Assembly: GCA_037447605.1 (NCBI GenBank)
Contig: CM074818.1
Span: 2,306,617-2,370,616 of the forward strand
DNA: 64,000 nucleotides
Reading direction: 5' to 3'
DNA from: Zygnema circumcarinatum SAG 698-1b
Lineage: Eukaryota > Plantae > Zygnematophyceae
In this document: positions 1 through 64,000 of the stretch, in pieces
How the letters are laid out: the number at the start of each line of letters is the position of its first letter
How positions within the stretch are numbered: position 1 is the first letter of the stretch
Notes under the pieces: generated by a model
Told to the model about the DNA's origin: nothing
The model's database searches: none
Seen by the model: the letters and a program-made list of their open reading frames with translations, nothing else
Translations under genes and position numbers: made by a program

Positions 1-32
1 ATTATTTGCTTCATCTTCTGGTGAGTGTACAG

Positions 33-260
33 ATCTGGGAGCCCCATAGAAGGAATTGGGAGCCTGTGGGAGGGCTCGACCTCACTCCTTTGAATTTGGA
101 GGTCATTTCCGGCACCTTCTTCAGAGACCGTTTACTGGTCATAGGGAGAGATTCAAGCATTGCGGCTCTCGATTTCAACCAACCGTTGGCAGTGGGAGAG
201 GGGGAGAGCAGCCTGAAGAGGAGGGGGAGGAGCTCAAGGTGGAGCATGTTGACATTTTGA
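33..260 (+). CDS. Probable last exon of a gene entering from the left edge, product unidentified (IWEPHRRNWEPVGGLDL...; loosely resembles beta-propeller tails of F-box-associated proteins)
   Basis: AG at 31-32 followed by an open, non-repetitive frame ending at the stop at 260; family resemblance is only an impression. Confidence 0.4.
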   Translation: MWEPHRRNWEPVGGLDLTPLNLEVISGTFFRDRLLVIGRDSSIAALDFNQPLAVGEGESSLKRRGRSSRWSMLTF

Positions 261-1258
261 GGAGTGAGCAGGAGGGTGGAACGGGAGGGAGTGAAGTAAG
301 GGCATGTTTTGTAGTTGAGGTTTGAATGGGGAGGGGAGGAAATCTTTCATGTTTTAGAGCGATTGTTTTACACGTTGAACAATGTTCATGTAAGTTCATG
401 TTCATGTTCAACATGAACATGTTCATGTTCAATGTTTGAGTTTGAGATGTTGTGCATGTGAATGTGTCATGCATGCATATACGTATGTGTGTATATATGT
501 CTGTATGCGTTCATGATGGCAGCGAGGGGACATTTTCTGTGACACATAATAAACGAAGTTCTTCCTTTAGAGGGAAAAAGAAGAGGTGGGTAAGATCTGC
601 GCGCGCGCAGAAACCCATCCATTGCCATTCACATTGTGAAAAGTAAATTTGATTAGTCTCAAGTCTTTGCACGGTGTGAAGGGTTTTAGGGTTTAGGGTT
701 CCAGGGTTATTTAGGGGGCAGTGGATGTGATTTCTCAGACTATTTCAGGATCTTTAGGGTTTCTGGGACTCTCAGGGCTTTTAGGTCTAACAAAAGGTTG
801 GACGGATCCCTTCCTCTCCCTCCCTCCCTCAAATCAACACATAAGGATATTGCCGCTTTAACAACTCATTCTCTGAAGTTCGCAGTCCACAGCCCTAATT
901 GACAATTAAACTCTCTGCAGATTTCCAAAATTGAAGACCTGACTAATATATGACTGATCCTTCCTTCCGAGAACCCTCCCAAGCCCCTCACCACTACGCT
1001 ACGCACCTCAGATGAACTTTCTGAGAGAAAGGGAGGGAGAGAGAGAGAGAGAGGGAGAGGGAGAGGGAGAGAGAGGAGAGGGAGGAAGGGAGAGAGAAGA
1101 GAGAAGTGGGGGGGGGTGAAGTTGGAGGGGAAGTGAAACTTTGTATCCTGATGGGGAGATCGGAACTCCAAAACTGAAACTGGAACTGTCATTGGAAAAA
1201 CAACTGAACTGGATTACTGTTGCGCTCAATGGTTCCATGTAACGGAACGGAAACTTTC

Positions 1259-1986
1259 TCAGTTACGGGGCCCTCCGCCCCCTGCGGAGTCCTTTGGACC
1301 CGCGAGGCGAGGCTGCTCCAACGATTTGGGGCGGCGACCCCTCCGGACTGCCGAGTCTTGACGCTTCTTTATGTCCTGGGGAGGGAGGAAAGGGAGGGAG
1401 GGAGAGAGGGGAGGGAGGGAGGGACAGAGAAGGAGAGAGAGGGGGGGAAAGAAGGTGGGGAGGGTAGCGGAAGGAGGAAAGAGAGAGGGTGAGGGAGGGG
1501 GGGCGGGAGGGAGCGGGGGTGGGAAGGGAAGGGTGGGAGAGAGAGAGAGAGGGGAAGAAGAGGAGAAGGGGGGAGAAGGGACGGGAGGGAGGGAGAGACG
1601 GTGGGAGGAAAAGAGGGAGATAAGGATCAGGAAGGAAAAGGAGACAGTAAGGAAGGGAAGGAAGAGGGAATCAAAAGGTGACGAGAGGGAAGAAGGGACA
1701 GAGCACGAGAGAAAGAGAGAGAGGGAGAGAGAGAGTGAGTAAGGGGGAGAATGCAGTCCTTCAGAAAACAAACCTCTAACTAAATGTTACCCTGTTCGAT
1801 AAAACATTGCACCCTTCCAACCAATAACAAGAAAAACAGCAATAGAATCTCTCCCTCTCTCTCTCTTCCCCCTCTCCCTTCCTTCCCCACGCCATCGCCG
1901 TCGCCCCTCGCCCATCGCCACTCCCTCTCCCTCTCCCTCCCTCACTCCCTCTCCCTCTCCTCTCTCACTCAATCTCTCTTTCCCCC

Positions 1987-2025
<39 letters not shown>

Positions 2026-3604
2026 TATCTCACATGTATCCGCCGTGCTGCCGCCTTCGCTCTCAGCATCAAATTCTCAAAGTTTGTTGCTTCATTAAAG
2101 GACGAGGGAGCTCTCTTCTGAAATTGTTCAAAATTTTCGTCCGCTTTCTCTTTGTTGCCCATCAGGCTGTACACCAAGCCCTGAACCCCAAAACCCAAAC
2201 TCAAAAAACGGGAAAAAGAAAAAATCCCAACGCAGGGGAAACTATATGTTCAATAGTCAGTTCCACACAACGGTCCGTGGAACGGAAACGGAGCAGTCCC
2301 ATGAGACTCTACTAGGTCTAAGCAGACGGTAAGAAAAGAAATCACGTGTAAGTTAAGTTTAAGATAAGTACACTTAAATAAGCCAAGCAGAGGAGGACCC
2401 GTTCTTAAATAATATAGATTGGATGATATTCCTCTTTATTGCTATTTTCCGGGAAGGAGTTTAGCAGTGTGCTGACCTGGCAGAGGTAGGGCCGGAAATC
2501 TTCCGGGTCCTCTTTTATGAGTGCCTCGTACTGCTGCAGGGCCTCTCCCACATTGCCCTGCACACACACACCCCTGTGTGAGGGAGGGAGGCGGGAGGAG
2601 GGAGGGAGGGAGGGAGTGGCGGGAGGGAGGGAGGGAGGGAGGGAGGGAGGGAGGAGGGAGGGAGGGAGGGAGGGAGGGAGGGAGTGGGAGGCAGGGGAGG
2701 GAGGGAGGGAGGGAGGGAGGGAGGGAGGGAGGGAGGGAGGGTGGGAGGGAGGGAGGGAGGGAGGGAGGGAGGGAGGGGAGGGAGGGAGGGTGAGGGAGGG
2801 AGGGAGGAGGGAGGGAGGGAGGGAGGGAGGGAGGGAGGGAGGGAGGGAGGAGGGAGGGAGGGAGGGAGGAGGGAGGGAGGGAGGGAGGGAGGGAGGGGAG
2901 GGAGGGAGGGGAGGGAGGAGGGAGGGAGTGGAGGGAGGGAGGGAGGGAGGAGGGAGGGAGGGAGGGAGGGAGGGAGGGAGGGAGTGGGAGGGAGGGAGGA
3001 GGGAGGGAGGGAGGGAGGGAGGGAGGGAGGGAGGAGGGAGGGAGGGAGGGGAGGGATGGAAGGAGGGGAGGAAGGAGGAGGGATGGAGGGGGGGAGGGGA
3101 GGAGGGGGAAGGGAGGGAGGGAGGGAGGGAGGGGAGGGAGGGAGGAGGGGAGGTAGGGATGGAGGGGGAGGGGGGGAGGGAGGGAGGGAGGGAGGGAGGG
3201 AGGTAGGGATGGAGGGGGAGTGGGAGAGGGAGGGAGGGAAGGATGGAGGGCGGATGGGGGAGGGATGGAAGAAGGAAGGTATGGAGGGGGAGAGGGAGAG
3301 GGATGGAAGAAGGAAGGTATGGAGGGGGAGAGGAAGAGGGATGGAAGAAGGAAGGTATGGAGGGGGAGAGGGAGAGGGATGGAGGGAGGAAGGGATGGAG
3401 GGGGAGGGGGGGAGGGAGGGAGGAAGGAAGGGACTTACTCACCTGCATTGTGTGCATTTGCGCCAAAAGCAATTTCAGATTTGTAACTTCGACTTTGAGC
3501 CCCTCCTTTGTGGCCCTCTCAACGGCCCCTTCGAGCAGGCCAAGCACGAGGCTATCCTCGCCGCTCTTGCCCATCACAGAGGCCAGACCCTGCAGGGAGG
3601 GAGG

Positions 3605-3635
<31 letters not shown>

Positions 3636-3996
3636 AGGGAACAGAGGGAGAGGAATAGAGAAGAGACGAGAGTGGGGGGAGAGAAAGCAAAACATGGGGT
3701 CAAACTGGCATCTATACGAAGAAAATCAAAATAAGATTTCCTGAACGCTTCAAGTTTGGGCTTGTGTAAGGTAGCCCAAAAACGGGAAAGCGAGAAAGAT
3801 AGAGAAAAATAGAGAGTGCGAGAGCGCGAGAGAGTGAAGGAGAGAGAGGGAGAGAGACCACTACCTGCAGAGCTCTCGCCGAAAAAGGTTCCTTTTCTAG
3901 AATCTGCTTATACCCCGCCCGGGCCCCCTCCAAGTTTCCAGTGAACTCCAAAGCTTGCGCTTTTACCAGCTTCCACTCCGCTTTGTCCGGTTCGTT
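1259..3996 (-). CDS. TPR protein of the plastid SLOW GREEN 1-like family, 5'-partial; exons 3996-3865, 3589-3443, 2557-2477, 2180-2034, 1375-1259
   Basis: All introns are GT-AG, phase 0. The spliced protein reads NEPDKAEWKLVKAQALEFTGNLEGARAGYKQILEKEPFSARALQ-GLASVM...-GNVGEALQQYEALIKEDPEDFRPYLCQ-GLVYSLMGNKEKADENFEQF. The D-P-x-D-F-R-P-Y-x-C-Q-G motif is typical of the family. Upstream exons are lost at the gap 4346-4445 and the last small exon is less certain. Confidence 0.8.
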
Positions 3997-4504
3997 CTGA
4001 AGGGACAGCACCCGGAGAGGAGAGGTGAGAGACAGGGGGGGAGGGAGAGGGAGAGAGAGGGGGAAGAGAGGGAAGAGAGAGAGGAAAGAAAGGGAAGAGA
4101 GAGAGGGAAGAGAGAGGGAAGAGGGGGAGAGAAAATGGGAAGAACGAAAAGTGAGGGGAGACAGGCGCCTTCTCTGGCTCTTACTGAAGACCACGGTACG
4201 CAGAGAGCAGAGGGAGAGGAAGAGGGAGAGGGAGAGGATATGTGAGAGAGAGGAGAGAGGGTGGGGAGGAAGAGGAGAGGAGAGGCCCCTTCTCTGGCTC
4301 GCACTGATGACCATGGTACCCAGAGACAATGGGAAGGAGAGAGTGNNNNNNNNNNNNNNNNNNNNNNNNNNNNNNNNNNNNNNNNNNNNNNNNNNNNNNN
4401 NNNNNNNNNNNNNNNNNNNNNNNNNNNNNNNNNNNNNNNNNNNNNCTTATGGTGTGCGGGAGAGAGAGAGAGAGAGAGAGAGGGGGGGAGAGAGAGGGAG
4501 AGAG

Positions 4505-5320
4505 AGAAAGGGACATAGTGGGACGACGGAGAGGGAGGGTGGCAAGTAGAGAGGGGATGGAGGGAGGGCGAAATGGAGGTTGGTGGGGTAGAGAGGCTAG
4601 GGACAGAGAGAGAGAGAGGGAGAGGGAGAGAGCGAGAGAGAGAGAGAGGGGGGGAGAGAGAAAGAGAGAGAGGGATAAAGTGGGACGACGGAGGAAGGTG
4701 GCAAGTAGAGAGGGGATGGAGGGAGGGCGAAATGGAGGTTGGTGGGGTAGAGAGGCTAGAGACAGAGAGAGAGAGAGGGAGAGGGAGAGAGCGAGAGAGA
4801 GAGAGAGGTGGGGAGAGAGAGAGAGAGGGGGATATAGTGGGACGACGGAGAAGGAGGGTGGCAAGTAGAGAGGGGATGGAGGGAGGGCGAAATGGAGGGT
4901 GGGGGGGTAGAGAGGTTAAAGAGAGAGAGAGAGGGAGAGGGAGAGAGCGAGAGAGAGAGAGAGGGAGAGAGAGGGAGAGGGACATAGTGGGACGACGGAG
5001 AAGGAGGGTGGCAAGTAGAGAGGGGATGGAGGGAGGGCGAAATGGAGGGTGGGGGGTTAGAGAGGCTAGAGAGAGAGAGAGAGAGGGAGAGGGAGAGAGC
5101 GAGAGAGAGAGAGGGGGAGAGAGGGAGAGAGAGAGAGGGACGTAGTGGGACGACGGAGAGGGAGGGTGGCAAGTAGACAGGGGACGTGGGAGGGAGGGAG
5201 CGAGCGAGAGAGGGGATGGAGGGAGGGCGAGATGGAGGGTGGGGGGGTAAAGAGGCCAGAGAGAGAGAGAGAGAGAACGAGAGAGAGAGAAGAGAGAGAG
5301 AGGGAGGGAGAGAGAGAGAG
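4505..5320. repeat. Intronic minisatellite, 5 copies of a ~150-160 bp unit (GGGACATAGTGGGACGACGGAGA...GGCAAGTAGAGAGGGGATGGAGGGAGGGCGAAATGGAGG...) separated by GA tracts
   Basis: The unit starts recur at about 4510, 4670, 4828, 4978 and 5136. Confidence 0.85.
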
Positions 5321-5329
5321 AGAGCATAC

Positions 5330-5665
5330 CTTGAGTTTTTCCTTGGTGATTGTCTTGCAGGCTCGCAGGTGCCCCGATTGCATTTCCTGCGCTAGGCGCA
5401 CAACGCCGGTCAGTCCCTTTCCGATCTCCGGGCCGAGCCAGTAATCTGCCGCCACCTGTTCGGTTGTGAAACCCAATACGCTGCTGCCACGTGGCGCCGC
5501 TCCCTCTCCCGCACCTTCCGGGGACCTTCCCTCTTTGGTGCATATCATGAAGCACTGCGGGCCGTCAATATCGCCACGTGTCGCACTCAGGCTCTTCCTC
5601 GGGCGAGATTGGAGATGAAACTTTTCGTAAATTGCGGCTGCGAGGGCCTCGGGATCCAACGTCAT
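5330..5665 (-). CDS. Exon 1 of a CDPK/PEPKR-like Ser/Thr kinase; remaining exons are missing beyond the 100-N gap
   Basis: ATG at 5665. It encodes DYWLGPEIGKGLTGVVRLAQEMQSGHLRACKTITKEKLK (Gly-loop plus catalytic Lys), followed by a GTATGC donor at the same position as in the two kinases at 37-43 kb. Confidence 0.8.
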
Positions 5666-6611
5666 GGTTAGGGGTCGCTTTCCGAAATGTCGCCCTTCTC
5701 AATACAAATATCTCCCTCTCCCTCGCCCTCCCTCTCCCCCTCCTTCTCCCACACCCACACCCTCGCCCTCGCCCTCTCTCCCTCTCTGTCTCCCACACCC
5801 TCTCCCTCTCTCTCCGTCTCCTCCTCCCACTCCCTCTGCCTCTCCCTCTGCCACTCCCGCCCTCTCTCCCTCCCCCACCTTTACTCCTCCCTCTCCCTCT
5901 CCCACTCTCGCTCTCTCTCTCCCACCCACGATCACGGAGGGACCACTCCACGCCCTGCCTCGCTGGCCGCCGTTTCATAAACGACACCGGCCGCCGCCCG
6001 CAAGCCGCCGCGTCGCCACATGGCAGAACTTCGCGCGTGCGGCCGTCCTCGGACAAATCGAACGTGCCACGGTCGCTACGTCGTCAACGGTCAAGATCTG
6101 TCTTTCCCACACGTGGTTTCTTCCGATTGCCCGGATCTGACAGGAGGGCCTCCCCTAGATGGACCAGTCCGTACATTTTTGTCGTGACAAGACCTGTCCG
6201 GTGGGACTTGACTTTCTGTTTTGTCGTTTTTCTCTATTTTGTACAATGTTGCTAGACTTGTTAGTACTATTTGTTTGTCGTTTTTTAAAATGACCATTTT
6301 GAGGTGTCAACCTTGCTTGATGTCCTACGCCAACATTTGTCGCTCTCGAAAAACGACAATAACTGTACGAATATTGGATTTTTCGGCCTCTCGAGAGTTT
6401 GGATTTGTGGGCTTCATCAAAAGTAGGGGAGTCGTGTCCAGCGTGGCAAAACTTCAGCCAATGGGAGCGCACAAAAATTGAGTTCAGAGATCCTAATCAG
6501 CGGAGGGGTGGCCACGTGGTGGAGAGGACCACGTGCCCATCAACGAAGGAGCTGACGTGGACACATGTCAAGTGCCACATCAGCAAAAAATCGTCGTTGA
6601 ATATTTTATTT

Positions 6612-7510
6612 GGAAACTGATAAATCCACCCCTTTTTGGATCGACACACCCCTTTTTTTCGCCGGGCAGATTTTAAAATCGACAAAAAGGGTTCAAAAAT
6701 AGAAAATGTTTTTTTCCCGCCTTTCTGGATTTGATACACACCTTTTTCCGTCGGGCAGATTTTACCTTACAAAAAAAAGGTCGAACCCCTAACCCCTAGT
6801 TCGTCGAACCCTAAAAACCCTAAAAACCCATCAAATGTACATGGACAAAAGCAGCATGGGGAACCACGAGGGAGATGGAGACTTCTGGATGAGCTATGCG
6901 AGGCTTGGATGTGACTGGGTCTTTGAATTAGCACTAATTGCATGTTGTGGTTGCCAAATGCTCAAGGGTTTTGCTTGATTGGTAAAAAGTCCAATTTATA
7001 AGAGCTGAAGAATTAAAACGAGTTTGTAGAGTGGTGTCGCTAAGCCAAGAAGTAGAGTTGTGGGCATGTGATGGGATTGCCATTGTGAGTGCAATGCCTA
7101 TTCATTTTACGTTTTTTATGCAAAAAAGGGCTTTTTTTAGGATTCTAGGGCTGCGTTGTTGTGCCTAGGCGTAATTTTCCGCTCCTAGCTTCGTTTTATT
7201 ACGTTTCGGTCCTCTGTGACCAGTCCTTCGTGGTTCCACATTTTGCCTTTGTCCATGTACATTTGATGGCCTCGCCATCGCGAGTTCAATGAAAGTTTTC
7301 CTTTCTTTTTTTAGGGCTCAACGCACTTTTTAGGGTTTCGACCTTATTTTTGTAAAAAAACATCTGCCCGACGGAAAAAGGTGTGTAACGATTCCAAAAA
7401 GGTGTGAAAAAAGCATTTTCCGTTTTGGAACCTTTTTTGTCGATTTTGAAATCTGCCTGGCGAAAAAAGGGATTTATCGGTCCAAAAAAGGGATAGATTT
7501 ATCACTACCC
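6612..7510. mobile_element. Non-autonomous foldback/MULE-like element with long imperfect terminal inverted repeats
   Basis: 6612-6790 is the imperfect reverse complement of 7330-7510 (e.g. TGATAAATC...GGCAGATTTxAAAATCGACAAAAA; CCTTTTTCCGTCGGGCAGAT). An inner pair is 6829-6875 with 7225-7270 (CCATCAAATGTACATGGACAAA). There is no internal ORF and the TSD is not clear. Confidence 0.7.
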
Positions 7511-8228
7511 TTTACTGACCGTTCAACTGCCAAAAACGACAAAGTACAGTACAGATTTCCGGACAGACACGAGCGGTAATTTTTTGTCGTTTTGTGAACG
7601 ACAGAGAGCGACAACAAAAGCCGCATGCGACTGCCCCCGCTCGTGCGAGCCGTTCGCTGTGATAATGAAACCGGGCCTTTACCGTGCAACTGTTTCGACG
7701 TCGATTGTAAAAAACGCAGTCGGGGGGTTTTATGGAACCAGCGTTGGAAATGGCCGAAATGAACGAGGACGCTACATGGCGGGGATGGACCAGTGAAACT
7801 GTGAACAGTTTCGATTGACAGGACGCCGTTCTCGCACTTACGACACTTATTGTAAAGGTGTTGATCTTGACTGTTGCACATGACATGCAATTGGACAGGC
7901 GGGGAGGAAGGGAGGGGGGGANNNNNNNNNNAGAGGGGGAGGAGAGGAGAGAGAGATGGAGAGAAAGAGAGCGAGAGAGAGTTTCAGAGTAAGCGAACAG
8001 TTTGCAACCTTCTTTACCATGTTCATGCTTCAAAGCCTTACGTCTGTCTCATGTCTCAAAAGTAACCATCTAATGCTTCATGGCGCAAACCCTAAAAATC
8101 AAGGGAAACAGCACACCCTAGGGTTCAGACCTTCTGCCTTCTTACGACAAAACTCTAAAACCCTACAAAAGAATTTAATCATTTTTTTCCCTCTTCATCC
8201 CCGAACCGCATCCGTCGCCCCTTGAACC

Positions 8229-9629
8229 CTAACTCCCCTGGTAGCTCATATGGCCGGGTGTCAACGTCACGATTTGAACCGGAGACCTTTGGGACTCCAT
8301 ACATGCCGTCCGTACAGCTGCTTCCACTGATTCCGGTTCCGCCATGGCTCCGTTCCCTACGTCTCCACATGCCAATTTTTTACTTACAGGTAAAATCATG
8401 GTAGCTCCGAGCTCTTGTAGGGTTGCCACTTGGCGGCTTGTGAATGGGTTGTCCCACATGAGAGTGTTCATGGCAGGAGCCACAAGGAGAGGCTTGGAGA
8501 AGTCCCACGCTCTCACTACACAGGTGAGGAGGTTGTCAGAGAGCCCTCCGGAAATCTGCAGTGTGTGAGAGAGTGAGGGGGGAGAGGGAGGGAGAGGGAG
8601 AGGGAGAGGGAGGGACAGGGAGGGGAGGGAGGGACAAGAGAGAAAGGGAGTGAGTGAGAATGACTAGCTTTCGAATCGATTAGTTAAGGGGGGGGGGGAA
8701 ATGAAATGAAAGGAGTGAAACACAAGCAGCTGCCGCAATGAAGAAAGGTATGGGCAGGAGCGGTTGAAGCGAGAAATGAGAGGAAAAGTGCCAATGTGTT
8801 CAGCAAATTATCCCTCCCCTCCCATGCCCTTCCCTCCCTCCCCCCTTTCCCCATCCTTTCCCTTCTTCCCTCTCTTCCTTCTTCCTCCACACTCCACTTC
8901 CCTGTTTCCTACGCCCTTCCCTTCCTACCCCCCTACCCCTTCCCCCTTCCCTCCTGCTTCTCCCTCCTCCACTCTTCACCTATCCTCCTCTCCCCTCCCC
9001 CTCCCGCTCCCGCTCCCCCTCCCCCTCCCCCTATCCCACTCCCCCCCTTCCCATTCCCCCTCCCACTTTCCCCCTCCTCCCCTACCTCCCACCGCCCCCC
9101 CTCCGATCCCCACTCCCCTGCCCCCCCTCCCTCTCTGCCTCCCCTCCCTTCCTCCCTGCCCCCCTTCCCTCCCTCCCTCCCTCCCTCCCTCCCCTACCTT
9201 CGCCAGCGTATTCGCAGACAAGGGAGCGATGACGAGCAGGTCCGCCCACTTCCTGAGTTCGATGTGCAGCACGGGGTCGCCGATCTTCTTCCAACTCCCC
9301 CACTCCTCCTCGTCCGTATAGAGAGGCACTCCCGGAGGGAGGGCCGACCGGTCAATAAAATGTAATGCAGATTTCGTGCATATAGCTTTGACTTCCGCCC
9401 AGTCAGAGAGTGACTGAGCGAGAATGCAAAACTTGATGGCGGCAACACTCCCACTGGAGGCTAAAAGGATGTGAGGGCGAGAGGGAGCGCTGCCTGCTGG
9501 CGATGCGAGAGGAGTCGCCAGAGTAGTGAGAGAGGAGGGAGGGAGAGAGGAGGAGGAGGGAGTGGGAGTGGAGTCGGAGTCGACGACAGAGCCCGGACCT
9601 ATTCCGGCAGAGGTTTTTCGAGATTTCAT
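8229..9629 (-). CDS. HAL3: Phosphopantothenoylcysteine decarboxylase (HAL3/PPCDC flavoprotein), copy 1; exons 9629-9198, 8555-8229
   Basis: Motifs ILLASSGSVAAIK, VLHIELRKWAD, IAPLSANTLAKISGGLSDNLLTCVVRAWD, APAMNTLMWDNP and KLACGDVGNGAMAEP; phase-0 GT-AG intron. Confidence 0.95.
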
Positions 9630-10065
9630 GGTATCATGCCTTGTAGAGGGAGGGGGAGGAGGGAGGGGGGGGGGGGAGGGGGGAAAGAGAGTGTGGAGAG
9701 TAAGGAGAGAGCTGGATGAGGGTTGGGAGAAAGACGCGGGAGAGGGGGGAGAGTGGGGGGAGAGTGAGAGAGAGAGAGTGAGAGTGGAGAGTAAGGAGGA
9801 AGGAGGAGAGTGTGCTGGATGGGGGGTGGGAGAAAGAGGCGGGAGATGGGGGCGAGAGGGGGGAGAGAGAGAGAGAGTGGAGAGTAAGGAGGGAGGAGTG
9901 AGGGCTGGATGAGGGTTGGGAGAAAGAGGAGGGGGGAGAGGGGGGAGGGGGTGACAGGGATGAGGAGGCGAGGAAGTAGGAGAAAGGGGAGGGAGAGGAA
10001 ATGAAAATAGATTATTGTTGAAAATTTTGAAACTTAATTTGTGATTTTCTTTTCTTGTGTTTATT

Positions 10066-10197
10066 TCATGAATTCTTTTGGCCGCTCATTTGGGTCCAGG
10101 TGGGCTCCTTGGCTGCAGCAGCTCTCTCTCTGCTCTTTTGAAGCTTCTCCTTGAAGCGCCGTGCCTCCTCAAAATTCGCCTTTCTCCGCGCAGCTTT
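10066..10197 (-). pseudogene. Orphan duplicate of the CMC2 last exon inside the duplicated block (probably an assembly artefact)
   Basis: Same sequence as 12380-12511; its upstream intron is cut by the N gap at 10265-10274. Confidence 0.7.
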
Positions 10198-10544
10198 CTG
10201 AACGCTTTCAAGGCCCAAAAATCAAACATGGCAAAATGTTGGGATCAGGGCTTGGAGGGCTTACNNNNNNNNNNGAGAGAAAGAGAGCGAGAGAGAGTTT
10301 CAGAGTAAGCGAACAGTTTGCAACCTTCTTTACCATGTTCATGCTTCAAAGCCTTACGTCTGTCTCATGTCTCAAAAGTAACCATCTAATGCTTCATGGC
10401 GCAAACCCTAAAAATCAAGGGAAACAGCACACCCTAGGGTTCAGACCTTCTGCCTTCTTACGACAAAACTCTAAAACCCTACAAAAGAATTTAATCATTT
10501 TTTTCCCTCTTCATCCCCGAACCGCATCCGTCGCCCCTTGAACC

Positions 10545-11943
10545 CTAACTCCCCTGGTAGCTCATATGGCCGGGTGTCAACGTCACGATTTGAACCGGAG
10601 ACCTTTGGGACTCCATACATGCCGTCCGTACAGCTGCTTCCACTGATTCCGGTTCCGCCATGGCTCCGTTCCCTACGTCTCCACATGCCAATTTTTTACT
10701 TACAGGTAAAATCATGGTAGCTCCGAGCTCTTGTAGGGTTGCCACTTGGCGGCTTGTGAATGGGTTGTCCCACATGAGAGTGTTCATGGCAGGAGCCACA
10801 AGGAGAGGCTTGGAGAAGTCCCACGCTCTCACTACACAGGTGAGGAGGTTGTCAGAGAGCCCTCCGGAAATCTGCAGTGTGTGAGAGAGTGAGGGGGGAG
10901 AGGGAGGGAGAGGGAGAGGGAGAGGGAGGGACAGGGAGGAGGGAGGGACAAGAGAGAAAGGGAGTGAGTGAGAATGACTAGCTTTCGAATCGATTAGTTA
11001 AGGGGGGGGGGGAAATGAAATGAAAGGAGTGAAACACAAGCAGCTGCCGCAATGAAGAAAGGTATGGGCAGGAGCGGTTGAAGCGAGAAATGAGAGGAAA
11101 AGTGCCAATGTGTTCAGCAAATTATCCCTCCCCTCCCATGCCCTTCCCTCCCTCCCCCCTTTCCCCATCCTTTCCCTTCTTCCCTCTCTTCCTTCTTCCT
11201 CCACACTCCACTTCCCTGTTTCCTACGCCCTTCCCTTCCTACCCCCCTACCCCTTCCCCCTTCCCTCCTGCTTCTCCCTCCTCCACTCTTCACCTATCCT
11301 CCTCTCCCCTCCCCCTCCCGCTCCCGCTCCCCCTCCCCCTCCCCCTATCCCACTCCCCCCCTTCCCATTCCCCCTCCCACTTTCCCCCTCCTCCCCTACC
11401 TCCCACCGCCCCCCCTCCGATCCCCACTCCCCTGCCCCCCCTCCCTCTCTGCCTCCCCTCCCTTCCTCCCTGCCCCCCTTCCCTCCCTCCCTCCCTCCCT
11501 CCCTCCCCTACCTTCGCCAGCGTATTCGCAGACAAGGGAGCGATGACGAGCAGGTCCGCCCACTTCCTGAGTTCGATGTGCAGCACGGGGTCGCCGATCT
11601 TCTTCCAACTCCCCCACTCCTCCTCGTCCGTATAGAGAGGCACTCCCGGAGGGAGGGCCGACCGGTCAATAAAATGTAATGCAGATTTCGTGCATATAGC
11701 TTTGACTTCCGCCCAGTCAGAGAGTGACTGAGCGAGAATGCAAAACTTGATGGCGGCAACACTCCCACTGGAGGCTAAAAGGATGTGAGGGCGAGAGGGA
11801 GCGCTGCCTGCTGGCGATGCGAGAGGAGTCGCCAGAGTAGTGAGAGAGGAGGGAGGGAGAGAGGAGGAGGAGGGAGTGGGAGTGGAGTCGGAGTCGACGA
11901 CAGAGCCCGGACCTATTCCGGCAGAGGTTTTTCGAGATTTCAT
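10545..11943 (-). CDS. HAL3: Phosphopantothenoylcysteine decarboxylase (HAL3/PPCDC), copy 2; exons 11943-11512, 10871-10545
   Basis: Translation identical to copy 1 at an offset of 2314-2316 bp. Confidence 0.95.
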
Positions 11944-12379
11944 GGTATCATGCCTTGTAGAGGGAGGGGGAGGAGGGAGGGGGGGGGGGGAGGGGGGAAA
12001 GAGAGTGTGGAGAGTAAGGAGAGAGCTGGATGAGGGTTGGGAGAAAGACGCGGGAGAGGGGGGAGAGTGGGGGGAGAGTGAGAGAGAGAGAGTGAGAGTG
12101 GAGAGTAAGGAGGAAGGAGGAGAGTGTGCTGGATGGGGGGTGGGAGAAAGAGGCGGGAGATGGGGGCGAGAGGGGGGAGAGAGAGAGAGAGTGGAGAGTA
12201 AGGAGGGAGGAGTGAGGGCTGGATGAGGGTTGGGAGAAAGAGGAGGGGGGAGAGGGGGGAGGGGGTGACAGGGATGAGGAGGCGAGGAAGTAGGAGAAAG
12301 GGGAGGGAGAGGAAATGAAAATAGATTATTGTTGAAAATTTTGAAACTTAATTTGTGATTTTCTTTTCTTGTGTTTATT

Positions 12380-13183
12380 TCATGAATTCTTTTGGCCGCT
12401 CATTTGGGTCCAGGTGGGCTCCTTGGCTGCAGCAGCTCTCTCTCTGCTCTTTTGAAGCTTCTCCTTGAAGCGCCGTGCCTCCTCAAAATTCGCCTTTCTC
12501 CGCGCAGCTTTCTGAACGCTTTCAAGGCCCAAAAATCAAACATGGCAAAATGTTGGGATCAGGGCTTGGAGGGCTTACAGCTCCTAACATATCATAAGGG
12601 TTTTTACAAAAAATAAAAAAAGGGAAATATTTAAGGCTCCTAGGATTCAGGGCTTCTAGATTTACGGTTTACATGAATTTAGGGTTACTAAGGGTTTCTG
12701 GAGTTCTGCGGTATTTAAGGTTTTAGCGGCTTGTAGATCCTCTGGTTTTTAGGGTTCTATGGTTTTGAGAGATTGAGATGTGAGGTTGAGGGAGTTGAGA
12801 CCTCTTCGCGGAAGCAGCGGTCCAGGTCCTCCTTGAGGGCGTTGCAGGCCCCCCAGAACTTAGCTACGGGGTGCTCCACGTGGCATTGCTTGAACTTCAC
12901 TATCACCTGCGGCAGAGAGAGAGAGAGGGGGGGGAGAGAGAGACAGACAGAGAGAGAGAGGGAGAGTGGGGGAGAGAGAGGGGGGAGAGAGAGACAGACG
13001 GAGAGAGAGGGAGAGTGGGGGAGAGAGAGAGATGGAGAGAAAGAGAGAGAGGGGGCAAGTGGCAAGATTAGAATTCGTTCCTCCTGTCATAAAGTGGCAC
13101 GTGCTTGACGAGGGACACGTGGAAGAGGGAGAGCACACCTCCTGGCAGCCGGGATGCTTGTGCAGAGTCAACGGAGGATGCAT
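12380..13183 (-). CDS. CMC2: COX assembly mitochondrial protein 2 homologue (twin CX9C), 93 aa; exons 13183-13139, 12906-12802, 12511-12380
   Basis: The spliced protein is MHPPLTLHKHPGCQE-VIVKFKQCHVEHPVAKFWGACNALKEDLDRCFREE-KAARRKANFEEARRFKEKLQK..., with four Cys in CX9C spacing. Confidence 0.92.
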
Positions 13184-13204
13184 AAAGCGGCGCCGGCGGC
13201 TGGC

Positions 13205-13242
13205 TGGGCCTTGAACCCTGAACCCTAAACCCTGAACCCTAA
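13205..13242. promoter_or_regulatory. Site II motif (TGGGCC) next to four tandem telo-box-like heptamers (G/A)AACCCT, just upstream of the CMC2 start
   Basis: TGGGCC at 13205-13210, then GAACCCT GAACCCT AAACCCT GAACCCT; the telo-box plus site II module is known from plant promoters. Confidence 0.45.
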
Positions 13243-13653
13243 TCTGTGTCCACTGAGGCCCTGAGCCCTACAGTAAACTCGTGGGATTCTGCGCCTTCCT
13301 TCTCACGGCGGGCGGGCGGGCGGGCGGGCGGGCGGCCGAGCAGGGCTGGTTGGCACTTGGCAGGCACTAACTATTGGAACCATTGCCAATGGTTGTCAAC
13401 CACTGGTTGGCAGATCGAGTACCAAACCATTGGTTGGCGGACCAGCCAATGGTTTGGTTTTGCGCCGAAAACCGACAAAACGGGAACTTTAACTGCACTC
13501 ACATAGAACAGAGAGTAACTGTACTGTACCTTTGTTCTTTTCCGTACGGTACGGACGGCCGCGTCCTCCTCAAAGCAGCCTCCCGCCCTGCTTCCCTTTC
13601 GACGGCCGCCACGCGTCGCTCTCCTGAACGCCGCTCGCACGTGCGAAGGCGCC

Positions 13654-14703
13654 ATGCCCACATTCACAGCCTCTCTTTTCTCCCCCTCCGCCTGCCTCCC
13701 TCTCTCCCTTGTCCGTACAGTACGTACGGACCCAGGTGGAGGCGCCGCACGTGTGGCTTCTCTTTGGAGACGACAGCAGCATCTGGCGGTTGACACGTGT
13801 CCCGAGGTGACACGTGTCGCAAGGGCAGGCGACGGGAGAAGGCGGAGGCGGAAGTCTGCTTCTTCTAGGGTTAGGGTTTGCTGCTTAGCGGGAGGCGGGG
13901 GAGATGGGGGGGGAGGAGGGGAGAGAGGGGCAGAGAGAGGAGGGGGAGCGGGAGGGAAGAAGGAGGGAGATGGGGGGTTGGTAGAGCTCCCTCTCTTCCC
14001 TCTCCCTCTTGTGCTCTTCCCCGGCGCCATGCTTCCTCTCCAAATATTTGAATACCGCTACCGCATGCTCATGCATACGCTCCTGCATACAGATCTGCGG
14101 TTTGGGGTGGTGTATTCAGGGAAGGAGAGCGGTGGAGCGGCAGCGGTGGGGTGTGTGGGAGAGGTCATTAAGCACGAGAAGCTTCCGGACGATCGATTTT
14201 TTTTAGTATGTAGAGGGCAGGAGCGGTTCAGGGTGGTGGATATAGTGAGGAGTCGACCGTACCTAGTGGCGAAAGTGGTGTGGTTGGAGGATCGGCCGTC
14301 AGAATTAGGGTTAGGGTTGGGATTTGGGTTAGGGTTAGGGGAGGGAGAGAAGGAAGGAGGAGGGGAGCTGCAGGAGGGCGGAGGAGGAGGGAAGAGTGAG
14401 CTTGAGAAGCTTGCAGATGAGGTGGAAATGCTGATGAAGGATGTGATTCGACTGAGCAATAAGATGGGGGGGAAGTCGGAGCAAGAGGTTCCGACTGACT
14501 TAAGGAAGTCCGCATTTCCTACTCCTTTTAGTTTTTGGGTTGCCAGTACTTTTGAAGGAGCTCCTAGTGAGCAGCAGGCCCTGTTGGAGCTGCAGGACAC
14601 GGCGGAGAGACTAAGGAGAGAGAGAGATACCTTGAGAAATACTTTGAATTATCTCACGGCGGCGACGGCTGTGAAAGACGCATTTTCCTCGCCTTCAGAA
14701 TAA
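13654..14703 (+). CDS. Intronless LON peptidase substrate-binding (LON-N) domain protein, probably plastid-targeted, 349 aa
   Basis: Motifs LVELPLFPLPLVLFPGAMLPLQIFEYRYRMLMHTLL, GCVGEV, RFFLVCRGQERFRV, PFSFWVASTFEGAPSEQQALLELQDTAERLRRE; Ser/Ala/Arg-rich N-terminus; no AAA+ or protease domain. Confidence 0.92.
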   Translation: MPTFTASLFSPSACLPLSLVRTVRTDPGGGAARVASLWRRQQHLAVDTCPEVTRVARAGDGRRRRRKSASSRVRVCCLAGGGGDGGGGGERGAERGGGAGGKKEGDGGLVELPLFPLPLVLFPGAMLPLQIFEYRYRMLMHTLLHTDLRFGVVYSGKESGGAAAVGCVGEVIKHEKLPDDRFFLVCRGQERFRVVDIVRSRPYLVAKVVWLEDRPSELGLGLGFGLGLGEGEKEGGGELQEGGGGGKSELEKLADEVEMLMKDVIRLSNKMGGKSEQEVPTDLRKSAFPTPFSFWVASTFEGAPSEQQALLELQDTAERLRRERDTLRNTLNYLTAATAVKDAFSSPSE

Positions 14704-16840
14704 GAATTTGGAGGTTCGACTTGGTTTGGGGGTAGGGATTTAAGGATCGAATGGGTCGACCTGGCGGCGGCGATGATGATGATGTTGGGGAGATAGATTA
14801 TGGAAGGAGAGGATGCTTGAGGGGGGGTAACATGATATTGCGGAGGATGAGAGCGAAAGTGAGAGATAGAATGAAATTGAGAAAAAAACAGAGTAGATGC
14901 GATGGAGAAACAACAGTAGCCGAGAATTCGGTGAGAGCAGAAAGCGCGGGAGGCACGGAAGGGGAGGAGAGGGAGAGAGAGGGATAGAGAGGGAGAGAGA
15001 GAGGGAGAGTGAGAGGGAGAGTGAGAGGCAGAGCGAGTGGTGGAGATGATGATGATGTTTGTTGGAGCTCGGTGACGTGACGGAGGGCTCCTTGCCAATA
15101 CGTTGACTAATTAGTGTAGAGTATCCTGACTCCCGACTCCTTCACATCTTTTTTTTTTAGGGTTCAGGATATTATCGTTTTGGGGCGCTAGGGTTTCTGA
15201 GGTTCAAGCTCTGTATAGATTGTCTCTGGATTTGGGATGGCGTCTTATGACAGGGGTTACTTGCTCTCCGTTCCGTTACTGTTGTCTTTGAATGTACATG
15301 GAACCAGCTGTTGGCAGCTCGAGGCTGTATGGAAACGACCGGAGAAAAAAACTGTAAATTGGAGTTGCATCGGTGAGAGGCTTCATATGATCGAATTTGG
15401 ATTTTTTTTGGGTACATTTGGGTAAACCCTAAAATTCTCTCCTGCAATAGCAGGTGTCTCCTCCTGCTGTCTGTCTGCAATGTTCGAAATTTGGTACATG
15501 AGATGTTGGAGTTGTGTGCCTCCTTTGTCCTTCAATGGTAACTCAATTGCAGAATTAAGTTATGTGGAAGGAAACGAACCAAAGAACGAAGTTGTCTGTT
15601 TTTTATGGTGATGTATGAAATGGTAATGGCGTCAGAGATGTGATGTTTGAAGAGTTTGCAGGAGGACGGAGGGGCAGGAGGTAGAGAGGCAAAGGGGGAG
15701 CAGGTGAATGGCTTACAGGAGGGGAGGCTCGGTGTTGGGGTGGAGGGAGAGGGAGAGGGAGAGGGAAGAGGGAGAGGGAGAGGGAGAGGAGAGGGAGAGG
15801 GAGAGGAGAGGGAGAGGGAGAGGGAGAGGGAGGAGGGAGAGGGAGAGGGAGAGGGAGAGGGAGAGGGAGAGGGAGGGAGAGGGAGAGGGAGAGGGAGAGG
15901 GAGAGGGAGAGGGAGAGGAGAGGGAGAGGGAGAGAGGGAGAGGGAGAGGGAGTGGGAGAGGGAGAAGGGGGAGGAGAGAGAGAGGACTAGGTCAGGCTGA
16001 TGGAGGAGAGGTACAGAGGTGAATGCAGACGGCTTCCAGTTTTGGAACGAGGCCCTTTCTCTCTCTCGCTCGCCCTCCCCCCCTCCCTTCCTCTCTCCCT
16101 CTCTCCCTCTCTCCCTGAAGTCAGAACACAGTAGTTAATGAAACTCGCTAACAAAAACTTGCAATGTGCCCACTGGTCAGGGGGGTCCATGCTCAATACT
16201 TTGTCTCTGAACCCTAATTTAAAATGATGTGCTATGGGCATCGCTCAGATGATTTGGGACTTCAAAACTTCACATACATCAGAAGTAGTTTTGTGAAATT
16301 CCTTTCAAGAAACCAATCTTTGGAGCAATCACCTTTGTGTTTCGATGTGCTCTATGTAGCAAACTTAAAAACAGCAGAAACAAATTCAACAACATAACTC
16401 AAAATTTCTTAAGAAAAATTCTAGGAAAAATTCAGAAATGGTATACTGTATGTTCCTCTCAGAAGACGCAACTCCCCTGCCAAAATTTTAACGATTTTTT
16501 CCTTCTTTCTACACTCTAACTCTTCAGATTTGAGAGTGAAGATTTTCCAGATGATGACAATATCTGCAAAATTTTACTTTGTGAGACCCCAAAATTGAGC
16601 TGCTTTATACCACCCAGAACCTGAACCCTAACCCTAAACCAAAGATGGCCGCTGATTCCAAACTTCTAAATTCGCAGAAAAAGGCAAAAGCCAAAAAGCT
16701 AAGGCTCGGCAAAAGCATCATCTTTTTCTTAATAGAAAGAAAAAAAAAAAATGGAAAATTGCGGCGATAAGTGGCTTGTAAAAAAGTATCAAACCATCAT
16801 AGCCCGTTCCATGTGCAAAGATTTTCAGTTTTCCGTTCAG

Positions 16841-17155
16841 TTACTCGCGCAGCCATGGAGTGAGAGTTGGCTCCCATTGGATAATTTCTTTCCCTTCAAA
16901 CCATAATCCTGCCCGGAAAAAAAAGAAAAATACAAGATGAAGTTTAGGATGCGTCAGTGATCACCGACCGCTGCTACAACACCAACACGAAATGAATAAC
17001 GGGCAAGCAAAGGAGTAAAGGAGGAAAAAAGTTTGAATGTACCGATTTCACGTTCGCCGTTATCGACGCTGTCACTTCCGTGAACCACATTTCTGCACTC
17101 CCATGGAAATGAAACACATTTATTCCCCCTTCAAATACATCCCTCTCTCCCCCCC

Positions 17156-17187
<32 letters not shown>

Positions 17188-19349
17188 GCTCTCTCGCTAT
17201 CGCTATCGCTATCTACCACCCGCCCGCTCTCTCCATCTCTCTCTGCCCACGCCCCTTATCCCACTCCCCCCACCCCCCCTCTCTCTTCCACTCTCTCTCT
17301 CTCTCCCTCTCTCTCCCTCTCTCTCAGTCTCCCCCTCTCTGCGTTTGCTTTTTCCTTCCTCTCAATAAAAAAAGACAATCACTTTCGCAAAAAAGCTAAA
17401 AAAATCGTTAAAAAGTTTTAACGTACCGCCCGACTTCAACCGCCAAGTCTCCTCGAATCGTTCCGGGCTCCGCAGAGAGCGGATTGGTGGCTCCAATTAT
17501 TTTCCGGGCAGACAAAACCACTCCCTGTCCCTCCCATATCTGAAGAAAATATTTCCAATTCAAGACCCAACCACAAAAAAAAAATCATCAAAAAACTAAA
17601 AACCAAAAACCGGAAACCCAGAACACTGTCTAGAGCACCCCAATAGCACAAACTATTGAGTTTTTAGGGTTTTAGCATATAGTTCTACTCAGTATATGAA
17701 AAGAAAGGACCTCTCTCTCCTTTCTCCTCCCTCCTCTCTTCCTCACCCCATTCCGCCTCCTCTATCTCCCACTCCCTCCCTCCCTCCCTCCCTCCTCCCT
17801 CCCTCCCTCCCTCCCTCCCTCCCTCCCTCCCTCCCTCCCTCCCTCCCTCCCTCCCTCCCTCCCTCCCTCCCTCCCTCCCTCCCTCCCTCCCTCCCTCCCT
17901 CCCTCCCTCCCTCCCTCCCTCCCTCCCTCCCTCCCTCCCTCCCTCCCTCCCTCCCTCCCTCCCTCCCTCCCTCCCTCCCTCCCTCCCTCCTCTCCCTCTC
18001 TCTCCCTCTCTCTCCCTCTCTCTCCCTCTCACTCTCTCTCGCTCTCACCATTGCAACCACTGGGCCGGATATGATGTAGTCCACCAATTTTCCGTAAAAT
18101 GGCTTTTCTTTCAAGTCCTTGTAATGTTCCTGCACGATCCGGAAAACAGAAAATTTCCGCCAAAGAATTAAATCCAACAGGGACAAAATTAATACAATGC
18201 AGGTATTCAAGATAGAGATCTTGACAAGAAAGCTATAACCAAATCTCTTTCTAGCTCTCTCCATTTGTATCTGTCTATCTCCCCCTCTACTCATCTCTCC
18301 TCTCTCTCCCCCTCCCTCCCTCTCTCTCTTCCCCCCGCCCCCCTCCCTCTAAAAATTGAAATACCTGGGCCAGTTCAGCGGGGCATTGGAAGAGCTTGAG
18401 GCCCTTGAGAGTGAAACCTTTTCTCTCAAACCGGCCAATTATTTCGCCCACCTGCCCGAAAAAAAAACATTAACATTCTGAGAATGCACTTAAAGAATCA
18501 ATCTCTCTTAAATAATAAATTTAATGTTCACCTTTTCTTGACAACGTATCGCCATGTTGCGATCAACTTCACCTGATTTCACTGAAAAAAAAAAGAAAAG
18601 GAGAAAGAATGCTCAGCAGACTCACCAGACCCCTCTGAACGCCGTCTGGTTTGATCATCACATAGGTCCGCTCCGTCTGCATGTTGGCAGAGAGGGAGAG
18701 GGAGAGGACATGGGGGGAGAAGTGTGGGGGAGAGAGTGTGAGAGGGAGGGAGGAGGAAGAAGGGGAATGGGGAATGGGGAATGGGGTGGAAGAGGAGGGA
18801 GAGGGGGGTGAGAGTGTGAGAGGGGGAGAGGGAAATGGGGAGGGGATGGGGGGAAGAAGTGGTGGGAGAGAGTATGAGGGAGGGGGGATGGGGAGAGTGG
18901 GAGGGCATTAGGGGGAAAAGTGGGTGGAAAGGGTGTGAAACGAGGGGAGAAAGTGAGAAAATGGGGTAGTGGGAGAGGGGAGGAGGGGGAGTGGGTGAGA
19001 GCGAGAAGGTGAAGGTGATGGGCAGTGGAGTGGAGGGAAAAGTAGAGGGGGAGAGGGAGAAGCTGAAAAAAAAACAGAGAGGGATGAGAGTAGAGAGATA
19101 GAGAGAGAAAGAGACTGAACCCCCAAATCTAAACCCTAAAGCCTATTCCTCGATCATTACCTGCGCGACGACAAGGCTCCTCTTGGTGGGGGCCACCGCC
19201 GCCATGGCCGCCTTCTCTGTCCGTACATTCCACTTCGCTCCAAAGAAGGAGCTCCCCACAGAGGCTCCACCAGGAGCCCTCCTGTAGTGGGGCTGGGCGA
19301 ATGATGGAGCGACACGTGTCCTAGGGGAGTGGGAAGGGCGGGAAGCGGG
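16841..19349 (-). CDS. NDPK2: Nucleoside diphosphate kinase, plastid NDPK2 type, 3' copy; exons 19349-19161 (5'-truncated at gap), 18676-18626, 18451-18365, 18129-18049, 17539-17427, 17092-17043, 16908-16841
   Basis: Motifs [77 protein letters not shown] (catalytic His) and C-terminal WLRE; exon phases are consistent. Confidence 0.95.
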
Positions 19350-19706
19350 NNNNNNNNNNCCTCCCTCCCTCCCTCCTCCTCTCCCTCTCTCTCTCCTCTC
19401 TCCTCTCTCCTCTCTCCTCTCTCCTCTCTCCTCTCTCCTCTATCTCAACCTCCATCGCCATTCGCCTGCGAGCTGCCCACCTCTTTCCCTCCTTTCCTCT
19501 TCCATTATTTCCTCCTCCCCCTCGCCCCCTCTCCCTCCTCCATCCCACTCCCTCCCCCCCTTCCTACAGGCCCTCCTACCCCTCTCCCCCTCTCTCTCTC
19601 CCTCCCTCTCTCTCCCACCACCTCTCCCCTCTGCGCCCATCCGCCAAACGACCTTCCCCCTATCTCTCGCTCCCCTGCACTCCCTCTCACTCTCTCTCGC
19701 TCTCAC

Positions 19707-21049
19707 CATTGCAACCACTGGGCCGGATATGATGTAGTCCACCAATTTTCCGTAAAATGGCTTTTCTTTCAAGTCCTTGTAATGTTCCTGCACGATCCGG
19801 AAAACAGAAAATTTCCGCCAAAGAATTAAATCCAACAGGGACAAAATTAATACAATGCAGGTATTCAAGATAGAGATCTTGACAAGAAAGCTATAACCAA
19901 ATCTCTTTCTAGCTCTCTCCATTTGTATCTGTCTATCTCCCCCTCTACTCATCTCTCCTCTCTCTCCCCCTCCCTCCCTCTCTCTCTTCCCCCCGCCCCC
20001 CTCCCTCTAAAAATTGAAATACCTGGGCCAGTTCAGCGGGGCATTGGAAGAGCTTGAGGCCCTTGAGAGTGAAACCTTTTCTCTCAAACCGGCCAATTAT
20101 TTCGCCCACCTGCCCGAAAAAAAAACATTAACATTCTGAGAATGCACTTAAAGAATCAATCTCTCTTAAATAATAAATTTAATGTTCACCTTTTCTTGAC
20201 AACGTATCGCCATGTTGCGATCAACTTCACCTGATTTCACTGAAAAAAAAAAGAAAAGGAGAAAGAATGCTCAGCAGACTCACCAGACCCCTCTGAACGC
20301 CGTCTGGTTTGATCATCACATAGGTCCGCTCCGTCTGCATGTTGGCAGAGAGGGAGAGGGAGAGGACATGGGGGGAGAAGTGTGGGGGAGAGAGTGTGAG
20401 AGGGAGGGAGGAGGAAGAAGGGGAATGGGGAATGGGGAATGGGGTGGAAGAGGAGGGAGAGGGGGGTGAGAGTGTGAGAGGGGGAGAGGGAAATGGGGAG
20501 GGGATGGGGGGAAGAAGTGGTGGGAGAGAGTATGAGGGAGGGGGGATGGGGAGAGTGGGAGGGCATTAGGGGGAAAAGTGGGTGGAAAGGGTGTGAAACG
20601 AGGGGAGAAAGTGAGAAAATGGGGTAGTGGGAGAGGGGAGGAGGGGGAGTGGGTGAGAGCGAGAAGGTGAAGGTGATGGGCAGTGGAGTGGAGGGAAAAG
20701 TAGAGGGGGAGAGGGAGAAGCTGAAAAAAAAACAGAGAGGGATGAGAGTAGAGAGATAGAGAGAGAAAGAGACTGAACCCCCAAATCTAAACCCTAAAGC
20801 CTATTCCTCGATCATTACCTGCGCGACGACAAGGCTCCTCTTGGTGGGGGCCACCGCCGCCATGGCCGCCTTCTCTGTCCGTACATTCCACTTCGCTCCA
20901 AAGAAGGAGCTCCCCACAGAGGCTCCACCAGGAGCCCTCCTGTAGTGGGGCTGGGCGAATGATGGAGCGACACGTGTCCTAGGGGAGTGGGAAGGGCGGG
21001 AAGCGGGGTGACAGGTGGCAGAATATGAGACTGCAGTCATGGCCGCCAT
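19707..21049 (-). CDS. NDPK2: NDPK2 5' copy: complete exon 1 with transit peptide (21049-20819) and exons 20334-20284, 20109-20023, 19787-19707; exons 5-7 are absent before the gap at 19350-19359
   Basis: Matches 18022-19349 at an offset of 1658 bp; MAAMTAVSYSATCHPASRPS... transit-like N-terminus. Confidence 0.9.
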
Positions 21050-21399
21050 TGCGGGAGAGGCCGTGGGAGAGGGAGGGGGAGGTGGGGAAAGAGAGAGCGG
21101 GAGAGGGAGAAGACGGCGAGAGTGACGAGAGGAACGCGAACGGATATATCCCGATCTTAGCCTCCACTGTCGTTTCCATGCACCGCCGTTCAACAGCGAC
21201 TCACACAACTGAGTCAGCCAATCTCACGCCGAGAGTCACGCCTCCCTCTCCCTGTCTTCCTTACTCCCCCTCTCGCTCACTCTCTCCTCGTTGGCTTCCC
21301 CTCGCCCTCCTCCTCACCCCCCTCCCCCCTCCCCACCCCTCTCTGCTTAAACTATGCTCCCACCCCAGAATTAGGGTTTCCCCCTCCGCCCGGTCAGCC

Positions 21400-24300
21400 A
21401 TGCGGCGCTCGAAGAGTGGGAGCGCGCACTTGGACGGCGAGCAGCAGGGCGAGGTCCGCACGCCGCTGAAGAGGAGGCGGGTCTGCGGGCGGCCCTCTCT
21501 GACGACGGGCTGCATTGCGTTTGCGCTCCTGCTGGCTCTCATTACCATGTTGGGGGACCTGGCGGAGAAGGAGGGGGTGGAGACAGAGTTGCGGGAGGAG
21601 GTGCGTGGGGGAGGGGGAGGAGAGGGAGAGGGAGAGGGAGGGAGGAGGGAGGAGGAGGGAGGGAGGGAGGGAAGGAGGGAGGGAGGAGGAGGGAGGGAGG
21701 GAGGGAGGGAGGGAGGGAGGAGGAGGGAGGGAGGGAGGGAGGGAGGGAGGGAGGGAGGGAGGGAGGGAGGGAGGGAGGGAGGGAGGGAGGGAGGGAGGGA
21801 GGGAGGGAGGGAAGGAGGGAGGGAGGGAGGGAGGGAGGGAGGGAGGGAGGGAGGGAGGGAGGGAGGGAGGGAGGGAGGGAGGGAGGGAGGGAGGGAGGGA
21901 GGGAGGGAAAGAGAGGAGGGAGGGGGGGGAGGAAGGAGGGGAGGGAGACGGGAAAGGGGAAGGGAGAGGCGAGGGAGGGCGGGGGAGAAGTATGGGGAAG
22001 TAATGGGTAAGGGGAAGGGTGTGGGGGAGGGAGGGGGGAAGGGAGGATGGAGATGGGAAGGGGGAAACGGGGAGTGAGAATGGGAGGGAAGGGTTGGGGG
22101 GAGAGGGAGGGGGGGCGAGGGAGAGGGAGAGGGGGGAGGGGTGATAGGGTGATAAGGAAGGAGGGAGGGAGGGAAAGGGAGACGGGTTCTGGAGGCAGAT
22201 AGATGGACTGGTTGGGGGACTGAGGGGAGCGGATGGGGCGGGGTGTGAGGGAAGGGGGAGAGAGGGAAGGAGAAGGGGAGCTTGAGGTGCAGGGAGAAGA
22301 GAGTGAGCAGGGGGGAGGAGGTGGGCACGAAGCCAAGTTAGAACCCGAGCCGAGGGCGAAAGAGATGGGGACTAAAATGAAATTTCTTATACATTCTTAA
22401 GGTGCTTCAAGCGCCTTGTCTATGCTGATTCTGTTTAACGGATGCCTCACAGGCAACGGAAACGTCGACCCATATTGACCTTTGGAAGGTGAAGGACGCG
22501 GAGAAATTTGTGGGTTGTGCCGATCCTTCGCCCAAATTCCCAGGTGATTTGCGGAACTAAAAAAAAATCCAAGAAAAAAGAAAATCTGCAAACTGATTCC
22601 ATGCTTCTAAGTCTTCGTCAAACATCTCTAATGCGATGTCTTTCCTTTTCGTCTTGATTCTTTGTTGTTTTCTTCTCTTTTAATGTTTTTTTTTTGGTCG
22701 GCATTTAAATTATTGCCCACCGAGTATGTCTGGAAAAACAGAGTTTAATCCGCCCTTAACGTCATAAATACTTTATTTCATTTCTGGACCGAAGTCGTAG
22801 CTGATTCCGTCAAAGTCGTGGGCTGAGCAGAGCTCGCTGAGAGCGGGGGGGGGGGCAGCTCCTTCCTTATGGTGCAGCTCAGTGGGGGGCTCAACCAGGA
22901 ACGCACGGGGGTGAGAGATTCTCTCTCCCACTCTCTCCCTCTTTCTGTCCCTCTATCTCACACATTCTTTGTCTCTCCCTCTCTCTCTCTCTCTCTCGCT
23001 CTCTCTCTCTCTCTGGCTCTCCTGGACGGAAGTGTTTAGAGGTCCTCTTTTCTCTCTTTCTCCCCCTCTCTCTGTATCTCTCCCCCCACTTCTCCCTCTT
23101 CCCAATCGCTTTTAACTCTCCCGGGAGACTCATTTAGGAAGGAGCTTGGGTGGCCTTTCCATTCTTGAAGCTCGTTGTTTTGAGGCTTGTAGGGCTTTAG
23201 GGTTTTAGCTTTCTCTCTCGCTATCGCTCTCTCTCTCCCTCTCCCCTCCGCCCCCCTTTCCCCCCTCGTTTTCCTCGGCATCTTGAAAGCCCTAAATGTA
23301 CTCAAAGCCCTCCTATCCAAAGAACCTCAAAGATATCCATCTATATTTTATTGTTATTTAAACCATTATCTATTCTATCTTCGTTTCTGATCCTTTCCCT
23401 TTTTTTGGGTGCATTTGTTGGGTCCCAAATCCGAAAACAGATCGTTGATGCTGTTGTGGTGGCTCGGATTTTAAATGCGACTTTAGTAATTCCTGAAATG
23501 GACCCCGCCTCATTTTGGCACGATCAGAGGTCAGCATTACTTTTCAACTTAGTTCCATTCGGCCCCTGTTTGCACTGACATGTTTTAGTCCCATTTTCAG
23601 TTTCAGTTTCAGTTTCAGTTTCAATACCTGTTCCTTTCTCAGTTGTCCTTTTCTCTCGCCCCTCTTTGCCCTCCACATTAATATTCCACTCCCCCTTTAC
23701 CCCTCTCCCTTCCTCGTTCCTTTGCTCACTCATCCTCCTCCCACTTTCTTTCTCCCTCCCTCTCTCTCTCTTATCTCCTCTCCCCCCTATCCGCCCTATC
23801 CTCTTCCCCCACTCCTCCCTCTTTCTCTCCTTCCCTCCTATTTTCCCTATATTGTCTGCACCTCCCTATCACCCTCTCTGTCCGCTCCTTCTCACCTTTC
23901 CTTCACTCACCCCTCCTCTCTCTCTCTCCCCCTCTCCCACCCCCCCATCTCTCTCTCTCACACACACCAGTCTTCCTTAAGCGAAATCTTCAAACCTTCC
24001 TTGCAGTACATTCGGTGAAATATTTGACCTTGACCACTTCATCCAAACCCTCAAAGGCGATGTTCGAATTGTTAAAAACTTGCCTACCACTTTTTCGAAT
24101 TTAACCGTATTCGAAAAAAGGGTTCCACGGAAATCGAGACCCAAGTTTTACAGAGAAATCATTGCTCCGTTATTGCAAACTAAAAGGGTACTTTTGCCGT
24201 CCCCGTTCTATGCCTATAGTCGGAGGTAGATGGGAGACAGAGAGAGGGATTAAGGCGAGGGAGAGGGAGGGGGAGGGACATGGGGAGGGGGAGGAGATGG

Positions 24301-26818
24301 GAAAGAGGGAGAGGGAGAGGAGGAAAGGAGAGGGAGAGGAGGAAAGTGGAGGGAGATGTAGAGGCGAGGGGGGAAGAGGACGGAGAGGAAGGGATAGGGA
24401 GAGGAAGGGAGAGGGAGAGGAACAGGGAGAGGGAGAGGGGGAAAGAGCAGGGAGAGGGAGGAAGTGGAAGAGAATGGGCGAAAGTGAGAGTGAAGAGAAG
24501 AGGAGGGAAAAGGAGGGAGTGGAAGGGAGAGAAAGAGGAGCAGTTAGAGGGAGAGGGGGAAAGAGCAGGGAGAGGGAGGAAGAGGACGAGAAAGAGGACG
24601 AGAAAGAGCGAGAGTGAGGGGGAAGGGAGAGGAGGGAAGAGGAGGGACGAGGAGGGAGAGGAAGGGAGAGAAAGAGGAGCAGAGAGTGGGAGGAAGAGGA
24701 AGAGAAAGAGCGTGTTAGAGGGAAGGGAGAGGAGGGAAGAAGAGGGAGAAAAACCTAAGCCCAAACCTTTTTTGTTTCACAAGTTCTATTTCTTCCCCCT
24801 CCCTGCCATATGCGGCCCACCCACTGTTCCGTGGAACTGAAACTGTTACTGTGGTGTGTCACATGCAGGTTCTGAAATTGACCAAATTTGACTTCAGACT
24901 GTCTAACGGACTGCCCATGGAACTTCAGAAGCTCCGTTGCAGGGCGAACTACCGAGCTCTCCGATTCACTGAGCCAATCAGAGAGCTCGGAGCTGCCCTT
25001 GTTCGGAAAATGCGATCTTTTGGGGGTCCCTTTGTTGTCATACATCTTAGGTAATTTTTGTATATTTCTTTTATCCATACATTTTGTATACATACATATA
25101 AATATATGTATATACAGTTAAAAACGAATCGTCGGTCTCCATTCTATTTTGCGGTTATTATCAATAAATGTAGTCGTGGGGTTGTCCTTTAATTTTTTTT
25201 ACTTCAGATACGAGGCCGACATGTTGGCTTTTTCGGGCTGCGATTACGGAGGCGGGCAGGCAGAAAAAAAACATTTTGACGAATTAAGGACGCGATGGAA
25301 GAACCTTCCGGTCAGTTGTTGAGGTTCGTCGAACCTGGTCTGATTGAGCAGGCCTTGGGTGCTTCTCCTCTCTCTCTCTCTCTCTCTCTCACTCCCTCTC
25401 CCTCTCGGTCTCCCTCTCCTCTCCCCACTCCCCTCCCCCGCCCCCCACCCCTCCCTCTCCTCTGTCTGTCCGCCCCTCTCCCTCTCACACCTCCTTCCCT
25501 CCTAACCCCCCTCCCTCTCTCTCTCCCACAGCCCCTTGACCCCATTGCCGAACGAGAGAAGGGCAAGTGCCCTCTCTCTCCTCTCGAAGTCGGTCTCCTC
25601 CTCCGCGGCCTCGCCCTCCCTCCCACCTCCTCCCTCTACCTCGCCTCGGGAGAGATGTACGGAGGGGCCTCCTCCCTCCTCCCCCTCAAGTCTCTCTTCC
25701 CGCACGTGCAAAGCAAGGAGACCCTTTTGAGGGCGGAGCGGCTCCGGGCGGTGAAGGGCTTCTCCTCGCGGCAGGCGGCGGTCGACTACGAGGTGGCCAT
25801 GGCGGGGGACCTCTTCGTGGCGAACAACAGGGGGAACATGGCGCGCATGCTGGCGGGGCATAGGTACAGAGAGGGAGGGGAGGGAGGGAGGNNNNNNNNN
25901 NAGGGAGGGGGGGAGGGGGGAGAGCAGGGGAGGGGAGAGGGGGAGGGGAGGGAGGGGGGAGAGCGGGGGAGGGAGGGGGGGGTAAGTGGGAAGAAAGGGA
26001 GGAAGGGAGGAGAGGTGAGGGGAGAGAGAGGTGAGGGAAGGGAAGGATGGATGGAGGTGGAGGGAACTGAAAGGGAGGGAAAGGGGGAAGAGAGGAGGGA
26101 CGGAAGGGGAGTGTAAGGAGGGAAGAGAGAGTGATAAGGAGTGGAAGGAGAGGAATGTGAGTGAGGACAGGGGAGATAGCGTTGAGGTAGAGGAGAGGAG
26201 AGAGAGAGAGTAACGAATGAAGTGAAGGGAGGAGTTAGAGGTAAGAGAGGGAGGAGGGAGAGAGAGAGAGAGAGAGAGGAGGGGAGGGAGATTCGCATTC
26301 CCTGAGGGAGGAGGGAGGGAGGGAGGTGTCAATTTTGACACGCTGCTGGAGGCGTTCTATGTTGCAGGCGGTTCATGGGTCACCGTAGAACTGTTCAGCC
26401 CAACATGAAGAAGCTCGCGGCCCTTTTGATGGCACGGAACAACATGACATGGAACGAGTTTGCGGAGAAAGTGGAGCGGGCACAAAGGGGGTTTATGGGG
26501 GAGCCAATGGAGGTCGATTTGGGGCGCCAACACGATTTCTATGAGCATCCGTTGGCGTGTATTTGTAATGCTACGGACAATTCAACGCTTAGCAGAGCGT
26601 TGACGGGGAAACGGGCACATGTAACGGGGGGGTTGGGGGAGAGCAGAGAGACGGGGAAGGGAGAGGAGAGAGTGGGAGAGGGCGAAGGGGAGGGAGAGAG
26701 AGAGGGAGGCGAGGAAGGAGGAGAGGGAGGGGGAGGGGGAGAGGGAGTGGGAGAGGGGGAGGGAGAGGAAGGAGATGGAGGGGAGAGCTCGGGGTCTACT
26801 CATATCAGAGGGGTGTAG
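21400..26818 (+). CDS. O-fucosyltransferase family glycosyltransferase (plant GT106 / O-FucT domain), type II membrane protein; exons 21400-21600, 22453-22543, 22831-22910, 23441-23529, 24007-24187, 24869-25050, 25208-25310, 25532-25863, 26368-26818
   Basis: N-terminal TM helix; motifs GGLNQERTGIVDAVVVARILNATLVIP, FGEIFDLDHFI, LQKLRCRANYRALRF, IHLRYEADMLAFSGC, GKCPLSPLEVGL, AAVDY, GNMARMLAGHR; all phases join. Confidence 0.93.
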
Positions 26819-28399
26819 GGACCGCTGTAATCGTTGGCAGTTAGGGTTTGATAGCTCATGTTCTTTGCACTTTTCTAGTTTTACGACCCGTTTCACGCTC
26901 AGTTCTACGATCCAGTAACCGTACCGTTGGGCTCTGCCAGGTATTGCCGTACGGAGACCGTAAGTCAGAAACGACAGAAAAAAATTGTTTGCATCTGCCC
27001 TGCGTTATCCGTTATCCTTTTGTACGATTAGTACGCAACCGTATGACCTTGGTACGTGGTCATTTCTGGTATTTTTCTTTATTTGTTCAAGTCGGCTGAG
27101 TTTTCAGGGGTTTTAGCGTTTTTAAGGAAAAAGGAATCAGAGAATCTAGAAATGCAGATAAGAATGATCTGAGCCGTCCAAATCACTTTGATCCGCGGAT
27201 CCACGCGATTTTTGCCGTGCAATGCCCTCCCAAGGGCTTGCGCGTCATACCGTGGGACTTGATTGCAAATCTCTCCAAAAATTTCTACATTTTTCGATGG
27301 CCCTTTGAAATCTGTACGGAAAATACAATCTGCCAAATAGTTGAACAGGTTCGGAGACGGGTCCACCTTGAACTTGTGCCCAAAAAAACTTCAATTCTTT
27401 GTCAAATCTCAATTTGTTTTTGCAATCATGTCCTGTCTCGCTGCCCGGAACTTTCATCAATAGGGTCCCTGATTGGTTGGTGGACGCGCCGTCGTGGCAG
27501 TAGGGAATTTGCCCGTCGCGGCTGTTCGGTCAGCCCAGGAATAAAACAAAATCAAAATGTCGGCTTAATTTGTCGGTTCTGTACGTTGGCCGAAAACGAC
27601 AAGTCTCTAGTTGCTATTGCTGCCAAATCTTGGTCGCGATCACGATCGTCCGTACACAAATCGTATCCTAATGCCTTTATGTGGACGAAAACAAGTATTT
27701 GTCGTTTCGGAGTTAATACCGTAGGGGACCTCTCAGAGAAAATCGTCCGTAGATCGTCCATAGTACTGAAGAAAAATCTTCTCTAAGTTGTTTACCAAAA
27801 TGAGTACTCGTAGCCAATGTGTTTATTCCTCAACAGAGTACTTCTTCTGACACGTTCCTTTTATAAGGAGGACTCATTTTCAGATTGTTTTGTCCTGATG
27901 AAGCCGAAATTTTGACAAAAATTGAGTTTTCGCTTAAATTGAATTATTTTCCGTACAAAAGTATCTCAATGTACCACTTGTCGTATTGTACGTTTCCCGA
28001 TTTCCAGTTCGTACGGTCAACGTTCGGCCGGTTCCGTCCGTACATATTGACGGCCGTCGACCGGTCCGGCCGTCAAGGCCCAACTACATCCTAGGGCCAA
28101 TGCCAATAAAAACCCGCCATGTCATCAAAACGGTACACGTGGCGCGTGGTCGTTGGTCAGTGGGTGCCCAAACGTTCCGAAGGCGACACTTGGCCGTCAA
28201 TTTGAAAGCTCCCCCTCCCTTTGCCGCCCGCCATGGCTGCCACCTGTCCCACCTCCTTACTATTGCCTCACAATAATTAACCACTCTCTCGCTCCCTCTC
28301 CATCTCTCCCTCTCTCTCTCTCTCTCCCTTTCCATCTCTCTCTCCCTCTCCACCTCTCTCCCTCTCTCTCACCCTCTCCCTCTCGCTCCCCCTCCCGCC

Positions 28400-33546
<5,147 letters not shown>

Positions 33547-33933
33547 AGGAATTGTTAGTTTTGGGGGAAGTTAGTGGGGGGATTCATTGAAGGGGATTAG
33601 GAGTTTCTGGAGATTTATCGGTTTTGAGAAGATAGGGTAGAGGAGTTTGAAGGTATGGGGAAGGCAGGTGAGGAGAGAGGAGTGAGTGACATCTTTTGAA
33701 GATACAGAGGGAACAGGAAGAGAGAGAGCAAAGAGACGCATGCGGCATGTGTATATAGGAGAATGTAGAGGGGAGACAATCCTTCCATGCGGATGTTTTT
33801 TTTTTGAGGAGGAAATGTTTAGAAATTGTTTTAGTTTGGAGAGGAGGTTATGGGAGAACGATGGCGAGCTTCAAGCGACAAGTTAGGGGAGAGGAGGCGA
33901 GCGTCTATAGGAAAGTAGAGAAGTGAAGAGAAT

Positions 33934-34254
33934 TCAAGAAGAAGATTTGGGCTCTGAATTGGGCTTTGTCAACCTGCCAAAACGAAGCAGCTGAGAGGGA
34001 GACGTTTTTGCTCGGCAGAATCGGTACTCTCTCGGTCTCCCTGTTTCGCTCTCTCTCTCTCTCCCTCACCCTCCCTCCCTCCCCATTTCTTCCCTCCCTC
34101 CCTCCCTCCCTCCCTCCCTCCCTCATCTTCCCCTCTGCTCTTGTACTGAAAGCAATTCTCCCATGTGTTGCAGCAGGCTGCGCCAAAGGCCATGTCCGAC
34201 CGCCGCAAACAGCGGCCCGTCGAGAAGAACTGTCTCTCCGCCCTTCGGAATTTT
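33934..34254 (-). CDS. Probable last two exons (34254-34147, 33990-33934) of an unidentified gene
   Basis: TTTAG acceptor, 36 open codons KIPKGGETVLLDGPLFAAVGHGLWRSLLQHMGELLS, GTACAA donor, GA-tract intron, CTCAG acceptor, then LLRFGRLTKPNSEPKSSS-stop; phase 0 throughout. Confidence 0.45.
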
Positions 34255-37114
34255 CTAAACAATTTGACATTTTGCCTCATTTACCTTTCNNNNNNNNNNC
34301 CCCCCCCCCCCCCCCCACCTCTCCCCCTTTATTTGCTTGAAGGTTGTGTAAACTTGCAGTGTTTGGTTAGAATAACGGCATTTGTCATTGCAATTGACAA
34401 TGGAAATTGTTTGTCATCGAAACCTTTATTTTTTTTCCTGTTAATTTTGCATAAATGCGTAGCCTTTTTGACATTGCTTTTCTACTTTTGTACGAAATTT
34501 GTTAAAGTCTATTTTTTGAATGTGGTTTCTTCCATTCCCTGTAGCTCTGGCCATTGTTTGAATGAGTTGGCAAAGTGCTGACGCCGGCGATTACATGGAG
34601 ACGGTTTCAATTCCAGTTTCATTTTCATTTTCAGTGTCAGTTTCTTTTCAACTTGGTTTCATGTGGAGTTTATGTCGATAGTGGTAACTAATTCTGCCTA
34701 AATGCTGACTAGAGGATGGCCGGAAATGTTTAGTTATGACTAGACCTTGATTACGAGCAAGTTACATGACTAAAGCTGCGTTTGGGGATCCATAATTGGT
34801 CAGATTTTTGGCAGCACTACTTTCCTCTCTCGCCAGAGTATGCTTCCTGTCTTTAGAACACAGAGGGGGCACTTTTGTGAAGTAAAAGTGAAGTTTTATT
34901 AACAAAAGATATGACATTGTACAAATGTGGACTGTTTGAAGCCCGATCCCCAAACTGCCCTGATGAAGCAGTTTTTGACAGAATCATTTAAGATGGAGAC
35001 GGGGGGGGGGGGGGTTGGAGTCGGAAAGGGTGGAGGGGGGAGTGGGGAGGGGGGAGAGCGAGGGGGGAGGGGGGAGAGCGAGTGGGGGAGGGGGTGATGG
35101 GAAGGGAAGTGGAAGGGGGACAGGGGGTGTGGGGAGGGGGAAGAGACGAGAGGGGGTGANNNNNNNNNNNNNNNNNNNNNNNNNNNNNNNNNNNNNNNNN
35201 NNNNNNNNNNNNNNNNNNNNNNNNNNNNNNNNNNNNNNNNNNNNNNNNNNNNNNNNNNNAAGTAGGATAGGATAGGATTGTGGGACTTTTAGTATCAATT
35301 TGTCAAATTCGTCACCATCACATGCATCAAGCATGCAGGCTGCTTTGCAAATTGCAATCAGAAAAAGAGGTATTACGAACGTTCATTTGCTTGAGCATGA
35401 ATTGTTGAGATGAGATATTCCATGATTCAGTTCATGAGCGAATTCTTTAGGTTATTTATTTGTGATGAAAGATTCCAAGTTTAAGGAATCCTGTACATTT
35501 CTTCTTCGCCGTCATCCAAATCAATAATAAGACCGCACATGAGGCCTTGCGGTCCTTCTGTTCCTCGCTTTCTTTCTTTCTTTTTGTATGTCCGTTTTTT
35601 GCCCTTCACACATCGTTGAAAGAAGTTCAGAGATCATGAAGTCCCCGTGTTGCAAAGCGGTTCTACAAAGGAAGGTAGATGTTGGCAGTCCTATAACGAA
35701 CCGCTTCAGGCTACAGAACTGAAACTGCGCTGACGGGGCCATGGAATGAGCCATTGGAACGGTTGGCTGCTGGCCAACGGTTGGGTCCAGTGTTTGACAG
35801 CCATTGCCAATGGTTGGAAGCCATTGGGTACAAACCATTGGCCACTACCGCAATGGTTGCCAACCAATGGTTTGAACTGCCATCGCTTGAGTCGATACCA
35901 CCTCGACTTTCATGGAAGTATCAAGACATGGGATCGAAGTTCGAACCTTCCTATCGGCAGTCGATGTCCTTTTGGCAAATTTCCCCAGTTCTTTTTTGGA
36001 CCTAAAAATAAATAAATATATATATATCCAGCCAGCCTGGCTGGCTGTCAGCAGGGACGTTTAGGGTTTGTAGGGCTGACCGTGCAAGTTCCCTCGCGCT
36101 GACGCTGCAGGCCAGACAAAATGAAGTACAGAACAGTGACCGTACAGATACCGTACGTCGATACAGCTACAGCCCAGGAGGCCCGCTGTGGGACCGTTCG
36201 GGACGAGCGGGGACAGCTACGGCTACAGCTACAGCAGAGAGGGAGAAAAAAATCTGCGGTCAAAAAAAAGCATTTGCTGTTCTTTTTTTGTACTGCATTC
36301 GGTGGTACATCTGCTTAAACTTTGGACTAAAACTATCTACCACAGTGGTCCTCGGCTTCACTAAAAAAAGAAAAAGGGCGTGATTGCGGAAAATGCGATG
36401 TCAAAACTTTACGTCAGAAAAATTCTCCGGAAAAAAAAAAAATCCGGCTGCGGTGACGTTCCGCTTACGGAGCGACATCGCACCTGTCCCATGTGACTGG
36501 GCCCTTGGCCGTACATTCAGATATGATTCTGTGAAGATTCGCCATGTGAACTATTTCCGCAACGCGGACTAGAGCCGCGCAATAGATTCGACAGAATCTG
36601 AATCCTTCACTCCCATTGGCGTCAAACGAAACAGATTCGTGACATTTCAGAAAAGGCGAATCTTGGAGATACGGTCATTTTGGAAGGACAGAAGCTGACA
36701 AATACGTGGCTGCGCCCTCGTTGGCCCTGAGGCCACTAGAGGCTCAAGATTGACACGTCAGCAAAGAGGAGAGCCGCACCACGTGCCCCTCCCTCCACTC
36801 AAACGGCGACTCGTGCGGCGAGCGCCTGCTTTTAGTCCCCTTCCAACTTTCCCGCCGACACCCTCTGTCAAAAGGCGGAAGGCCTCGCACCGCGGTCGGT
36901 GTCTGTCGGTAGCCCTCCGCCCTCCCTCCCTCGGCCTCTCGCTCGCTGTCTCTCTCTCTCACTAACTCCTTCCCGCTACCTTCCTCCCCCAGACCCACCC
37001 TCCGCAAAGAAGCCTCTCGTTCTGTTTTCTGACTTTATCATCTTTGTCTCTCCCTTCCTCCACCTCTCCCCACATACCTCCTCCTCTCTCCTCTCATCCC
37101 CTCCNNNNNNNNNN

Positions 37115-37988
37115 AGGACGTCGACACGGGGAGCCTCAGGGCGGGAAAGACCGTCTTCAAGGAGAAGCTCAAGGTGGGCTCCACCTCCACTGAGGGGATG
37201 TGGGAGAGAGGATGGGGAGTGGATGGTATGCTGCTTGCATCTGTTTTGAGGGTGAATCTGGAATTTGATGCATGCAATTTTCTAGAAAACGTGAATCTCT
37301 GTCCTCTTCCTCCCCCCCCACACTCTCCATCTTCCTTCGCCCCTCTCTCTCCCTCTTCCTCCCGCCCCACTCTCTCCAGCTTCCTCCGCCCCTCTCTCTC
37401 CCTCTTCCTCCCCCCCACTCTCTCCATCTTCCTCCACCCCCTGTCTCTTCCTCTTCCTTCCCCACTCTCTCCCTCGTCCTCCCCCGCTTTCTCTCCCTCT
37501 TCTTACCCATCTCTCTCTCCTTCGATCTCCCCCCTCTCTCTCCATCTTCCTCCCCCCTCTCTCCCTCGTCCTCCCCACTCTCTCTCCCTCTTCCTCCCGC
37601 TCTCTCTTTCCCTCTTCCTCCCCCCTCTCGTTCCCGCTTCCTCCCCCCCTCTCTCTCCCTCTTCCTCTCCCCCTCTCTCTCCCTCTTTCCCCCTCCTCTC
37701 TTTCTCCCTCTCCCCCGCTCTGCCTCTCGCTCTTCCCTCCCGCCCCTCTCTCATCTTCATTCAGCACAGGGCATGGAAAGGACAGGGCTTTGAATATGTG
37801 TGAAACAGTGGAAGTTAAAGAGGTACAGAGGTAGGTACAGACTGTAAGGTTAAACAGCCTTTAGCGTAAGGTCCGTAAAGAGGACCGTACTCTGTGTCAT
37901 TTTCTCACTTTTCTCTCGCTTCTCCTCTTCCCTCTCCCGTCTTTGTCACCTCTCTCTCTCTCCCCTCTCCCTTCGCTTTCCTCTCCGT

Positions 37989-38024
<36 letters not shown>

Positions 38025-39465
38025 CCCTCTCTCTCCCCCTCTCACTTTCTTTTCTCTCTATCTCCCTCTTTTGCAGCGGGAAATTTCTGCGACGGAGTTG
38101 AGGTCTGAAATAGGAGCGATGCAGCGCGTGAGTGGCCATGGCCACGTGGTGGAGCTCTGCGGCCTCTTCGAAGACGACAAGGCTATTCACATCGCCATGG
38201 ATCTGTGTCCGGGGGGAGACCTCTTCACTTACATCAAGGAGAGGCATCGTTTGAAGGAAAACGATGCAGCACAGATCTTTCGGTATGTTTGTGTCTATTG
38301 CCAAACCTTGATACTCAATCTGAAAGTTCATCTTATGTCTCTCTGTGATAGATGATTATTTCTGGGGTCTAAGCTGAGATTTGATGATGTTGGGGTCCCT
38401 GCAGGCAGGCTGCATTGGCTTTGCAACATTGCCACGATAGAGAAATTCTGCATCGCGATGTGAAGCCCGAGAACATCCTCATCTCTAGGCGAACACGGAA
38501 CTTTGACGGAACCCAATCGGTTACGATCAAATTGGCAGACTTTGGAATTGCAATCAGGCTGCATCCTGGAGAGAGAGGAAGTGGGACTGCTGGGAGTGCG
38601 AGCTATATGGCCCCTGAGATTGTGAAGGGACAAGAGTACGGCTTCGAAGCTGACGTATGGAGCCTTGGCGTGTCTCTCTATGTTGCGCTTTCAGGTGAGG
38701 AATTCACTCCACCAAACCCATGAAATCGAGTTTTCTCCTTAAACCCCAAATTACCCAAAGGACACTTTTACAAATCATAGCGAAAAATGCTGCATTCGAT
38801 TGCAATCTGTTGTCTATAATCTAATGGCATTTTGTTGTGCAGGGTTTATGCCTTTCTGGGGTCAAAACAATGACGAGATTTTCGCGAGCATTTGCCGCAA
38901 AGGTCCCACCTTCACTGCGAACCCATGGTCGGAAATTTCCGCCGAAGCGAAGGAGCTCGTGAAGTGGATGCTCACTGAAACCGAGAGCGATAGGGCCACG
39001 CCTTGTGACATTCTGTCACATCCGTGGATCACACGCAACCGCTCCGTTCAACGCACCGCTTCGCTGTGTCCAAAGCGTGAAGAGCTCGTTCCTCGCAACA
39101 TAGAACCACAGTTGTACGGTTGCAAGCAACAGTTCCCTGCTCTGTCCAACCTTCGTATCGGCAAGGATATATCGGCACACCCCTCCCCGATATATCTCAA
39201 AAAGTCGGCACAGAGTGTCCGATATGCGCCGAGCCGCTGCAAGGGCTTGCAAGCGCCGGCGGCGGCGGCCGCAAAACTGAGCTATGGGGGCGGGGAAATG
39301 ATGGAGGAGCCCCCCTCGCCTCCGCCTGTGCTGGCCCATCCGGTCATGTCCCAATCCGACGCTTCAGAATGCTCCGCTCGCCGCCTCTCCTTGGATTGGG
39401 ATTCGCTCGACTCCATTGCGTCTTCGCCTCCTCCTTCTCCCTTGCGTTATCGGATGAGGGTGTAG
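37115..39465 (+). CDS. CDPK/PEPKR-like Ser/Thr kinase without EF hands (kinase A); exons 37115-37173 (5'-truncated at gap), 38077-38282, 38405-38694, 38843-39465
   Basis: Motifs AGKTVFKEKLK, MDLCPGGDLF, HRDVKPEN, IKLADFG, YMAPE, DVWSLGV, PFWG, HPWI; Ser/Pro-rich tail. Confidence 0.92.
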
Positions 39466-41059
39466 CTTTGGGGGGGGGGTCCATCAGACACTTCTTAATG
39501 GTTGAGAGTTGGTATGGATGCAAGAGGGAGAAAGGGAAGGATAGAGACAGGCACTGAGTGAAATAGCAAAAGCGTATGGTTAGTCGTGGGGCTCTCTCTC
39601 CTTTTAACAATTGGTTTAGGTCCTTTTCTGAGTAATCTTATGTTACTCTAAATAAAGAAAAGTGGGCAGAATATTTATCTACTAATAAGCCTTAATTGAG
39701 CAGTAGTTTTTGTAATTAACTTTTTTTTTTTTTCGTTACAAGGGAGGCTACCCAATTATGCAGGCAGGAACTGACTGCTAGGCTCTCGCTTCTTATGTTT
39801 GTAAGGCATGTGAACCTGTGACTATAGCTTGCTTAATTATGTTGATCATGAGTGGATTGGGGGTTTATTCACCTAAGGGTTTTTGGGTACGCGCAGCCTT
39901 TCCCAGGTTGCGTAAGACCTTCTGTATACACATGAAGTTATTGTCACTTACTTGCCCGAAATGGGCTTCCGAAATAGAGGTGAAGTACGTGGTCTTGGCA
40001 GCTTTTCACTGTGACAGACTGTGTGCACACACTGAATCTTTCGCCTCGTTTATTTTTCAATCTTGCAATATGTCTAAAAGGAGAGATGATGTTCTCTTGT
40101 AGACGTTATCTCCCTCTTTCTCTCATTTCTCCTCTAGCTCGCACGCCTGTTCCTCTCTCCCTCCTCTCTACCCATCCCTCTCCCTCGCCCTCCCTCCTTC
40201 TCTACGTCACTCCCATCCTCTCTCTCTCGCTCTCCCTCGTTGTCGCTCGTTCTCTCCCTCTATCTCCCCACCTTTGCCAGTTCCTTTCTTCTTCATCCTC
40301 ACTAGTAAAATTTCTCGACTAACCCCTTTCCCTTTACTTCCTTCCTCCTTCACAATTTCTCTACCTTTCCTCCCTGACTCTGCCACTCCCCCCCCTTTCT
40401 CAGCCTTACCATGCCATGCCATGCCTTTCCTGCTATTGTACTTCCGTCATATATTCTTTCAGCGTATCCTTCACAGAACATGACAAAAGCTGGAATGAAA
40501 TGCTACACAGAAATGTTAAGGATAGACAAAGTAACGAGAAAAGACAAGTATGAAAATTGAGCTCTCATAAATACCTTAGACCTGCACGCTTTAAAAAAGA
40601 GTTTTCATCAGTATCAGTACACAGCCAGTAGGCAACCTACAGAAAAATTACAGGAAGGTTTGGCGCAGTGTTACCCCAAAACACTAAGGGAAACAAATGG
40701 CACCGAAAACTAGTCCTAATCGCAAGCTCGCGTCTCCTATCACCTCTCGACATGTCAAATGTTGTGTGAGCCTATGCCTAGCCATTCCATAGCAAAACCT
40801 TAGCTTGCAAAAATCGCTAAGAGCTACACTAACCCATAAGTCTCACACTACCCCTTTTCTAAACCTGTGCACCGCCTTCTCATATTTACAATGTACATCA
40901 CCGCCTCGCAAATGCCTTTTCTATGGCTGCCTCTGCTGCCGCTACAAATCGACTCACCACTGGCAATTCTATGCTCAGATGGGCAGCTATAAAAAAAGTA
41001 GCGCTTCGTTTTTTCCTAAAAAGGGACTGCCACTCAAACGAACCTAGCTGCTGAATTTG

Positions 41060-43314
41060 TCAACTCTCTTCCGAGGTAGAGTTGTAGTCGACCACGCGTG
41101 GAGACCGGAAGCAGAATGGCCTCGGAATCAGGCGAGAAGCCAAAGGTGAAGGGGACGACGAAGATGAGGAGGGGAGGGACGGAGACTCGCAGTGGAAAGA
41201 AACTCGCCGGACAGAGTGGTCGAATCGATCAGAGGAGGAGGAGGAGGAGGAGGAGGAGGAGGGGGAGGGGGGGGGCTTTCTAGATGGAGGAGTCAGAACA
41301 GCAGGAGGTGAGGGCGACTGGGATTCCCTAAAATCAAAGCTCAACTCCATACGAGGAGGAATGGAAGAAGGTATGATAACAGTCGGTCTGTGACGCAGAC
41401 TCGGAGAGGGAAGGCAGAAATTGGACCTAACTACGCTCTTTTCTTGAGATAGTGGCGGTGCAGGTTTGTCGCAGTTTTGGACACTTTCTCGGGTCAAGGA
41501 AGAGTCAGTGAAGCTTAGCACATTGGCCTCACTTGATTCATTTACGACGGAGAATGAGAGGTCAAAATTTCTGCCTTCTTTCGGTGACTCCAGAAGGGCA
41601 GGAGGAGGCTTTGGGAGTGGTGAGGACAATGGAGAAGGAGACCTCTTCACCGGGCAATGCTTCAGAAGCCATGGATGCTCCAAAAGGTCCGAAGCCGTCG
41701 GTCGAAGTCCGGGACTTTTCGTAAGCATGGACTGTACAAGCTTCTTTGCGTCCTTAGAAATTTCCGGCCATGGCCTTGCGCTGTAGCTCGGCTCCCTCTG
41801 ACAAATGTTTGCAAATATTTCCTCATTGGAGGGACCCCAGAAGGGCATGTACCCTGCAAACCCATCTCCAGGAACAAAAAAAATTAGTATGCTCTTGAAA
41901 TCACAACGGTTGAACATATGAAAGTAGAAGATCTACTTGAATTTGTGCTATTTTTGCAGCACAAAACCAACCATTGGTACGCACCAGAGAGAGCGACATA
42001 GAGCACCACCCCGAGACTCCACACGTCTGCCTCAAATCCGTACTCTTGTCCGTTTATGACCTCCGGAGCCATATAGCTGACAGTGCCCACGGGATGTTTT
42101 GCTTTCCTTCCCGGCTGAAGTTTTAAAGCGATTCCAAAATCGGCAAGTTTAATCTTGGGAGTTTGGGAACCATCGGGGTTGCGGATTTTCTCGGAAATTA
42201 GGATGTTTTCAGGCTTGATGTCGCGATGAAGAATGCTCTTGTTGTGGCAATGTTGCAAGGCCGATGCAGCTTGCCTGCACGGATGGAGAAACAGTAAAAA
42301 AAACAAGCGGTTAAGACATCATTCGAAAACTTCAGGACTGAAACTAGCAGAGTTATATGAAACACATTGGGGGAAAAAAAAAACTTTGTTTTTTCAGAGC
42401 TTGAAAGAGATTTATGACATGGGAGAGACCGACGTACCTGAAAATCTGTGCAGCTTCGCTCTCGCTTAAGCGGCGCCTCTCTTTAATATAAGTGAAGAGG
42501 TCCCCCCCCGGGCAGAGCTCCATGATGAGGTGCACCGCCTGCTTGTCCTCGAAGAGGCCGCAGAGCTGCACCACGTGTTGGCTCCCCGCCAACGCTTGCA
42601 TCACTCGGATTTCCGATCGAAGTTCGGCGGCAAGTACTTCCTTCTGCATGCTCGAAGGATTTCATGTCAGTGCGTGGTTGTGTCTATGTACGTGCGAGAG
42701 AGTGAGCGAGCAGAGAGGGACAGAGAGAGAGAGAGTGTGTGTGTGAAAGAGAGAGGGAGAGAGAGAGAGGGAAAGAGGGGAGAGAGAGAAGGAGAGAGAA
42801 AGGGAAAGAGGACAGAGAGAGGTAAAGAGCGAGAGATAGAGAGAGAGAGAGAGGTGCGAGAGAGCGAGAGAGGAGAAGGAGCAGAGATGGGGGAGAGAGA
42901 GAGAGAAAGTGAGAGAGGGAGCGAGAGAGAGAGAGAGAAATTGAGCAGAGTGGGACAGAAGGGGAGAGACAGGGGGGGTGCGGGAGAGATTGGCACCTTG
43001 ATCTTGTCCTTGAACACACTCTTCCCCGCCCTCAGCTTCCCCGTGTCCACGTCCTGCAGCAGCCGCACCACTCCCGCCACGCCCTTCCCCAGCTCCGCCC
43101 CCACCGAGTACACCTCCTCCAGCTCGCATGTACGGAACGGAAGAATCTGCATGGAGCTGCGCCTCTCAACGGAGGGAGCCGCCTCATGCATCGCCACTTC
43201 TGCTTCGCTTCCAGAGGCCACCGCCGCCTGCGGAGTGCTGCCACTCGTGGTTCGCGCTCCACGGGGAGACCGGAGTCTCGATGAAAGCTTTACAGTGAAC
43301 CCCATGGCTTCCAT
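41060..43314 (-). CDS. CDPK/PEPKR-like Ser/Thr kinase without EF hands (kinase B); exons 43314-42997, 42643-42438, 42274-41985, 41853-41060
   Basis: Motifs ELGKGVAGVVR, AGKSVFKDKIK, MELCPGGDLF, HRDIKPEN, IKLADFG, YMAPE, HPWL; internal exons are 206 and 290 nt, identical in length to kinase A. Confidence 0.95.
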
Positions 43315-44240
43315 TGGGACGGAGAGAGAGGAAGGGAGGTGCGAGAGAGAGAAGACCGATAAGGGATAGGAAGCCCTTCAAAGGCAAAGGGCTTGCTTGA
43401 TAAGGAAGGAGAGAGGCAAAGCGATAAGAGATACAGAGAGAGGGAGAGAGAGCGTGGGAGTGTGAGAGATAAGGTGAAGGGCTCCAGTGAGAGCATTCAG
43501 AGGGGCTGCTGAAGGAGGGGCCTTCGAACGTCCGAGTTGGAAAGTTGAGGTACGGAAAAAAGGGCCACAGCTTCTCCTTTTAGCGGCGGAGAAAAGCCGG
43601 CGGCGGCGCCAGGGAACGAGCGGCGGAGCTTGTCGCCTTGCGAGGGAAGCAGATCGTGTCACGGGGCAGGCACGTGCCCGCACGCGACGTGGACGGCAGC
43701 CAGAGCGCCTTTTGATTCTCATGTGATTTTGTCTCTAGCGCTCTGCGGAGATTGAGGGATGACCCGACGTTTCAGAATCTGACGATAGTTCGATACGGGT
43801 CACAATCGGATCTTCACTTCACGACAAAAAGGCCGCGGTCAATCCAAGCTAGGCGACAAAGAAGTGGAGGAGAGCATGAGCACTCCAGATATTTCGTACA
43901 GTGTCAATGACTGCCTCAATTGTCATACTGTATGTGGTCGGTGGGATTGACAGTACAGGTACCCCCCCCCAATATTTTCGCGCTATGGTTTCGGAAAATG
44001 TTTGTCGAAAATCTTGGAATTTGAAAATATAAGGAAGTCCATGTTAACAATCGGCGGGCGGTATTATGTTAGAGTCCTGCCTGTTTCACTCTGTACGGAG
44101 GCGCCTGGCCGCCCAGCGGGCCCTGTCGCGAGCTCCTATTAGTCCCGTACATTAAAAAATACGAGCACCTATTGGTGCCGTACATATTTCGTACAACTCA
44201 GATATTTTAACCATACTTATCGTACAGAGGAATAGTGTGA

Positions 44241-45230
44241 GGGAGCGATTATTTACAGTGTACAGTAGACCCCCCCAATATTTTCGCCATGGTTTCGGCA
44301 AATATTGGGCGAAAATATTGGGTAGCGAAAATATAAGGGTGCGTGTTAACAATAGGCGGGCAGTATTATATTAAAAAGTGGTTTTGGCAAATTCAGGGCG
44401 AAAATATTAGGGAGCGAAAATAAGAGGGGCGAAAATATTGGGGGGGTCTACTGTACTTTATTCTGAATGTAGTGTACGATTTCGCCGGGCAGCAAAAAAA
44501 GGTTTTTTTGGCGAAAAATGCTGTTTCACATTTTTCAGAATAGATACAGACCTTTTTTCGTCGGATGTACGGATGGTGATTTGAAATGTACGAAGCGCGC
44601 GCGTCTACAAGGTATAAGGGCGCAACACGTGGAGCAACATAATTGGTCACGACAGCATATGACGTGGCAAGTATGTTTGGGACCGTGACGTGACGAAACG
44701 AGACGCGAAAAAAGTGGAGTCCGCGGACGGCAGTCGGAAATGGCGGGAATAAAAACTGACAGATTTTTCCTGAAACACGCTACGTTATGTGCCCTATCTT
44801 TTTCTGTCAGTTTTAATTCCGGCCATTTCNNNNNNNNNNGGCCGGAATTAAAACTGACAGAAAAAGATAGGGCACATAACGTAGCGTGTTTCAGGAAAAA
44901 TCTGTCAGTTTTTATTCCCGCCATTTCCGACTGCCGTCCGCGGACTCCACTTTTGTCGCGTCTCGTTTCGTCACGTCACGGTCCCAAACATACTTGCCAC
45001 GTCATATGTTGCCGCGACCAATTATGTTGCTCCACGTGTTGCGCCCTAATACCTTGTAGACGCGCGCGCTTCGTACATTTCAAATCACCATCCGTACATC
45101 CGACGAAAAAAGGTCTGTATCTATTCTGAAAAATGTGAAACAGCATTTTTCGCCAAAAAAACCTTTTTTTGCTGCCCGAAGAAATCGTACACTACATTCA
45201 GAATACAGTACACTGTAAATAGTCGCCCCC
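44241..45230. mobile_element. Foldback (MULE-like) element with ~390 bp inverted arms and 8-bp TSD TAGTGTGA
   Basis: TAGTGTGA at 44233-44240 and 45231-45238; termini GGGAGCGATTATTTACAGTG / CACTGTAAATAGTCGCCCCC; arms mirror around the 10-N gap at 44830-44839 with scattered substitutions. Confidence 0.8.
44263..44453. mobile_element. 191-bp Tc1/mariner-pogo-type MITE with TA target duplication, inserted in the left arm of the foldback element
   Basis: TA|CAGTAGACCCCCCCAATATTTTCGCC ... GGCGAAAATATTGGGGGGGTCTACTG|TA, a perfect 26-bp TIR; the mirror arm has the empty site. Confidence 0.88.
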
Positions 45231-46699
45231 TAGTGTGACCCATGTTTCAAACCCGTTTAATTTAACTGATTCTGTATTGAAAAATAGGTCAGGTTAGGTT
45301 AACACCCTTAACACAAATTTACCGTACTAAAAGTGGTTTCCTCAAAATCAGGCGAATTTCCGGGGAACCGCAAGTACTAACTAGGGTGGAAAATATTAGG
45401 GGGAGGGCACTGTGTTTGGTTTTGGGAAGTACGCCGTATCATCTGTGTACAATTGAATTGGAATTTTTGCTCCGGAAAATGCGGGCCCACGTGGAGAAAT
45501 CTGAAAAATGATCAGATAACAACAAAGATACTGTACGGAACAGTCATTGAGTAAAGACTGCAGAACCGTAGATTCGGATAGGATACGAACAGATCCGATT
45601 CCGGGTCCAGATCAGATATTATTGCACAAATGACAAATTGACCTGACGAGGAACAATCCCACTCACCGACCGAATCTCAAATGGTCCCAGGAAGATTTTC
45701 CCACATGGCAACGTAAATGGAACAATCATTTTCCTGCTCCCTTCAGAAAAATCACGGCAAAAAGCCCCCTCTCCTACAACTGTGACGTCACCTACCAAGA
45801 TCCCAAGCCTCCTGGTCCCCACACTCCGCCCGATATCACGTGACACTGACGTCAGCTAGCAGGTGCCGCCTCGCGCAGCCACGTGGCCCCAGAACGTCAA
45901 CCTGTACCGCAGCGGATCCTGGCGGCGTGACGGCGTAATTGGCGGCATGTCCGCCACGTGGCGGTCATGATGGCGCAGCGCGCAGTGACGGCGGGGCAGA
46001 TAGGCTGCTGCCGCTTTCACAGCGGACTCACCGCACAGGGACGGCGGAGGGGGGGGAGGGGAGGGGAGGAAGGGGGGAGGGAGTAGCGGTAGGCGGAGCC
46101 GAGAGCATCTGAATGGGGTCGGAAGAGGAAGGGAGACGGACATGGCGGTGAGTAAGGGGGCGAGAACGAGAAGCAGGACATTAGCTTAGAGAGAATAGAA
46201 ATGGAGGGGAAGGGGAGGGGAGAACGAGGGGGAAGATAAATTGAAGAGGGAGGGAACGTGGGCATGGAAGGATAGTAGCAAGGAGCAGGGTAGGAAGGTA
46301 TAAAACGTGGGAAAAGAAAAGTGTGACAGTTTTGTTTTCGTAGTGGCATTTTTTGCTGCTGGTACTGGCTAAGTAAATTAGAGAGACACTACGTGAAAGT
46401 GTCGATTTTAATTCAGCAACCATTTCAAGAACATTTGCAATAGGAAAATTGGAAAGCAGTTGGATGTATACATTGCCATAGCCATCAGAGTCATCAAAAT
46501 TGGCTGCAAACAAAACTGGCTCCCCCCCACCCTACCCCGCGTCCCCTCCCCGCCCTCACTTTGTATGTACGATGTATGTATGTGTGTGCCTCTGCCAGCA
46601 TCCTCCCCCTCCCTCCCTCACTGCCCCTCCCCTACTCTTCGCTCCGTACAAACCTACAGCGCTCTCTCTGCCGACGCTTCTACGAGCGCATGGAAGGTC

Positions 46700-47615
46700 C
46701 TAGACTAAAATGATGGCGTTGACAGCAGCGGCCGCCGGGGTGATGTACTTTGTGGGGAGGTTGTAGAAGTAGTAGTTGTTGGCGATGTTCTGTCCTGCCG
46801 GGGTCTGCACACCCGCGAGTTAAGACAGGGAAATTAGGTCGCGGGAAAGGAAATCCTTAGAGTAATTCAACAGAGCTCATGAACAACAAATCAAAGTATG
46901 AATCAACCCTTGGAGTGTCCGGTAAAAGGGTTCAGCGATCGTACCAGGATGTAAGAGCCAAAGCCCTTCACTTTTACTCCAATCGCTTTGGGGTACTTCG
47001 TCTTGAAGAAAGCGTACGCAAACGAGGAGATGGGAGGGGTCGTAGGGCCGGGCTTGAAGAGGAGGTTGATGCCCGCCCAGCTGGCAGTGTTCTTTGGAGG
47101 CTGCGGGAGGGCGGCGTAGACGTCGGCAAAAGGAGGCTTGGACGCGCCGACGGGAAGTTTGGCCTTGTTCGTAAGAAGGATCTCCGGAAGACCGTACTTG
47201 GTGGCTCCGACTCCTGACTGGAAACCGCAGAACAGGAACCAACCACTTCAGTAATCCAAGTTCCAAACGGTGCAAGGCTTCCAGAAAAAGTCCGAGAGAG
47301 GAAGGGGGGAGTGGGAGACAAAGTGAGGGAGGGGCGCTACCTGAAGGAACCCAAAGCTTCCAGGCGTCTTCTTGATCGTTTCCGCCACTAGGCTCGCACC
47401 CTTTACATAGATAGCCTTAGGTGCTCCGAAATTGAACGGCCCCTCGCCGACCAGGGTTGACGGCCACTTCGATAGGAGAGCCGCCTGGAAGTGGGCCAAA
47501 AACGAGGGAATTACGAAGGCGCGTGCTCGCACTCGATCCTCGACTAGTAAGTAACTCGAGGGAGAGAGAGAGGGGGGGAGGGAGAGAGGGAGGGGACGAA
47601 AGTGGGAGGGAGAGA

Positions 47616-47649
<34 letters not shown>

Positions 47650-48453
47650 TAGAGAGTGAGGGAGACAGGAGATGAAGCGTACCCGGAGGTACCCTGTGAC
47701 GAGCGCAGTGATGGCGGCGTCGTCCGATCGTCCGACGAAGGTGATGGGCCCCTTGAGGCCCGACCCCTTGACGGCGTCCCACGTCTTGATGGACCCGCGC
47801 AGGATGGCGCTGACTTGGGCGGGCGTGAGCGCGAACTTCGCCGGCGTTGCGGACGAGCTGAAGGCCGACACCGTCAGAATGGCCTGCGCCCAGAACCAAA
47901 AAAAAAAAAAAACAACAACCGCATAACCCAAATTCGCAATCAAAATCACAGCACATTGCAAAAACAAGAAGAAAGAAAAAGAAGACAAAATGAAAGGCAT
48001 GCAGGAGCAAAGGCGGGAAACCGTACGAAAGGGATGGTGAGTTTCGCGAAGCCTTTCTCCTCCTTGGAAGAGAACGGTCGGATGGAGGCAGCAATCTGAT
48101 AGGTTCCAGACTTGAGCCCCTGGATTCCAGCTGCAGCAAACAAACCCCAAAGCCACAAACCCTCTCGAAACCGGCATTCTAAAAATAGCTGGAATTAAGA
48201 GATTTAAATGGTCTCTGCTGCCCCTCTTTTTTCGACAGAGAGTCAATTTGATGGAGGCCTGACCGGCCGAGTTGACGCTCTCGTAGTCCGCGGGGATGTC
48301 CGAGCTCGTGGCCGCATTGTACGCCGCGATGAGCGCCTGCACGTACGGCGCGATGGTGGAGGACCCGCCGGAGAAGGCCGCGCGCGCTGAAGGGAGCGGC
48401 GCTAAGGAGAGGGCGAGGAGAGGGAGGAGGAGGAGGACGCGGAGGGCAGCCAT
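46700..48453 (-). CDS. Secreted PstS-family (periplasmic phosphate-binding protein fold) protein, copy 1, 338 aa; exons 48453-48264, 48130-48027, 47883-47683, 47484-47341, 47217-46945, 46804-46700
   Basis: Signal peptide MAALRVLLLLPLLALSLAPLPSARA, then collinear PstS-like blocks: FSGGSSTIAP, DYESVNSAAGIQGLKSG, QIAASIRPF, LTPAQVSAILRGSIKTWD, ITFVGRSDD, KGASLVAETIKKTPGSFGFL, PPISSFAY, GQNIANNYYFYNLP; all five introns are GT-AG and in phase. Confidence 0.85.
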
Positions 48454-50563
48454 GGCGGCGGCGGAGGGAGAAGGAGAAAGGAGAGAGGAGGCTGCAGGGA
48501 GGGTGGGAGAGAGGAGAGAGGAGGCGGCGGTAGGGCCGGAGGGAGGAGCTCGAGCTGCTGCTGCCTGTCCCGCTCACTCCCTCTCCGGCCGCAGGCCCAC
48601 CCTTTGTAGCTATGCCGCCGCCGCCGCCAGGCCTGTTCGAGGGGAATGCATCTGGACGCTCAACGCTCAACGGCGGAACTTGTCTTTTTGTGGTCGCCGC
48701 CAACGGGCCCCATTCTTGGGGGATGCACTTGGACAGTGTACGGCGAATCTGCGCTTCTTGCGGCAGCCATGGACACTACTTCTGACGACAAATGGAAGGG
48801 CTTACTTTTTGTCGCTCTCGGTAAAAGTGACAAATCTTGCCGTTTATTCTCGTGACGCTTTTTGCAGCGGCGCATCCGAGTGGCGGCGCCGCTTGTCGTA
48901 TAGGTATTCAATGCCAAACGAGCGAGTTCGCCATTGTCGTTTCTGAATTGGCGGGGGCCTCATACTTTGTCGTATTAGAACAACGCGACAGCGCAAACTT
49001 GTGAGCTTCGAGCGACAGTGACCGTCGCTTTTGTCATTTTTTGATGTACCAAGCGTTGGGGAAGGACAATGGTTGGCATATTATTTGAAAACCCGGTTCG
49101 ACATAATCAACACTAGGCTGAAATGGCGACCGTACGGGAGAACCGTACTTACAGTACAACTCATATGGCAGAGACGTACAGTACACGAGATTTTGAAAGG
49201 GAGACTGATAGACCCACCCCCCTTTTGGATATCCCGGCCCCTTGATTTTTTTTTTGAGGGCCAAAAATATGTTAGGTCCTGCCCGAATCCGCTCGAGCGG
49301 AAGGTCCGTCCGAGTCGCACGAGCGAGTGCGCGCGTCCTTCACACTTGGGTTGAATCTCCGCCGTCGATTCTATCACAGTTGCACCACGACAGCCGTTCG
49401 ATCTGCAGCCAGGCTCGGCCCCAACGACTGGCACGGGCCCACGTGTCCCCCGGTATGACGGTCAGACGGCGATTTCGCGGACGGCACGCGGCGGCGCTTG
49501 GACGCATCCGTACGGATATTGGTAACCGAATCGGGTTTGTACAAACCTGGTACAGTCACAGCTTCCAAGAAAGGCGGAATATTGTTTTACGAAATTGAGG
49601 GCCTGGACCAATCACAATTTGCTACGTCATAAAAAAGAACACGTGGCAGATGGTGATTAGGTGCCAGTTTTACGATAGCTGCTGGTCCAGCACTTTGTTT
49701 TGCGATCTCAGCCCGAGGGACGCGCGCACCTGCACGTGCGAGATGGACGGATCTTCCGCTCCGAGCAGATTCGGGCAGGCCCTAACATATTTTTGTTCCT
49801 CAAAAACAATCCGGGGGCGGGATATCTGGAATGGGGGGAGAGCCTATCATTTTCCTTTATAAAACGGCCTGACTTTTAAAATTTTCGATTGGAATTAGAT
49901 ACACGACACTGCGTTATCATATCCATACTGAACTTTACGAGCCAAGGCGGTAGTACGGCCAGAGGGGGTTGTCCAGCTACTGTCAATTTCGAAACGACAA
50001 GGCAACGGTCGTTTTCTCGCTAAGCTCACAATGTTGCGCTGACTCGATGTCAACGTGCAGCAGATACGACACAATTAACGGTTCAGGTGCGACAAAGTCA
50101 ATCTTTCCGTTACTGGGTACACGACAAAAAGGAACTTGCTTATTTGGCATAGTCTGACACACGCAACAAAAAGCACCGTCACTCGAATGTGCCGCCGCAA
50201 AAAGCGACTCGAGACCCGGTGGGTTGTTTGACCCCTTTGAAGAAAGCGACAAATTTGCAGAACACTGTTGAATGGCGGCCGCAGGAAGATGCGTCCCCCC
50301 GAGAATGGGCCCGTTGGCGGCGACCACAAAAAGACAAGTTCCGCCGTTGAGCGTTGAGCGTCCAGATGCATTCCCCCCGAACAGGCCTGGCGGCGGCGGC
50401 GGCATAGCTACAAAGGGTGGGCCTGCGGCCGGAGAGGGAGTGAGCGGGACAAGCAGCAGCAGCTCGAGCTCCTCCCTCCGGCCCTACCGCCGCCTCCTCT
50501 CTCCTCTCTCCCACCCTCCCTGCAGCCTCCTCTCTCCTTTCTCCTTCTCCCTCCGCCGCCGCC

Positions 50564-51369
50564 ATGGCTGCCCTCCGCGTCCTCCTCCTCCTCCCTCTCC
50601 TCGCCCTCTCCTTAGCGCCGCTCCCTTCAGCGCGCGCGGCCTTCTCCGGCGGGTCCTCCACCATCGCGCCGTACGTGCAGGCGCTCATCGCGGCGTACAA
50701 TGCGGCCACGAGCTCGGACATCCCCGCGGACTACGAGAGCGTCAACTCGGCCGGTCAGGCCTCCATCAAATTGACTCTCTGTCGAAAAAAGAGGGGCAGC
50801 AGAGACCATTTAAATCTCTTAATTCCAGCTATTTTTAGAATGCCGGTTTCGAGAGGGTTTGTGGCTTTGGGGTTTGTTTGCTGCAGCTGGAATCCAGGGG
50901 CTCAAGTCTGGAACCTATCAGATTGCTGCCTCCATCCGACCGTTCTCTTCCAAGGAGGAGAAAGGCTTCGCGAAACTCACCATCCCTTTCGTACGGTTTC
51001 CCGCCTTTGCTCCTGCATGCCTTTCATTTTGTCTTCTTTTTCTTTCTTCTTGTTTTTGCAATGTGCTGTGATTTTGATTGCGAATTTGGGTTATGCGGTT
51101 GTTGTTTTTTTTTTTTTTTTTGGTTCTGGGCGCAGGCCATTCTGACGGTGTCGGCCTTCAGCTCGTCCGCAACGCCGGCGAAGTTCGCGCTCACGCCCGC
51201 CCAAGTCAGCGCCATCCTGCGCGGGTCCATCAAGACGTGGGACGCCGTCAAGGGGTCGGGCCTCAAGGGGCCCATCACCTTCGTCGGACGATCGGACGAC
51301 GCCGCCATCACTGCGCTCGTCACAGGGTACCTCCGGGTACGCTTCATCTCCTGTCTCCCTCACTCTCTA

Positions 51370-51403
<34 letters not shown>

Positions 51404-52318
51404 TCTCTCCCTCCCACTTTCGTCCCCTCCCTCTCTCCCTCCCCCCTCTCTCTCTCCCTCGAGTTACTTACTAGTCGAGGATCGAGTGCGAGCACGCGCC
51501 TTCGTAATTCCCTCGTTTTTGGCCCACTTCCAGGCGGCTCTCCTATCGAAGTGGCCGTCAACCCTGGTCGGCGAGGGGCCGTTCAATTTCGGAGCACCTA
51601 AGGCTATCTATGTAAAGGGTGCGAGCCTAGTGGCGGAAACGATCAAGAAGACGCCTGGAAGCTTTGGGTTCCTTCAGGTAGCGCCCCTCCCTCACTTTGT
51701 CTCCCACTCCCCCCTTCCTCTCTCGGACTTTTTCTGGAAGCCTTGCACCGTTTGGAACTTGGATTACTGAAGTGGTTGGTTCCTGTTCTGCGGTTTCCAG
51801 TCAGGAGTCGGAGCCACCAAGTACGGTCTTCCGGAGATCCTTCTTACGAACAAGGCCAAACTTCCCGTCGGCGCGTCCAAGCCTCCTTTTGCCGACGTCT
51901 ACGCCGCCCTCCCGCAGCCTCCAAAGAACACTGCCAGCTGGGCGGGCATCAACCTCCTCTTCAAGCCCGGCCCTACGACCCCTCCCATCTCCTCGTTTGC
52001 GTACGCTTTCTTCAAGACGAAGTACCCCAAAGCGATTGGAGTAAAAGTGAAGGGCTTTGGCTCTTACATCCTGGTACGATCGCTGAACCCTTTTACCGGA
52101 CACTCCAAGGGTTGATTCATACTTTGATTTGTTGTTCATGAGCTCTGTTGAATTACTCTAAGGATTTCCTTTCCCGCGACCTAATTTCCCTGTCTTAACT
52201 CGCGGGTGTGCAGACCCCGGCAGGACAGAACATCGCCAACAACTACTACTTCTACAACCTCCCCACAAAGTACATCACCCCGGCGGCCGCTGCTGTCAAC
52301 GCCATCATTTTAGTCTAG
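50564..52318 (+). CDS. Secreted PstS-family protein, copy 2, 338 aa; exons 50564-50753, 50887-50990, 51136-51336, 51534-51677, 51801-52073, 52214-52318
   Basis: Reverse-complement copy of 46700-48453; exon lengths 190+104+201+144+273+105 = 1017 nt; no coding differences seen by eye. Confidence 0.85.
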
Positions 52319-54093
52319 GACCTTCCATGCGCTCGTAGAAGCGTCGGCAGAGAGAGCGCTGTAGGTTTGTACGGAGCGAAGAGTAGGGGAGGGGCAGTGA
52401 GGGAGGGGGTGTGAGTGGGCTCTGCGGCGGAGGATGCTGGGGGAGGCACACACATACCAAACATCGTACATACAAAGTGAGGGCTGGGAGGGGACGCGGG
52501 GTAGGGTGGGGGGGGAGCCAGTTTTGTTTGCAGCCAATTTTGATGATTCTGATGGCTATGGCAATGTATACATCCAACTGCTTTCCAATTTTCCTATTGC
52601 AAATGTTCTTGAAACTATGGCGTTGACTCCTCTCCCCTTGGCAGCCCCACCTCTTGCGCATGAAAGTCTCCTTGTCCCGTTTCAGCCATGGCTCCGTGTC
52701 CTTCGCCCACGCAGCTTTGCCTCCACAGTAGCACCGGCGGCAAGCTGCACAGGCGCCTTTTCTATACCACTATCTACTGGTCAGAGGTTCTCTTCGTCAT
52801 AAAGTTGCTAACATTGAATCGTCCAGTCATGCAAGTTCATCCCACCAAACTGTCTTAACGCATTGGATGTTTGCGTGGGCGCACAACCTATTGAGAGGGA
52901 AGGCGTAGATATTGCAAGAGCAAGCTGAGGGAGGAAGAAGGATGACACAAAGGAAAAATTGTTTAGTCAGTGAGGTGATTTTGCAATGTCGTAAGTTTCC
53001 TAAAATACATTGATCTCGAGCTAAGCGACAGGAAATAGTGGAAACACAAGTACGATCTAGCCTGGGCAGGGGCGGCGAGGAGTAAAGCATATGGCTGCAA
53101 AAGACACAAGAAGAAGAGTTGGAAAAAAACAAAGAATGTATACGACAACTTATTGTCTTATGTGTTGTGCTTCTATCTTCCTCTACCTCTATCTCTGTAC
53201 CTCTCTTCCTCTCTACCTTTCCATCTACCTTGTCCTCGTCCATCTTCGAGTTTTCATGGCGCCCTTCACCGGGAGGGCCGACCGTCCCAGACGAGTAGAG
53301 GCGGCGCTGCCTGCAGAGGCTCCATGCGCACTGTTCACGCAGTTCTATGGGAATTTCCCAGTTCCAGGAAACTACATGGATCTGCTGCCTGACCCGATAT
53401 TTCGATACATTACTCTACCGTAGCGTATCGGGATGTCAACTTGGCGTTCCGTGTGACAGGTTGTCGTGTCGTCCTGCAGATCTCCCACACCAACGTGGCT
53501 TTCGATTAGTGTGCCACGTGGAGTTCTAAAGACCGCAGGATACTGTTCGAACTGAATTTAGAAAAATTAAATTGCCACGTCGGCAGAATGAGCCACGTGA
53601 CGTGTCGCCGTTGGCTGGAATCTTGTGCCCTTTGAAGCTCCATGCGTGGAATGACCTGGGCCTGAACGTCTGTGAGAAGGGCTCAAACAAGGTAATTTGG
53701 TTTCATTTATTTTATTTTATTTGAATCGAAAGGTGAGGAATATTGAAATACTGTCACTCATCCATTTGCATGATTTATGGAATTTCTCAGTCTTTTTTTT
53801 CTTTCTTAAAAGAGCTTTTTTTCTTAACTCGGCCGGCCGAGTTGGGCCCAACTCTGTGCTTGCATCAAAGTTAGATTTGGGCCTAAAGCTGAAGTAGGGG
53901 GCCAGCTCCGTCAAAGGTTCGACCGGAATGTTGTAAAAAATTAACAAAGCTTAAGGCAAAAAATATTCTTATAAGCCTATTTAAAGGGTGGACTGAGCCT
54001 CCCCAAAAGGCATATAAGCCTATATCTTCTTTATACAACTTTTTTTAAGGTGGGTTGTTTTAGATTTAGATTTCAAATGTGGGTTCTCTGTGA

Positions 54094-57000
54094 ATGACTG
54101 CAGGACTAGGGATGGCGGCCCAAAGAGCAAGCGCTCTCCTTCCCTCTCCCTCACAGAGAGACCCCTTCTCTTGCAACTCCGTTGTGAGGAGAGCCTGCCA
54201 CGTGGGATGTAACAGGAACTTCATCAGCTTATGGGCACCTCCTAAGCGTTCAACGGGCAGCAGAGACTCTTGCCTTTCAGCCCAATTGGGGAAGTGGAAG
54301 GAAGGAAGCTCCGCGTGGAGAAGCTTTCGGGGTCTTCAAGGAAGCCATGGAAGTCAGATTAGGGTTCACAAGAAGGTGAAGGTGGTAGCGGCTGTGAAGG
54401 GGGAGGGAGGAGATGGTGGGAATGGCGAGGAGGAGGTGGAGGAGGTAGTCATAGTGGGAGCAGGCGTGGCAGGCTTAGCAACTGCGGTTGCTCTGCAGAG
54501 GTACGCAACATGGAAACCCTAATGTGAAAGAATCCGAATTGCTAAATCTGTATTGACCTGAATGAATCACTGAAATGTGAACGCTTAATCATGTTGTCTA
54601 GCATGTTACTTTCGCCCCTTTCTTTTTTTGCAGAGTTGGGATCAAGGCCATAGTGTTGGAGCAGGCGGAGAGTCTCCGGCAGGGCGGGGCTGCTCTCAGT
54701 TTGTGGGGGAATGCATGGAAGGCGCTGGACGTGCTGGGAGTGGCGGAGGAGCTGAGGGAGGGATTTACTCCGCACACGAGGTGAGAGAGTAGGCCTCCCT
54801 CTCTCTCCCTCTCTCTCTCCCACTCTCTTTGATAAAATTTTGTATCACATTCTATAATATTATGTCAGTTCACACCATGTCACATGGCTACGTGTCTCGC
54901 CATGTAATGATGATGATGTATTGCATTATGGGTTGTGAGGTGGCACCATCATGCCATGTCATGCCATGTGCCTTCATCCCTATGTTTTGTGGTTTCGTTT
55001 CTAATCCGACCTTCACTCGACAGTTTTTCGAGTAGAATTTGGGAGTTTTTGCCGGCCAATGAAATCTGTTAGCTTAACGAAGCCTCGAGCTGTTGAAAGT
55101 TAAAGCTTAATCTTCTGCTCTGGAAGCCTGAAAAAGTATGCTTGTACATCAGTCTGTTGCTGATGAGGATTGTTCCTTTCACTTGCTTGCATGGAAAATA
55201 CAGAGTGGAGATATGCTCGGACAAGGGCCGACTCCTTCGTCAGTTCACAATCGCAGAATGTGTGGATGGGTGCGTCTTTCATTCCCCCCTCCCCTCCCTC
55301 TCCCTCTCCATTTCCCCTTTCTCCCCTCCTCCCCTCTCTCCCTCTCCCTTTCCCCTTTCTCCCCCCCTCCCTTCTCACCCTCTCCCTCCCGCTCTCCTCA
55401 ACTCTCTCCCGTTCTCTCTCGTTGGTCAGCAAGGAAGGAAAGTTATGTACTTGCTTAATAGAGTGAGAAAGCTAAGTTTCATGCATTGTGCTCCTTTCTC
55501 ATCGGAAGTCGAAAGTTTTAATGCCTCTCATTGTTGGAATAATTTCTTTCTTCATTTTAAACGGAGACTATGTTTCTTTCTGTCTTTAAACTTGGAAGTA
55601 AAATTTCCCCCTCATCTTCCTTGCATTGCAGCCCCCACGAGGTCCGAGGAGTCACAAGAAGTGCACTTTTGGCGGCGTTGGCAGACAAGCTGCCACCTGG
55701 CAGCATTCGATTCGCTGCCCGTCCTGCAAAAATCCGCGCCGGAAAATCCTCCACGACTATTGTAGAGCTTGAAGGAGGCGAAACCTTGACCACAAAAGTT
55801 AGTCATATCTGCCGCCCCACCTTTGAGTCTTCAGCAATTTTGTAGGGTTTTAGTGACTCTCCAATCTCTGTTTCCAGCACCGTTGGAGAATTTTGTTCTT
55901 GCATTTTCCTCGGTCGGTAAACGAACTGTGGCAATGTGTGCGCCTGGGGGCAACTTTTTCTAGTTTCTGAAATGGCCCTACTCTGTATCCAAGATGGAAT
56001 TTCATGTTAAAGCGGTCGTGGATGCCGCTCCCGTTGCTGCCTGGGGGCAGGGGGAGGGAGGGAGGGAGGGGAGGAAGGAGAGGGAGAGGAAAGGGGGAAT
56101 GGGGAAGGGGATGGGAAAGGAAAAGGAGAGGGGAGGGTGGAAGGGGAAGAAGGGGGGGGAGAGGAAAGGGGGAATGGAGAAGGGAATGGGGAGGGAGAGG
56201 GAGAGGTGATGGGGAGGGAGGAGGGGAAGAAGGAGAGGGAGAGGAAAGGAGAACGGAGAAGGGGTTGGGGAGGGAGACGGAGAGGGGAGGAGGGAAGGAG
56301 GGAGAGGAAGAAGGAGAGGGAGAGGAAAGGGGGAACGGTGAAGGGGATGGGGAGGGAGACGGGGAGGGGAGGGGGAGGGAGGGGCAGAAGGAGAGGGAGA
56401 TGAAAGAAGGAATGGAGAAGGGGATGGGGAAGGAGAGGGAGAGGGAAGGGGGAGGGAGAGGGGAAGGAGGCAAATTCTCTCTGTTACACTTACCAGAGAT
56501 CTGTGAAGGGTGCTGTGTAGGTGCTCCTTGGATGCGACGGAGTGCGTTCCATGGTGGCGCAGTACCTCGGGCTCGGGCCCGTTAACTACTGCGGGTACGC
56601 CGCCTTTCGAGGGGTGGCGAGGGGGCAGAGGGGGGGGGGAGGGGGAGAGACCATCCGCATGGCGTGGGGGGAGGGGGTGAGGGCGGGCCTCTACGCGCTT
56701 ACAGACACGGACGTGTACTGGTTCACGTGCTTCAACGCGCCGCAGGGTCAGGGCACAACCCTTTCATGCTCATGCTTATGCTCATGTTCATGTTCATGTT
56801 CATGTTCATGTTCATGTTCATGTTCATGTTCATGTTCATGTTGTTCAATGACAAGTTGTTGAAGGTGATGCTGTTGTTGGTGTTGTTGATAAGGATGATG
56901 TTGATCTTGAGCTGTTGCCTCATGCTTCCTGTTGTCAATGACAATTTGTTGAAGTTGAGGTTGTTCAGGTTAAGGTTGATGTTGATGTTGAGCTAGAACT

Positions 57001-57921
57001 TGAACTAGAGCTTGACCCTGAGCTTGATTCTTTAACCGGATCGTCATGTTGAGAGTTCGATCTTGATCTTGAGGCTGAGCATCTTGACGGAATTGACCTT
57101 GATCCTTATCCTCTCTCTCTCTCTCTCTGTTACTCCATCTCCGCCCTCCAGATTTCATCTCAAACTCCAAGTCTGCTTCAAAAGCTACTCTTACTTAACA
57201 ACATTGGATCAATGCTGCAGGTGAAGGTCTTGCAACCAGCAAAGAAGGCTACAAAGAGCTTGCATTGGCTGCTGTTAAGGGGTGGGATTGCGGTGTGGAA
57301 GAAGCCATCCGCCAAACCCCCGCTGACCTCATCTCAAGATCAGAAATTTCGGATCGCTGGACCCTTCCCCTCCCCGGGGCGAGGTGGGGCCGCGGTGGCG
57401 TCACAGTGCTGGGGGATGCCGCACACCCCATGACCCCAAATTTAGGGCAAGGTGGCGGCACCTCATTGGAGGACGCGGTCGTATTAGCGCGGGAGCTTGC
57501 TTCTTGCTGCACAGTTCAACTCCATACAAGTCATGGAGGGTCCAAAATGAGTGCTCAGGGAGGGAGGCAGAGGAAGGGAGCGATGGGTATGGAGGGAGAG
57601 GTGTTGAGAGAGGGAGGAGGAGGGAGTGTGAGTGTGGTGGAGGGAGAGAGAGAGAGGAGGAGAGAGGGAGAGGAGGAGGAGAGGAGGAGAGTGTTGGGAG
57701 ACGCGGGAGCCATAGCGGCAGCCTTGGAGCGGTTTGACACGGAACGGATCCGTAGAACGGCGCCGCTAACTGTGCGGTCCCATGTGATCGGGGCGGTCCT
57801 GCAGTCGGCGTTTCCCCCCATCTGCTTTTTGAGGAACAATGTGTTGGCGCCCCTTGTGATAAAAACGAAGGGGTTCTTGGAACATGCGTTGTACGACTGT
57901 GGGGCGTTGCCTGAACTATGA
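54094..57921 (+). CDS. FAD-dependent monooxygenase (plant MO/CTF2-like, class A flavoprotein hydroxylase), probably with transit peptide; exons 54094-54500, 54634-54780, 55204-55269, 55632-55797, 56521-56746, 57221-57921
   Basis: Motifs VVIVGAGVAGLATA (GxGxxG), LWGNAWKALDVLG, LLGCDGVRS (DG motif), VTVLGDAAHPMTPNLGQGG (GD motif); phases are consistent. Confidence 0.93.
56765..56845. repeat. (TGTTCA)n hexamer microsatellite in monooxygenase intron 5; a similar run lies at ~385-432
   Basis: Directly visible. Confidence 0.85.
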
Positions 57922-59072
57922 AAAAGTTGGTCAACATTGTTATTATTCTTAGTTGGTCAACATGCGCTTATTATTGTGGGGGAATGAAGGCACGAATGAA
58001 GGCATTGATTATTGTTGTTCAACGTGAGAATTTGTGTTGCAAGTTTTGGGGAGGGGTTCTATGGTTATGATTTGCTCAAGCAGTTGCAAATTTGTTCAAT
58101 AATGTGAACGGAACTGCCGCTGACAGAGAAACGGGTGTTCTATGTGCATAAATTGTGGCTAGTTTGGAAGTTGCCAGTTCTGTTGCCAGTTCTGTTGCAG
58201 ATGTTCTAATTTCACAAATCATCGGAACTACTTTGTAGTAACCAATCTTTTTAAGTGGGAGGAATCAAAAGTCAGAAACTAGAGAGAATGCCAGTGAACC
58301 GTGAGACAGGGCTCTCACGGGGTTTTCCCCTTCACCCCCCCCCCCCCCCCNNNNNNNNNNCCCCCCCCCCCCCCCCCATCGAAGCTCACACGGCACATGC
58401 ACATGCACATGCACATGCAGGACCGGGAGCGGGGACAGTCCCGGCCGGTAGGAAAAAAGTAAACGGATTGAAAATTTTCAGCTTGGGCAGCCCGAGGGTT
58501 AAATGACAGCTTCTGATTGGTTAGAATCCTTTTGTTCCTGACTGCTCGTCCTGCCCATCGGTCAACCCGAGAATATCTCTTCTTTATGAAACGTGTCGAG
58601 GCGTAAGTGTGCCACGTGACAGAAACTGACACAACTGGAAACTGCGACTTCCATGTGCAAGAGCGTCATTGTACCTATTTGCCAGGTACCACGTGGCTGG
58701 CTCTCACTCGTCTAAAACTTTTAGCCAATCAGAGTTTATTTGTACTCGTGTCGAATTTGCAGTAGACGAATGGTTAACTGCCACGTGGATCAGCAAGAAC
58801 TCTGGCAAATAAACCGTATGGACGGTTTTGTAGCCGCGGTTAGAGAGAGGAAGCGAGAAAGGAGGGAGAGTGAGGGAGAGTAGTGAGGGCGAGGAGTGAG
58901 GGAGTGAGGGAGGGAGAGAGGGAGAGAGAGGGAGAGAGAGGGAGAGAGAGTAGGACGGGTGGTGAACCATTCTGAGAGAAGGGGGGAGAAGGAGGGAGAG
59001 CGAGAGAGAGAGAGAGAGAGGCGGGAAGGGAAAGGGTAGCATAGGGTCTCAACCGGGAACGGAACTGCAGTC

Positions 59073-59958
59073 ATGGAATCTGCAGCGAAGCCGAAGCAGT
59101 CTGCTTATTCGAAGTCAGAGCATGTGCATGGAAAGATGTTTACTTTGGTCATGATGCTGTCGCTGCTGCTGCTCTGCCCGCCCTTTGTCATCGGACTGTA
59201 AGCAATTTGTACACTATGTTCACACCAAAAATGGGATTTTTCGGGTGAGGGAATGCTTGTAGGGTAGGAGAAGTCGGATGGGGTCTTAATAAACCTTTAG
59301 CGACGTGTAATACATGTTGAAAGTGACTGGTGGCACGCAATTAAAGGTGAAGCTGGAAGGAAGGAAGTACTCGGAGAATTGAGAGATATTAGGAGAAAAT
59401 ATAAACGGAGGGCTTGTTTCTGGGGATGTAAGTGAATGTGTAATAAGAGATCCTAAGAATGAAAGAATGAAAATTTTAATTCTCAAGGTGCTCTTTGAGC
59501 TCGGCTGTTTAATGCAGATCTCTATCAGACACCAGAAAAATAAATCCTTAATCGCTTACGAAACTCTGCTTCAGAAAGGCACCCACTTATGAACCTTCTC
59601 CTCCTCCTCTCCTCCTCCTACACCTCTCAAGCAAACCTATGAACTCTAATTCTCAAGATACCTTAAAACCTTAAAGTAGTGCGTTCCTGCCCCAATGCAG
59701 GTGGTTTGTAATGACAGAAATGAAGGGCTCAGTGGTCGATTTTTTCGCCTTTGTGAGAGAGAGCGGAGTGGCGGGCCTCCTGGCGGCCTGGCCTCCTGCA
59801 AGCGCCACCGCCTGGAAAATTATCGGAGCGTTTGCCGCGTTTGAATCTCTCCTCCTGCTCCTCATCCCGGGGAAGGAGTGGATTGGGCCCGTCTCTCCCG
59901 CTGGGATTCGCCCAATTTATTGGGTACGTCCCTCTCTCTCTCTCGTTCTCCCTCGTTT

Positions 59959-60004
<46 letters not shown>

Positions 60005-61176
60005 TTTTTGTCTCGCTTTCCCCCTCGGTCTCTCCAATTTGGCAAGTTCTTTCCATGGAAGTTGCAGTACAGGCATTTTGCGGGTGCAGATGAATGGCGT
60101 GCAATCGTATTTCATTAGCATTGCGACATATTTGGCAGTATGGAGGTGAGAGGAGCTGGTAGAAATGAGGGGAAAGGGAAGAGAGAGAGGGGAGAGAGGA
60201 CTGCATATGATTCGAGCTGCTTCAGTCTTATGTACGATCCATGGGGCTGCAACCATCAGATCTCTTGCAGAATTGAAATTGGTTTTTTTCAAAAAAAAAA
60301 AACAGTTGTTATGCAATTACGTTACTGCCAATGCAGCCCATGAAAGGTCACTTTGAGATTAAACTGTGGGGCCGTTTCCATGTGTTGGTCAAAGGCTGGG
60401 ATGGTTCGACCCCGGCGTGGTGTACGACCATCTCGGAGAGATTTACCAGGCACTCATTATCGCTGCTTTCGTGTTCTGTGTGGGCTTATACATCAAGGTC
60501 AGTTTCAGTTCTACTGTTTACCAACATGGAAACACAGATCTAATTATCCGTCGCGTATGCACTGAGGATGGAGCGCCTTCGCTTTATCTCTTCTCTGATT
60601 CTGCACCTTCACATCTCTCTCTCTCTCTCTTTCCTTACTCTGTCACTTCCTTCTCTTCCTCTTCACTCCCGTCTTCTCTCGCTCCCTGCCTCTCCTGCTC
60701 TCCGCCTACCATCAGTCCCACGTCTGAATTCTCCTCCTCTCTTTTCCTTTCCTGTTCTCCTTTCCTCCATCACTCCCTCTCTCTCCCCCTTTCCTCACTC
60801 ACGCCCAATCTCCCCCCTTCCCCCACCCTCTCTTCCAATTCCTAGAGTTGAACCTTAGAAACCCTAAAACCCTAAAAGTTAAACTGGCATAGCGCATATT
60901 TGGGGTTCAGGGCTGGGTGGCTCCTTCTTCCGATGACTGGGGCTCGTCTGGAAATATCATCCAAGACTTCTTTTGGGTAAGCTCATGAAAATCCGTATAC
61001 TTTCGTATATGGCTGAGCGTTCCAATTTCTTCGAAGTGAAATGAAGGGTCAACTTTTTCCAAGAGCGATGAATTCTAGAGAAGAGTTGGTCTCCATTTTT
61101 ACCCATTTTCATGGATTATCCGTACAGAGTGAAGGACAGTGACTGAGAGTGAGAGGGAGAGAAATAGAGCAAAATA

Positions 61177-61210
<34 letters not shown>

Positions 61211-63092
61211 AAGGGGGGGGAGGCAAGCTCCTTATTTTATGGAACGGCGGTTTCAGGGCATGGAGCTTTACCCACGGATTGGGAAGTACTTTGACATCAA
61301 AACGTTCACAAACTGTCGCTTTGGAATGATGTCGTGGGCGCTGCTGCCCATCACTTATGCCATCAAGCAGGTAAGAGAGGGAGAGGGTGAGAGGGAGAGA
61401 GAGAGATAGAAGAGAGAGAGAGGACGAGACCTTTGTTCCAAAAGTGTCTGCAAAAAGGTAGGCTCAGAACTGGGTTCATTTTTTGTCTCTGAAGAGGGAT
61501 GTTATCTGCGACTGAAACTGAAGGTTTGCACGTGTGGTGGCTGTTTCAGTACCAGTTAACGGGGGCCGTGTCGGACTCCATGCTGGTGAGCGTGGGGCTC
61601 ATGTTAGTGTACGTAACCAAGTTCTTCTGGTGGGAGAACGGTTACTGGAACACCATGGACATCATGCACGATCGCGGTAACTTCTTCACTTCCCTTTTTC
61701 GAGAATTAGATATATATATACGTACACACACATTCTTTGAGAACAAGCTCAGCCCACATTGTCGCTGTTATGCGGCTCTTTGCGTGTTTGTGATGTGAAA
61801 GAAAGAAGACAATACATGACATACCCGTGCATTGTATTGATCTCTTCAATCTTTCTCCTTGTCATGATGTCTTTGTTACCCATTGTTGGAATCGCAGCGG
61901 GGTATTACATCTGTTGGGGCTGCCTGGTATGGGTGCCCTCCGTGTACACATCCCCCGCCATGTATCTCGTGCATCACCCCATCCATCTTGGGACTCCTGT
62001 ACGCTCCCTCCTCCCCCTTCACACCCCATCTTGGAAAGTAAACATCATAAGAATTACATAGGCAGAAAGTTTTAACCTGTCGGTCTGCTTCTCTCCCTCC
62101 CCCTCCCGTCTCCCCCCCTTCCTTCTATGGGGAAATGATGGAACTGATGACTCTAGATAATCATCAAAATCATCCATCCTAAGAAACGCGCGTTTTGTTT
62201 GTTTTTGAATGGGAAGGGAAAGGAAAGTTCGCAGATGCAGGGACATGGTAAGAAATTCTTCTGAGATTTGCTTTCTTATTCCTGTCTGTTTCTTTTTGGG
62301 GCCGAATCAGACAGCGGTGGCGATATTTGTTTTGGGGGTGCTAAGCATTTGGATAAACTATGACGCGGACCGACAGCGACAACACTTTCGCTTGACGAAC
62401 GGAAAATGTCTTGTTTGGGGGAGGCCGGCAGTCAAGGTAGCCTTGACTTGACCTGACTTGACTTGACTCGATTCGACTTGACTTGAGGCAACTCAGCTCG
62501 GCTGGAGTTTACTTGACTTGACTTGACTTGATTTGGCTTGACTTGACTTGACCTGACTTGGCTGCGCTTGACTTAAGTCGACTCGACTTGACCAGACTTA
62601 CACTTGGCTCAATCTTTTTTTTTTCGTTTTTTTTTAACGAACAAGTCAGGCAAATTTATTCCTCTGCTTTGGATAGCAGGTGCCCGACTGATGATGATTG
62701 GGCAATAAGTTTTGGTACTTGGGAGAAATAATTGCAGATTGAGGCCCGATATGTCACTGAAAAGGGAGAAAAGAAGGAGAGCCTTCTGCTCGCATCGGGA
62801 TGGTATGATGAAGGACCACTTTTGGCAAATTTATCTTTAAGAATTCTTGTTTTTTCGGCTTTTCGTCCTCTAGCTGGATTGTTCTCTCTCCTTTCTATAC
62901 TTTTGCGTTCTTTGCCATGTCTTTGCACCTTATCTTTCTCTCTCTCTCTCTCTCTCCACCTCTCTCTTCTCTATTCCCTCTCTATCTCACCCCCTCTCTC
63001 TCCTCTATTCCCCCTCTGTCCCTGCCCTCCCCCTCCTCCCCCCCCCCCTCTCCTCCCNNNNNNNNNNCTCTCTCTCTCTCTCTCTCTCTCTC

Positions 63093-63145
<53 letters not shown>

Positions 63146-63787
63146 GACACGCGCAGTATCCATTCTGAGTTCGCAATTGGATGCAGGTGGGGCCTTTCAC
63201 GTCACTTTCACTACGTTCCGGAAATTTTGGCGTCCTTTTTTTGGACGCTGCCCGGGCTCTTCGAAAATGTGAGGATCAAACCTCGTTGCTGCGCTGTGAT
63301 TGGTCCACGCATTGGCCGCTCCAATCAAAGTTGATGGCAGACTCACGCTGTGATTGTCCGATAGATGCATCTTTACATTTTGACCACTTTTTATTCAGTG
63401 CTGAAAGCATTTGCTGTTGTGCCTCTTTTTTCATGTTTGACCTTTTCAGGGCCTCCAATATTTCTACGTGTTTTACCTCACAATTCTATTGTTGGACCGC
63501 GCGATTCGTGATGACGAACGCTGCCGCAAAAAGTACGTCTTAAAAAACCAAAGTTTGACCAAACCAAACTTTGAACAAACCAAAGTTCCTCTGTCAAACA
63601 CTGCGAGTAAAAATTCTGCAGTCGTTCTGTTTGTTGCTGGTTTTGCAACTTCTGTCAATTATAGCTTCGTATTTCGATCGTCTTTTAAGGGGTGTGAACG
63701 GGTGGGGCTGGTGTGAACAGGTACCAAAAATATTGGGATATGTACTGTGAAAAGGTTCCGTACAAGGTCATCCCTTACGTATTCTAA
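59073..63787 (+). CDS. DWF5: 7-dehydrocholesterol / sterol delta-7 reductase, complete, 13 exons: 59073-59197, 59701-59923, 60090-60145, 60395-60497, 60911-60976, 61257-61370, 61550-61676, 61898-61998, 62311-62436, 62738-62802, 63187-63268, 63450-63532, 63721-63787
   Basis: Motifs VYDHLGEI, DFFWGMELYPRIG, FDIKTFTNCRFGMMSWA, FFWWENGYWNTMDIMHDRAGYYICWGCLVWVPSVYT, YDADRQRQ, SGWWGLSRHFHYVPEI, DRAIRDDERCRKKY...YCEKVPY; all phases join. Confidence 0.97.
62445..62595. repeat. Degenerate (GACTT)n pentamer repeat in DWF5 intron 9
   Basis: Directly visible. Confidence 0.85.
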
Positions 63788-64000
63788 AAGAATAAATTCT
63801 GAACTCAACTGGGCTTGGTGATCAGCCCACCATTCTTTCTCTTTACTGGAAATGGAATACCGAAAGGGTGTGTTGCAATAGTTACACTTGTCCACTTTTT
63901 TATTAGCTTGTGGAGGTCCAAACCGAAAGCAGAAATCCTCTAGATCCGCCCCAAAGCCTCTAAGGACAAACCCCAGCTGTAGGGTTCAGGGCCCTGTGGG

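Follow-up and report, generated by a model that had tools for sequence, protein, structure and literature searches.

The 64,000-nucleotide stretch of Zygnema circumcarinatum SAG 698-1b DNA analysed here ("the window") carries two genes arranged head-to-head, gene A on the minus strand (46700-48453) and gene B on the plus strand (50564-52318), with identical coding sequences; the interval 46700-52318 runs exactly from the stop codon of gene A to that of gene B. The splice model derived from the sequence gives gene B six exons (50564-50753, 50887-50990, 51136-51336, 51534-51677, 51801-52073 and 52214-52318), separated by five introns that are all of the GT..AG type, and a spliced coding sequence of 1017 nt, that is, 338 codons plus TAG. 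Gene A mirrors gene B (48453-48264, 48130-48027, 47883-47683, 47484-47341, 47217-46945 and 46804-46700): all six of its exons are exact reverse-complement matches, and its introns of 133, 143, 198, 123 and 140 nt are each GT..AG. Some 5-8 kb away on both sides, ORFs match protein kinase or FAD-binding domains.

Transcripts bear out the two six-exon genes and the 338-residue product proposed in an earlier sequence-only reading of the locus, and the spliced RNA for which that reading had asked is present. All five introns are gone from RNA contigs of three studies; exons 1-2-3-4 and 5-6 are joined at the modelled borders in contigs of runs X2 and X4, removal of intron 5 is also confirmed by run X1, and a 770-nt contig comprising the 5' UTR and exons 1-4 has zero mismatches to the window. 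The word depth of the gene pair in RNA is 20-90, and its words are absent from three 2017 RNA runs. The gene pair is real, spliced, expressed and eukaryotic.

Each gene lies in one arm of a 6.2 kb palindrome. Base-by-base comparison shows the left arm (46423-48727, with gene A) and the right arm (50290-52614, with gene B) to be inverted repeats of 99-100% identity; between 50307 and 52407 they differ only at two SNPs upstream of the gene and by two small indels within introns. The spacer between the two diverging promoters (48728-50289) is itself a decayed palindrome, in which pieces are 72-90% complementary around a centre at about 49540. DNA word depth is about 118 in the arms, roughly twice the 58-73 of the spacer where no repeat inflates it; the spacer is covered by DNA contigs of run X11, and 93-97% of its words are present in several DNA runs from three studies. 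Given this twofold depth and the agreement of DNA runs from three studies, we conclude that there are two real gene copies.

Architecture and fold of the product

Residues 1-25 (MAALRVLLLLPLLALSLAPLPSARA; 50564-50638, plus strand) resemble a signal peptide. They form the sole strongly hydrophobic window of the protein (Kyte-Doolittle 19-residue mean of 2.15; no window elsewhere exceeds 1.33) and end in PSARA, followed by AF, with small residues at -3/-1; the call is one of hydropathy and the -3/-1 rule only, with cleavage likely before Ala26 and a predicted mature N-terminus of AAFSGGSST. In the structural model of the relative P0001, residues 3-19 stand apart from the folded domain, with pLDDT below 50. 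There is no cysteine in the 338 residues and therefore no lipobox. Beyond the hydrophobic N-terminus the protein consists of one complete PstS-type domain, with no membrane span and no partner domain. These features fit the sequence-only reading, and we infer that the N-terminus is cleaved and the protein secreted.

Profile comparisons support the view of the product as a type II periplasmic binding protein with a single domain of the PstS type. Taken by itself, exon 3 reaches 38.9 bits with Pfam PBP_like_2 (cut-off 27, E 1.1e-9), and residues 28-335 of the spliced protein align to positions 68-376 of a 392-position bacterial PstS profile with 65.6 bits, an end-to-end match that agrees with the collinearity claimed from the sequence. 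P0001 scores 73 bits against PBP_like_2 over residues 21-301, and the family profile finds E. coli PstS over its full length (E 7e-40); P0001, scored in place of the window protein, has 62.3 bits against the TIGR00975 equivalog and so stays below its cut-off of 205. The fold was likewise predicted for P0001, which is 57.5% identical to the window protein, and not for the window protein itself: in this model (pLDDT 89.7) the 19 best PDB matches are all PstS-type phosphate-binding proteins, one of them named PhoX, with TM scores of 0.73-0.79. Solved PstS structures, and not DING proteins, are thus its best matches.

The DING proteins (PfluDING, 2q9t; HPBP, 2v3q) belong to the same superfamily and provide the best PDB sequence match of exon 3 taken alone. 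We reject a DING identity, as there is no DINGGG at the predicted mature N-terminus, the full-length family profile reaches E 8.5e-16 for DING against 7e-40 for PstS, and the P0001 model has TM scores of 0.62-0.68 to DING structures against 0.73-0.79 to PstS.

The window protein has the two-lobed fold of E. coli-type PstS (TIGR00975, PBP_like_2; PDB 1ixh, 9k3x), and the two run in parallel all the way from the G-x-G-[AS]-[ST] loop near the N-terminus through the final helix. It differs in being encoded by a eukaryotic gene with five introns, in a predicted signal of the ER type where the bacterial protein has a Sec or lipoprotein signal, and in the absence of pstCAB neighbours: a tblastn search of the window with actinobacterial-type PstC, PstA and PstB queries gave no match better than E 0.1, in keeping with what had been noted from the sequence.

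The algal family and its ligand site

Relatives of the window protein are found in Mesostigma (Mv02212), Spirogloea (SM000056S17993) and Mesotaenium (ME000026S04527/04530), and in a structurally matching ESM Atlas cluster (TM 0.85) made up mostly of Chlorophyta; all belong to the same family and clade. Hydrophobic N-termini occur in other single-domain members too, and in Mesotaenium, too, there are two nearly identical copies, with gene numbers that differ by three, reminiscent of the pair described here. The Mesostigma, P0002 and P0006 proteins, in contrast, consist of two to four domains joined in a chain.

In the phylogenetic analysis a long branch, supported at 100/100, divides all 15 eukaryotic rows from the PstS of cyanobacterial, actinobacterial-like and viral-contig origin that were sampled; this prokaryotic sample is thin, made up of Nostocales, a single actinobacterial-like protein and three proteins from viral contigs. 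The window protein falls inside the clade of algal sequences: together with the transcript protein P0001 it is sister to Mesotaenium plus P0014, and these are its nearest rows. The P0001 model finds its best single structural match in cyanophage PstS (Syn19, 7xg7; E 4.7e-23, 25% identity). The viral-contig PstS in the sample group with cyanobacterial PstS, and the 100/100 branch sets them apart from the algal proteins; no relatives of P0001 were found in viral contigs.

As judged from these sequence comparisons, the gene pair belongs to an old green-lineage algal PstS-like family. A bacterial origin of the family is likely; given the relatives across algae and the 100/100 split between eukaryotes and prokaryotes, any such origin would be ancient and not a recent import into the Zygnema genome. 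The proposal that this lineage had acquired the gene horizontally thus finds no support in that form: in the tree, every eukaryotic row stands apart from the prokaryotic and viral-contig PstS sampled.

Alignment to E. coli PstS shows which phosphate ligands remain (all positions on the plus strand, in gene B). Ser32 (50657-50659) occupies the Thr10 position and retains a hydroxyl ligand, and Ser62 (50747-50749) corresponds to Ser38. At 50934-50939, where the RNA contigs have no mismatch, Ile80-Arg81 replace Asp56-Ala57, with loss of the proton-accepting, phosphate-discriminating Asp and a new Arg after it. The motif R-S-D-D-A-A-I (residues 150-156; 51289-51309) covers Arg135 to Thr141: Arg135 and Asp137 are kept, whereas Ser139, Gly140 and Thr141 have become Ala, Ala and Ile. 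At the ten tabulated positions the residues are S T S I R R D A A I in the window protein, and [ST] F S D x [RK] D S G T in 19 of 19 bacterial rows. The full phosphate set of Thr10, Ser38, Asp56, Arg135, Ser139, Gly140 and Thr141 is thus represented in it by Ser, Ser, Ile, Arg, Ala, Ala and Ile, respectively; the backbone NH ligands remain, as do Ser32, Ser62 and the Arg-Asp pair.

This degeneracy is not general in the family. Algal P0016, P0003 and P0005 keep Asp56, Arg135, Asp137, Ser139, Gly140 and Thr/Ser141, and the canonical Asp and Ser-Gly-Thr/Ser are also present in Spirogloea, as in P0003 and P0016. Within the family, degeneracy of the site is greatest in the window protein and P0001; the two share the replaced motif (S-I-R-P-F; R-S-D-x-A-A-[IV]-T), and Ile at position 56 is common to the window protein and Mesotaenium. 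Identity to P0001 is 71% within four residues of ligand positions and 56% elsewhere, which argues for constraint on a remodelled site rather than decay.

Known PstS proteins bind phosphate either with Asp, at nanomolar affinity, or with a Thr/Ser pair and the Asp-Arg pair, at micromolar affinity (PMC13614923), and the E. coli Asp56Asn mutant has been crystallised with phosphate (title of PDB 1ixi). The S-type proteins, SphX of Synechocystis and PBP-1 of Clostridium perfringens, are PstS homologs without the Asp56-type Asp that still bind phosphate via Thr/Ser; they need Thr/Ser at the equivalents of both Thr10 and Thr141, and mutation of these hydroxyls abolishes or strongly lowers binding, Ala at the first position of SphX abolishing it and Ala at the second strongly reducing it (PMC13614923). 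The window protein keeps the Asp-Arg pair that S-type proteins require, and Ser32, but has Ile156 as the second proton-acceptor position and, unlike S-type proteins, Ile rather than a polar residue at position 56. It does not conform to an SphX-like type, and lacks both the Asp and the second hydroxyl of the published framework.

Possible functions and their implications

With three phosphate-gripping residues replaced, weak phosphate binding, or binding of another ligand, is probable, and the residues of the site make high-affinity, specific phosphate capture doubtful. We favour, as the reasonably probable account, an expressed palindromic pair from an old algal PstS-like family with a remodelled site, encoding a permease-free soluble binder. 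Each palindrome arm carries a transcribed, spliced nuclear gene with the same coding sequence, and the product is one complete two-lobed PstS-type binding domain behind a predicted ER-type signal peptide, with nothing else. The gene falls within a subclade of P0001, two Mesotaenium proteins and P0014, in which the phosphate site is remodelled (Asp56 to Ile, Ser139 to Ala, Gly140 to Ala, Thr141 to Ile, with Ser at Thr10, and Ser38, Arg135 and Asp137 kept). The soluble binder would be released to the cell wall or periplasmic space and would close on a small ligand, presumably acting without an ABC permease. Its phosphate affinity may have been lost or changed, and its ligand chemistry has probably shifted away from nanomolar phosphate-specific capture, towards weak or unspecific oxyanion binding or a different ligand. 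A possible extension, which we put forward tentatively, is that the subclade represents a neofunctionalised secreted Venus-flytrap protein for some other small ligand (oxyanion or organic) at the algal surface, serving as a permease-free scavenger, buffer or co-receptor, with the copies kept identical by arm-to-arm gene conversion.

The foremost rival is the view first suggested, that of a functional scavenger or sensor of phosphate outside the cell, in the wall or mucilage. Here a gene acquired from bacteria would encode a protein perhaps binding at micromolar affinity through the Ser/Arg/Asp network, and feeding or signalling to PHT-type carriers. The complete PstS fold and collinearity would suit this, as would the expression of the gene, the retention of five of ten tabulated positions (among them the Arg135-Asp137 pair, Thr10 being conservatively Ser) and the precedent of the Asp-less S-type proteins. 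However, Ile at the Asp56 position cannot take a proton, and the equivalent of Thr141, the second S-type hydroxyl, is also Ile; the Ala mutants of SphX at the two hydroxyl positions are impaired, canonical members of the algal family could fill the phosphate role, and the gene transfer was not recent. The replacement of Asp56, Ser139 and Thr141 by Ile, Ala and Ile leaves the suggestion doubtful, and we consider it unlikely.

The same replacements could also be simple decay, if the pair duplicates a canonical paralog, is redundant with it and without function, and is drifting to loss. Three ligand side chains are gone, loose ends of paralogs in the run contigs indicate other family members in the genome, and three 2017 RNA runs contain none of its words. 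Yet both frames are intact, identical, spliced and expressed at the depths given above; the replaced motif persists in P0001 at only 57.5% identity, Mesotaenium also has Ile at position 56, and the ligand neighbourhoods are the better conserved parts (71% vs 56%), so that decay seems improbable. Although PstS is a typical bacterial gene and chimeric long reads can yield near-perfect palindromes, contamination is ruled out and a fold-back artefact is scarcely credible in view of the removal of five spliceosomal introns in RNA, the neighbouring kinase and FAD-binding ORFs, the spacer in DNA runs of three studies, the doubled arm depth and the decayed, non-identical spacer palindrome.

What is new is that the gene models are verified by RNA and that the two genes are placed in a subclade with a degenerate ligand site; the pair provides no evidence for recent bacterial gene transfer, which corrects a tempting story. 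Solute-binding proteins are normally parts of bacterial ABC importers. Permease-free secreted binders in green-lineage algae, as their sequences suggest, would point to an unstudied layer of nutrient or signal handling at the cell surface in the algae most closely related to land plants. The family also offers a natural experiment, in that some members have a textbook phosphate site and this subclade has one that is remodelled yet conserved and expressed; comparing canonical with remodelled members could reveal the roles of orphan binders and the rewiring of PstS specificity. Should the neofunctionalised reading be true, the subclade would represent an orphan solute-binding protein of new specificity in the plant lineage.

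The palindromic gene pair and its surroundings

The two PstS-like genes lie in a palindrome (46423-52614) with 99-100% complementarity between its arms, 46423-48727 and 50290-52614; there is one gene per arm, and the genes are divergent. A splice model made from the sequence gives the plus-strand gene (gene B, 50564-52318) six exons at 50564-50753, 50887-50990, 51136-51336, 51534-51677, 51801-52073 and 52214-52318, separated by introns of 133, 145, 197, 123 and 140 nt, all five of them GT..AG; its 1017 coding nucleotides comprise 338 codons and a TAG stop. The minus-strand gene (gene A, 46700-48453), with exons at 48453-48264, 48130-48027, 47883-47683, 47484-47341, 47217-46945 and 46804-46700, has an identical coding sequence, and across 50307-52407 the sole differences between the arms are two SNPs ahead of the start codon and a pair of short indels in introns. 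A tblastn search of the window found no additional copy of the PstS-like gene.

In the 1.56-kb spacer only pieces with 72-90% complementarity remain, centred near 49540. The stretch 49217-49837, between the two promoters, has inverted ends (49217-49341 against 49715-49837, 72-90% complementary), and DNA word depth at 49688-49823 is ~20,700 against ~60 nearby; it seems to belong to a repeat of very high copy number, perhaps a small transposon. Elsewhere in the window, 44452-45212 forms a near-perfect hairpin of two 373-nt arms, 98% complementary and 15 nt apart, with 129-aa ORFs on both strands (44535-44924 minus, 44740-45129 plus). Left of the palindrome, the ORFs 38800-39465 (plus) and 41060-41917 (minus) have protein kinase matches in the C-terminal part of that domain (E 2e-8 and 2e-7) and are possibly a second convergent gene pair. 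The ORF 57265-57921 (plus), with a FAD_binding_3 match (E 1.7e-7), is probably an exon of a flavin monooxygenase-type gene.

Fold, relatives and origin of the family

Exon 3 alone exceeds the Pfam gathering score for PBP_like_2, and the other five exons, searched singly, gave no Pfam match. Residues 28-335 of the spliced protein, built locally, align to a bacterial PstS profile with 65.6 bits, and a nine-member family profile matches E. coli PstS over its full length with E 7e-40 and the DING proteins with only 8.5e-16. The structure was predicted for the closest relative, P0001, an unnamed transcript protein 57.5% identical to the window protein, from a 46-row alignment (mean pLDDT 89.7, pTM 0.87; an earlier nine-sequence prediction, at pLDDT 59, was too poor for use). 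The 19 best PDB matches of the P0001 model are all PstS-type phosphate-binding proteins (TM 0.73-0.79), from cyanophage Syn19, M. tuberculosis (PstS-3 and PstS-1), Xanthomonas (including PhoX) and E. coli, whereas the DING proteins follow below the PstS type at TM 0.62-0.68. A DING identity is rejected, since family profile and P0001 fold both favour PstS; the PstS family and fold assigned in the sequence-only reading are borne out by the Pfam match and the profile alignment and, through the modelled relative, by comparison with solved structures.

An exhaustive search of 1.84 billion representative proteins with exon 5 returned only 16 matches; those with a named source are from streptophyte algae, namely Mesotaenium (two), Spirogloea (two) and Mesostigma, and the remainder derive from contigs of transcriptomes or metagenomes. 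With P0001 as query, a word-indexed protein search recovered only P0001 itself, a family-alignment search five proteins, and a third protein search only near-identical Nostocales PstS; the second genome-contig scan found no relative and the third Nostocales only. The two Mesotaenium proteins (P0012 and P0024) come from near-identical genes three numbers apart on one scaffold (ME000026S04527 and ME000026S04530), and upkeep of the family gene as a close pair may be recurrent.

In Mesostigma the relative carries its PstS-like domains in tandem, three or four per protein; P0025 and P0008 (both Mesostigma viride), P0002 and P0006 have two to four in 1057-1802 aa, and Mesostigma domains 2-4 are near-identical to each other (tree branch lengths 0.003-0.006). 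In the ESM Atlas, a search by shape gave a 53-member cluster, 92% eukaryotic and mostly Chlorophyta, at TM 0.85. The AlphaFold DB clusters contain more long proteins with a PBP domain, several of them presumably eukaryotic by their accession ranges; two are annotated as protein kinases, with the PstS-like domain fused to a kinase (A0A0L0DEK3, “TKL protein kinase”; A0A6B0T879, “Protein kinase”). Such fusions, in other organisms, hint that the fold may be usable for sensing outside the cell.

By maximum likelihood, a branch of length 0.82 with support 100/100 parts all 15 eukaryotic rows from the cyanobacterial, actinobacterial-like and viral-contig PstS, a picture repeated in a second maximum-likelihood tree. 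The window protein groups with P0001 (100/99) and then with Mesotaenium and P0014 (99/97). Judged from these protein trees, the window gene belongs to an old algal family. Its recent horizontal acquisition, as originally proposed, is unsupported given the algal relatives and the 100/100 split from the sampled prokaryotic and viral-contig PstS; under narrow prokaryotic sampling, the window protein is placed inside the algal family and not among the bacterial rows. A bacterial origin of the family is plausible, as the fold is otherwise prokaryotic, and would be ancient; the narrow prokaryotic sample (mainly Nostocales) points to no particular donor. A viral origin is rejected: a search of viral contigs for relatives of P0001 found none.

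The ligand site

In E. coli PstS, phosphate has eight ligands: Thr10, Phe11 (backbone), Ser38, Asp56, Arg135, Ser139, Gly140 (backbone) and Thr141; the titles of the mutant structures 1ixi, 1quk and 1pbp name Asp56, Asp137 and site-directed work. Ligand positions were mapped through a HMMER alignment to the E. coli precursor and a 47-row alignment. Every bacterial row (19/19) reads [ST]-F-S-D-x-[RK]-D-S-G-T. Of the algal proteins, P0016, P0003 and those of Spirogloea retain Asp and Ser-Gly-Thr/Ser, and the multidomain proteins (Mesostigma, P0002, P0006) have D/E and S-S-S, not S-G-T. The window protein reads S-T-S-I-R-R-D-A-A-I, with Asp56 replaced by Ile80 (followed by a new Arg81), Ser139 by Ala154, Gly140 by Ala155 and Thr141 by Ile156. 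P0001 (Ile; Ala-Ala-Val) follows this pattern, Mesotaenium combines Ile with Ala-Gly-Thr, and P0014 has Thr and Ser-Gly-Val; as read from this alignment, ligand loss started at the base of the subclade and is furthest advanced in the window protein and P0001. The same letters appear at the site in RNA contigs, so neither assembly nor editing accounts for them. The window protein and P0001 are 71% identical at four residues or fewer from the ligand positions and 56% identical elsewhere, which points to a site that is constrained and remodelled rather than decaying.

Phosphate-binding proteins fall into two kinds: the D-type, with an aspartate in a low-barrier hydrogen bond and nanomolar Kd, and the S-type, of lower affinity, in which the aspartate is missing and an Asp-Arg pair polarises two Thr/Ser at the positions of Thr10 and Thr141 (2026 structural study, PMC13614923). 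Alanine replacement of the first hydroxyl in SphX abolished binding, and replacement of the second left it strongly reduced (PMC13614923). The phosphate role first suggested for the window protein is doubtful: the fold appears complete and the Ser38 equivalent, the first hydroxyl and the Arg-Asp pair are kept, but the aspartate of the D-type and the second hydroxyl of the S-type are lost. That the protein would still serve as a lower-affinity phosphate scavenger or sensor is a possibility we consider rather unlikely. Literature searches brought up no work on secreted PstS-like proteins of streptophyte algae, Zygnematophyceae or green algae; the sole trace was a table entry on signal-peptide PstS of prokaryotic origin in diatoms.

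Expression and proposed role

RNA contigs from three studies were compared with 48600-52650. Contig joints in the RNA runs X2 and X4 fall at the exact predicted borders of introns 1, 3, 4 and 5, and intron 2 is missing from contigs in which the pieces 50886-50990 and 51136-51335 are recorded as adjacent. A 770-nt X4 contig extends from 50454 in the 5' UTR through exons 1-4 with zero differing letters, and a second RNA contig spans exons 5-6 and the 3' UTR to ~52380; intron 5 is also removed in the RNA run X1, and unspliced sequence is present in the DNA run X11. Spliced RNA contigs from three studies, with all five introns removed, thus confirm the six-exon genes recognised from sequence, for the pair as a whole, since near-identical copies are not separable in reads; contig-based read data indicate presence, not quantity. 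None of the gene's words was present in three 2017 RNA runs, so expression may be conditional.

At the intron 4 acceptor (51797-51805), one low-depth X1 RNA contig, apparently noise or a minor splice variant, joins 4 nt further downstream (CAG|TCAG|); 127 nt rather than 123 nt are then skipped, and the frame would be shifted. Other RNA and DNA contigs match exon 1 and then diverge at 50749/50750, the RNA into ...NS-QAGIDGVKSG and the DNA into a different intron, which indicates that the genome has, at another site, at least one paralogue whose exon 1 is nearly identical; one RNA contig has five differences in the signal-peptide region (50609-50634).

That the pair represents a decaying duplicate is improbable, as the gene is expressed, the reading frames are intact and identical and the motif is conserved. 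Word depth in X11 is ~118 on the arm and 58-73 in the spacer, as expected if each spacer goes with two arm copies, and DNA runs from three studies contain 93-97% of the spacer words; both contamination and a fold-back artefact of assembly are thus very unlikely, and we reject an artefactual pair with near certainty.

Residues 1-25 (MAALRVLLLLPLLALSLAPLPSARA) form the sole strongly hydrophobic window of the protein, with small residues at -3 and -1 ahead of Ala26. By these simple rules the N-terminus fits a putative signal peptide. The lack of a lipobox Cys and of a transmembrane segment holds: the rest of the protein has no membrane-span-like stretch, cysteine is absent throughout, and neither an N-glycosylation sequon nor a retention signal occurs. 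For the mature part, the pI is calculated at 9.8. A search of the 64-kb window for pstC, pstA and pstB found none, as noted from sequence alone, and PstCAB-type importers are not known from the plant lineage; together these imply that the protein would have to act without an ABC permease, at least locally.

Databases already auto-label relatives as PBP or PstS proteins; new at this locus are the RNA-verified gene model, the pair of identical copies in a palindrome and the placement in a subclade whose ligand site is remodelled. The protein would reach the cell surface or wall and close there on a small ligand, binding phosphate or other oxyanions weakly or having acquired another ligand. With structural evidence taken from a relative, we moderately favour such a surface or wall binder over a nanomolar, phosphate-specific trap.
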